Below the pieces are notes generated by a model that did not search any database, was not told the origin of the DNA, and was given only the letters and a program-made list of their open reading frames with translations. A DNA stretch of 64,000 nucleotides from Klebsormidium nitens. Taxonomy: Eukaryota; Plantae; Klebsormidiophyceae. The position numbers were made by a program, and so were the translations under genes. The stretch covers positions 186,001 through 250,000 of the forward strand of contig DF237008.1 in assembly GCA_000708835.1 (NCBI GenBank), given 5' to 3'. This document shows positions 1-64,000 of the stretch, piece after piece (position 1 is the first letter of the stretch; the number at the start of each line of letters is the position of its first letter).

Positions 1-148
1 ACAAGAAATTGGGCTGAGAAGAAGTAGGTAGTCCTGGTGTGGCATGAGGTTTATTTAACGGTTCCGCTGTTTTGACCGACAAACCAGCAACCTATTCCAG
101 ATTGAGCGCATTTTCTGGTTGGTCCTCTAGCTTAGTCGCTTTGAACTC

Positions 149-1232
149 TCAGATATGCGACGAGCAAATCAGATTTTCTTGTTTTACGACCTTTTGGTGG
201 CGATGCGTCGATCCTTTACTCGGATCAGACTTAGATGGCAGAGAGTTGCGATTGGGCCCCGAATCTGCGTTGGCGAGTAGCTCGTGCCCTGAAATCTCTA
301 AAATCTGCTCGTTGAAAAAGGCGAGATCGTGTATGTTAGACGGGCTTTTGTTTTTTGCGTCCTTTCCATGTACTCTATCCCTTTCCGCAAGCCCAAAAGG
401 TCTTATAACCGAATGTAACAGCTTGTAAAACCACCTAATGGCTTGATTCGTAAGGGTCCCGCCTTTTACTACTGGTGGGCTCTGGTGGGCCTGCCTCATA
501 CGTTTGCGTTCGTTTATCAAGGGGCCGTGCGGATGAAGCTGAGAAAAGTAACAGTCCAGCACCTTCCTGAAAGCCAAGAACCACTCCAAGTGCATGCGTG
601 CGTCCCAACCTCTTCAGTGATGAATTGTAGAAGCATCATGCTCCACTGTTTTCATGGTCTGTAGAACCTTATCGAGCTCATGGCCGACGATTCAAGGATT
701 CGGCCACACTTTAGCCCTGTGGCCCAGCTTCCACTGGTCATGTTAGATCAGCAGAATGCTTGCAAACCGAGTTTGGTCCTGGTCCCAGAAGTCGAACACG
801 CTTTTGACTGCTTTTTCTTTGAAGTCGTTGGAAGCAGCAACAAGTGGCTTCGTTTTAGAGAGAGCTTGATTCCCAAGACCTTTGTCCAAGCGTCCTGATG
901 CGGAGAATAGATTCGAATACAACCCGCTTGAGTTTTTAAACGGCCGTATTGTATAAAATTGGCCTCTCGGTCCGGATGAGCGTAGTTTCTCTTCTCTTAA
1001 GCTTGCTAAGAGCTTTCTGGGCGCTCTCTGGAAGGCAATGAAAATGTGATGGCTGGGACTGGACTTCCAGACCAGAAGGAGTTGGAACGATCTGATCATG
1101 CCTTACTCGAATATGCAAAAGTGACCCGCGGCAGTTGAGACTTCTGCAAACCCTCGAAGACGGTTGAGCCGGGGGCAACTTTCGCAGTGTTCCGTCCGAT
1201 TGTAAGTTTATGTACCAACCTCTTGCGAACAC
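149..1232 (-). mobile_element. Degenerate Crypton-like tyrosine recombinase (frameshifted or intron-split fragments)
   Basis: Successive minus-strand fragments contain NCRGSLLHIRVRHDQ (R-box-like), RPFKNSSGLY (KN..GL-like), LDCYFSQLHP..GPL..GGTLT..W and VHG...NEQILEISGH. The last resembles the HxxR...EQ.I...(S/T)GH C-terminus of Crypton/DUF3504 recombinases. The catalytic R of HxxR and the Tyr are not preserved. Confidence 0.4.
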
Positions 1233-1847
1233 TCTTACTTGGACAATTAGAACAACACAAGTGCACCACCATACAGGAGGTTGAAAAGGAAAGGAGAACT
1301 TTTATGCTTAGTCGACTGCTTCTTCTTTGAAATTGTCCTGACTGTGAGGTCATGAAAGTTCTTTGCTGGCCAAAGAGTCAGTTGGATCAATTAGGTCTGG
1401 CCTTGCCTGACGCCTCAAAAATTGCGTTATTGTTTGTAGGCGCTGTTGGGAAATTAGCACAAATAGGGCTTCATGCTTAGTTGCCAGATGCTATGGAGGG
1501 ACCCACTCCGGTTTCTGCACTCCTTCTTGCTGCCACAACGGTGACTGCAGGTGTAACCTGAATTGCCGGCGCGCTGTTCCCCCTTATTCGAACAAGCATT
1601 TGTTTCTGTTCGTCTGCCTAATGTTTGCATACTCAGCCGTGTTTCAACGTTGATCAAAAGTACTTGGCAGAGTCCTCGTCTGATCAGTGTTGGTGTAGGT
1701 GGTTTCGGTGTCTCCCGGGCATCTCACGCCTATCATTGGTCAGCGATAGTCAGCCAAATACGTATAACCCTGCTCTTCTTACAGCACGTTGTTGCTTCAG
1801 CTCAAAGGAACAGCTCGCTGTCTAGTTCAATGAACCGCCCCTAGTAC

Positions 1848-4800
1848 TCAAAAGCGGAACCTTGAAGACTGGGTGAAAGCATCCCAGGAAGCGGCACCGG
1901 CGTCGTGAAAAGCGAAGTTGCCTCGCATCTCGCGAAGGAGTTCCTCAAACACCGTCTCCGGAACACTGACGTCCTGCACGAGAGAAGGAGCAGGAATCTG
2001 TTGTGTATTCCGGGTTTCATGCATGCTTATCATCGACTCTAGTGGGTGGTAAAACGGATTGTGCTTCGCGACTGAGTTCTGCTCTTAAGCCGCCGGCGCC
2101 GCGGCCGGCCTCGCGCGTGTTTTATCGGTATGCACCGTGCACATCAAGTACGCGGCACGCTGCCGCCACGTGGCACGCTGAAGGGCTCCACTTCAACCAT
2201 GTTCTGTCAGTAAGCAGACGAGGTTTACGCGATCTTATTGGACGTTTCGGCCCCTACCCAGGGATGCTTATGGGCTGCAATATGGGCTGGTTCAAAGTGA
2301 TCAAATGTCCAACGACCAGACGTGGGCGGTAAGCAGCCCTGGAACGAGGTTAAAGCCCTGTTATCTGTCCCATAACCTGAGACTCAAGTCTGCTAACCAG
2401 CCTGGTTAGCTACCAAAACTTAATCCTGTGAATCTGGGCTTAAACAAGCGACCGCCCACCTGGCTGTGGTACATTTTCATGGCCTTATCGGCGTCCTCCT
2501 CCCAAAGGCCGCGAGGGTCCGCCAGTACTCTGTCCGTCACTTTATATCGGGCCCAAAGGGAACTGTTCTCGGCAGGCACGTTGCTGCGCGCATGCGCTGG
2601 AATCTCAGTAACAAGGACAGGCCGGCGGACTTTAGTAACTCTCGCGAATCCCGGTAACTCCAGTAGTGTGTCAAAATTGTCGGAAAGGTAAATCAACAAC
2701 CCTCTCCCTGCATACGAGGTTAGTAACCATTGTACCCAACTGCGGGGTTCGTTCTTGTATCAAGTCTTTGTCTGAATTACCTACTTGCCTCGTCGTCACG
2801 TGGTAGTCATATTAGTGTCTCTATTGTTTGGAAGAAAGCATGCTACGATTTCGAAGCGAACAGTCACGCAGCCGCCTCATAATCCCCTTGACAGCTCGTA
2901 ATTGCAGCCGGGAAAGATTTCGATTGTAAGAAAAGTTTAAACCCACCATTCGGAGTAAGCGAACCCGATGACGTCAGCGACGTTCCGGAACTCCCGGCCG
3001 ACTAAGCTGACCTCCGCGTGCTCCCCAAAGGGAATGATTTGCAGCAGGACCGACCCGGGGCGCATGAACAGGGTGTTGGACAAGCCCGCCCCGTGGACCC
3101 CGACCTGAGCGGTACGTACCGTGATATGAGATCCGAGAGGGGCTAGTCAGCTTCATGATGACCTGGAAAAAATTTCTTGTTCTGTTTGTGTGCGAAGTAT
3201 TTTAACAAGTTATGGTGGATACGAGCGGGATTACGGCTTCATGTGGGATGCTGCAGTATCCAATTCTTGACGTAACCAAACCAATCCGACAACGATTTCT
3301 ATGTACGTTTGTATCCATTGAAAGGCTGAGGACGTCTGATCGAAGCACAACCTGCAGACCGCAATCGACGCCCCCTTGAAATAGTCGTAGATCGCAATGT
3401 TCAGCTCTCGAAAAATACATTTGCTAGCAAACCTGTGCAATACATACAAAACGCCTGGATGTGTAACAGTGGCGTTTTATGAACCGCTGGAAGGCCTTTG
3501 GATTACCAATGAGCTCGGAGACACGGCCAGCTTTAATTTCTGCGGATCCCAATCTCATACCTGCGGAGAGTACAAAGGCGACACAGCAGGAACCTAGGAG
3601 TCAGCAAAAAGCTTGATAAGCCAGCTCTGATATGTCAGTCTCAACCAGGGAAAAACTGGTTTTAGGGCCACCTAATCTGACATGGTCATTGAAAAGCCAG
3701 AAATCTCGGCCTGTGATACAAGTACGTCACAGGGAGCTTTCGCCCTTGACCAAGACTGGTTAAAGGGCAGTGAACCAGACATAAACCCAGGTTCGCTTGG
3801 CGGAAAGGGACTTAACCAACCACAAACCAAACTTGGTTACTTCAAACTTCTCCCGGTGAGTAGGCCCACCAGGCTGTCGCACGCGCGCATCGTTCGGACG
3901 GATTCCCGCGGCGCCAGGTTCTCGAACACGACGTCCGAAACCTTGAAACCCGCGTTAAGGGCGACCGCCCGCAGCGCGTCGTAGTTCGTGAGTCGCCGCG
4001 TCGTTTGGCGCTGCACCATGCAGAGCAACGGCACCTCGCCGCGCCGGAACGCATGTACGCTGTTCATCTGGACAGGAGGTTATGTGCTGGTTATGGGCTA
4101 GTTAAGAGTGGTCAAGTGTCCAATGACCAGACTTGGGCGGTAACCAGCCCTGGAACGAGGTTAAAGCCCGGTCATCTGACCAATAACCTGAGACTCGATC
4201 AAGTCTGCAAATGAGCCTGGTTAGCACCGAAATCTCCTCTGCTGGACAGGCATGGTTTGCGTGAGATGGAAAACTAGGGTTACAGGCAGAGCTGATGTCT
4301 GCAATCGGGGCCGGAAGCGATGCAGATTCTGCTCTCTTTATGTGTGCGCATGTTGCTCAACGAGCCACGAATTAGACGATGCTAGATTAGGAAGGCTTAT
4401 TGGAAGTCGGTGCGCCATGAAGTCGAAGCCGAGGCTGATGCAAACGCCGAACTGGCCGATGCTTGCGCTCAATTGGTTAGAAGGATGGTCTCCATTTGCA
4501 TTACGCCACACAAGCAACGGTGCTTCGGAACCAAACCGGAGGGCCGGACACCTGATAGAGGGTTATATATTGAAGGCGCCTATCGCGAAGGACATATATT
4601 AATTGTCAGGAACTTCGTAGATATTGCAAAGATGATCTTACATCCGGGTTCCACATGGGCTCCGGTAGACGCATTGCCCGAGCAACAAAAGTCGAGAAGT
4701 CGCGCAAGCGCACCCCCGCTCTAACCTGCACGTGTCAAGTAACTTGGGAACGTTACGTTGACACAGAACTTTTTGGTCCTTAACCAAGGACGGTTCTGGG

Positions 4801-7273
4801 CTGGTTCTGGGCTGGATAGAATTTGGTTACATGTCCAGTAACCAGACTTATACGCTAAAAATGGCCTTGGAGCGATGTCAGAGCCCGGTCAGTTGTTCGA
4901 TAGCCCAAGTCTCGTAATCAGCCTGCAGGGTAGCAGCCAAAATCTCTCGTGCGAGCGTTTCTGCAAGACCGGGCACGTCCTGTTGAAGCAATGACGTCGG
5001 AAAACAAGAGAGGCCGCCTTTTTGATACAAGAAGGGCTTCGTGGGCGAACAAGGTATGACTCAGACTGCTTCTGTAAGCTGCTGCGAATGTTCTCGTCTC
5101 TGTTGAGCTGCGCCGGCTTTCGAAGGTTTTCAGAGGCCAAAGCAAAGCAGAAGTCTGTAACCGAGCCGCCTACCGGACGAGTTTAGGGCTTCGACTCTGC
5201 CTCTGATCTGTAGTACTTTGTTTTGGCGCTTGTTTGAGACAAAAGGAAACATATTTTCTGAAGACGGCCCGTTTTTATCAAGACCCGCTGCACAGCACGT
5301 TGTGTCGGCTCGAGAACGTCCGGCAAAACGGTTTGCTTACTTTCCAACCTAACAGATTTGATTTCGGCGTCATTGACAGACTGCGCGAAGAATAGAGCAC
5401 ACGTCGACTTCTTGTCGCACGGTACTGGTTTCACTCACACTCCCTTGGTTAGTAAAGAGTACCTAACCACCTCTTACCAGCTTCGTCCGGTAAAAGTGCA
5501 CATAATCAAAGCCTAACCGGGCTTGCTTAAAAGCCGTTTTCACGTGTGCTTATTAAAGGCTCGCAAGTCCCCCATGCCTTACCTCGCTCCTCTCGTCTCT
5601 CCCCCCCAACTCGTCGTACAAACAGAAGTTGTCTTTCAGCCCTACGATGAGACTGGGAAAGCAGCCAACGCCCTGCATTTTTCCAGCGGTGTCGCGACTG
5701 CTGCCCATCAGTTTGATGGGGTGCCGCGTGAACGTTCCGGCGAAGCTTTCCGCCGGCGGAGCGCGGAACCACCAGGGGCCCTTCAGATCGGATATGATGA
5801 GGGTCACCTCGCGCTGAAAGGCCTGGCGGTCAAAGAGACGGTCAGAAGCGGTTAGTGAACTGAGAACAGGGAATCAATGGGGACGAGAGTTTACTCCTGG
5901 AGCGGGAATGAACTTCGGTCGAATCGCAAAGTTTCGTTGAGATTCAAAAGTCACCAGTCTGATCGACGTCAACTGACAATCAAGGTTGAATGTTTCGCAA
6001 TCAATCGAAGCAAACCAATACTTTTAGTTTTCTGAAAAGCTTTCGTAGAAGACACGGCTCGCAGGTCCGAATGAATAGTGGGAATTGGTCAGAGATGCGG
6101 CCGCCCAGCATACCGTGAGAGAGGCATGTAAGATCCTAGTCGAAGCGGATTGATGAGCAGAGCGAGGCACCCAGAGCTAGCCTTTCCAGGTTCGACGGGC
6201 GAAACCCATTGTTCAGCTGATTTTGTCGGATTTCTTATGATCTGGATGCACGACGTCTCGAAAATCTGAAGCGGATGTCGCGCCTTCTATTCAAAGACGC
6301 AAGGGAGACTTCATACATGAACCTTGTCTTGTCATGGTTCTATTAGAGAGAAGCTCCTTGAAAGGCGCTAACCCCCGCTTAACCAGCTCCGAGAATAAGG
6401 GCAGATGTCTCCTGTCGACTTTGTGAATTTGCAGCCCGCGCGCTCGATCATATGCGCGCGCGCTAACAATAGGAGTGTCGAGCGCGCGCGGCTTTGTCGG
6501 ACAACCATCATCTACCAAAAGGACCTTGATGCTCCTGCCCGATGCCGGTAGAAGATCGTCAAATAATCAGCTCTCGTGTACCTCCGTCGTAGGCTAGCTA
6601 TCCGCGCTTGCTTGTTACTATCAACGCGAGAAACGAGGACGTGTCGGAAGATGTAAAAACCACAGGTATAGGAATGTTTACCACGTTTCTGATGTTGCGT
6701 GAAAGAGCTCACACATTTTTCTGTTCCCCTGCGTACCTGCGTCGTCTGAAAGAGCGGCAGCAGCACTTCGTTGAAGTCGTGGAAGATCGCCCCGCTGTGT
6801 CCCCCGGCCGAGAAGAGCACCCCGGGCGAGTCCCGGTCCGCCGTACACCGCGGCGCTAATGCCGGCTCCGCGCGCGCGTCCACCGCGCGCAGTTTCTGCT
6901 CGGTGACCGTGGCCATGACCGGGGCGTCCCACTTGCGGGCGTACGGCCGCACGGCGAGGGATCCCCGAGGCGTGTCTGGGTGCCGCGCGACGAGAAAGAT
7001 CTCCCCCGCGCGAAAATCAACGCGCACATCTCCGCGTAGCGTGCAGTAGTCGGTCAAGGGCGACTCCCGGTTGCACTCGAACCGCTCGCCCGGGGGATTC
7101 CGTTCCGGAATCTCGCCCGAGCGGAACGGCTCAGGGCATCCCTCTGAGCTGCAGCCGACCAGGCGCCAGGCGGAGAAGTATACTACCAGGATGAAAGCGC
7201 AAGAGAACGCTGCGAGCATGACGCTCGACGGGCGCTTCAAAGCGAAGGACGCTCTGGCCAGAAAGTACGCCAT
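1848..7273 (-). CDS. Glycosyltransferase family 61 (xylan arabinosyl/xylosyltransferase-like), type II membrane protein, 7 exons
   Basis: Exons 7273-6737, 5822-5583, 4725-4642, 4067-3870, 3104-2947, 2583-2460, 1973-1848. All introns are GT-AG and phase-compatible. N-terminal TM helix; GT61 motifs C.LRGDVRV, VRPYARKWD, FHDFNEVLLPLF, WW...CFPSLIVGL, RRLTNY, VGVHGAGLSN.LF, ENSSL...DP. Confidence 0.9.
2260..2420. repeat. Short dispersed repeat in GT61 intron 6 (second copy of the 4077-4241 element)
   Basis: 2311-2385 aligns to 4122-4196 with 7 mismatches in 75 nt, including a shared perfect core CAGCCCTGGAACGAGGTTAAAGCCC. Similarity continues on both sides. Confidence 0.85.
4077..4241. mobile_element. 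165-bp non-autonomous insertion flanked by a 9-bp direct repeat (putative target-site duplication) in GT61 intron 3
   Basis: CTGGACAGG occurs at 4068-4076 and 4242-4250, and a homologous copy lies at ~2260-2420. No convincing terminal inverted repeats. Confidence 0.6.
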
Positions 7274-9940
7274 TACTAATTCGGGTTCCGTTCAGGGTCT
7301 GCTGGCTAAGAGTGAAGGAGTAGCCGCCTCGTGCTCTTTAAGCGCCGTGTTTTGCTCTTAGGCTTTCCCCCAAGTCGCTCAGTGCTGGAGATTGTGCGCG
7401 TTTGGGGAGGGCCGTCCAGGCTACAAACACGTGGCGGACTTGCTTCTTATCGGGTTTCGTTGAAGAGTTGGGCTGTGTGACGTCACGAAGGACCTGCATC
7501 GGGATCGCTGTGTCGTTGGAGGCTGGATCATAGGGGAGACCACAATTAACCAGCCCGAATAGACTTCGTTTAGGTTGCCCTTCTTCCAAACGGAGCTGGT
7601 AAGACATCCTAGAAATAGGTTAACCAGGTTAGGACCTAACCCTTTTTACAGAGGGATTAAATGAGCATGGAAATCACCTGAAGCTGCTTTTGAATCATGA
7701 CCGCGGTTTGCAGTTGAGTCACTCACTTTCGATTACGGCCGCAGAGGCATATACATCCTTGATCCCATTGCGGTTTACTGCAAGCACTTGAAGAAGGTTT
7801 TCAAGTCTCCTCGGTTGCTCGAGATGTTTGTTGGGCGGTTGGGAGAAGTTGGCTACAAGCGAAGAGTCCCTGTCCATCTCTACCCTTCGTTGATTAACGG
7901 AACCAAGTGCTTCGAAAAGTTGACCGGGGTCATTAAGTAAGCCTTGTAAATTTCTGGTAGCCCCGTCAAAATTTTCGGTAGCAATAAATGATGATGCCAC
8001 CCTGAACGTCCTCCGGCACAGGGCTTCGAGCCAAGATCCGTCACAAACTTAAGTAGAACAAGAAAATCAACGTCGATCTGCTTCTCAAAAAACCGCGATC
8101 GCAAGCGCAGAAGAAGAGAAGGGGTAAGCAATTTGGGCGCCCACCTAGCTCGTTCTTGGTCCTTTCCAGAAGTGAGCCAGCACGGGAATCAACGGCGCGC
8201 CGTCAATAGCTGGCACCTTCCGAGTCCTTGCAAGTATCCGCGGCGTCTCAGAAGGCGTAGCTTTACCTGTTTGCGAAGTGGTCAGAACCTCTCTCTGCGC
8301 AAAGAAAGGACCGGCGTCTCTGAAACACTTGATAGATTGAGAAAGCAAACTGTTTTCCGCTGTTGATCAACTCCGGCCTCATTGGAAAGCTAGACACATT
8401 TTCAACTCTTCCCCCCGCTCAACAACCATGCCGCCTCATCCTGAACTGAACAACCTACGACGCGGAGGAAGGAGGCTTCACTCTTGTTCAGCTTTGATGC
8501 TCTGTGGCAGAGGCTGCCGGAAACGGACTTGGCCTTTTGTTTTGCAGCATCGATCTTGAAATTTTGAAGGCATACAGTCGACTTCTGTAGCTGCCCGACC
8601 GTCAAGTGTAAATCAACGGACGAGTTCTCATGCACAAAAACAAGACTGCATGACAAATTCATCTGCAGCGGCAGAGATGAACTCAACCCCAACAAAGCAC
8701 GGGACGTTGTGTCTAGCTCGGAATAGTAGTTCAATTGGATGAGCAAAACAACAACATAAAACGACAGCAATCGGCTTCTTGCTTCTTGTTGGACCTGTTT
8801 GATACGATTTTGCCGCCCCTGTGAGGCGCTGGCCTCATCTCTGAAGGCGGAACGGTTCGAGAACTCTGCGATGTGTTGATGTCTTCGAAAAGGAATTCCT
8901 TGTTTAGTACGTGTACTGAAGACAGACATTAGGCTGTGAATTGATACGTCCTAACGGACTCAACGCTTCGCAATCCGTTTCGATGTTTCTGAGGACGCGC
9001 TGAGCTTATTCCAGGAGACTGAATCATCGCGTATATCGTTCTACTTACAAGTACGTGGCGTCATCAATCAAGTAATAGAGTTACATTGCCCAAAATGGTT
9101 ATACGCGGGGCCACATTACGTGGAACCCGAAAAGTATAAGAGAGAGGAAAGTTCCAAAATAGAAGTCCGTGGCATCAGTAGACCAGGCACGTTGCGCATT
9201 TTACGGAGGTATACGCACGCCCTAGACCATTTTCGTGTACTTCAAGGTGCTCTAAGATATCAATGATGAGAGGAATGTAAACGCTTGAAATGCATTCTCC
9301 TTCGCTTAGCGCTGATCTGGGGCAGTGAAGATCGAGGGGCACATGGGGACGGGAGTTCCCATGCCCATGGTTCTACTTCTCACCGATGCCCCACTTCTTC
9401 CGAAGAGCGATTACACGGACCCCAAAAAGGCACCGTTAGATAGACTGCGGAGTTGTCGTAAATTTTGTCTTCCTTTCGAATCAACGTTCAAACCGAAGAA
9501 TTTAGCGGAGAGTAGGACCACTGTTTTTTGGGCCTTTTTCTGGTGGCTGATCCACTGATCATCCGGGAGGTACCCAATCCTCAACCTCCAGAACGCTCAA
9601 AGTATCCTTCCTGCAGTGCCACATATTCACGTACCACGTTCTGAGCTTCAGATTATATATACGTCCTTACTGATCTCGTGTAAAACATGCGTTTCTGTCC
9701 TGGCTAACTTGACTGTATTCCTGCGCCGAGCTGCAGCTTGTACGGCCTCCCCAATTTCCGTGTGAACACGCCTTTACTTCCTAGCGCTTCTGACTCTATC
9801 CCTGTGGCAGGCGTTCTGATATATGTGGGTCCCGTGAGGAGAGACGGCGCTGGGACCTGCGGTTGGCTCCACCGCACTGAACAGAGCTATTCCCCGATGC
9901 CCCGTGCTTTTCGCGCCGAAAAGTTCTTCAAGTCACCTTG

Positions 9941-10354
9941 TTACCGACGGCAGAGCATGTTTACTTGGTAAAGCTCTCCCGGAAGACGAAAGCGCTTCCG
10001 TTCGGCTCGACCCTTGAGCAAAGTCAAGCCAGAAGATACTCGTGACATCACCGGTTGCTGATTGATCTGTGCAAAAGCCGTTCTAAATTGCTTGCTCCTT
10101 TCCAAGTGGTCATCTCGGCCACTAACAAGCCCATGAAAATTGAAAAGCATCATGGGCAGCAGTAATCAGGCTTCCCATTTGGTGTCCCCACCGTCCGATC
10201 TGAGGCCCGCTCCGTAAGGCCTTTTCCGTTTCGCTCGGGTTTCCTTAATTCCCCAGTACCACTCACGAAGTAACAAAGCACGTGCTGATCGGTAGCCGCC
10301 ACTGGGCTTGACTTTGAGCAACGAGAGGGCGCAGTCTAACGAATTTCTGCCCAA
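9941..10354 (-). mobile_element. Possible decayed tyrosine recombinase of the adjacent DIRS-like element
   Basis: Weak GGYRSARALLL.EW and NFHGLVSG matches to YR boxes. Position downstream of the RT on the same strand fits DIRS gene order. Confidence 0.2.
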
Positions 10355-11560
10355 ATATGAATCTTCTATAGGAGGAGCGTACTGCTAGCTAGCTGTGGTC
10401 AATGAGGACAGCATCTCAGACGGAATACAATGTAGCTTTGTAGGCTTCGGTTTACTTAAATCTATCTTGTTGCTTTCAGGGTCCCAGTTAATTCGGTGGC
10501 CAGCTTGTTGGATGGGGGGATGGGCACTCAACTCTGTTGCCCAACGCTTGAAGTCTTTGTTGGATGAAGCCTCTTTCCTTGCTGTCTGTCGTCTTCGTTC
10601 GGCTATTTCTGCTTGACCTCTTTTAGGTTCAGCGAGAGCCAAGCAAGTACTCTATCCACCCACCACAGAGATTGCGTGCTTCCAAATGCTAGAGCTGCAT
10701 AATGCGCTATTTAGGCGGCACTGTAACACGCGGATTGCAGCAATGGCGCGCAGTCTTCTCATGACGAGCGCGCCGTGGCAGGACGTTCTCAAAGAGCTTG
10801 AGAGGCACTTTATTTCACATCGTGTTCTCTCTGGGTCCATCGTGTTGCACGTTTTGATCATCGAGAACACGCTGTCTCGATCAAAGCTATGAGACATCAC
10901 GGCTGGGGGTCAAATTCAGGACGTTTGTCACATAGCTCCTTCTGAAGCCAACGGGAAGCGGTAATTCACTGAAAATTCCTTTCAGAACGACCCAAGGAGC
11001 CTCCACCAGACTTTCGAGAAGTTACAGACAATCTGATAGCTGGACAATAAAGCAGCCGCCCAATATTTCACACGCAAATTAGCAGTTAGCCGGCCAGGAT
11101 TTGTTCAACAAGAGTCACCGGTTCGCTTTGCCGAACATCCCTGAGCGACAAATGGACCAACGACCTTAATTTCATACAACTTGGGCAGCTTGCTTAATCA
11201 TCCGTGCTATGTGCTCTCCTCGCGTCACAACCTTTAAAACTTTAGGTCTGGTGGACGCCAGACTGAGGACTTCAAGGTAATTGTAGAGTGAGAATCTCCA
11301 ATTGGCTCGTCTGCGTCATAAAGCTCCATAAGGACTACTAATAGGGCGGCAGTGATGATCCCTGGAAGTGACCTTAAGCCAGTCACTTGAGGGAGACAAG
11401 TCACACACTCGAGCCTCCTTCTAGTCGTAGAGTCCACTTAGTGTGGGAGTCGAGTTTGTGAGTCTGTCTATTCTTTAGGTATGGGGGGCATGACACATTG
11501 GGTTACAATGTGGCCTCTCGAAGCCCTGCAGTCACTACAAGAAAGCCTTTGTCGGAGCCA

Positions 11561-11722
11561 GGTCCGAATCAGGTCCGAACTGACGTGCGGTTCGGATCCG
11601 GTTCGGAGTACAGGTTCAGATCTGTTTCGGACACGTTTCGGACTGTGCCAGACATGTGGCGCTGTTGTTTCGGACCTGTTTCAACTAGATTCGGACATCG
11701 ACGTTCGAACTTGATTCGGACC
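11561..11722. repeat. TTCGGA/TCCGAA motif array with ~11-bp spacing
   Basis: TCCGAA at 11563 and 11574; TTCGGA or one-mismatch variants at 11591, 11602, 11615, 11626, 11637, 11669, 11690, 11704, 11715. Confidence 0.8.
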
Positions 11723-12548
11723 AAGTACGGTCGCTTCGCGGCAGGAATTTGAGAACGAATTTTGTAAACCGGTTTCTAGCTTGAGGCCATCGAATACGCA
11801 ACGCTCCGCTGAGAACGACGCTCGCGCCTCGCGAAGGCTGTGAGGAAATCCAATCTGGGTTGCAATTCATGGGGGTGAAGATAAGACTCCTAATCCGAAG
11901 CCAACAACGGCTAAGCCCACAATCGCTCTTAGCTAAAAACAATGTAAGTCCTATCAGATTGACATGCAGCACTGCTACGTCAGAATTACATCTGCTGCCA
12001 GATGAAGAAGGTCAGTCTCGATTATTATGCAAAAGCGAATCACATCCACCCGGGTCTTCTTCGAAACCCCCTTCGTGTTGCCTAAAACATCAACGCGCAT
12101 CGCTGCGCAGCAAACTGATGATACTTTCAACTCTACTTAAGTTGGGCTTAGACAGTCATTAGGTACTATCAGCTCTTCGTACCCGTTGGCAAGCATTTGA
12201 GATCTCTCTTTCTTCCTGCTTAGCTGCCACGCTAAGAGACTCCAGAGAGCCTGTTATCAAAGCTCCCCCAGTCGTCTCCTCTCTACAATCCCGACTCGGG
12301 TCTTGTTCAATGAGCCCACTTGCGCTGATTCAAGATCTTTAGAGATCTTCATCTGAGGAGAGCTTCATGTTTGAGAAATCGTTAACTGACCAAGTCTTTC
12401 GTCCGCACCTGATTTCGCTGCTTCTCTGAACGTTCGCAGAGAGAATCCCACGCGGCATCTTGGCCTAAGAAAGATATGATTCGCGGGTTCTCTAGGTCTT
12501 AGCCAAAGAAGGAATTGTTCATGTCCCAGGACTTTGCGCTTTTCGTTC

Positions 12549-13270
12549 TCACTCCAGGACCTGGGAGTTAGAGTCTGGGGGTTTTCGGATTGGACAATGT
12601 GGTCGTAAGTCCTTCAAACTGAAACAAAAGCAATGAAATGGCCACATGCTCAGGCGTCCGAACTGTGCTTCTTTGATGCCGCGTATCTCTTCTTTCGCTT
12701 TTTTCCCGCCTAGCTGTGCTGTTGGCCGTTGGAGTTCTGGTCTGGGCCAATGATCAATCTTACGCCTCGCATCAATAATAGGGAAGCGCGTGCTTCCCCC
12801 ACGCGCCTCGAATTCAATACCCTTCACGAATATATGAAATTTTCTGGAGGCCGGCTTTTTTTATTAATGAATTGGCAATGAAGGATTTTGCTTTGAGCCC
12901 ACTGTTTGGCCCAAATGTCGTCAGCTTTTCTATGGCTGAAGCCAAATCTTCGTAGAAAAACCAAAGCTTGGGTCATTATTACAGGCGAGGCACTCAACTT
13001 GTGCGGGCAGAACAAAAACTTCATGGAAAGATTGTGTACGTAGCGCTTTCATTGCCGAGCTTATAAACCCATATAGCCAGCTTGTGAGCCGCCTTGACAC
13101 TTGAAAGCGAACCGCTTAAGGGCAAAGGACTCTTGACATGTCTTGGAGTACAAAAATGCTCGATCCGACACGAGTAACCAGATCATCCTCGTTCCCCTTC
13201 TGCATTCTTCCGTATTGAGGTGCAGTCTCGACCTTACCACGTCGAAAAAATCCATCCTAAGGATACGTCG
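12549..13270 (-). mobile_element. Degenerate DIRS-like (YR retrotransposon) reverse transcriptase
   Basis: Ordered, frameshifted fragments: DGFF / RLHLNTEECRR (DL.DAF.H.I-like), FCPHKLSASPVIMTQAL..LRRFG....ADDIW (LPFGL..SP...YLDD-like), KGIEFE (LG...D-like) and TAQLGGK (LASL.GKL-like). Confidence 0.55.
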
Positions 13271-14229
13271 AATCTAATTGGTCTAAGGCTTTTCCACATG
13301 AAGGTAGTGGCAATGATGCTTGTTTGCTGAGGCATCTTCTCAGACCAGCTTGAACTGCTCACGTTGATGCCTGACTAGAGGATATTCTACTGAACCACTT
13401 CAATCTCGCACGCCACGCAATCGACGTTCGAGTCATCTTGTGAGTGGGTGCCGTTTCCTTCCCGTCTCCGAGAGACTTGGCAGTGTCTCGGACTGCTCTG
13501 AGCTCTCGTTGCTTACTGCCGCCTCTTTCTAATAAATCTTCATTCATTTACTACTCCGCATCGATGTCCCCAGTCGCCAGTACGAGCGCCTCTGTCTCTA
13601 ACATTACGGATGATCATCAGCTTCTCATCGGTGCAAACGTATCTTTGTCTGGTGCCAACCCTATTTAGATGAGTTTGATTGACCTCGTTTGTTGCCTCGC
13701 CCACGATATGTGCAAATCACACCAGCTCTGATTGATTTGATCTGATACTGGCTCTGACGACGAGGAACTGGGGTTTACTCCCAAAAGCCGAATTGTCCTT
13801 TCCGGTGCACAACCATCGCCGTTTACTGCTGTAAAGAGATAACACTTGGTCTTCAAAGCAGCCACAATTTCTTTGGAACCTGCTGCACATCGTTTGGATG
13901 CCCGCGACTGCCTTTCGCCGTGGCAAAAAGCGAGCTCTGTAGAGGAAATTCACTTCGATACATTCGTGGGCCTCCAATTGACTGCTGGGCTTTTGAACGC
14001 GGAGGGTCCGGGTTTGACACCTGAGCTCCCAGTCTAGCATCTGCAGTGAATCCTGGCTGACATTCTTCCTACTCTAGAGGGAATCTTACTGAGTGATAAC
14101 ACGCAATCTCCTCCCTGGGCTTGGCTAGAACTCCCATATGGCTTAGAGTAAAAGATTGGCCAGATCTATTATGAACACCAGCGGAGTCCTTGAACGCTTT
14201 GCCTAAATCGTGGTGCCTGCAATAGCCAT

Positions 14230-14571
14230 CTAAGAGCTTCGTCTCTGACCCTCAGTCAGTGCAGTCGTCGTCCGACCTGCATCCTTGCTCCACAGTGTCG
14301 TGCACGGCCGCCACAAGGCCCTCCCTTCTGCTAAAGCTTCCCACCCCGATCCGCTCGCAGAAGTGCCGTCTCTACTTCTCGAGCTCAGCCCGCTTGATTC
14401 GCCAAAACCGATCTCCTCTGCTTGGGCTATCCCTCGAGCATCGAGCGCCGAGCCGGAGCCGCTAGCATCAGTGGTGAAGGACACATGGCGGCTCCTCATT
14501 GGCCACATGGGTCCTGGAAACGGCGTCCAGATGGGCCGAGAAACGAAAGGCGGAAAGAACCGTGACATCAC
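14230..14571 (-). mobile_element. DIRS-like RNase H fragment
   Basis: RPIWTP...SFTTDASGSG matches the TDAS.G motif of DIRS RNase H. The rest is low-complexity or decayed. Confidence 0.35.
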
Positions 14572-15436
14572 TAATTAGAGCACCCATCACAGCGGAAAGA
14601 GGGAGCACGCTTTTAGGTGGGCCGATTGGATGTCATCGCAATCTATTGAGCTGATTCATGGATTGCACGGCGAGGATCTCACCTGCCGTTTGACGGGTGC
14701 CTGAATCAAGTACAACAATAGAGTATGGGCAAAAAGGGAACTGTCTTGTATCGGCATGTCACGATGGTTTTACAGCTTTCCTCGATGCCCATCTCAGGTG
14801 CGTGGCAGTTTGAATGTGGCGCTCTGACTCTCCGATTTGTCCCTTGGTCAATACCCACACTGTTTGCATCCGTGTTCCAATTGGAGGCACATGGTGGCCC
14901 AGCATATCCCGTCCAAAATTCAACTCCAACTTCAACCAGATCAAACTCGTGCTGGATTACATGTAACGAAACCGACATTCCTTGGATTTTCAAAAGCCAT
15001 AGGATTATACTCTGGGTTTTATCTCATGGGCTCGGACCCATGTCGTTGTCTTAGAAGTACATGCTCTCCGATTCTGAGGCGTTGGACCACATCACGCGTT
15101 CTTTCGGCAGAATCTTTTCACCCTTCCGAGATCTTTATCACTTGGTTATCCACTATCAATCTCTGTCATGTCTGCTCGATAAAATACAAGTCACTCTAGT
15201 AAGCTGTTGAGCCCGTTGAACTGCCTCTGCTTCTGTATGTTTATGAGGCCGTGAAGATATCAGGCAGTGGGCACGTGGCAAGGTCGCCCAGGAGGGAAGC
15301 CCTGATCAGTTGAAGCCATAAACTTATCATTGCCGTCCGCATCTTCTTTTTTCTCTGTCCTTGTAACTAGCACTCAGGTTCGAGCTTTAACCAGAGAGGC
15401 AACGTGTTTCCCATGACAAACGCCTTTTCTAATCAG

Positions 15437-16315
15437 TCAGTAAAGCTCGCAGGGGACGTTTTGTGTTGCTGTCTTATTTACAAAGCAATCTATTGGTCGT
15501 GGCCTGGTAAAACCACATATTAGACTTGGACCTATGCAAGATAAGAGCCCTCGAGTACGCGAAGTTCCGAAAAGTGAGAGACAAAATCGCATTGGCGATG
15601 AAACCCGGAGGCTGGCGGTCAACATTCGTACCCTTCTCGATCTCACTTGCTCTGAAGCCAAAGTGGTCTGACACTCATTCGCTATGAAGAGAAAGAGCTT
15701 CTGGGGCTTCCAACTTAGAGTGCACCTCCCGAGTCGTTCGTAGCAAATGACTATCGAATGTCGCCTAGGAGTGTGTCTCCTTGGAGGAAGTGATCCCGGG
15801 GCCGTGCGGTTTGCTGCTGACGAAATAAAGATTTCTTCGAGTCACATCAAGTTGAACTCTCCTGATGCCCCAGAGCGCTCCCGACTCCTTCCGCTTGCAT
15901 CCGAAATCGTCCGCGGTTCGTTTAAGTGGGTGTCCAGAATGCAGACGTGAGTGGAAGCTTTTGGTTTGACCAAGTCGTCCTATTCGACAAGGAAAAGTTG
16001 GAACAAAAGTAGGGGCTGTCGCCCAAACGCAGAGGCTGTGAGGGCACTGGATGGGGCTCACTAGAAGGGAAGATCCCAAATGTGGCCTTAGGACTCTCTT
16101 CTGATGCCTTTTCTGGTTGCTCGTTAAATTCCGCGTTCACGGCTGACTTTCTGGTCAAGTAGCAGTGAACAATGCTCTGCTGAGTGCAAGATACATCCAA
16201 TACTACTAGCCTTCTCTAAAATACAAGCCATTAGGCGCGGCGGCTGGGATCTCATAGCTGCCGCCATGAATGGTCGAACGAGTAGAGCTATTTTCTCAAG
16301 CAGTTGCCGCAGCAA
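15437..16315 (-). mobile_element. Second decayed DIRS-like element (RT thumb, RNase H, tyrosine recombinase fragments)
   Basis: In DIRS order on the minus strand: LRQLLEKIALL.RPF (thumb-like), GVGSALG...ESST (RH-like), HFGFRASEI and LILHRSKSN (G.R.SE and SK(T/S) boxes of YR). Confidence 0.4.
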
Positions 16316-17011
16316 TTGCTCGTCTCGGTACCAGAAGTTGCTGACTTACCCAATGATAGGGTTCCGGGCGCTTTCAGGGCGCTCCTCTCCGGTCCTGCGT
16401 AGGCCATAATACAGACTACCGTTGCTGCGAAAGTTCGGTGACTCACAATCAAACTCTGGTATCTTACTCCGTCATAAGACGCTGTGTGCACCTTATCTAT
16501 GCTCCGAGATGAAACCTGAGAGGTTACGCTCCCTCTCTGTGTCCGCGGGGATCTCGACGAGCAGACAGATGTTGAGAAGTGTCCATGATTCTGACAGCAA
16601 CTTCCCTTGTGCAATTTTGTAGTCGCAAGTCGTTGCCCAGACCTGACTTCCTCTTCTCAAGCCATTCGACTTCTTTCAGACTTTTTTGTGACCCGCCCAG
16701 GAAGCGAGGCATCAATTTGGGCGTGAAAGGAACAGCTGCCCAAAAATCTACCTCAAACAGTTGCTGAGGCCTGCCCGCTCGTGCTCTTGCTTTCCATCTG
16801 CCTCTGACGCTTTGCTTGTTCTATCCAGCTTGTATTCGACCTTTTTTTTAGTGGCAGGGGGAAATGAAACAGAGATACTCTAGAAACCCTCATGCTGCCA
16901 GTTTCGGAGTCGGAAAGTCAGTACTGTTCCTGCTTTGTCCTTCAGATGCTGACGAACAAGGATTCGTACCGGTAGGTGATCCAGAGGATGACGTATAACA
17001 CGTCAGCGTGA

Positions 17012-17177
17012 TTGACGTTCTTCTTGACCATCTGAGCAGTCACCACCTGCTCCAATGATAAAATCCATCAGATCACACTCATGGCCGACGTGGTCTTGAC
17101 GTCTGCTAGACCATCTGAGCAGTCACAGCTTGCTCCAGTGACAGAGTTATTCAGATTACACTCATGGGACGGTGGTG
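17012..17177. repeat. Diverged tandem duplication, period ~83-84 bp
   Basis: GACCATCTGAGCAGTCAC at 17026 and 17109; TTGACGT at 17012 and 17096; CACTCATGG in both units. Confidence 0.85.
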
Positions 17178-18404
17178 GATCGTCAATCAAAAGCGGGGGA
17201 CAGCCGCTCTAAGATTCAATATGTTATCCTCGCGTGATCTGACAATCAAGGCGCGCAGGAATTTGAATTCAAATGTAGAGGTCCCAGCGCATTCCAAAGG
17301 ACAATGACGTACAAGTGCTTGGGCTCGACTCTCCGCCCTGCCCATTCATGTGTTGCGATAGATGACGCCACGTTTGTCCCCGATTCCTGACAAAGGGTGG
17401 GCCGGAGATGATCACTGCGAAATTTTTTGAAGTGCTGACAAGCTGCAGATCAACAAAATCTTGATGGACATAGGCCGCGCCCCCAGTCTTGACCCCACGG
17501 GTTATCTGCCCGTGCTACAGCTGCTATCCGCAATCGTCCTGTCTCTGGGGTCAAAGCGCCTTGAATTCCAAAGCCTCGGCGACGCTTTGTGAATGCCGCT
17601 TACAAGTCTTGCGCACGATCAGGCACGTTACCATTCCATGCTGGACTGTTCCGTTCTCGAGAAGTTTTCTTGAAGTACTTGCTCAACGCTTCCTTTGAAG
17701 AACCTTAGAAACCCCAGTTCTCACGTCCAGACTCGCCCGCCAGCGATCGCAAAGTAAGGCGACGGGAAAGGGCAATCTCCTTGAAGCGGCGACAATGTAA
17801 CATCTATTCTCGTGCACAGAAGACAGGCGAGCATTCAGGACCGGGTAGATGGACGACCGAGTGTCAATTGATTATATACTTCCTCCGCAGCTTGACTGCT
17901 TCCTCCAAACTTTGATCATCATCGAGTCTTTTATCTCGTGTCACAGCCTTTAATACTTCTGATCTTGACTCTAGTCCAGACAATCATAATTCCACTTCCG
18001 TTTCATTCCCTACCATTGCATCGCTTTCAAGTTGGGCCCTCTATTGCTCAAGGAGCGCAACGTCGCTCAGTCAAATTTTGCTCAGCCTAATCTCAAAGTG
18101 GTGTAAAGAATTCTCGAGATCTTTCACAGCGTCTCTCTCTCCAGGTCCGTTTGTGGCCATGACGACGGCACGTCTGCGGTGTTATATCAAAGCACCTGCA
18201 GAGGTTATTTTCCGCTTTGACGTTCTGATGCTGCACGAGACGTGTCCTTGAAACAATGCAACGGACTCGATTGGCACTAGTTTGGGCACAGCTTAGCCGT
18301 TTGGATCTATGAAAAGAGAACTCCTTCCCAGGAGGCTGCCGGCCTTCCGACCGTAACTATAGCACAGTACAAGGGACATAGCATAGTGGGTGACTCATTT
18401 CGTG

Positions 18405-18452
18405 TTGTCGATAAGTTGAGGTTGAAGCTTGTCGATAAGTTGAGGTTGAAGC
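18405..18452. repeat. Perfect tandem repeat, 24 bp x2
   Basis: TTGTCGATAAGTTGAGGTTGAAGC twice. Confidence 0.95.
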
Positions 18453-18567
18453 TCCTGTTCTTGCAAGTCTTGTCCTACCAATTTTTGACTGCCCCGTGAG
18501 CACCGTTTCGCCGCCAGTGATTTCTGCCCGAACGGGGCGCCGGCCCGAAGACGAGACGTTCCGCCAG

Positions 18568-19065
18568 ACTTGCTGCGACTTGATTGAGTTCTGTTCTGGT
18601 CTCGCCGGTTTCTTTAAAGGGAAAGTAAGCCTGGCGACCAATCGTGTCACAAATCAAGGCAGGAAGTTTGTCACAAATCAAGGCAGGAAGTTTGTCACAA
18701 ATCAAGGCAGGAAGTTTGCAGCGAGATTTCGAGGTGCGGCTTGCTCTAAGTGGATTGTCGTCCGATGTCTCAATCGTAGTAGCTGGAGTCCCTCAAACAA
18801 TCTTGCTTCTCGGCAGTATTCTTGACATATTGCGGCATTACAACCTAGCTACTCAACGAAGTAATTCGCGTTTTCCAACGAGACTTTTCTAATGCAGAAA
18901 GGAGAGATCTCAGGGGCCTTCCTGTTTTTACTCGTACTGCGCCACGTGTCCTGCAGGTGACGCACGCAGCGGGCGCGTTCAAATATTTGACGGCAGACGA
19001 GATGGCGGCGGCCAACGCCGCCCTCATTGTCGGAATCTTCAGTTGCCTTGCCCTTCCTGCCGCAG
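18568..19065 (+). other. Possible orphan spliced exons (ending 18624; 18957-19065) of an unidentified gene or pseudogene
   Basis: Strong donor AAA|GTAAGC at 18625, acceptor GTCCTGCAG|18957 and donor CAG|GTGAGA at 19066. The joined frame is open (..LIEFCSGLAGFFKGK-VTHAAGAFKYLTADEMAAANAALIVGIFSCLALPAA). No start, end or family was recognised. Confidence 0.25.
18645..18718. repeat. Perfect tandem repeat, 24 bp x3
   Basis: TGTCACAAATCAAGGCAGGAAGTT three times. Confidence 0.95.
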
Positions 19066-20199
19066 GTGAGAAGTTTAAGGTTTCGCGTCGATTCAAGTTG
19101 CTAGCGTCCTCAATGTTCCATCTGCGGTCCCATTACAAGAATGTACATTTCAGCTCCAGCTAGCATCTGTTCTTCAAGCACACAGTACAGCGTTGAATTA
19201 GTTGGCAATTTCTCATTGCTGAAGAAAATCGCAGGTGGGCTGTCACTCCTCTCGATCGGCGCGAAAGCTGACGACGTTCTACCGGTCGAGAGTTGTCGTC
19301 TAGCTGGCATATAGTCTTGCCTCTTCATGAACGGCTGCACTTGAGCCGCACGCCGACTACTACGTCGCTGAGTGCAGCCTTTGAAAACCAGTCGGACATG
19401 AGTCTTTGGCAGAAACGAAGCAGCGCTTTCAGCGTTTGCAGTGCCTCGGAAGGATGCGTTTCCTGAGCGCGTAGACACGTTCGTCGTAGATACCTTCACT
19501 GCGTCAGCATCAGGAAAGGCACTGCGCTCGGATTTAAGGCGACCGTCGGACGTATCAACGTACACTCCCTGAGAAGCAACTGTTTCCTGGAACCAGTCCG
19601 GCAAACAATTCTATTCGTTCTGTGTGCTGATTGAAGTTTGTGCCATGATTCGTTCGAAGGTTCCGGTCAAAGTCGCAGTGGCACTTACGGCAATCTGGGT
19701 CCATCAGAACTGATCGGCCAAAGATTGGACATGGACCAGCCGACTCGGAGGGGTCTATATTTATGAAGGACTGGAACGATATCAAAATGCTCAGTGTTTG
19801 CGGCTTGTGCTTGCAGGGTGCATGCATGAAGTCCTCCCAGTCGGAGGGGACAAGTGACGTACTGGTTAAATTTGTTTCTTAGAGGGATCAACTATCTCTC
19901 CTATCCTTCCACCGTTCAGCGGTCGGGCTAAGTTGACGAAGCAGGAGTCCAATGATGGTAAAGTAACGGACGGGTCCTACCACCTCGCCTCAATTTGCCT
20001 CTGGCCATCGGCTGCAATAATGAAAAGCTCGGGAGATCGCTACATTGACAGGCAAGGACGACAAATGGTCGCATGTGTGTAGCTTTGAAGGGCTCTCGCG
20101 AACTTCCGATTAATATCATTAGCAGAACGTTTGTACGGCTCTTCATCATGCCAAAATCCGCTGGAACACAATTGGACTCTTTGATTCTCGAGTCATTCC

Positions 20200-20530
20200 G
20201 ACCATGGATTATATAACTCATGCCCCATGCATGTCGATCAATTGCCAATTAAGACACGCTGCCCGCGCCGCAGGCTACACTGATACAAACATGCACGTAT
20301 ACGTTTATGCACTGCGTTGGGCATCCGACATGGTACGGCCGCGGCGCGGATGCATCAAATTAGTACCGTACCCGATGGGGTAGATCTATATAAAATTAAA
20401 AATGCCCGTTCATGATATATATATCAAGTGGGCATGTTCAAAAGGAACATGCATGTGTAGCCTTACAATATCGTTCATGATCCGAGTCACATCTCCCTAT
20501 TGTACAAAAGTGTATGTCTTGCATGTCGAT
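20200..20530. repeat. CATG-rich, purine/pyrimidine-alternating island downstream of CRD1
   Basis: About a dozen CATG in ~330 bp by manual count. Confidence 0.6.
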
Positions 20531-20988
20531 TCACAGCGGCGGCAGCCCGCCAGGCTCGATCGCGCTCAAACTCGTGTGTGATCCACACACATGCAGGGCC
20601 ACACTATATACTCAGCTAACCGCTCCTCAACAACATGTGACGGTTACATTAGGCACCCATCTAGTCGGAGCCTTGCATCATTGCATTGTGCACCTTGTCT
20701 CGAGTCTCGCCGCGCGGCAGGTGCCCCATCCCCACTCAAAACAATTCTAGGGGCCAGCTTAATCAATGCTCATGATCGAGTAAGAGAGCTTCTTGGCACT
20801 CTTTGCTTAGAACAAGCGGTTGCACAAAGCTGTGCCGCGAATTCGTATCCCGTCTCTGCCGTATGCTTTTACATTATTCACATCAAAAATACGTTCCACC
20901 AGCGGCCACCAGCGCAGCTTTCGCGCCAGAAGCTGACAGCTCCTATGTGTCTTGACTTTCAACGACTCCCGCGGTTCCGAATCTACAT

Positions 20989-23900
20989 CTAGTATGTAAG
21001 CGAGGGCTCGAAAGAAGAGCCCATGTCAGTCGACCCAGCCTCAACTGGCCGCATCAAGAAGAGGCCTAGCAGCTCTGAAGCAAAACCGGCAATGACGGGG
21101 ATAAGCTTAACGTTTTGTACGAACTGGTTACCGCCGCTCCTCTTGATGGAGAGAAGCTTCTCATTCAGAATGCACAACCGGTCGAGGCCCTGCTGGAACT
21201 TGGGGTTCTCGACGTCCAACACGGCGGGGAAGATGCGGGCGGTGGTCCTGTTAGTCTGCAGAAGAGAAGAACGACCAAACTGTCAGGTCCTATTAGTCTT
21301 TGCAAAACGGGAAATTGAAACACCAATGGAGAAGAAGACTCGATCCACGTCAATTGTCGAATTGAAACCGTGTGTGCAGTCTGGCTGTCCTTAACCCAAT
21401 CTGCAGGAAGTGAATACTCTGTTTCCTTCACAAGACAAGTCCAGACTGGGATGCCCCTGTCTCAAGCACTAAGCTTTGACCTCATACTTGGCTGGGCATA
21501 GCTCCTCAATGATGCAGAAGGGAGGCAGACCCCAAGCCTCTTTAACCCAACTCTGCTTGTAGCAACTAGGAGCTTCCGACATATGCTTCCGTGCACCCCA
21601 GGCTGAACAGCCGACATGCAGAAGATAAGCGTACGGTTATGAAGCTTCCGCTTACCTCAATGATTACGTGCATGTCGAAGTCCCTAGTGTTAAGCCCAAT
21701 TGACTCGTAGAAGCCAGTCCTCTGGGTATCGTTCAGGTACATGGTGACATACACCTGTGCGCGAGCGGGTCTGATGTCAGCCTTGTCTAAAGACTATGTA
21801 AAAGAGCGGACCCTTAAGCTGTACTCTTAAATAAAAGAAATGGCTCCTGCTTGCTACCAGATCTGCCGCCCCTTCCACCATTCCCAGCTCTGCAATTGGC
21901 GCTTCTCGGGCTTCTTCTTCCACTCGAGACCTTCTTCTGCTCTCGGTCAACTTTGCATGCATTAGTGCGTCAGTGAAAAACTCCTCTGCACTAGCGGACC
22001 GTTATACTGCAGGCTACTACACTACGGGCCATTTGTCTGGGGGCCACTCGCAAGCAAGTACTGAGCACTTGCAGTGAATGCTCAGAGTGAACGTGCATTC
22101 CCTATCCTGGAATCTGTTTCAGAGCACAGATCAGAGTCCCGCAAACAATTTGGACGCTAACAGTATGGGATTCGCAAATATTGTGGGCAACAGAAGGATG
22201 GTTGCGACATGACTGGACTCACCTTCAATATGCAACAAAAGAGAAGCAGCGAATCAAAAGCACCAATCAAAAGCTGCCGTTCAAATCATCTAAGAGCAAG
22301 CCCAACCCGCCAAACTCCCAGCATAAACAGCTACAATAGACCGAATGAAGCAGGCAGCGTCGAGGGACTCACAGAGAGGCAGAAGAAGCGTGACCAGAGC
22401 TTGGCCTTCCAGTCGTTGAGGAACTGCGGGGTGGACTTGAGCAGCGCGGAGAAGAAGTCGCCGTGGCGGTTCTCGTCCTGGCACCAGTTCTCAAACTTCT
22501 TGAAGATGGGGTACAGCTGTTTGTCGGGGTTCTCCTTGAGGTGGCGGTAGATGGTGATGTAGCGCCAGTAGCCAATCTTCTCGGACAGGTACGTGGCGTA
22601 GAAGATGAACTTGGGCTTGAAGAAGGTGTACTTGCGCGTCTTGGTCAGGAACCCGAGGTCGAGCGCGAGGTTGAAGTCGGAGAGGGCCTTGTTCAGGAAG
22701 CTGCGGGAAGAGGGGGGCATGCAGGCTCAGGGGCGGGAATCTGGTATTCAAAGTCAATTGTCCAGACTCTATTCGGATTGAAAGAGGGGCCAGGAGTGTC
22801 TGTATTCCCCCTCATGAGGCCTCTCATCGGGGAGTTGCAGGGGTGCGCAAACCACTGAAGGAGCTTTCGTAGACAGAAAAACCAGCATTCTACATGAAAA
22901 TCATCCCAGCAGAAGTACAAGCGTCGAGGTTGCAACTTTTATTATTATGATTATGGCGCAACCAAACCTCGCAAACTTTGACCAAGAAAAGGCCTTGTGA
23001 CAACAAAGGGAGGAGAGTCGGTGGAAAACCCTAGCGAAACAATATGACTTGCGATCAAGCGGAGAACTCTGGGTGGCCCTGCCTGAAATTGCAATTCCTT
23101 TGTAACAGAGACGAGGAAGATTCGCAACAGCGGCCAAGTCCTCGGCAATTGAAGAAGCTTGCACAGATGCCAACTCATAGATGGGGATACTGGAAAGCAA
23201 GTTCAAAGTACCACTTTGATGCAATCCCTCCTATGCCTCTGATGCAAGCCCCCAGGTGGCAGGTTTCCAAGACCAAAACCCTAGCCCCTGACCAATCGGT
23301 TACGGCTCCTGTAAAGGCAAGCCTGACCTCGCCACGCCATCTCTAGCACCCAGTCCAAGCATTAGGCTCGAAAGCTGCCCCCATTTCTTTCTGGTTCTTG
23401 GGCAAGAACCAACCAGATATTGGCCTCTGCAGCTCTGCCTGTACCAACTTTACCGACCAACTTGATTGGACTGATCTGCTTACGGCCACATTACAACCTC
23501 GATGGTGGGTGCGCCCTAAGAAGTACCTCCCCTCTAACCCCCTTGCAAACAGAGTGGTGACCAGATTGAGCAGGTGTCCCAATCTAGTTGCACCAAACTG
23601 TTGCAGGCTTTCCTCGCAGGTTTTCACTCCTCTGTGTGGCGTTAACCACCACAGTGAAATCTCACAGCACACATGCACTAGAACTGAGCATGTCTTCATG
23701 CCAGATATCCCGAATTTAAGCAATCTCAGAACTTTCATTTCAGAATATGAGCTCGCCGACAAGGATACCGCCGCAGCATCACCAAAAACAGGATCTTTCA
23801 AACACAAAAGAACGTGATCAATCGTACCGATGCACGCAGGAACATATGGACTTCAGGAATACCGTGCAGAAGAGAAGCAGGGCTTTGAATGTAACCGAAC

Positions 23901-25097
23901 AATTGGCAAGGGAGGACAACTTACCCAGCATGTCGTGCCTCATCCCGAGACATGAGGGTGAAGATCTCAGCAATCACAGGGTTTGTCTTCTGCAAGACCA
24001 AGAGGTTGAGGAAAACGGTCAGGATCATGGCCTGTAATGCTGATCGCTAATGAGAGCTTCATGGAATTCCCACAGTTGGCCATCCTCAGCAAGACCGCAG
24101 ACCAAACATGATGTCATTGGGGTGCCGGAAAGGTGCCTTCAAAGCAACAACTACATCTCAACCCAAAAAGGTCCTTAGAGCTGGTGCAACCAAACAGTTA
24201 TCCATCCTGAAACAAGAAACATTACGATCAGAAACTTGCAATTGGGATCTAAAAGTTCTGTGCTTCCAGCATTCATCCTGGGCCAAAGATTTGCAACTTG
24301 TACCTTCGGGGTTGACAGGCAGTCGATGATAGAAACCGCATCTGAGAAAGGCCTAGGGCTGATAATGACTGACTAGACTGCCCCTTCAGACGGACAGATG
24401 ACTATATTCAAGGAGGCAGATACTTTGCTCATAGTAATGTGGCCTGACTGAAGGCAGCCTTATGTCTTCAAATGCTGTTTCAATAATAAACAGGCACCTT
24501 TAATACTGATGCAGGACCAAAACTATCTCGTGCACACACGAAAGAAGCAAAACCCACCTTGAGCCTGCGGCCCAGCTCCTTGTACAGGAGGAACCCTGAG
24601 AACTCTGCCGTGCAACTCCGCTCGAGGAACTCCACAAAAATCTTCCTCGTCGGCCCCTCCAGCTTATCCGCTGCCGCCTTGAACTCTGAGCTGCGCACAA
24701 AGTGCGTCTGGTTGTAGTCTGCCGCAAACTCCTGGAGCAGCGACACAAACTCCTCATCATTGAGGTTGGGATTGATCTCCTTGTTGAACAGCTGCTCCAT
24801 CTCATCAAAGTCCGTGGTGTAGAACCGAGGGGTCAACAGGGACTCATCAATTTCGCCCTTGGCGCCCTTCCTAGGCTTGGGGGCCTCTGCTGCTGCGGCA
24901 GCCATCATCATGACCCCATTCCGCTTGGAGGCTGCGACCCCGAAGGACGCCGGCGCAGCAAAGCTGCTTGCTGAGCTCTTCAGAGCGAGTGCCCTGGAGC
25001 AACAAGGGGCGCTCCGCCCAGTCTGAGAAGCGCTGCGCTCGACCACCTGGAAGGAGGCCAGCGACCCCGCGCGCAGGGCAACGGTTGAGGAAGCCAT
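20989..25097 (-). CDS. CRD1: Mg-protoporphyrin IX monomethyl ester oxidative cyclase (di-iron), plastid-targeted, 5 exons
   Basis: Exons 25097-24558, 23989-23925, 22700-22373, 21754-21656, 21255-20989, GT-AG and phase-compatible. Hallmarks [61 protein letters not shown]-rich transit peptide. Confidence 0.97.
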
Positions 25098-26618
25098 GGC
25101 AACGTCTTCTGCAGCTAAACCGACAGCTACACGGATCGTCTCTCCTAACCAATGGCAATGGCGTCTATCGCCTCAAGCAAAACGCCAAGTCCTTGTGAAC
25201 GAATCTCCTTCTGCCGCCACACTTTGCTGCAACAAGAAGGGCTCCTGCAAATTAAGCAGGGCGAATGTGCATCTTTCTTCTCATTGCTTCCTCAGACTTT
25301 GGGTACCGGGTATGTACCAGAAAGGAACCGCACAGGCATTCTGGTCATCGCGTCGAAGATACTCCTGCGTGAGAAGCGCCACGTAGCTTCGACGGATATC
25401 CTTGCCGGCCAGACACAAAGATAGAATCTGTTGCTGGCGCCTGATTGGCTGCCATGCTCCGAAAGTGTCCTGAGATTGGATAAGAAGATTCGAGGAAGAT
25501 TTGGAAGCTCTGACGTCGACCTCGGTGGCTTGCGAACTACGCTGGCCGTCGATGCATGCGCCAGCGCGCGTGCACGCAAAACAATGCGTGTCCTTGGAAA
25601 TAACTTAAACAATGGACACGAGGCGCTTGGATTCTGTACATATTATCTGCGCTCATGCCAGCTCATGCCAGATGCCAAAGGCCTGCAGAAGTATCCTCAA
25701 TATCTTCACACTGAGCCACTATGATGCAGCTTTCAAAGCTTCTTTGCAAGTGACTGTGGTGAGAGGTGCCTCTCAGCCACATAGAGTGCATCTAGAGCTC
25801 TGTTCCGCAAATTGCCGACACGGGGCCTTCAAGTTTGAAAAGCAAGAATCTGCACCTTGAAGACTTTTTTACATACGTGAGGTCCTTCGCTGAAGGACTG
25901 GTCAATCTGCTCGCTGGCACCAGCTCCTGCCAACTCAAGTGCGGGCCGCTTCTGCTGCCTGGTCATGTTGTCAACTAGAAACTCTAACAGCTTGCGCAAG
26001 CTCTCTGGCAGGCCATAGTGTGAGTTATAAGCCTCCAGATTTGGAGCAGAAGTAGACTCAATAAGCGTCATTTTCAACTGGCCAGTCACCAGATTGCAGC
26101 AACTCTACTTGAACCACAACAGGCCACATGGCGGCCAGTCTGCGAACGGGCACCTGGGATACAACGCCCCACATCCGTGCGGTAAGAGCTCTGAAGTTCA
26201 GCTGCCGAACTGCAACTGGAAACAGGGATGCAAGGATCCAACACCTCATGGGCCGCTGTCGGGCAACTGTATGAGCAGCTTTCTGTAGCTGACATGCATA
26301 TCAAACATTTGCTGTGTTTGCCTCTGGTTAATGATAATAGGAGCTAGCTACACGAAATGCACGAGTGCCTCGATACAATCACAGTCAACAATTACACAGC
26401 TGCCAGGTCCTTGTCGTGAAGTTCCCCGAATGTCTCCAGTCTGTGGTTCAGAAGCAGCATTGAGCGGATGCAGACTGCACAGCTCACCACTGAGCGCCTG
26501 CCAATGATTGTCTTGTCTCGCGACAGAAAGTCAGCTAACAACCGGCAGTGATATGCTACGAGTCCACTTTATCACCACCCAACGGCTGTATGACTTGGTT
26601 TACTCGTCCAACCTGCAG

Positions 26619-29600
26619 GCGGGGCGGCATTCTTCCAAGCCAGAAGGTGCTGCAGTCTGCCTGCAGCCAGACGAGAACGCCGGCGAGCGTCCGGAAACCC
26701 CGCCAGAAATCAAAAAGTGAGGTGACATGGCCCTTGTTGGAACTCTGCAAGCTGACTGTCTCTCAGACACAGGGGCAGCTTGACTGCTTTTCGTCCCCGT
26801 TATGTCCGTTCATGACTTGCTGCCACTCAGATGACCTTCGCAGATCAAAGGAAAACATGTATGGCTTGCTCATAACTTGCACTGCTCCTCATGCAATGCT
26901 TGTGATATCGCATGATACAAGATTTGCAGTTTTGCTCACACGAGGCAGGCTTGCTTTTCTGCTCCGACCTCGACAGCAGCTTGATCAGAGCCCTGAGCAA
27001 ACCGTTATTTGTGTAGTCCGCTGACGCTTCCTTTCCTGGGATGCAGGTACCGCAAGTCCACGCGGTACGAACCGGGCAAGGTCGTAAAGCACTATGGGCT
27101 GGCGGATGATAAAGTCCCACTCAGGGAGAACCAGGCCTTTGGAATGAAGAAGGAGAAGACGGCGGATGACAATGTGAGAGCGACCGTTTTCTTGCACTGG
27201 TTGTTCGTTTCGGAGCTTTTACTACGTTTCGATCTGAGTACGGACGACAATTGCACCGGTAGGGCGCGTTTGAGGATGACGGAAAGTATGAAGGACGAAT
27301 TGTAATAAAGAGTTAAGCAATCGACTAATGAGACTTCAAAGTTGATTTATTTGGTACCATGGGCGGCTGTTTCTTCATTTTGCACAGGTCTTGAGCGCAG
27401 GCGAATTAAAAATTTGGACGCTGGCGAGTTGAGCGAGCTTGCACCGTTTTCGAACACTCTGGAATCTCCTCAGATCGAGTTCTCAAATAGACGTTGGCTG
27501 CCTTGCACGGAGTTGATCGCCAGACCTTGGATTTGATACACCGCCTTACAGACACCCTGCCACCTGTGAAGCTGACATTCCCTTCACCTGCAAGGGTCGT
27601 GTTCCTCTCAAAAAGCAGCATACAGGCTTTCTTTCCAAAACTTCGATCTTGCCACAGGTCGCATCGGTGATAAGAGCGACGCCTGAGTCGGCGATGCTCA
27701 AGTGGCACCAGGAACGGAAAGAGGACATATACGCCAGCACCAAGCGGGAGCCCCTTGGAAAGCCTATGAGCAGGGGATATGTTATCCCCGACGAACTTGG
27801 CACCACGAAGGCGTTTGGCAGCTTCATTGATGCGAGTAAGTGCTTCGCTGCGGAGAGAAACAACATTGTCGCTGAGGGGCTTTTTGCGAGGAGCTGACTC
27901 GTTGATTGGGAATTTTCAAACCTGGAGAATCTGAAAAGCCGTTTTGAGTCTCAAAAGATGTCAAGAGACGTCCTTGACGGTGGCTAATATACGCATGCGC
28001 ATAGCGTATTGAACAACAAAGCGCGAATGCGCCACGGTGCATTGGGAGAAAGCCTAAGCCTTGAGACAGTGCGTCGTTCTGTTCGTAGGATATGATCTCG
28101 CATGGGCGCTGTTCTTAAACTGCTGGACGAAGTTGGGTTCTGACAACTTGGCTTTTATCCGCTCGGAGTCTGCTTATGGACGCTCGAAATCTGCTCTTAA
28201 CGGCTCAATAACCGATGGTGAATGCTCGGAAACTGCTCGTAAACGCTCGGAAACTGCTATAGTATACTGCGGACACCTATCAAAGCAGGTGTATTGGGGG
28301 CACCAATTTACGGACCGCACTGATTTGCTTCAAGGGCTCGTTGACAAGTGACAAGTGGGTCGCCCCTTTTGAGTATCATCTGACGGCGAAGTATCCCCGC
28401 CACCACTCGGGAAGCAAGAACGTCATCTCCACAGATTTGAACCTCCTCGAACGAAGTACACTCCATCACGATGTTACGAAAACCCTCCGATTTAATATCC
28501 TCATCCGTTTATATAGGTTTGATCAATTGTGGACCCCTGTTGAAAATCCTTTTTTAGGCGCTGCAACACTACATCCGCGCGCTCTCATCAGCTCCCTGAA
28601 ACCATCGCTGTCGCCTTTATCGCTTGTCAAACCCTGTTTCACCATCTTTTTTAAGCGTTACAACACTGGGCCGGCGTCTCTAACCAAATTCCTAAACCCC
28701 TCTGTTCCGCAGATTACCCGCAGCCGGCACCCCGAGACCAAGGATGTCATCTCCACAGACTCGGACCACGTTTAACGAAGCACAATCTTTCACGAAGAAC
28801 CTCGTCTCCACTAACCTCATCCAATTACTCACTCATGGAACCCTGTTTCACTGTCGTTTTTAGCGCTACACCATTCGACCCGTTTCTATCCAACTTGAAT
28901 TACCCCCTTATCCCGCAGAGTACCGCAGCCGGCACCCCGAGACCAAGGACGTCATCTTCAATGCCCGGGAGGGCTTGGACGAGAACGAGCAGACTCACAA
29001 TGCTTACGTCAAGACGCACGGGGATTACGGCCCGGGGGAGCAACGGCGCAGAAACTACGACTGGGACAATACACCGGTGAAGGACCCGGCGAACCACAAG
29101 TTCGGAGTGACGGACACGGAGGGTCGCCACTGCGGGGGGGTCGCGGCGCTGCTAAACCATGGGGAGGACGACAGGTGGGGCGACCAATGATTGCCGAAGA
29201 CGCTTGATGCGTATTGATGCCGGAGCTAGGTTCAGATTCAGGTGGTTTCAGCAACTCGGTCAAGGACGAGTTCTTAAATACCTCTCATCGGTCCTCGTCT
29301 CGACGATGTCTTGGCTCGTAGATTCATGTCCTCGGACGCTTTGCGTTACACTCTGCATTCGATCGTTCGAGTTCCCTGCCAGGTGATTAGTCCTTAAAGT
29401 ACGGGGAGCACTGTTCATTTCAGAAGTTTTGCCTTTGGTTATGATCAAAGGATGGGGAGGTTCACATTCGAACGACACGGGCGCTTTGCCGCAGATTGAC
29501 GGCCAAGATCGTGGACAAGAAGGTGGAGGATTTCAAGGCCATCGATGCGGACGAGCTCGGGCGTCCAAAGAGCTTGTGGTGAGGGCCGTAAACTTTTCAA

Positions 29601-32600
29601 CGAAAACTTCTCGCCGTGACCTTGCAGTTTTGAGTGCGAGGTCCTTTTTCTGGTTGTGTCAGTGCTAGTTTTCCGGTTGAGATGGGTCACTCGCGCTTTA
29701 CAAGGACTCGCGCTTTCAACGTACACCTTCAAGCGCGCAGGGCATTTGTTTCAGAGGAACCTTATAGCGTATTGCACACGGTATATGCAAGAGCTGTATA
29801 CATCGCGAGGCCCGAAGGATTTGTCTCGGTTGAACAATCGGTGTGAGAGCATCTGAGGAATGCTATCCGGTCGCCGCATAAATCCTCTCGCACGTCTTTA
29901 TTGCACCTTTGCAGCTGCCAAGTTGTACTTAGGTAACCAAGCCTCCTTACCTTAACTTTTGCAGTCTGGGGATGGAGCGGAACGAAGATCACGTGTTTGG
30001 AATGCCCACAAGAAGGAAGGAGGAGTGGGACGCGGCACAGCTCATTCGAGGAGGATACTCGGAAGTAACTTTCTGAACTGCAGATCGCGAACGCTTTTGA
30101 CAAGACTTCAAGCGAAGGGAATCATAGCAGGAACTTCGCATTTCGCGGGGCCTCTGTCATATGTCACCCTTAACAAAGATGAAGGGCCGATCGTGGGCGA
30201 ATCAAAGAGAGACGTCTTATGTGATTCTGTTTTTGACCCCTTTTGAAGACACCCCGGTTGATGAGTCGTATCAACGCGGCCGCACTTTAATGAGAGTGCG
30301 CAACAGAATCTGCTTACTAATAAGATGACCTCTTCGCGCTCCAGGGGTTTCCAGTTGAGAGGCTAATTTTCGAACGGCACTGACTATAAGTCCTGGTCCA
30401 GCGAGATCAATCAAGCATACGATTGCCTGCTATAGCGAGCCTACTTAAGATCGGTTACCAAACCTCCTTGCTGCTTTTTGCGAACAAATACTTTCGGACG
30501 TCCAATTGTTTACTAAAGGAAACGTCCTGAAACCGGAACAGTGGCTGACGCCGTTTCTCGGACGCTTTTTAGATAGTCGCAACTTGACTTTGTGTAAGAA
30601 CGATCAACCGGCAACGCTCTGGTTCGGATCACCGCTGTGAAGTTGGCGGTTCACAAGAATCGAAAAGCCGCCTGATGCGTACGTTTTCGGACACTTTTTC
30701 CAGGAGCAGCAGCAGCCGGACGCGGACCTGGGGCGGTCCGTCCGCAGGAACTACACGAACGGCGGCGACAGTGAGTGTCGTCGCGCTGCGGACTGGGTCA
30801 AAGGTCTTTCCGTTGGGAAGCGGAAGCACAATGAGACGGAACGGCCGCGGAACGGCTGTAGTCGTCGAAACGCTTCTGACGGCCATCGCATCTTTGCACT
30901 GATCGGTCTCGATTTTCCAAAGGCATAGGAAGTGTTTCGAAGCTGATGCTGCCAGCGGATAGGCTCAAAGTAAATTCACGTAGGGATGGCGAGTCCCTGC
31001 GTCGATTACTTATAATCTCGGTGCTGAGAGGAAGTTCCTGCCTCATACCAGAAAGTGATTGTCAAGTTTTAACGGATCAACCCTGGCTGCGATTTGTCTG
31101 TGACCTTTAGTTCTTGTGCGCTAGTGACCGCAACTCCGCCTCTCTGTGTACAGCCCACGACCGGATCTTCGGAGTACCGACCATCAGGAGAGACGTCGTG
31201 CGGCATGGCAAGATTCGGTCTGTGGCTGACAACCAGGTAAGTCGCGCTTGCACCAGTTTGTACCTTCCGAACAGAGTGTTTCGAAAGTCGTCGCCGTCGG
31301 TCGAAAATCGGAATCCCAAGTTACGCGTCGATTGGAAGAACATGACTGACGCATGTCAATCTTCCGGCCCGGGCTCTTTGGATTGAGCAGAACGATTGAA
31401 AGAGATGAAGGTATACTGTGAAGATTATTTTTTGGTCCGAAAGAAGAGAGGTCGAGAAGCGTAAGCCAGCAGCTTTTGGTCATTCCTGTGGTTTCTGTGG
31501 TGGACCTTATAGTCTGAAAGCCGACAGACAGGTTAAGATCGGACTCACTCTAAAGAGGAGAGGAGAATGAGCACGGGCGCTTTCGCATCTATTCCTGAGA
31601 TTTGAGAAGTTGGCACTGAGCTGCCACTCTCTGCACATTCTGCCGACGTCTTCATTCTTCAAACGGTACGGCCGCGGCAAACGAACGGGGCGCGGCACGG
31701 CTGCCGAATCCATCATCGAAAGGAAGATTGAGCATCTGAGTTTGAGCTGACGTCATCTTCCTTTCTATCTGCTGACGCCCCAATTTATGCGCAGGCGAGC
31801 TTCGGCGACGAGCGCGACGCGGCCCGGCTGCTAAGCCTCGTCCAAGAACAGTTCTTATAGGCATTTCATGTCGAGCTGGCGTCGTCTTTCTCTCTTTTCT
31901 GCTGACGTACTCTTCTACGCACGCGCGCACAAACAACGAGCGCAATGCGGCTGCTGCAGCCTGTCTTTACTGCGTTCCTATAAAGTCGAGCTGACGTCAT
32001 CTTCGCTTTCCCTGCTGACGTCACCGTTTACGCGCGCAGAACTACGGCGACGAGCGCGATGCGGCCCGGCTGCTGAAGCCTCTACCAACAGACTTCATTG
32101 CGTTGCTTATAGAGTCGAGCTGACGTCATCTTTGCTTTCCCTGCTGACGTCACCTTTTACGCGCGCAGAACTACGGCGATGATCCCGACGCGGCCCGTCT
32201 GCTGAAACCTCTCCCGACAGCACCGTAGTGCGTTGCTTCTGGCCTGAAGCTGACATCATCACACTCTCTTTTGCTGACGCACAATCTGCGCGCGCGCAGA
32301 AGTATGGCGACGAGCCGGACGCGGCCCGGCTGCTGAAGCCTCTCCCGAAAGCACCGTACTGCATTGCTTCTGGCCTGGAGCTGACATCATCATTCTCTCT
32401 TTTGCTGACGCACAATCTGCGCGCGCGCAGAACTATGGCGACGAGCCCGACGCGGCCCGGCTGCTGAAGCCTCTCCCGGGCGCCGACCGGGGCGTGACCG
32501 AGGAGGACTACCTGCAGGCCATGAGCCGGCCGGAGGTACGTACCGCGTTACCTTCTTCAATCTAGGTCTGACAGCCTCTGAGAGGTAATCAAACGCTGAC

Positions 32601-33270
32601 TCGCAGCCGACTCCTCGAAGCGCTTTGATTCCGACGAAAATCAGAGCACGTGATCGAAGGAATGCGTCGAGAATGTAGAAGTGAAGAAGAACTGTTTTTC
32701 TCTGTATCTCCTAAAGCCCTGTTAGCCCCGCAAGAAGAGGAACCGCTTGGATTCGGTGTGTTTAGTGGCAAAGGACGGGAAACTGAGGTGCGCCTGATAT
32801 GGAGGGTGGCTTTCAAGCGCGACGACCAACACGTTGCAACTCCTGGAAATCATTCTGAGCACCAAACATCCTGGTGAAGACACTTGGGTTATGGCTTGAG
32901 GGAACCGAAGTTTGCGTGGCAGCCACATAGCCGCTCGTCCTTGCGAATCTTCGCCAAAGCGTCAGAAAAAACGAAACATGATAGGAGAACGAACAAACTG
33001 TATGACTGCGCCACACTGTCACATCCGTCTCTTCCCTCCATCTTTGCCACTGTGACGTAACTTTTCAAGGCTGTGGAACGGACGCCCTTGGGCTGTGTTT
33101 TCCGGCAGATGTACGCGTTCATGAACCGGGCGGGCATCGACCTGGAAGACGGGACGTTCGAGGCCGTTTTCGACCGGGCCATGCAGTTAGAGGACTACAG
33201 GAACGCGCCAGAAGGGGGCGAGGACCGATGCTCGCTCGAAGCCTTCCGAAGGGTCCTTCACGCGACGTGA
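26619..33270 (+). CDS. EFHB: EFHB/FAP21-like ciliary microtubule inner protein; at least 10 exons, 5' end unresolved
   Basis: Exons 26619-26716, 27047-27173, 27658-27835, 28919-29174, 29495-29578, 29965-30064, 30704-30770, 31154-31236, 32431-32535, 33109-33270, all phase-compatible. Motifs RPETPPEIKKYRKS, YASTKREPLG, HGDYGPGEQRRRNYDW, PDADLG, RIFGVPTIR, RSVADNQNYGDE. An in-frame ATG exists at 26552. Confidence 0.85.
28390..28960 (+). repeat. Tandem duplications of intron 3' end plus exon start in EFHB intron 27836-28918
   Basis: CGCAGCCGGCACCCCGAGACCAAGGA(T/C)GTCATCT lies at ~28719 and at the true exon ~28923; an older copy is at ~28395-28435. ACCCTGTTTCAC occurs at 28631 and 28840; TTTT(T/A)AG(G)CG(C/T)T(G/A)CA at ~28552, 28659 and 28857. 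Confidence 0.85.
31742..32478 (+). repeat. Six ~130-bp tandem units, each a branch point/polypyrimidine/AG plus the first ~48 nt of the EFHB exon at 32431
   Basis: Units start at ~31742, 31871, 31986, 32114, 32246 and 32377. CAG acceptors end at 31794, 32039, 32168, 32299 and 32430 (unit 2 has lost its AG). Each unit has GCTGACG and a NYGDE.DAARLLKPL-coding segment. Confidence 0.95.
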
Positions 33271-33539
33271 CTCTGATGAGCTGACTAAGTTTTCCTTTAT
33301 TCTCACGCTTTGCTCTTGGGCACTTTTGACAGTATTTATTGAGCTTTACTTCCGATCCCAGCCGTTGTGCGGACTGGTGTAAGTCTTCTACCACAGGGCT
33401 ATGAAGCCTTCGAATGGGCGTCCTGTAAGGCTCTTGATATTCAAGTGAGTCGCTGAGAAACTCTGCAAGGGTAATGCGACTATGCAATTGAGATATAGCA
33501 CATTTGATGGTTTGTGTGCCAATGCTGCTACTCAAAGTT

Positions 33540-34060
33540 TCATGCCCACAGTACTGAGGCTCGTACATGTAAGCACGTCATGCGTGATAGCTCAGATCTC
33601 AAGTCACGTTGCGAGCTAATTGACGCGTCCAGATGTCCGTTTACTTTTGATCATGAGCTAGGAATGATGCTGGCGACTTGAACTCCAAAGTCGCAAGACC
33701 AAAAGTTAGCACGTGTAACGAATCTTTGTGACATAGCCCACATCTTACCATTGAATCATATGTGAGCGCGTCATGCAAAGAAGCCACGGGGATCGATACA
33801 GTATACATGTACACTAGCTTCCAGCTCTCAAGTCGCACTGGCACGCGTTGTGTTCTTGGGATGGTTCGCATAGATGAGTCTCGCTTTATTGCATTGTGAT
33901 TTGTTTAAGCTATAGCAAAGTCACTTTGAGTCTCACAATCTGACAAACAATGTCCCTTGTATGCTGAGTATGCAAGCTAGAGAAGATCAGTGCTCCGTGT
34001 TTCGTGTCACATATGAACATGCGACGTGTATAAACATATGGAGACTACACACTTGAACGG
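33540..34060. repeat. CATG/RY-rich island between convergent 3' ends (EFHB and the G/Q/Y-rich gene)
   Basis: About 7-8 CATG plus TACATGTA and CATATG motifs. Confidence 0.45.
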
Positions 34061-34406
34061 GCATATACCTTAGGACACGTATAAGCATCATAACAGCTAC
34101 TGCGAAGCTGCCTCGCTTCCAGACAACCACTCATACCTTTATCGAGAAAGTATTCAGAATTGCAAGTGCCTGCTGAGAAATACTTGCAATGAAGAATCTT
34201 CTCATTAAAGACTATCTGCTCATTCGAGTCCTCAAGGCACCTCTTTTGCGATCTTAAACCTTTCAGTATAAAGGAGACTGAATTCTCATAGCTCTCGTGC
34301 TACTCCTATGTACACACCCCGACCCTGACCCGAGACATTATTACCGACTGTACAATCGATGCCACGTGTCATCTCGTCAATGGTCGTCTCGAAGACGCTC
34401 GTGCGT

Positions 34407-36362
34407 CTATCCGGCCCCCGGGTCTAGCGGCCCCTCCTTCACCGGGATCTCCTTTACGTCACGGGGCTCTCCCTACAGAGAAAGAATTTGAGTTGTCTTC
34501 TGGGCGTTTTCTGCTCGCTTGTCGCTCTTTCGCTTCATCGAGTTCACGCAGAGTGGTTGTTCTGAACGGAAATACCGCCTTCAAGAATAGAAAGGCTTCT
34601 CGGAAGAACTTTCATGTCTGATTGTCAACGAGTTCAGACGGTCAATCTCCCGACGCTCCGTTCGCTCGAGGGAGGTTCCACCATTTTGTGCCAATCGGTC
34701 GTTAACGCTACCTGCGAGACATCCTATCTGAGGATGATTCGGGGATGAAAAATCAAAACAGGACGCAACACCCGTTCGCACAGTTTACACCAACTCTCGG
34801 AAGTTCTATTTCGATACGATTTGACAGCTGCCTCATTCACCGCGGAGCCTAACCCGAGCCAAAAATACAACGCCTGAAAGCAGAGCCTCACACTCGAGAA
34901 TGCAACGAAGTCACTCAGTCAACGACGCATCTTTCGAAGGATGACCCACCTAGTCATGCCCATCAGCGCCCGCATTACGTTACCCCGTTCAGGTTCCGTG
35001 AGTGTTCCGCTATCAAGAAAACGGAGTTCCAAAAAGCGAACAAAGCGCCGCTGTTATTAGTCCCAAATCGAAGCTGCTCACCCTCCTTTCCCCTGGGGCC
35101 GAGCCCTCCTCTCCCGACACCGTGGTGACGTCACCACGGGCGTCGTCGCCCATGTCATCTCCCGCGGCGCCAGCGTCTCCCGAGCCGGTATATCCGCCGG
35201 CATATGCGGCCCCGTAACCGGCCTGGTAACCCGTCTGGTAACCGGACTGGTAACCGGACTGGTAGTCCGCCTGGCCGGAGCCCATCTGTGCGAACGCGCC
35301 GGGGTTGCCTCCCCCGGTGGTTTGGCCGTAACCCTGCTGGCTGGGGTCAGCGTAACCTGAGACAGAGAAATGGAACGGAAAGAAGGTTTGCAAGCAAATC
35401 GTGCAGAAAGTCTTCGGTACGAGATCTTTGATACGAGCTTGAATCATGTGTAGAGAATGATGAACCGAAAATCCCGAGTGCATTCTCACTGAGGCAGATT
35501 TGGAGTTGACTCGGGGTAACTCCGGAGTCGCTCAGCAGTCTGTATCAACTTCAACGAAGGTCTGCCTGCTTAAAACTTTCCGAGAGATCTTCTCGAGCGA
35601 CATGCTCGAAGCGGAAAGAACTGGATTTTCCGATATGATTTCAAAAGAGCTGCGAGTTCTCTGTCATGCAGACTTAAATTGTTGAATTTGTCACTGATGT
35701 AGATGAAGCAGAGAATTCGCATGCAGAAGCTGCTCAAGCGTAGAGTAGATAATTGGTGAAAAAGAGCTGAGAAGACGACAGAGGGAGAACTTTCAAATCG
35801 TAGTAGACAATCTCGAACAGAGCTCGCACTGAAGGGGAATACCGCCAATGATGTGGATAATCGATCCAACGTTTTTCAAAGCTTCTGCATGTGCGTTTTC
35901 AAGACTGCTCGAGGGAGCTCTCGCTGACAGCCTTGCAGATTGTTATGCATGCTCCAATCTTTTTCTCATTCCTTCAGAACCCTTCTTCGTAGATACGATG
36001 AAAATCTGGAACAAAAGGTGAATGCTCCTCCGTCAGAAGCATTCATTTTATGAACTGATAACAAGCAGGAACTCAAATACACTCGACCATTGTCTGTATC
36101 CAGCAATGGATCAGTGGCCGTCCAGTGAAAGTGTTCCAATATAAAACTTCCGCAAGGTCTAAGCGAAATTCTAAAACTCCAAGCTCGGTGCAAGGGCTTA
36201 TGCGAGAGAGTCACATCAGATATTGGCACACAAGACTGAATTTCCTGGTGCATGAGCAGGAAAATTTCCATCTGCTCGGATCCTCTCACCTGCTTGTTGC
36301 TGCTGGCCGCCTTGGCCGGCCGTGCCGCCGAAATCGAACGTCCTGTCGGTCTGCTGGCTCAT
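34407..36362 (-). CDS. Small (137 aa) G/Q/Y-rich low-complexity protein, 3 exons
   Basis: Exons 36362-36290, 35356-35082, 34472-34407 with strong GT-AG sites and compatible phases; GC3-rich codons. Contains YQSGYQSGYQTGYQAGY (12-bp tandem at ~35222-35268) and an acidic tail. Confidence 0.75.
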
Positions 36363-38265
36363 GTTGCCGCTCTAGTTCCTCCGCGCGTTTCAATTTCAAG
36401 GGGGAGGCAGCTTGAGACCAGGAACGCTGACGGGACTAGACTCGTGCGCTTGGATGCTGAGATGCAGGGGCGCCTCGAAGGAGAAGAGCTTTCTCAAGGC
36501 GACTTACGGGATTGCACTTAAGAGATACTCGATTTGAGAAACGACGGTATGGCAAGCTGGTTCAGCTTCATGCCCCGGGGTCTCCTGACTCTGTTTTGGT
36601 CGGTCAGAGTCTGCTTGCTTGGGATCCGGTCGGGCCGGTAACATGTGATCCAACATTCTGCTGAAGCGGGCGTCTACGCAACGTCATCAACCGGCCAATC
36701 TTAACAGGGCCCAGTGCTCGGGGCACGTACTTGATGCCAACTTTTCGGCGACGAGATACCTGAAAGCCGTGCTTCGATGTCGCTACGTGACGTGAGGCGT
36801 ACGAAACCTGGGACGCCCACTTTGAGAAGCTTGCACAGTGACTCAGACTGGGCTTCCCACGAGCACGCCTTCGGTCGCGAACGTCAGATCCTTCGAGCGA
36901 CCTTACTGCTCGTGCTGCACCTGCAGATTCGCCGCGACACGACTGGCGTCAAGCTCGTCGGCGACTGAACCGCCGACCCACCTGAAAGAAGGGAACGCAT
37001 GCAGCGCCAGATTGGCCAGCAAACGACACGCTTGGGAGATTGCTGCCTGCCTGCGAAAGTGCGCTCGAGCGGCGGGTGCTCGCGCCATGCAGCCGGCCGG
37101 CCCCGCATGCTCCAGTCCTGATCGTCCGATGGCAGACGCAGCGCGAAGTATGACGATCTTAACCGTTGATTGAGCAACTCGATTCCCGCGAGCGGTGCTG
37201 ACGGAGCATGCTGACTTGCATGTGCGGTCATGCACGGAATGGGCTTGGGCTTTTGTACCGCCGGAGATGCTCCGTTCTATTTTACGGGATCAATCCCGAA
37301 TCGTTTCGACATTTCCCAAGTGGTCAGGAATGACTGGCAACCATGAAAAGAGTGCAATCTTTCGTGATGTCAGAACCCAGATCTCTCCAAGGAGCGTAGT
37401 CCGATATACATGAACCAGAGGCAGCTTTGCGGGTTGGAAAGTATCCCATTTTGGCCGCCCTAGCAGAAAGATACACATAGGTGTTGCACTGCTACGTCGC
37501 AGAGTTTGGCGACGCCCCGCCCTTCGCTTTACGGTTGGCTGAAAGTTCTAAGAAGCAATCAATTGTCATTTGTGTTCCTCAACTCAGCTGGTCGGACAGC
37601 AGAATTCCAGACTTGCAGACACGAGCGAAGATATATGAGCTCAGAACGTCGGGAAACTTATACCATAAGTGATGAGCTTCTCTATTAGGTGCATGGCGCC
37701 ACTGGCAGCAATCTCTTGAATGCGAGCCGCGTTTGTAAAACCAAAGTCGTCAGCTTCCGAGTCCGCTCAATTGTGTTGCGCCTCACAAGGTACAGAGTTG
37801 CTTTGCTTTCAGCTTATGCTTGATCTCGTCTTTTGGTAGTGTGTCACAATCGATACTGAAATGCTTGCTGAGGGCTGCTTTCTTGTTGGTGAATGTCGAA
37901 CCTCAAAACTTCGCGGTCACCCTGTATCGGCATCCAAAGTTGCCTTCTATTGACTTTTGATCCAATCAAGCTCGGAACTTACCTTTCTTTCACATTCTAA
38001 GGTTTGTTTCTAAAACCAGCGTCCAGGACGAAAATTCCCTTTAATCTTCGCGCCGCCCCAAGGCTGACACTGAGCATGGTGTTCGATTCACCTCCGTGAT
38101 TCCGTGAGGAGCTTATACTCCAGCAAATCGGGAGACGCACACGGAGACATTCAATATCCTCATGGCAACGATTTTCTGCAGGTGATCATCAATCCGTCTC
38201 TAAACCGCCCCTTCCAATTCGGTTCGAAGTTAGAAGCGCAGTCCCCGGGCGCCTTGTGCTGCCAA

Positions 38266-39912
38266 ATGTCCGCCATGGGAACGCCGCCCCAGCAGAGCAC
38301 CAACCGACCGGTAGCGGAACTCAACGAAGGTCCCAGTTGCGACCAACCGGGCAGATTTACGGACGAGAAACTGCCCGGGGAAGCTTCCCCCGGTCGCGCC
38401 CAACCGGGGGCAAGCCGGGACGACCAGAGGAGGCAAGAAGAGATTTTGCACATGGTGAGAGTAGCGTATTATGGAACCGACGTATTATCGATCCCTCACA
38501 TGCGATGAAACAGAGGCCCGAAGAGGAAAAAGCGGGGGGGCTCGCGCGCGCTCGGGGGGCCGGCAGCCCCCTTGGTTTAAGAGGTCACAAAATCGGACTT
38601 CAAAGGTTGGGATTCTTTCTTATGTTGTACGAGCTCCCTTAAGAAGACTTGGTAAGATCCTAGTCTTCGACGACTGCCATCTGCCGTCATTTGGCGCGTT
38701 TTTGGGAAGAGATCAAGACATCTTCTACAGTTCCGGCAGAGTTTATGATCTCCCCCACGTTATGACGTTAGATCCCCCCTGAACTCGGTTCCATGTGATT
38801 TGTCTTGTCAAAGTGGTTGATTTTGCGTCGAAGCAGAGGAGAGGATTCACGTATGTTTAATCTGTTCTTCGTTCTTTCGTTCGACGGCCTTGCGACCCCG
38901 TTCCATTGTTTCGTTCCACTGCAGCAAGCACGGAAGTTCCAGTTCTTCCAGTGCTCGCACTGCTGCCTGGCGGTTCTCACTGCCACACTAGCGGCTGACA
39001 TTTGAGCATTTGAAACGCGGGTGAACGTAAGCCGCGGCTGCTAACCCGCTCTTTGCAGTGCCCGTCTTTCAAGTCAGTGAATCTCGCCTTATCTTAACCG
39101 GGTCGATTTCGGATTAAGTAAACCCAGTGGTCGGGTCCGAAGCCAAGTCGGATCCTATCACGTACCTCTCAAAGCGCGTGTTTCTCAGCCGTTTCTTTGC
39201 TCCCAACCACTGGGGTTAACATGTAACCGGTATTCGGATAGGTGCGGTCGTGACACTGGCGGTTCCTGAACTCGCAGCCTTTTTCTCACAATTTGGACCA
39301 GGACCCTCAAGCTAGGATTCCTCCAATCGACGAAGGAAATTCGGATTCTACTGTTGGATAGGAGAACGCTCGGCTGCTCCTGCGCGTGTACGAGCGTCCC
39401 TGCACAGTCGGGTTTTGATTGGCGCATCTTCCAAATCGAAACCTCTGTTCCCGGTCAGGAAAAGTGAGCTAGATGGTCAGGTTATCGCTCAAAGCTATCC
39501 ACTTCTGCCCTGCGGTTGTTTAGTCAATCAGAAACGCGCTCCTCAGATGCGGCCAACTCACTGTGGGCTTGACAGGGGAAGCATTGGCCGGAGTCGGACG
39601 GACCGTACTTCTGAGGTGTGCTCTTCATTCCTCGTTCCAAGACGTCAAATTCAAGGCGATTTCATGCAGGCTCGTGCCCCTTGTCCATTGTCCCTCTCTT
39701 TTTTTCTTGATTCCAATCTACAAGTGGCCAATCAACCTTTTTTTTTTTTTTTTTTTACTCGTTCACAACGTACGTGTGTGGCGCCGCTGAATGAAATCTC
39801 CCAGCGCATGCTTTTCAATCTGCAGGCTGGAAGTGCGGGGAAAGCGCGCGCGGCCGCGGCGGCCGGCGAGCGGCCGTTGGGCGACACGGTGGCAGCGGTG
39901 CCCGGCCTTTAG
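38266..39912 (+). CDS. Small hydrophilic hypothetical protein (~91 aa), 2 exons
   Basis: ATG 38266 to donor ATG|GTGAGA (38454); acceptor TCTGCAG|39826 to TAG 39912. Phase 0/0, GC3-rich. Intermediate exons are not excluded. Confidence 0.5.
39738..39756. repeat. T19 homopolymer in intron
   Basis: 19 consecutive T, by far the longest homopolymer noticed in the window. Confidence 0.9.
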
Positions 39913-40739
39913 GAGGCCGCCAAGGCGCCCCGAGAGCCGCCGGTCCACATCGTTCACTTGCACAATGTTCCGGACTAAGGAACAGCCAGCTGATTATGCG
40001 GACCGCTTGGATAGAATGTTTTGTGAAATTGGTCGACCTGAGAGAATCTTGCCAGGTTACGGATGTCAGATCTGATTGGACGCAGCACGTACGTAGAAGG
40101 CACGCGAACCGGAAGACAAGCTGAGGGGAGCCGGGGTAGAAATCTAGAATTGCACATCCAACGTGAGCCTGTATGGGCCAAACGATTGTGAAGCTTGTAG
40201 GGCAGCTGCCAGTCTCCGCGCCCACTGTTCAAATTGATCCTGGATTTGAAACGACAGAATGCAGGAGTCAATAATAGCCTGACATGCACGAGACGATCAG
40301 ATAATCCCCGCACCAGCATGTATGCTATGAAAATGCTCCCAAGATGCAAGCCCGTCAAAAGAAAAGACGGTCACCGTTGTATAAAACGAGACCCTCAGGT
40401 TGTTTCATGGGAGATTGTGTTGTTTGGCACTCTTTGAAGGGCATGAGCTTCGAAAGTCGTGCGCAGTACTGTCAACCGCTGATGGCTGACTGCCATTGAT
40501 TCGAGTAAGGTGCATCATTTCGAAAGCGATGCGACTCGTGCGACTTCAAGTTGAGAGCAATAAGACTATGAGGTCACACGGGCAGAATCATGACATGGTC
40601 GATCCGAGGGGCGATCCAAGACATGGTATAGCTCTCGTGGGGAGCAGAGAGGCCCCATGGAGGAGCCTGGGCGCGTCTAAGCTGCTCAGTCGCGAAATCG
40701 AATGTATCGAGAAGGTCATGCGTGATGCACAATATTGCT

Positions 40740-41050
40740 CCATGGATCTAGCTAGCTTTGATGAGATCATGCCTGGTACATGCATGTGACAACAGTCGAA
40801 CTATATGATGGTTTTTGATGTCATGCATATGATCGAACGAACATGTGCATGACCCCATGTATCGATAGCTAGCTGCGTATGGCGCGGACGAATGCAAGAG
40901 CTGTCACAGTCGATCGGCCTTATAGCGGTGCATTCCGACAAATGACATGCCGCAGCCGTCCGCGATGCATGACTGCATGTGTGCGGTTTGATATATCTGT
41001 CACCGACACTTTTCGAAAGCCATGCTTATAGTAGACGACCAAATGCGGAC
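40740..41050. repeat. CATG/RY-rich island between convergent 3' ends (small gene and SKIP8)
   Basis: About a dozen CATG in ~300 bp (e.g. TACATGCATGTG, GTCATGCATATG, GATGCATGACTGCATGT). Confidence 0.6.
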
Positions 41051-41690
41051 CGACCAGATATAGAGTTGAGTACAAAAAGCTAATCCCCGATTTGAGCCAT
41101 CAACATGACCGTGGGACTCAGCTAGTTCTTCTCGAGACACAACAGCTACCTTAACATAGTCTTCGGCTTTCCTTAAGTGACGAGTGCCCAGTGCGGCAAG
41201 TTGCGGCTCGCTCAGCTAGTCAGTAAGGTCTGGTCAAGGCTTCGCCTAAGCCCTCTGGAAGTCTGCTTCAATTGTCAAAATTTTCTAAGACTGCATCCGC
41301 CATTACATTGACGTTGTTTAAAGTGAGACGCAAAATTGCACAAGCTGCTCCTGCCCACTTTTACGGACAGTACCTTCGAGCGCTCATGACAACCTCAAGT
41401 ATCGCAGCGATCAAGAACATGCTGGGGATGTTAGTCCGCTCTCAAGGCGCGCCCAATCTCTGTGCTCGTCTTTTAAATCCTTCACCGAGTTGCGCACGAC
41501 CTCCGGCACGTTCATGGTGGTTCCATTTGGTGCACAAGAATCCCGTCACCGAAGGCGATCCACCTTTGACTCGAGTCTGCTATTCGAGCAATCCTCTCTT
41601 GTCGCCACCATGTGCTGGACGGTAGTGGCACCTTCGCACTTCGTGCTGTGTCGTAAAGGGCGACAAAGGGCGATTACAGAACCACAGCCG

Positions 41691-43749
41691 TCACCGGTAA
41701 TGACCCCACTCGGGCCCCGTGGCCGCAAATTGCGGCGAGCTGTGATGGTGCACGATATGCCAAACGCCGCCATGTTTTTCAAAACAGTTGGTTGCGATCA
41801 GGGGTTCCTCCGCCTGGTTCACGAACTCCTTGAGCGTGACCCAAGCCATTCGACCGTCGACCCGACACCGCACGTCCCGCAGGTCGAAATCGTACCGTTG
41901 GCCCCAGCCAAACACCACGCGCCAGCTGGCGATGACGGCGTCGTACCTGGAAAAAGCAAAAGGGAACCCGTGAGGGAAAACGGCTTTTATTCAGAAACAT
42001 GGGACACGCAGGACAATGGGTTCCGCCTAAAGAGAAAGTAGAATCGTCTGCGTCTTTTGAGGTTCTGCTTTTGGTTGCTCCTGAACGTCGTATGCTCAGT
42101 CAACCAAAGAGCCTTGAGACAACAGAGAAGGAAGAAAGCGGGCGGACTAGCTTGGCGCCAGCTGCAGATTCGTCGATGATTGTTCTGCGTAAGTTGTTTG
42201 ACATGGACTTGGTCCGGAAGCTGGAAGAATATGGAAAAGCTGAATGCTGATGAACTTGGGGTTGAATGCAGCCAACAGGTCGAGTGTATGTGTGTTCCAG
42301 AAGTTGCGATCTGGAAACACTTCCACTTCTCTTTGGTGAGAACGCCCGAATCCAGACATCGCTCAACGATTAGAAAGAGATAATCGGGTGCTCTAAGAAT
42401 GCTGCTTGAATTGGGACTTCAATTGAAAAAAAACGCTGTTTCAGTTTCAACAAAGCTGCAGACACTGGCAGCGAACTTGAGAATCAGCACAAGCCAACCT
42501 CACAAGTATCTTCAGGTTCGACTTTGACCTCTGAGAAGGCAACAAGTTCGGAATCAACAGGAGATGAAGGAGCCATTGGGGTCTCAGGCAGGCCGGTAGA
42601 AAGAGGGCACTTGTCCGGCCGGCAATCGGGTGCGTCGGCAGTCCATACCCTGTTAGCAGCACTCCCCCTGGATGTATGCACTTGACGTAGTCCGCGTTTA
42701 GCCACAGGCCCGCCATCGCGAACAGCGACTTGCTCGAAAACACACTGTAGAACCTCTGGTTCGCCTCGGTCACAGCTTTCGTCGCGGAGTAGTGCACTTT
42801 CCAGCCACTTGGCGGCTGCAGCCTGTCTTGCTCAGTCGTGAAGTCCTGAACGAGCGGAACGAATCAGGACACCGAGTCAAGCCGGCTTCATAGACTCAGT
42901 TACACGACGCCGTGCAGAATATACGGCAAAGAGAACGACTTGGTGACTTCGTTATGGGTTGCAGCACGACTGAGCTCAACTTGTGCGGCTGACATAAAGA
43001 TGGCAGAAGCAGGGCATAGAAGCAACTACAGCGTTAACATATCAAGGTGGTGTCCTCTCTTTGTCGTCCTGATGAGCAGGAAATGTGTCGAGGAAGATTT
43101 GAGGGGGGAGAGTCAGTAACCTAGAGGGAACTTTTACAAGCCAGGCGAGAAAGTCCAACAACTATTAACTAAGAAGACTGTGAGAAAATATGTTGCCGGG
43201 AGATGAGTTGATCGCACAGGCTGTCAAAGAAGCAATCTGCTGAAGGTGCCCAGAATCAAGGGGCGCAAGTGGAGACGGTACTGCATACATCAAGCAGCTA
43301 TCTCGCAGGGCTCATTTGAGCGGTTCCGATGAGCCGCCAACTTCTAAGGCCAGTGCTTGCCAAGATGAATCTGTAGACTTTGAAAAGTTTCTCGTGCTCA
43401 CCACATGGAACAAATGCTTCCACACCCTGTCGTCGTTCGCCAGCACCCGCATCGTTGCTGATGTCATGCTGACCGAGCACAGGCTTTGGTGGTCAAGATA
43501 TGACAGCAGATACGACAACACCTCTGGCACTAATTGCTCAATGAGACAGCCTTTTGTGTCTATTGGGGGCTGCACAGCAAAGGCTGGTGACATTGCTCGC
43601 CTTTTCCGTTTTCCCTTGGGTCCTCCAGTCACTTTGAAGATGTTTCGGCGTGCAATGAATGTGAAGACAGCCGTGCCCAGAAGACAAGTGATACAGGTTG
43701 TCGAAATTGGGTATGTGTTGTCCGCTGCACTTGCTCTGGCGTCCTCCAT
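41691..43749 (-). CDS. SKIP8: F-box protein SKIP8-like (TM segment, F-box, SnoaL/NTF2-like domain), 3 exons
   Basis: Exons 43749-43402, 42845-42649, 41946-41691, phase-compatible. Motifs EQLVPEVLSYLLSYLD..SLC.VSMT..MR.LANDD..WK, LWLNADYVKCIH.GG, MAWVTLK, WHIVHHHSS. Confidence 0.92.
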
Positions 43750-44145
43750 GCTACCTCCAAGCAGGTACTCTTCTGGAGCTCAGTGTTCCCCACAAACAAG
43801 ATGTTATGCTCCAACGCCAACAACTAAAATGAACTGCCATGAGCTCAACTTCATCTGCCCGACGAGGTTTGAACGCCTGTAACTTGTATTAGAGGAAATG
43901 CAGCCTGCAAGCTAGTGCTGCAGCCTGCTGTAGGCCTTGGCCCTGTAGCCAGTAGGTAGGCTGTTGCGCCGCCCCCATTGCAATATGCCAACTAGGTACC
44001 TAGGTAGTCCAGGAGCTAGATAGAGAAGTTGAACAGCACTGGCAGAGCGTCCAATAACATGTTGAAATCTGAATGCTTTGCGCCGTACGATAGACCGGCA
44101 ACTCATCGGGCCGCGTCAAGACTCAAGCTGCTAATAGTAAAGGGC

Positions 44146-44176
44146 TGATAGTCAATGGACCGTTGATTGACTATCA
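44146..44176. repeat. Perfect 11-bp inverted repeat with 9-nt spacer
   Basis: TGATAGTCAAT (44146-44156) and ATTGACTATCA (44166-44176). Confidence 0.85.
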
Positions 44177-45259
44177 ATCATTGTTGATACCAATGTTTAC
44201 CGTCCGATGCATTCCATTTTGTCGCTTCGGACCAATCGGTTTAGGGACTGTACGGAGTAGAGCATACAGTGACTGAAGAGGATTGGGTACGCTAGGCGAG
44301 GCAATTCGAAAGTCGAGACTCTAGAGCGGCCTCGGAGAGCCCCTGCTGGATAACAATTCCTCTCAAGGTCAAAGAGCGCCCGACCGGCGACCAGACAGTG
44401 CAATGCCGCACTGACCGCTCCCACCGGCGCCCGCACAATCCGGCCTAGTTGGCGAACAAGCTCGTGATTGGTTGGCCAGATCCCGCAGTCCCAGCCTCTG
44501 CGAGTCAATCGGGGGCCGGATGCAGAACGAGGAGTCCTGCAGTCCGCAGGCCCAAATGTTTCAGGAAGAGGACGTCGTGTTCTTTTGAATTGACCATCGT
44601 ATCTTCCACCGTGCACGGCAGTGTCGGTTCCTCTGTACATCTAGCGGTGCCTACCGGTCGACCTGGAATCTGCGGGTACCAGGCCCACGGCAGCCTACCA
44701 GTCTCTAATTGAAGCTCGGGAGGATTCTTACCGAGGTGGTCCAATTTGACATTTGGGAGCGACAACAGGTGACACTCGACCGGCTTCAGATTTCCGGTCG
44801 GTGCCCGTTGCACGGTACACACCGGTAGTAGTTACCGGCGTTGATGCTCCGCCGAATCCTCAGGCTTGTACTACCAACTGGCCGCCTTCGACCGGACAGG
44901 GAAACGTTCGACCGCGTCCAATGAAAACATCACCGCCTGCTTCTCTTTTCGATGGTTCGCACGTGGCATTCATGAAACGAAGGCACGGTCCCCCTTCTCG
45001 TCGATCAAAAGCGCACCGTTTCAAACTCGATCTTCTCGCTTGTGGCCATCCTCGAACTGGTACGTGCGAAACGTGATCCTTAACACCAATGCAGATTCCA
45101 GCAGATCCCAAGGACCTTCCGGTTGGCCGTACCGGTGGTGTACGGGTGCAGCAGAGTCCAGGGACCAGAGTCCAGACCGGCCCTGCTGCGGCAGCCGGCT
45201 CTGTGGACAGGGAACTAGGTTACCACTCGACCGCACTTTTCAGTGTCATGAATACCATC

Positions 45260-45390
45260 ATCCGTACAGATGGCAGTACCGTACCTGGTCCTAAGGTACC
45301 GGTAGGTGCTCACTCGTGCACAGAACGGTACAATTCTGCCAACCACGGTACCTCCGTACCTGGGTACCTACCGACCGGACTGTACCGAAT
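45260..45390. repeat. GTAC-rich island
   Basis: GTAC at 45264, 45276, 45281, 45296, 45328, 45348, 45356, 45364, 45382. Confidence 0.8.
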
Positions 45391-46856
45391 GTTATCTGCT
45401 CGCTAGTGAACAGAATGGTGGTCCAGGTCATGCAAGCAGCAAATTTACTTGAGCCTGAGGCTGTACCTGGGCTGTGTGCCAGCTCGCGGAGAGCAGTGTT
45501 GCATGGCGTTCCGCCTTTGGCAGAGTCTTCCTTCCCGAGAATCCAGGCTTGCTCCCTCGTGCTTGTGAACGTTTGGTTCTCCGCAAATCAGGTTTGACCT
45601 GAAGGTTTCGCTGGCGAAGGAGTTGCCTTATGATTCATATGCATCCTGTTACGGTTTCCTGTGGGATTCGAGCTTCTGGAAACAGCGTTTCGTAAGTGCT
45701 GGCAGGCTACCAGTGTATTTGCCGGACAGCGCCTTGAGGTGTGGGCCACGTACGGCAGCGAGAAGCAGGCTCCTTGGGCACTTCATCCAGTAAGTACAAT
45801 ATTCCATCTTGTGAAGCCAGCTTGAAAGAGCTTTCTCAACGGAGCTCGGCTGCTGCTGTCTAAGCTATATCCTCTGGGGGTTGCCCAGAACAGTTTCAAA
45901 GGTGTTGGGCCCCAGAAGGCGAATAAGTCAATATGCAACTTGTCTGCTGAGGACAAAGTATTTGGCTGACAGAACCCTGAGATTCTTTGAAGGGAATGAC
46001 ACTCTTCGATGAGCTCTCAAAACATGCGAATGTACGAATGTACTTGTGAGTCTACGTTTACGTGCTTCAGAAGTGTTGTTGCTTTGGTCTAGCCCAGTGT
46101 CCAGGTCTGTTGAGCGATGATTGTTGTGCGCATGTTCCTTAGAGCCTCTGGTTGCAACTTGTATTTCTAAGAGCTGGCTGTGCATTCAAAGCTCTAAGTC
46201 TATCTCCTTCTTAAAGAGGTGCATCTGCCAGCTTGATTGACCACTGAGCTAGCTAGTCATATGCACCTTGGGGTCAAAAGAGGCTGCATCGCTTTGCTGC
46301 AAGGCTGGTACCACACACACCATAGTTGCTATCAGGTTGATGTGAAAGCAGGATTTCACCCTTATCTTTCTGTGTCTGTCTCACGGGCTGTATCCTTGAA
46401 GCAAGTACTTGCATTTAAGTGGAACAATTTAGGTTCCTAACATGAAAGACACCTCATGGTCTTCTCGGAATCTTTAGAAACTTGGTCCAACCTGAGAGCT
46501 CCTGGAGGAAGTTGCAATGAAGTAGGCTTACTCAGCCATCAGGTCAGCTGTGCTGCTGAACCATCTTTTAACCAATCTAGTGTTGGAAGTTGCTTAAGAG
46601 CCCGTCGTCCTTCCGAGGGTCTGAGGGACGAGTATTTGCTTGGGAAGCTTCATCGCCAACCAATTGTTGGATGAGCACTTTGTGTCTTACAAATTGCAGC
46701 GTTCTGCTTCATTTTCTGGTGGTCGAGTGCTTCAGTGTCAATTTACCACCTGATCCTCACTTGTATTCCCCGACCAAGCTGTCTCTATCTGTGTTTGCTG
46801 ACTGAGTGATGCGGAACTGCAGGAAAACGCCAGAACCTTGTTCATGTCGCTGTTCC

Positions 46857-49800
46857 ATGGACACAGCGGGGCTGGTGGATGCATCAGCAGCAGTCGCAAA
46901 TGAAGATCAGGCTCATGCCCTCAAAGAGCTCGGAGCGGGTGTAAGGTTTGGAGCTGAAGCAGACCCTGGTCTTCCAGAAAATATCAGTTCATTCTCGTTG
47001 GACGGGTTTTCCGAAGACTCTTCGACGGTTGGTAGCCTGTCTTTACCCTCTTCAACGTTAGGAATTTTTGATCGAAGCAACGCCGGGAAGGTGTCTGTGG
47101 GGGACAGAGGCCAAGCGGTGGTCGACAGCGATTGCTGGCAGTTTGCGCAGAGCTTGGCAGCGGCCAATGGATGGCTGCCACATGGTTCGCATACAGTGGT
47201 AGAAGTGGTGCAGGCTGCCGTCAGCGCAGAGAGCGAGAGCAAGAAAGCTGGGGTTGGCGTGAAGCATGACAAAGCTGAAATGAGTGTCAGGATGGAGCAA
47301 GAGCAAGCAGACCAGATGTCGAGCAGGGCCCCTCGTAGCTGGGGTGTCGGGGCTAGTGCGGGGGGTGGCTTGGAGTCTTTGGAGGGGTCTGTTTCTGCGA
47401 GCAAGCAGGAGTTGCTTGAGCAAGCACCTGAGGGTGCCATCCCCTCTGACTGGATTGAGCAGCTCAGAGACAGCAAGTTCGATGATACGCCCAACGGCCA
47501 TGGGCCTTCAGCGCTTCAGAACGCCCACGACGGGAAGCTCCCCACCAGGCGTCCGGAGCTGAGCATCAACGTGAGCGGCCTGTCCGAAATGGACGCGGAG
47601 AGGGCCCTGGAGGACGGGAGCCAGGCATCGCCCCACGGGACCCCTAGCGAGGTGGTCAAGACGCGGGTTCGGCTGGTTAAGAAGGAGGTTAGCGAGCCAT
47701 CAGCTGCGGCAGCCCCCCTGCTCGATGGCACCAAGCGCAAGAAGAAGCGTGTGGAGTGGCCGGCACCCGATGTGGCGGGAAAGAAGCGGCGCCTGTCGGA
47801 TGGGGGTGGTTCAGGAGGTTCCGAGGAGGGTCTGGGGGCGAGCAAGAAGGTGGTGAGCCTGGACCGCTACAAGGCCTTCACGAAAGCCCCGAACATGCTC
47901 ATGGCGAAGCTGGTGGACGAGAAGGCCCTGCTGGAGGGGACGTACGTGCAGTACCGCGGCAAGCAGGACGAGGTGCTCAAGGAGGGGCATGCATTCAAGA
48001 ACGGGATCCTGTGCCGGTGAGGTTCCGGTTGTGGCCTACAGCAGACTGCTGGTGTGTCCTCAGTTACTGGTGGTTGGTAATTAGGGAGGGCTTGGCACTG
48101 ATATTGGAAAAGAGCATTCTGCTTTATCTTTTGCCTCTGGCACCTGCAGCAGGGCTGTGGAGGTTGATATGTTGACTAGCTGCAACAAAAAGTGGTAGAA
48201 GAAGTCTCGGTTGAGTTAGCATGCACCAATATGCAGAGCAATGAAGGCTGACAAACATTGAAGCCAAGCTATCCTGATTATACTTCTAGGTGCTTGCCTG
48301 TTGCTCGTCAACCGCGCTGCCGGTTACAGAACTGCATTTAGCTTTCTCTGAAGCCATGATAGTGGTTGGTTTTCCCCATCATGATGCTTGTCTGAGCACT
48401 CTCTCGCGGCCTGTACGTTACGGCCCGCAAACCAACTCTTTGGCATGCAAATCAACCCGCAAACATTCATCTGGTCCCGAGCTTTGTCAGTGAATTTGTC
48501 TCTGTGTCGATGCAAATTGCGTTGGAACTGGAAAGTGACGCTTTGCCGCAACAGCGGCCCCAGGCCGCGCTAGGTTGATAGCTTATGGTTGCCGCTTGCG
48601 ACCTGCAAAATTGGCCATTAGACTGCCCCATCTAGCAACTTATGCGCGAACCTTTCCGTCCCCTCAACCTGCAGATGCTGCAATGTGCTCAAGTCCCTGA
48701 GCGAGTTTGAGCGCCACGCGGGCAGCAGCATCCATCGCCCGAGCGACCGCCTCTTTCTTGAAAATGGCATGAGCCTCAAGGAGCTGCTGAACAGCAGCAA
48801 GGCGCCCGCAGTAGAATCGGGTCATGCTGTGTCAAAGGCCCTTGCCTCGCCTGAGTCGCAGCTTCCAGAGGGCTACGAAGACGGGAATGATGACCTGTGC
48901 AGAGTTTGCGGGGACGGGGGCGAGCTTATTTGTTGCGACGCGTGTCCTGCCACCTTCCACCTCAGCTGCATGAGCTTGGAGGTGCGTTCCTCGTCTGGCT
49001 GTCCTAGTTGACAAACTCTGTCCAGCGCACCTGGTGCAATTGAGGACAAATCACGAGGTTAAAGTTATTCAAGTGCTAAGTTCAAAGCCCAACAGAAGGT
49101 GTTCGGTTATGGATCTTATCACCTCAGCTTGTCTTTTCTCGCAAGCCAGGCTGAAGATATAACCCGTTCACATATGCGAGGTGCGCTTGTATCAGCGGGA
49201 CAGTTCGCAACGATAGAGGCATGTGACTTTGATGTTGCGGAGCAGTCATAGAGAGCTTTTTCTCACTTGGTCATTTGTAGGTCTTCATATCTGGTCCAGT
49301 CGACACTGTCTGGAGCTTGTACTCTACAAACAAAGTCGATTATTCTGATGGTGTCAATCTTGCGCTTGCAGGACCTTCCAGACGGCAACTGGTACTGCCC
49401 CTCGTGCCGCTGCAGCCACTGTGGTGCGAGCGACTTCACCCCAGACGGCTTTGACAGCCGCACCGTCCTGCTGTGTGACCAGTGCGAGAGAGAGTGTGAG
49501 TACGCTGTCACAGACACGCCCTTTGGTCAGGTCGATTGTGTAAGGTGCTATGAAGATCCTTCACTCCTGGTCTGCAGAGGATTTCAGCCAGGAACTGGCA
49601 AGCAAGGATGTCCTTTTCTGGCAGCATTTGAATACTCACTTTGAAACAGGGGCTACCTTTGTTGCTTATTCATCTCGTATTCACGTCCTCCACCTCTTGG
49701 TGAATGAGGGCTTGCATCGGCTCCTGACTACGACTGTCAAATGAGCCAAATCATGTGTCTGGTCTCGTAGGCAGGTTCTTTAAGGTTCATCTTGAAAAGT

Positions 49801-52800
49801 AGGTGCAAAAGAAAAGTGCTCAAGGTAGACACCAATCCTTGCAGTCCACGTCGACTGCCTCCACAAGATGGGACATCCCCAACTGGATTCCCCCCCAGAG
49901 GGCGACTGGTTCTGCAGTAGCAGCTGCGAAGCAATCGCCGTCATGCTGAAAGCCATTCTGGGACGGAATATGCCGCTGGGGGGGGGTTACGCGTGGACAA
50001 TCCTCAAGGATGATGGGGAGGGGGTTGCCAACCAGGGTTTATTGGGGGGGGAGGAAAAAGGGCTGAGCGAGACGGAGAGGGCCAAGAAGGGGGGGGGCAA
50101 GAAGGACGACGAGAAGCGCCAGCTGGCGTTGAAAAGCAAGGGCAAGGCAGCGGAGCTTGAGAAGGGGTACAGGTGAGGTGCCGGGAGCCTTCGGACGCGT
50201 TCTGTTGAGAGTTCTCGTAACTTGTGGTCGAAGCTAGGAGACTTTCGCTTGATTGCTTGGACGGAGTCGACTTTCTCGAGTGTTAAGGAGTAGCGTGTTG
50301 TATGCTGCAGCATGCAAAGGGTGCTTTGGTGCTTACTTTTGTGTGGTCAAGGTCGCGTCCGGTTGACAGGCAACAAACGGTTTTCAGTGGAGGCACAACC
50401 TGCCGCATCATTGCTTCACATATTTGTGATGCTCTGAATGTGTTTGCTCACTTTCTCCTTCATCCTTGCATTTGCTCTCTTGACAAAGTCAGCCCTTGAG
50501 GTGGTCTGGAAAAAGCTAAGTTTCAGTAACCTTACAATCTCTTGTCTCCGTGTCCTTCCGTATGCAGGATTGGAGCCAAGCGCGAGAAGCTCCAGGCTCC
50601 GACCGACCCGTCTCCGAGACCACCCTCCGCCAACCAGTTCCTTCCTCACCAGCCCCAGAGCCTGAGCAACGGCGTCAAGAAGTTGAGCACTCGACCTTCC
50701 GGGATAAATTCCGAGATCAGCGGCCAGGATGGCGCTATCGGGCCGGAGGGGCAGCCCAAGAGGGGCCGGGGGCGACCCCCCCGAAAGGCTAACGGGTTCG
50801 ACCATGGTGCGGCAATTGGTCTTGAGAGGGGCCCGAGTGCGGATATAATTGCGGGAGGAACCGGGTTAACCAGCCCCGTGTCAGAGCTAACCACTCCCGG
50901 GTCGACTCTGACCACCCCAGGTTCCACGCTAACCACCCCCGGGGCAGAACTGCCCACCCCAGGTGGGGGGGACCGGATGGCGGTGCTTTCGAACGGGGAG
51001 CCTGTGTCGCTGACTAGGAATGGGAAGCGGCGTGGTCGGCCTCCGAGTGCCTCCGGGGGGTCCCCCCAGAGCCCAAGCCGGGCGAGAAGCCGCATCCGGA
51101 AGCGGAAGTCGAAGCATCCCAACCAGTGGACCAGCGGGCGCCACTCAGACCAGCACACCCAGCCGAGCAGCGGTGTGAATGCCCACCCAGGCGTGACTGT
51201 GCATCCGCATGAGAATGGGCACTCCATGGAGGACAAGCATCCTGGCACGGAGGGGCATTCGAAGATGGAAAGACACGTGGGTGTGAATGGGCACTCTGGT
51301 GAGAGGAAAGGCTATTTGCCGGCGGAGACGTTTCTGCAGGGTGCACCGCTGGTGCCGTTCAGCAAGCTCACGCAGCTGCCCGGGCCGCCAGGTGGCGCGT
51401 TGCCGGAGCACAAGCCGAGCACAGACCCCTCTCTGCTGGCGGGGATAACCATCAAGCTGCGCGGGGATAGCCCCGATGGAGCCCACCGGCCAAACGGGAT
51501 CCTGCTCGACATCAAGCCGGCCGCAGAACCGGGTCTCGGGCATGGGGCGACAGAGCCCGGTGCAGGAGCCGTTTTCAGAACGAGCATCAAGCTGGAGGGC
51601 CCTCCAGGAGCGGCGCTCGGGTGTGTGGATGGGCACTCAGGGGGCCATGTTGTCTTCTGCTCTTCCATAGGGGCGGACGGAGTTGAGCGGGGAGCTTACT
51701 GTGGCGAGCCGTGCGGCGGGTGTGTCGGTGAGGGCGAGAGATGTGTCGGTGCGCTGAAGGGGGGACTTGCGCGGTGCGCGAAGCCAGGAGGAGAGCCCGT
51801 GACGGCAGTCGATATGGAAACGACAGGGGGAAATTGCGCTGGAAAAGATGAGAAGCAGTTCAAGGACGAGGCTGCAGCGGGTGGTGCATTGTTCGAGGCA
51901 AAGGAAGAAGCAAACGGGTCGGAGAACGAGGGCGGGCTCTTACTGGAGGCAGGAGGCGTGGAAGAGATGCGAGGAGAAGGGGCTGTTGCTGCGGAAGCTG
52001 ACGCTGTTATGGGGAGGCAGGAAGGGAGCGAGACGGAGGTGGGACAAGGAACTGAGGGGTCTGCTGTCGGGAGAAAGGACGGCGAGCCTTGCGAGGCCGT
52101 GCCAATGGCGGAAGACGGCCCAGCCTCAGCATCTGATTTGGCCGCAGTTGCGCGCAAGGTCGAAGCAGAAGAGAGCGCTCTTCCTGTTGTCGCCGCAGAA
52201 TCCCTCCTCGAACCTAAGGAAGAGGAGGTTGATACAGTCCGTGTCAAGCAAGAAGACAGCATGGGGGAGGGGGAAGAGAGGAGTCTTTCTGCTGAGGGCG
52301 TTTCTGCTGAGGGCGTGCCTGCGACCGCCCCCGAAGAGACGGACCCCGTGAAAGTGCTCTCGCGGTCGGTGTCGGAGATCCGACGGCTGCGGAGCGTGCA
52401 CGAGATCCCGGAGGTGCACGAGGACGAGGGCGAGTTCCAGGACATGTTCGAACTTCTGGGCCTTGTCAACGAGGCCCAGGATCTGGAAGCACAGGACCCC
52501 GCTGCCGAGGACGCGCCGCCGGCGGCCGAACAAGGCCCTGAGGTGAAGCTCGAGGCAGCGAGGCAGGAGCAGCAGGTGGAACCGTCGCAGGGGGGCAATG
52601 GGCAGGCAGCCCTGCCCCCCCACATGCGCGCGGAAGCTCCCCCCGGGGAAACAGGAGGGACGTTTAGCCTGGGGATGCGGAGGACACCCACGTGGGCCCA
52701 GGACCTGACGCTTCTGGACGGGACATACGCGCCGGGGGGGGAGAACGGCAGCGCGCTGGCCCCCCCGTCGGAGGAGCACCGGGCGCAGGGGGGTGCGGCG

Positions 52801-55431
52801 ATGCCTGGCTCGCTGAATCGGGCCCACCCCCTGCAGAGCCTGGTTCTAGCGAAGGGCGGGGCGAGGGCGGCCGGCGGCTTGGCGGCGGGGATGAGGTCAG
52901 CGGGCGTCAGCAACGGTGTAAATAGGCAGGGGTCGATGCGCACGGCGGCGGCGAGGCGGAAGAAGCTGGGGGAGGCGCTGGCGGTGATGCAGGAGTGCTT
53001 CCATCCGATCCAGGATAACCGCACCAAGGAGGACCTGATCCCGCAGATGATGTACAGTAAAAGGTAGGCCGCTGATGGGTCGAGAAATTGTGCTTTCTGT
53101 CCCTTGATTAACATGCGTCGTTCGAATGTTGCCCAGCCTGTCCGTGCGGAGCCGTATCAATCAGAAGCACAATTCTTTGCTTTTTTGGGACCCAGAAAGA
53201 AATTCTTATAGTGGAATGGTGGAGGTACTTTCTGTTGCTGACTAAGAATGAGGAGCATCTCTGCATTCAGTGTCAAGTCACAGGCCCTGCTTCTATTGCT
53301 GGGCACTCGAAGGACTCTGCTCACTCAAAACAAGCCCTTTCTGCTCCTGCTCCCCAAGCTTCCACCAACTAAATCTGACGCACCTTGTGCGCCTACCTTG
53401 AGCGTAAATATGCTTTACTATCTTTTGCACCAGTTCAACATCCTTCATACAGGTCGTGCACGTTCTTGATGTGTCTCCCGTCCCTCTCGATTCCAACTTC
53501 GTAAGATCAATCCGTCCTTTTCACGCAGGACTGCGTACCACGACTTTGGCGGGTTCTATACGCTCATCGTCGAGAAGAGCGACGAGGTGATCAGCGCCGC
53601 TGCCATCCGCATCTTCGGCACCAAGGTCGCGGAGCTGCCACTTGTCGCCACCAAATTCAGCTACCGCAGACAAGGCATGTGCCGGCTGCTGCTGACGACC
53701 CTCGAACAGGTGGGCACACAGAACGTCCCTTGCTGGACGGCTTTGCTTCGACCTTGCATACTCCCCAGATGCAGGGTGGCTCGGGCTGCTTAGCGTTCCT
53801 TCTGGCGAGGACTGTCTCATAAGCTGCCGAGTGCGGGTAGCAAAACAGCAGAATCACACGCGGGTTACTTGCGGAAGGCAAAGAGTCAGCCTCTTCACAT
53901 AGTGGAAGTTTTACTCTTCGCCTGGGAGACCATGTGAAGGGTTTAAGGGTTTAGAACACGCCAATCATAACAAGGCAAAGCAACTGGACGATTTCAGAAG
54001 ATGCTACTTCTCTCTCGTACACAGATCCTGTTCCGGCTGGGCGTAGAGAAGCTGGTGCTGCCCGCCGTCCCCGACGTGCACGCCACGTGGAAGGGCGCGT
54101 TCGGCTTCCAAGACTGCTCCTCCGAGTCCCGCAAGGCGCTCTCCGAGCTAGAAATCATGGTCTTTCCCGGAACGTGCCTGCTCCAGAAGTCGGTCGCCGA
54201 CGCAGTCTCCAACCACAAGCAGACGGCAATTTCCGCGCTCGTCGGCGCGACGCTACAGAGCGTCGTGCACGATTCCGGGGGCGCGGAGAAGCCGAACGAC
54301 GGCGTCGCGTTACCGTACTCGACGCGGTGGGAGCTGTCGGAGTGGGAGGACCTCGCGCGGGCGGCGCAGCCCCCCCGGAATGAGGAGGAAGGCGCGCCGG
54401 GGGCCGAGGCGAAGCCGGCGGTGCCGACGCTGAAAAGGAAGCGGTCGGGCATCAGTTCGCCGGTCGCTGGGTCGTCAAAGGGCTTCCGGGGATTGCTGAC
54501 GCGGGACGAAAGAGAGGTCGGACAGCAGCGGTTTGTGAGCCCGGGAGGAGCAGCCCCCGGCGTGTATGATAGCAAGGAGGTGAGTGGCAGTTGGTACGCT
54601 TGGATCTTTATCCGTATCAGACAAACAAAAAGCGGTCCTGCTAGGTGGATTTTGAAAGGGCGCTCGACATGGGCGCTCGACATCTGTCTGAGGAATGAAG
54701 CTGGGTTTAGAAGGCGAGCTGCTGCATGGTCAACCAGGCCTCTCAAAAGGGCACAAGGGCTTTGAATTGTCCTTGGCAACTCGATGGTCATCTGCGGGGC
54801 AACACGGATGTGCAGCACACTTTGCAAGTTCTTCTGTGCAGTCTCCGCCTTTCGTAGGGGAAGTCGAACCAAGGGTTACCAGCACACTCAATTGACCCCT
54901 CTTTGGCAGGCGGGAGTCGCCGTCAGTCGCCCGTTGCCAGCCAGCCAGGCCGTGCTGGGCTCGACGAGTCAGGCCCACCTTCCCCCCGGGCACGAGCGGA
55001 ACCTCAGCGGAGGCCAGCGGGACTTTGCCGGCTGGGAGGGCGTCGGGGGAGACATCCCGTCCGATCTCGGAATGGACGGCGAGGATTTCGACCACCTCTT
55101 AGCCAACGCCGAGAAGTGGTGGGCGCCCGAGGGGGGGCAGAAACACACCAGCAAGGCGTCCCCCCACGTGCAGCGCCGCGCGCTGACCAGCCCGAAGCCG
55201 TCCCCCTTGAAACGGACGAAGAGCGCGAGCCCCTTCCCGGGGGGTGCGCAGCCCGCTCCTGGGGCGGGAGGGGTGCCGAGCGGCACGACGTCCGCACGCA
55301 GCAGCTCCAGTCCTCGGGGGAAGAAACCGGGGCGGAAGCCAAAGACCCCAGAAGGTGGACCCGAGCAGTCGCTTCCGCCGTCGCCGTCCGATCGGGGGCT
55401 GGCAGCCAGGGATCCCCTGGCTGGCGGATGA
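46857..55431 (+). CDS. IDM1-like chromatin protein (TDBD/Jas-like domain, PHD fingers, GNAT acetyltransferase), ~1890 aa, 8 coding exons
   Basis: Exons 46857-48016, 48675-48981, 49372-49495, 49845-50172, 50568-53063, 53529-53709, 54025-54579, 54910-55431, all phase-compatible (5673 nt). Motifs [51 protein letters not shown]...WFCS..C, KL..AL.VM.ECF.PI.D.RT, GGFYT..E...[18 protein letters not shown]....[25 protein letters not shown]. Confidence 0.9.
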
Positions 55432-56851
55432 AGCTGCAGAAGGGGTCCAACGGCTGGGCCGTCGTCGCCAAGACGGGCGTCGCCGAAGGGGATCCCCCGG
55501 CGCTGTCGCTTGGGCCGAGCTCCCCGCAGCGGGGGGCGAAGAAGCGGCAGTACCTCCCCCCCCCGGAGCCGGGCTTCCCGGGCCCGGAGGCGGAGGGCAG
55601 CTCGCACGGGGGCCGCGCGTTCCCGAGCCCGAAGAAGCGGCTCGCGAGCGGGAACGGGGACTACCCCCCCGGCGTAACGAAGGAGACGGTGCGGAAGGAG
55701 GGGCCGCGGACGGGGCCCGAGTGGCTCGAGGCGTTACTGGCGGTCAAGTTCTTCCAGGGGTGTAAGAACCACAATGGCGAGGCGGGGAAGAGCCTCCCCC
55801 GGGAGAAGGAGTGCAACCTGTTCTGCACGGACTGCGCGGGCGGCGCACTGTGCATGACGTGCGTGGAGGGGCACAAGGAGCACCGCATGGTGCAGGTGAG
55901 GGGCGTCCCCCTGTGTTTTGTTGTCTTAGGCTGGTGTTGACTTCTGTTCGTGCTTTTTAGTCTTAGGCTTGTATGACTTTCGTTCGTGCTTAACATTCCT
56001 CTGGCATCCTTCCCAGTCCGACCTTAAACAGTTGGAAACGTCCCCGACTCTGCGGCTTGCAATCCTTCTTGCCGGACCTTAGGTTCATCAAACTCTTCTG
56101 CTTTGTCGGTAGCCTTGTTCCATTCGTTTCCGGCGTCTGGAAGCATGCTGTTGCTGTCATGAGTTATGCGCCAGTCGCTTGGCCGGCTTTTGGGCGCGAA
56201 GGTTTCCATTGACGTGCTTGCAATCTACTGATTATCATTTCCCTTCTGTTTGCAGATCCGACGGTCCTCGTACAACGACTGCGTGCGCATCACCGACATC
56301 CAACGGCTGTTGGACTTCTGGCAGGTCCAGGTGTACACCATCAACGGCGCCAAGATCGTGTTCCTCAATGAGCGCCCGCACTCCAATCCTAACCGCGGCA
56401 AGACCGCCGCGAAGAGCAACGTCACCGCGTGCGAGATCTGCTGCCGCATCCTCGTCGACAACGTGCGCTTCTGCTCAGTCGGCTGCAAGGTGGGTTGCTC
56501 AGCAGCCTTCACTTTCGGAATCAATCTCGTCACAGCAGAGTTTATGAGCTCAACCGAAGATCTGTCAATGCGCATCAGTTGTTGCGGATATCGTCTTTCC
56601 AAAAGGCGACTGCTACTTAGGATTTTGTATTCAGGTTGCCGGGACTAAGTTGCCGGAGGAGGGCTTTCCGAATTCTTATGCATGCGCCGGCCAACAGATC
56701 TCGTTTCTGGACTGCTGTGCTTAAGCTGCCCAAGGGAAAGCGGGTTTTCAGACTCTCTGACCATTGCTTCTCGTGGCCCTTGCAGCTGACCTGCATTAAG
56801 CGGGGTGCTGCTGAGGATGCCGCATTGACCTTGCAACCTTTACTGAAATGA
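55428..56851 (+). CDS. PLATZ zinc-binding transcription factor, 3 exons (start codon overlaps the upstream stop)
   Basis: Exons 55428-55895, 56256-56489, 56786-56851. Motifs PEWLEALL..FF..C..H...E.N.FC.DC...C..C...H..H...QIRRSSY, VQVYTINGAKIVFLNERP, CEIC.R.L....FCS.GCK, L..IKR...D..LT. Confidence 0.9.
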
Positions 56852-57269
56852 TAGGGGCTGAGGGATATCAGGTGGAAGGTCAAAATAGCTTAACAATAAC
56901 CGTGTCGGCTTTGGCACGCTTGTAGAGTAAAGGCAAGAGAAGACGTGTAACTTCGGAAGTTGCCCAGAGTGTGTTTGAGGACCATCTGCTGGCAGGTGCT
57001 GTTGAAGTTGATCAGGGGGGAAAGGCAAGGTAATGGGCGCGTGCGATCGCTTTGCAACTTTGGCATGGGGAGATGTGACGAAAGGTTGTTACTGAAATAT
57101 GGTCAAGATATCTTAAAGCATGGTGCGCACACTTATTTCCACGGCCGGAGCATGGAACGCCTGTGAATGCTTTTGAAATTAGTTGCCCCTGTATTATGAT
57201 GCCATTCACCTGCAAAGCACACGGGCAACTCTCATCCACCGAAAGGCTCTGAGCGCACTGGATTCGCAT

Positions 57270-57740
57270 TCTTACGCGGCTTTAACAAGCATGTACGTAA
57301 CGCAAAGTCGTCATGTGATCTTACAAACTGTTGCATGGAAGTATTTGAATCATAAGTGACCATTGGTATTTCTATTGCAGAATCCTCTAGCATGTGAGCC
57401 TGGTGGACTCACGCACGACATGCAGATTCTACGTATGGATCTTGTTCGTATGCTGCTGGCCCGGCATCTTGTGTTGAAAGTGTTGCGGCTTACACATGTG
57501 TGGCGTTGAGCTGATCTCATGGCCCCGGGTAGGTGATAAGTCATCTCATGTATGCACACATATTTGATAACCAGCTGAGTTCATTTCAAAGAGGCTCGTG
57601 AGTCACTGAGGAGATTATTGCCATACAATGATCCTTAAACGAAATCCGGCATGTGCGTGACGCATGTCAACCTCAATCTTGTCAACATTGGTAATCAAAC
57701 TGCTTTGCACAAAACAAGCTTGCTTATCCGGCCATGCAAT
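57270..57740. repeat. CATG/RY-rich island between convergent 3' ends (PLATZ and the 79-aa gene)
   Basis: About eleven CATG in ~470 bp. Confidence 0.5.
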
Positions 57741-58058
57741 GTACGTTGACTGTTGGTTTTTATTGTAGTCAACTTGTCAACTGTAGCCTGCTTGGGCACA
57801 ACCGTAGCAGTAATCAGCACGAGAGCTTAATTGTGCTCAATCATCCACCAGACCTTTGCAGCGAAGACCTGGCCTTTACAGCTTGACTGCCCCCTCACAA
57901 CCTTCTCGAGAAGATCTTGCTATTCCTCTATTTGCCATGAAAGCCTCAAATGAAGTTTTCCAAGTCAAGTTCAGGTCTCTTTGAGAACCAAACTTAACTT
58001 GAGAATTGCTTGCTCGCATGCAAGCTCGCCTGCCCAGAAAGCTACAGAGTTGTACATC

Positions 58059-58298
58059 CTAGACCGTTTTATCTCCTTTCTTAGCTTCCAGATTCTCGTT
58101 AGCTTCGCCCTTTTTGTGCCTCTTCCAGAATCTTAATCTTCTCAAAAGAGCCTTTTTCTTCTCCTTGAAGTAGTTCACAGCCTCCTCATATTCCAGTGCT
58201 TCCTGTACTTTTCTCAAGGCAAGCTGTTTGGCGTACCTGTCGTAGTCGGTGCGCTCGGGCAATGCAACAGTCTCTTTCATTCTCTCTTGGGCATCCAT
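58059..58298 (-). CDS. 79-aa basic, helical hypothetical protein
   Basis: Single ORF with protein-like composition (RYAKQLALRKVQEALEYEEAVNYFKEKKK). An acceptor-like CCCTCAG lies 7 nt upstream of the ATG with an in-frame TGA between them, so the ATG is the likely start after a 5'-UTR intron. Confidence 0.55.
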   Translation of the reverse strand: MDAQERMKETVALPERTDYDRYAKQLALRKVQEALEYEEAVNYFKEKKKALLRRLRFWKRHKKGEANENLEAKKGDKTV

Positions 58299-59761
58299 GA
58301 TTCAGCTGAGGGCTGCACATGACAAATCAGTCGCTCCGGAGAAGGACAGTTTACATCGCCTTACCGGCCTCGCAACCGCTTCGGAGTGGAACAGAGATCA
58401 GAACAGCTCTATTAAACGGAGATTTTCGTCAATTGATTGTGGATTGGCTTGCAGCAAGTCAACTTCGTGATCTTAGCTGGTTGCAACCATAGTCCATACG
58501 TCAGATACTCGATCGCGGGCGGCCACGATCGCGAGTGATCCGCCGCGGCCGCGCCGCTACCCAATTGCAAATTCTCCGCGCGCGCCGATTTGCAGCCTAA
58601 GGAATGCAGGCCGTCCGTCAGATTTGAGGACGACCGTCAGATGTCCTTGAATCGTAAAGGCACCGGACTGCTGTCCGGCGGAAACCCTTAAACCCGGCGA
58701 CTGTCGCGGCCGCCTAAACCCCGCACCGAGGTTTGGCGTCTACGAATTCAAACCCTTGCAGATATGCTGACGAGGCACTTAGCTGAGCCTCAGCAAGCTG
58801 TGAACAAAACCCCCGTTTCAACTACTTCACTTCCAGTTGAAGTGAACTGAACGCTAACAACAGCGCCTCTTGGCGCTGCTGAGAGGAAGCGTTTTCTTTC
58901 TTCCCACCCACCTCCCTTACCAACGTAACACTTCGTCACTTACCTCCGCTGACAACTCTCCACTGAAGAAATAGAACCCTCTGCCGCCGAAGACGGCGCT
59001 TCAATGGAACCGCTTATTACTTGGTCTCCTGCCTTTCTCCAAGGCCGAAAAGCGCCCCTGTCCAGCGCCATCCCAACTACTGCGACTACAAGCTATCCTG
59101 AGTTGCAAGCAGAAAATGATGGCTTGTTCAAGCACGGCACCCAGACCGAAAGATCTTGAACAACTAATCAACGGCCCCGATGAATTAGTTGAAGCTTCAT
59201 CGCGACCCTTCATCACCAAACAGACCGACGGTCTCGATTAAATAAATGTCCGACGCTGACGTCACGGTTCGCTCACCTCAATTTCAATCAGCTTATACGC
59301 ACCGACAGCGTATAAGCGCCCCTATGCCGCAACCCGAGAAGTGCGGCCTCATGGGAGCGAATCCTGACCGTCTTTGCCCCAAACCGCCCATCTATCTGAC
59401 GTTGGACATTTCACACAGAACACAAAAACAGTTCCTCATACTCATTCCCTTGGGAATAGGTTCGTAACCGGTGACGCAACTCCAAGGGGATCACTCCGAG
59501 CTCATACGATCGGTTGCTCTGGGCATGCCAAATTGCACGGCATCGTCTCCGGTCTCGTAAAGCACGTCACGTATCTCTTTGCTGATTCGCATTGTGACGT
59601 TAAGATTTGCAATCGCTAGTGAGCATTAAGCCAGAGTATGTAAGTTCACCCTCGGGTCCAACAAGCGAGACCCAAATTGACTTCCTTCTGTTTGTGCAGG
59701 CATTTTTGTTGCTCAACAAGTCTTTCAGAGGAAGCCCCTCCAGCATTCTCTAGCGCGCGCC

Positions 59762-62700
59762 ATGGCGTCTTCCGCCCTCAGCAGCATAGAGGATTCAGCA
59801 GAACAAACAGCTCAGAGGAACCCTGATCCAAAAACCGCACGGCAGATTCGTGCAACACGAAAGTCCCTCACGACAGCCTCCAAGAATGTGAAACCAATCT
59901 CGACAGCCCCGCTTCTCCACGCCAAAGAACACGACGAGGCCGGTGAGAATGCGCCTAGCACAAGTAGGAGTTCCCGAATTTCAGGGGTCCGGTTGAAGAC
60001 GTCCAAGCAGGTTTACGACCTGGTTCGCACTAACCCCAGCTACGATGGGAAGAGGTGTCACATTGTGTACCACGACAGAGTGGCTGACAGATACATGCGG
60101 ACGGCGTTGGCGGACTGGACCCCTGCGAGCGCGCAGGGAGACGTGCCATGGCACCGCGTGTGGTGAGTGCTTATGCTTGGGGGAGGACAGCTTATGTATA
60201 CAATGCCATAAGATTTGGGAATCATTAATGATCGTCTGGGGAAGTTCTACTAAGCTGGAGGGAAAATGGACCACGTGGGCTGGCTTTCTTTTGATTAGCT
60301 GAGCTTAGGACTGGACTCCTCAATGAAACGTAGGTCCTTGAGCTGATTTGCCATTGAGAGAGCTTGAAAGGCTACCTGGTTGCGAGAAACGGCTCTCCAC
60401 TTTGAGTACAAGAGACTGCGATCAGACAAGATATCGTGCGATGGCAATAGCAGTGCATTTTCCTAGGGCCCAGGGTCATCCAGAGATGTTCTTTTCAGCG
60501 TTACTTTCTTACTTGCGGCGCCATCGAAAGTAAATTCGACCCTCAAGCAGACCGAGAATGATGCTGAGAGCGAAGTCGAGCAAGGTGAAAGATTACGACG
60601 TCTTGCCCTTAGAAAGTCAAGACACCTCTCTTTCTCTCTTCCCTCTCAGCGCCTTCAATGTGCTGTCAGTTGTCCACCTGCAAATAAGCCCTTTCCAGAC
60701 TCGCTGTAATTCAGCATATATTGGACTCTCTTCTTTTTTCCAATGATGGGTTTGTGTACGGAATATCAGTGACATTAATGTGGTCTGTCTCTTTGGTGGC
60801 ACTAACGGCGTGCTGCACCATTCTGCCCTCAGGAGCGACTAACTGACCAGCCCATCCTAGTTTCTGCTCTATGAAACTTTTAGATAAGAGAACTTACTTT
60901 CTGGCACTCGCGCCTCTGCGAACTGCGGTGGAAAAGCCAGCCTTACTGCTTCGGGCGGCACTACTCACAGGTGCAAACATGCCGAGAGACACGTTAGTGC
61001 ACACGGGGCGAGCTTTGCAAGCTGACCAGCAGATGTGCCGCACTATTCTTGCAGGAATCTGTCTGAGCCAAGGGCTCATCGAGCAGAGTTTCCAAACTCG
61101 AACCATACGGCGGACTCAAAAACATACGGACAGCAGACTCAAAGCTTTTGGACAGCAGCTTGCAAAACCGAGCTCCTTCAATTTCATGATATCCCAGGTT
61201 CTTCACATACAACGGGACCGTTTTCTGGGACCGTGAGCGCCGCTTCTTCGACCACTGCCTCCTGCGCCGCCTTGCTTCCGGTGATGCCGCCCCGTCCTAC
61301 GAGAACGTGACACGCGGCGCCCAGCAACTGGCCGAAACGCTTCCTCGCGACTTCCGATTGGCAACTTTGAACCTCCTTGCAGGTCAGAGACGCTCATATT
61401 TTATGCTAAGCATCTGACAGCAACTCCACCTTCTGCGATTTTCGAAAGCATTGTTCAATGAGAGCTCCTCAGTATTTCTGGTAGTTTTGGCTCTCCCAAT
61501 AGTCCTACCTTCGCGTTTCAAAGGTGTGGTGAAAGTGCCTCGTTTGTTGGACGTGCTTCGTCCAATCACGCATACAGCTGATACGTTAAGGGCGGATAAA
61601 AAAAGGAGAGAGGTCTAGCCACCATTTACCCCGCCCCGGAAGAGCACGCTAGGCCTGTGCAGCACTTGCCTAGTCATTGCTCAATGCGTTCGTTTCTCTT
61701 CCGATTCCTTGTTCCTTCAATGATTGTCTTTTCTATCGTCGCAGGTGCCAACTTCCGCAAAGACGTGGACCCAAACCCACCCGTATCAGACGTCTCCAAC
61801 GTGCTGCGAAGTTTGGACGCTGACGTCATCATGCTCCAGGGGTGCACGAAAGAGACGCTTGAGTTTCTCGAGGAGCAGAACTGCGTTTGTGAGGGTTATG
61901 AGGTTAGTCACACGAATTTTCTCGGTAAAGATTTGCAGTGTGAAGGCACGCTTTAGCTGAACGTTTGATCTAAACATCTTTGCTGAATGGACGCGTGCTG
62001 CTTGCTAAAAGATCCAGGCATTCTTTAGTTGAGTCGTACTTTAGCAGATACTTGAGCTGGTTTAACTTGAAGTTGCGTAGGCTTCGTTAGTTCAACCATT
62101 GGAAAAGCTTCGGAGCTTGAAGTGGAAGTGCTTCTTTAAACAACAGAAGGCTGAGAAACTACGATTACGCATTCAAGGGCTCGAAACTGGCAGATTGAGG
62201 TAAAGTCCGCGTTGGGGTTGATGTCCTCCTTCTGATTGAGCTTTATTAAGCACTTCGTGCCAGACTCCATACGGATCACGATATTCAAACCTACGACTCG
62301 GTCCCGTCTCCACCGAATTGAGACGTCGCAAGGGTCAAGGGAAGAAGCCAAAACGTTTTGGATTGAATCGCTAAGCCTGAGACTCCAATGAACGTACTTT
62401 GCTACGTGTCTTGCAGATGGTCTACTCAGACTTGGAGCCTTCCGGCCAGATCACGCTCGCGCGCGCCCACCACAAGCGAGCATCCCAGCACAGCCTTTCG
62501 GCGTCGAATAAGAGAGCGCTCAGAGTCTGCCATAAAACGGCGAACGGTGTCGACTTCGAAACGTGGAACGTAGACTTTCGAGCGTCGACAGGGGAGAGAG
62601 ACAGCATTTCTGAACGTGCGGGGAGGCGGTTGAGTAAAGACGGAACGGCGCCGAGCGGAACGCATAAGACCGGAACGGAGCTGATGAGCCAGCTCGAGCA

Positions 62701-63643
62701 GTGGACGTACATCTCGGAAACTTATGCGGCCATCGTAGCGGGCAAGTTGATCCAGCCTTCCCGGATCCTCTTTCTGACAATCTGGTGTTTCCTCTTCCAA
62801 TCTCGACGTCGAAAGCTCAGATCCCCGTGCCTGAATGTTGCTCACAGTTTCGCAGCATGATGCACAACAGTGTGATTGGGCTTCAACTCAAACCGCTATC
62901 AGCTTATACGGCTTGTTTCGGTCGCCAGAAAGGCGTCGACAGTGTGTCATCTGTGGCACAGCAGAAGCAGAAAGCGACATGGCCTTCCTCGGATTCTGAA
63001 GCCAACAAAGCGACGTTCAAAACACTCTTCCGCCCACATTTCGCTTGCCCCGCGGCCGTCACAGGCGAACTTGGTTTTGGTCGTGGCGCATTTTCAGAAG
63101 AAAGCTCACAAACATCTTAAGGAAGTAATTTGAATTACCGTCAATCTGCAAGCAAGAAGAAAAACCTCGGTCCTGAAGGAAATACCTGACGGTCGACTGG
63201 CGGAACGAAAGCACTCCATCAATCAAGCCATACAGCGAGTCCGCTCTGTCTTGATCGCAGGTGACTTCGGATTCTGTGGCCGGAAAGATGACGACGTCGG
63301 GCCTTTCAGCCAGAGTGCGGATCGCGATTGGTGCGACGCGTGGCTCTCGGGTCGGCACCCGGGGGAACCCCCCGTGGACGAAAAGAACAGTTCACAAGCA
63401 GCGGAAGGGCAATCGGGGGATACTTCCCGAGCAGTTGACTCTCGGTGGGCGGTTGGAGGGAAAACGTTAAGCCGCCCAGATCGTATCTATACCCGGTCCT
63501 CACAGTTTGTGATCAAAAGCGCAAGGACTTTCAGGGTTAGCGGGTCGGACTTGTTTCAGCACTTCGAGGTCGTGGTAGACGTACACGTGGACCCGTCGAG
63601 AGCCGTCGATGACTGGGAAAGGCTGGAAACGCCTGGGCGGTGA
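59762..63643 (+). CDS. MJ1316 (DUF504) RNA-end recognition domain fused to an EEP/TDP2-like phosphoesterase domain, 449 aa, 5 exons
   Basis: Exons 59762-60162, 61198-61280, 61745-61902, 62417-62741, 63261-63643 (last intron GC-AG), phase-compatible. MJ1316 motifs TSKQVYD.V...YHDR...GDVPWHRVWFF..NG.VFWDR.RR. EEP-like motifs LDADVIMLQ, IVAGDF, D.W, RPDRIY, terminal H. Confidence 0.8.
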
Positions 63644-64000
63644 AGCTTGGAAACAGTCCTACTTTGAGTTGGCTGCGCATATGAAGCCGCCAGCAGTGTT
63701 CATTGTCATCTCGTCAAGAAGAGAGCCTGGCAAACGTGATGGGTATTAAACGTGGCGACGTTGCTTCCACTGAATGTTCGTCCACCGCCCAATGATAAAG
63801 TTATGCTTGATGGCGTCTGAGTATGCGCTGGCCCGAAGTAGGCAAAGTCTCATGCAAATAAGAGGGGACTTGCAGCTTGTCGCAACTAGTAACTTGTAGT
63901 CACGATCAGACGTGTCATCGACAACAAGCGTGCGCTTCGATACTCGCCACACACCAAAACTCGGATATGTTTGTAATTTAGAATGAGACATGAGGCAGTG

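Follow-up and report, generated by a model that had tools for sequence, protein, structure and literature searches.

One missing G in a Klebsormidium nitens assembly very probably hides a single IDM1–PLATZ gene

Does a histone acetyltransferase gene of the alga Klebsormidium nitens end in the very bases in which a PLATZ gene begins? In the window, the whole 64,000-nucleotide stretch of contig DF237008.1 that we analysed, an ATG at 55428–55430 and a TGA at 55429–55431 share bases, and this TGA closes a frame-1 open reading frame (ORF) at 54784–55431 that carries the IDM1-like tail. The first-pass annotation offered three explanations: translation of both ORFs from a bicistronic mRNA by termination and reinitiation, a frameshift or 1-nt assembly deletion that hides an IDM1–PLATZ fusion, or a PLATZ promoter inside a coding exon. 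We find that a one-G deficit in the assembly very probably hides one 10-exon IDM1–PLATZ gene (46857–56851, + strand, as are all features below) that encodes one protein.

We compared the window over 53500–57100 with assembled contigs of four public runs, which come from four studies under two organism labels and comprise three spliced RNA assemblies (three studies) and one DNA run. These contigs are consensus sequences, blind to minor variants, transcript starts and single molecules. The window has five Gs at 55394–55398; the contigs of all four runs have six. The additional G, inserted behind 55393, occurs in RNA runs X1 (depth 192), X17 (83) and X18 (58) and also in the contig of DNA run X2 (depth 3.5), and it is the sole indel within 53500–57100. 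A check of the reads for an indel at 55300–55450, as the first-pass annotation had proposed, therefore returns exactly one base in every run.

With this G restored, the frame of the IDM1 tail and the PLATZ frame become one. The real frame across the ATGA at 55428–55431 is TGG CGG ATG AAG (W-R-M-K), which makes the ATG an internal methionine codon and puts the TGA in another frame. Lying 11 codons past the missing G, that TGA is the first out-of-frame stop, and its overlap with a conserved internal methionine codon is coincidental. The letters of the stop/start overlap are as originally described, but the overlap exists in the assembly and is absent from the reads; it is not biological. The ‘IDM1’ stop and the ‘PLATZ’ start would both be by-products of the missing G.

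Sequence composition around the junction is compatible with this site. The PLATZ frame does extend back to 54903, as had been stated, and is open over 54903–55940. Third-position GC content is high in frame 1 over 54910–55270 and in frame 0 from about 55390, which fits a switch near 55394; the claimed switch at 55380–55430 is to that extent borne out, but the signal is ambiguous at about 55270–55390 and too noisy over 55210–55390 to pinpoint the site. Another rise in frame 0, at 55210–55330, was considered as the switch and rejected as compositional, because there is no indel there.

The five-G count in the window is likely a homopolymer-length error of the assembly. 454 chemistry miscounts homopolymers. 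The published Klebsormidium genome was assembled with Newbler from 454 and Illumina reads. Around the G-run the GC content is 72–74%, and DNA contigs over 54950–55750 are missing or thin.

Relatives have the same arrangement. In four related algal sequences (L001/L002, L003, L005 and protein P0151), the equivalent exon is one open frame over the junction, and P0001, P0151, P0152 and L005:3169–4341 are each a single ORF through it; the first-pass proposal to look for the fusion in related species thus found an affirmative answer. The junction peptide of P0152 is exactly the one expected when a G is added to the window, and a 16-residue peptide at the junction methionine is invariant in all four relatives. 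Genomic DNA of L001 and L005 has the six-G run, reading CGGGGGGT at the place equivalent to 55394–55398. In L001, L003 and L005 the tail adjoins the N-terminal part of PLATZ in one frame; IDM1_C lies upstream of the pair and PLATZ downstream. Differences from L003 at codon positions 1/2/3 number 7/6/33 in the tail and 7/2/26 in the PLATZ N-terminal part, compared with 2/0/9 in the PLATZ exon and 0/0/12 in the GNAT exon. Substitutions on either side of the junction are thus mostly at third positions and, judging from these comparisons, purifying selection acts on both halves in the relatives.

The RNA contigs define the 3′ part of the gene. Contigs of X17 (7,079 nt) and X18 (4,759 nt) are spliced and extend without a break from the acetyltransferase exons past the PLATZ stop at 56849–56851; beginning at the IDM1_C exons, they cross four GT..AG introns, although one contig across two genes is not, alone, proof of one transcript. 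Their loose end before 53527 corresponds to the 3′ end of exon 5. Exon 6 (53529–53709; RNA joint 53705/54021, GT..AG) encodes the GNAT core, and exon 7 (54025–54579; RNA joints) the end of IDM1_C followed by a linker. Exon 8 (54910–55895; RNA joints 54577/54908 and 55890/56251) contains the conserved tail, the junction and the first PLATZ zinc-binding region, an assignment that draws on its length modulo 3, the ORF of the relatives and the zinc-ligand pattern. It is the only exon of the 3′ block whose length in the window (986 nt) is not a multiple of three; with the G it measures 987 nt. Exon 9 (56256–56489; RNA joints) holds the PLATZ domain, and the coding part of exon 10 (56786–56851; RNA joints, frame) ends at the true stop, TGA 56849–56851. 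The 3′ untranslated region reaches at least about 57190 (the X18 contig continues 91 nt past 57100). A small cryptic intron joining the two frames was also considered; one G is all that breaks the collinearity of RNA contigs and genome across 54908–55890, so there is no such intron, in keeping with the earlier failure to find a good GT–AG pair.

Exons 1–4 and the 5′ end of exon 5 are predicted. Exon 1 (46857–48016) would supply the start codon, a low-complexity N terminus and the start of the TDBD, on the basis of its ORF, conservation in L001 from 46854, a GTGAGG donor and frame continuity. Exon 2 (48675–48981; Pfam matches and splice sites) would hold the remaining TDBD and the first PHD finger. 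Exon 3 (49372–49495; relatives, splice sites and the Cys/His spacing in the translation) would complete that finger and begin a second, which would end in exon 4 (49845–50172; relatives and splice sites). In exon 5 (50568–53063; 3′ end set by RNA), a long linker of low complexity contains two canonical AT-hooks with RGRP cores, and GNAT/IDM1_C starts in this exon. With the G, the fusion model is 6,438 nt long, a multiple of three, with no internal stops. An mRNA of about 7.1 kb would thus encode a single protein of about 2,145 amino acids with the predicted order TDBD, two PHD fingers, AT-hook-bearing linker, GNAT/IDM1_C, conserved linker and C-terminal PLATZ, a zinc-dependent DNA-binding domain. 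In the public annotation, a protein search matched no protein of 202–642 amino acids from this genome, longer queries having no reference.

Other readings of the junction fare less well. If the five-G allele were real, a strain-specific 1-nt deletion would truncate the IDM1-like protein at 55431 and strand PLATZ, with other strains keeping the fusion. The window itself reads five Gs and the lone DNA contig with six has a depth of only 3.5, but six Gs in all four runs, across studies and organism labels, the purifying selection on both halves in relatives, and the nature of the change (a homopolymer difference in GC-rich, poorly covered DNA, as is typical of assembly errors) make such an allele very unlikely. 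Alternatively, one mRNA could carry two offset ORFs, with PLATZ made through AUGA termination–reinitiation or ribosomal frameshifting. This is what the window taken by itself, with its ATGA and no spacer, would suggest. However, the sixth G is present in the RNA contigs of three studies; the mRNA is thus single-frame and has no in-frame stop at 55429, which refutes termination–reinitiation on a bicistronic mRNA as first proposed; a programmed frameshift would require ORFs that are offset in the mRNA, and both the RNA contigs and the genomic DNA of the relatives are single-frame. We give the offset-ORF reading practically no weight.

A promoter inside exon 8 could act beside the fusion and produce a short, PLATZ-only transcript from near Met 55428. 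PLATZ proteins are normally small and stand alone, and this methionine is conserved; it lies in a fully conserved block, however, so its conservation is not specific evidence of a start. Coding conservation in the fusion frame extends over the 33 residues ahead of it and the whole tail. The contigs, which cannot show transcript starts, bear no mark of one there. Such a promoter is not needed to explain the data, and we consider it unlikely.

The acetyltransferase half is of the IDM1 type. Pfam detects a GNAT fold of the IDM1_C type (PF23209) at 53527–53706 (2.7e-24; 86 bits against a cutoff of 33), covering profile positions 27–83 in exon 6, and a second piece within 54001–54765 (1.4e-13). The two matches together span profile positions 27–140, and positions 1–26 would fall at the end of exon 5. 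TDBD (4e-10) and PHD (3.7e-6) matches both lie within 48685–49011, and a second PHD-like Cys/His pattern, read from the translation, spans exons 3 and 4. The stretch YRRQGMCR in exon 6 is a putative acetyl-CoA-binding motif and is unchanged in relatives except for Tyr/His at the first residue. No Pfam match to the methyl-DNA-binding (MBD-like) region of Arabidopsis IDM1 was found in exon 1 or exon 5; this region may be too divergent for detection, or absent.

The PLATZ half carries a full-length domain. Its domain (PF04640) matches profile positions 1–78 of 79 (1e-26; 93.7 bits against a cutoff of 25). The zinc-binding patterns of the family, reportedly set out by Nagano in 2001, are C-x2-H-x11-C-x2-C-x4-5-C-x2-C-x3-7-H-x2-H and C-x2-C-x10-11-C-x3-C. 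Both Cys/His patterns are intact in the translation of the fusion model, although 17 residues, rather than the 11 of the published pattern, separate the first His from the next ligand Cys. All of the zinc ligands are kept in the four relatives. Among the best 150 matches, the nearest non-fused relatives of this part are ordinary plant PLATZ proteins (38–54% identity).

In the sequences searched, the IDM1–PLATZ fusion is found only in a narrow algal clade. No further fusion appeared among the best 150 matches to the PLATZ N-terminal part from 1.84 billion representatives, a negative weakened by exon-level ORF calls; the longer proteins among these matches have PLATZ alone, PDS5 with PLATZ, or are ankyrin proteins. 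Clusters in the protein atlas have PLATZ alone or PLATZ with a B-box only, and a word-index protein search returned one protein for the GNAT exon and two for the PLATZ exon. Scans of a metagenome collection with fused-exon and GNAT-exon alignments gave no matches; the collection evidently lacks such contigs, so this result says nothing about distribution. One locus (L004) contains a more distant PLATZ gene and, at 2 kb, is too short to reveal its upstream context. In the literature library searched, no paper names both IDM1 and PLATZ, and we found no earlier report of this domain combination.

The apparent eukaryotic ‘coupled bicistron’ at this locus is an assembly artefact, and gene models drawn from the uncorrected sequence would cut the acetyltransferase short or give the PLATZ protein a wrong start. 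Other one-base findings in this genome that suggest a ‘frameshift’, ‘recoding’ or a ‘hidden fusion’ should first be compared with reads. The predicted protein covalently joins an IDM1-type chromatin reader and writer to a sequence-preferring DNA-binding domain, apparently held by selection in a small algal clade. By analogy with the reported functions of the two families, PLATZ and the AT-hooks may tether the histone reader and acetyltransferase in cis to A/T-rich DNA, which suggests a way to target histone acetylation to such DNA. The fusion may also indicate a functional link between two plant families with no described connection. A ‘Rosetta stone’ reading, in which IDM1-type PHD/GNAT acetyltransferases and PLATZ factors partner in trans in land plants and PLATZ recruits histone acetylation to A/T-rich sites, is a speculation that we consider improbable; if true, it would supply a mechanism for PLATZ proteins, a poorly understood family.

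The junction closely resembles the homopolymer-length errors by which 454/Newbler assemblies acquire false frameshifts (PMC3568017): with one base too few in a G-run in a GC-rich, poorly covered region, one ORF becomes two that overlap, and at 55394–55398 we see no difference in kind from those cases. Arabidopsis IDM1/ROS4 proteins are histone H3 acetyltransferases with TDBD, PHD and GNAT domains that act in the active DNA demethylation pathway, and the IDM1 complex is targeted to DNA by the separate subunits MBD7 and HDP2 (PMC5339849, PMC4416881). According to Pfam, the predicted algal protein has TDBD, PHD and IDM1_C/GNAT in the same order; it differs in its very long low-complexity linker (the whole protein has 2,145 amino acids), in having no detected methyl-CpG-binding domain, and in adding AT-hooks and a C-terminal PLATZ domain in cis. 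Its PLATZ part shares the full-length Pfam domain and both zinc-binding patterns with PLATZ transcription factors (PF04640; Nagano et al. 2001, PMC60209, cited in PMC11768212). Whereas known PLATZ proteins are small (about 80–400 amino acids) and stand-alone, here PLATZ would form the C terminus of a chromatin enzyme.

In the window as assembled, the letters around 55420 (GGCTGGCGGATGAAGCTG) set a TGA at 55429–55431 across an ATG at 55428–55430. The frame-1 open reading frame (ORF) terminates at 55431 and the frame-0 ORF is open from 54903 to 55940, with high GC3 in frame 1 across 54910–55270 and, starting near 55390, in frame 0. Pfam matches to IDM1_C, an acetyltransferase domain of the GNAT type, lie at 53527–53706 and 54001–54190, and a full PLATZ domain is matched at 56256–56490 (1e-26). 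On all these points the first-pass annotation, whose headline was translational coupling of two genes through the overlap, described the letters correctly.

It had also proposed re-examining reads over the junction. We aligned contigs of four public runs to 53500–57100; these are contigs rather than raw reads, and transcript ends, minor alleles and single molecules lie beyond what they show. Three runs (X1, X17 and X18, from three studies under two organism labels) are RNA-derived, and their contigs skip four GT..AG introns (53710–54024, 54580–54909, 55896–56255 and 56490–56785); X2 is a DNA run, because its contigs cover introns. Over 3.6 kb, the sole difference from the window in all four runs is one G added behind 55393, in the run of five Gs at 55394–55398 (contig depths of 192, 83 and 58 for RNA and 3.5 for DNA). 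Exon 8 (54910–55895) has 986 nt, making it the one exon in the block whose length is not divisible by three; restoring the G brings it to 987 nt. The added G shifts translation from frame 1 to frame 0 and yields a continuous junction peptide; the TGA ‘stop’ is therefore out of frame, the ATG ‘start’ is an internal methionine and the proposed coupling is not real. RNA contigs from X17 (7,079 nt) and X18 (4,759 nt) run unbroken through every exon to beyond 57100, starting in the exon before 53527, which was recognized by a contig loose end (GATGATGTACAGTAAA) identical to the last bases of the long exon that ends at 53063. Low-depth X1 contigs cover three of the four introns (54551–54937, 55923–56280 and 56460–56813; depths of 9, 4 and 8 versus about 192 in exons), compatible with unspliced pre-mRNA or intron retention at a level of a few per cent.

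Related algae carry the same fusion. Among the matches listed by an exhaustive HMMER search that used the frame-0 portion of exon 8 as query, one was strong, the 367-amino-acid protein P0001 (82% identity). The match begins at P0001 residue 188, and the frame-1 part of exon 8 upstream of the junction (the tail) aligns with the first 187 residues of P0001 (62% identity, E = 1e-66). The tail and the PLATZ N terminus are a single ORF in that organism. A word search added P0151 and P0152, and another contig added L005:3169–4341; all four fused ORFs read SPSDRG[A/V]G[S/N][Q/G] followed by a common 16-residue stretch across the junction, where the window plus one G is identical to P0152. With this single ORF in relatives and the added G in all four runs, the alternative offered by the first-pass annotation, a 1-nt assembly deletion hiding an IDM1–PLATZ fusion, proves correct.

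The related genomic loci L001/L002, L003 and L005 share the order of the window (IDM1_C exons, fused exon, PLATZ exon and a short last exon with the stop), and close relatives have 62–93% identity to its tail. Conservation with L001 over the whole gene (46854 to 57004) is confined to exons. On either side of the junction, most substitutions are at third codon positions; differences from L003 at the first, second and third positions number 7/6/33 in the tail, 7/2/26 in the PLATZ N-terminal part, 2/0/9 in the PLATZ exon and 0/0/12 in the GNAT exon. An MJ1316-domain gene downstream (59762–63643) has the same position in a related Logan contig (L003:14058–14531), so synteny reaches beyond the fusion gene. 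L002 and L005, separate contigs of one JGI metagenome (3300060285), are near-identical but not identical over the whole fusion gene and could represent separate haplotypes, strains or sibling species.

The missing G lies in a stretch (54950–55750) that is prone to assembly error. GC content is 72–74% where DNA contigs are fragmented or absent, and X2 contigs there are broken, at depths of 2–6, or absent (55436–55677), against about 18 in flanking DNA. Assemblies tend to be weakest in such high-GC, poorly covered regions, and 454 chemistry miscounts homopolymers (e.g. PMC3568017). For the published genome, Newbler combined reads from Roche 454 and Illumina GAIIx sequencing (PMC4052687). A real strain-specific deletion, instead of an artefact, has only a slim chance of being the explanation. 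In the relatives, genomic DNA of L001 and L005 has a six-G run (CGGGGGGT), and the run is interrupted in L003. Similar exons elsewhere could hold further uncorrected indels.

The two regions belong to a single gene of ten exons on the + strand, which has one spliced mRNA and a single conserved open frame. Exons 1–4 (46857–48016, 48675–48981, 49372–49495 and 49845–50172) and the 5′ end of exon 5 (50568–53063) were inferred from canonical splice sites, from domains that continue from one exon into the next and from conservation with L001 that is restricted to exons; starting at the exon 5/6 boundary, junctions were taken from RNA contigs, giving exons 6 (53529–53709), 7 (54025–54579), 8 (with the added G), 9 (56256–56489) and the coding part of 10 (56786–56851). 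The TDBD (...GILC|R|...) and PHD fingers (...SCMSLE|... and ...CDQCERE|F|HVDCL) run on over exon junctions. Checked exon by exon, each in its own phase, the frame spans 6,438 nt (2,145 codons plus stop) with no internal stop, which with untranslated ends agrees with the 7,079-nt RNA contig.

The protein reads TDBD, PHD 1, PHD 2, a low-complexity exon with AT-hooks, GNAT/IDM1_C, conserved tail and PLATZ; the TDBD and first PHD finger were found by Pfam and the second PHD-like finger was read from the translation. Exon 5 encodes roughly 830 low-complexity residues with two canonical AT-hooks (one KRRGRPPS). It also holds a short TTPGSTL-like tandem repeat, and its middle is poorly conserved (no blastn match to L001 over 51169–52362) yet open in frame. 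The tail has an invariant 22-residue block and a GRKPK motif. A strongly conserved block of this tail, between GNAT and PLATZ (55040–55130; P0001 residues 35–90), has no Pfam match and might represent a short motif not described before, or a site of interaction. Both PLATZ zinc-ligand sets are intact (C-x2-H-x17-C-x2-C-x5-C-x2-C-x3-H-x2-H and C-x2-C-x10-C-x3-C).

This domain architecture appears to be undescribed, because our literature search found no paper naming both ‘PLATZ’ and ‘IDM1’, large protein-atlas clusters hold PLATZ alone or with a B-box only, and the longer proteins among the HMMER matches listed for the frame-0 exon 8 query lack an IDM1-type domain. Among those matches, the closest PLATZ relatives outside the fusion are small plant proteins of the ordinary kind. 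So far, this alga and a small number of close relatives are the only ones in which the fusion has been observed, a tentative distribution given negatives from exon-length rather than full-length queries.

IDM1 is a PHD-guided histone H3 acetyltransferase (PMC4416881, PMC5339849), and PLATZ proteins bind A/T-rich DNA zinc-dependently (PMC11768212, citing Nagano 2001). From these reported family roles, and judging by domains alone, we infer that the PLATZ domain and AT-hooks would anchor the reader/writer module directly on A/T-rich DNA. Whereas separate subunits, MBD7 and HDP2, supply DNA targeting in the Arabidopsis IDM1 complex (PMC4416881, PMC5339849), the alga has its putative targeting elements, PLATZ and AT-hooks, in cis.
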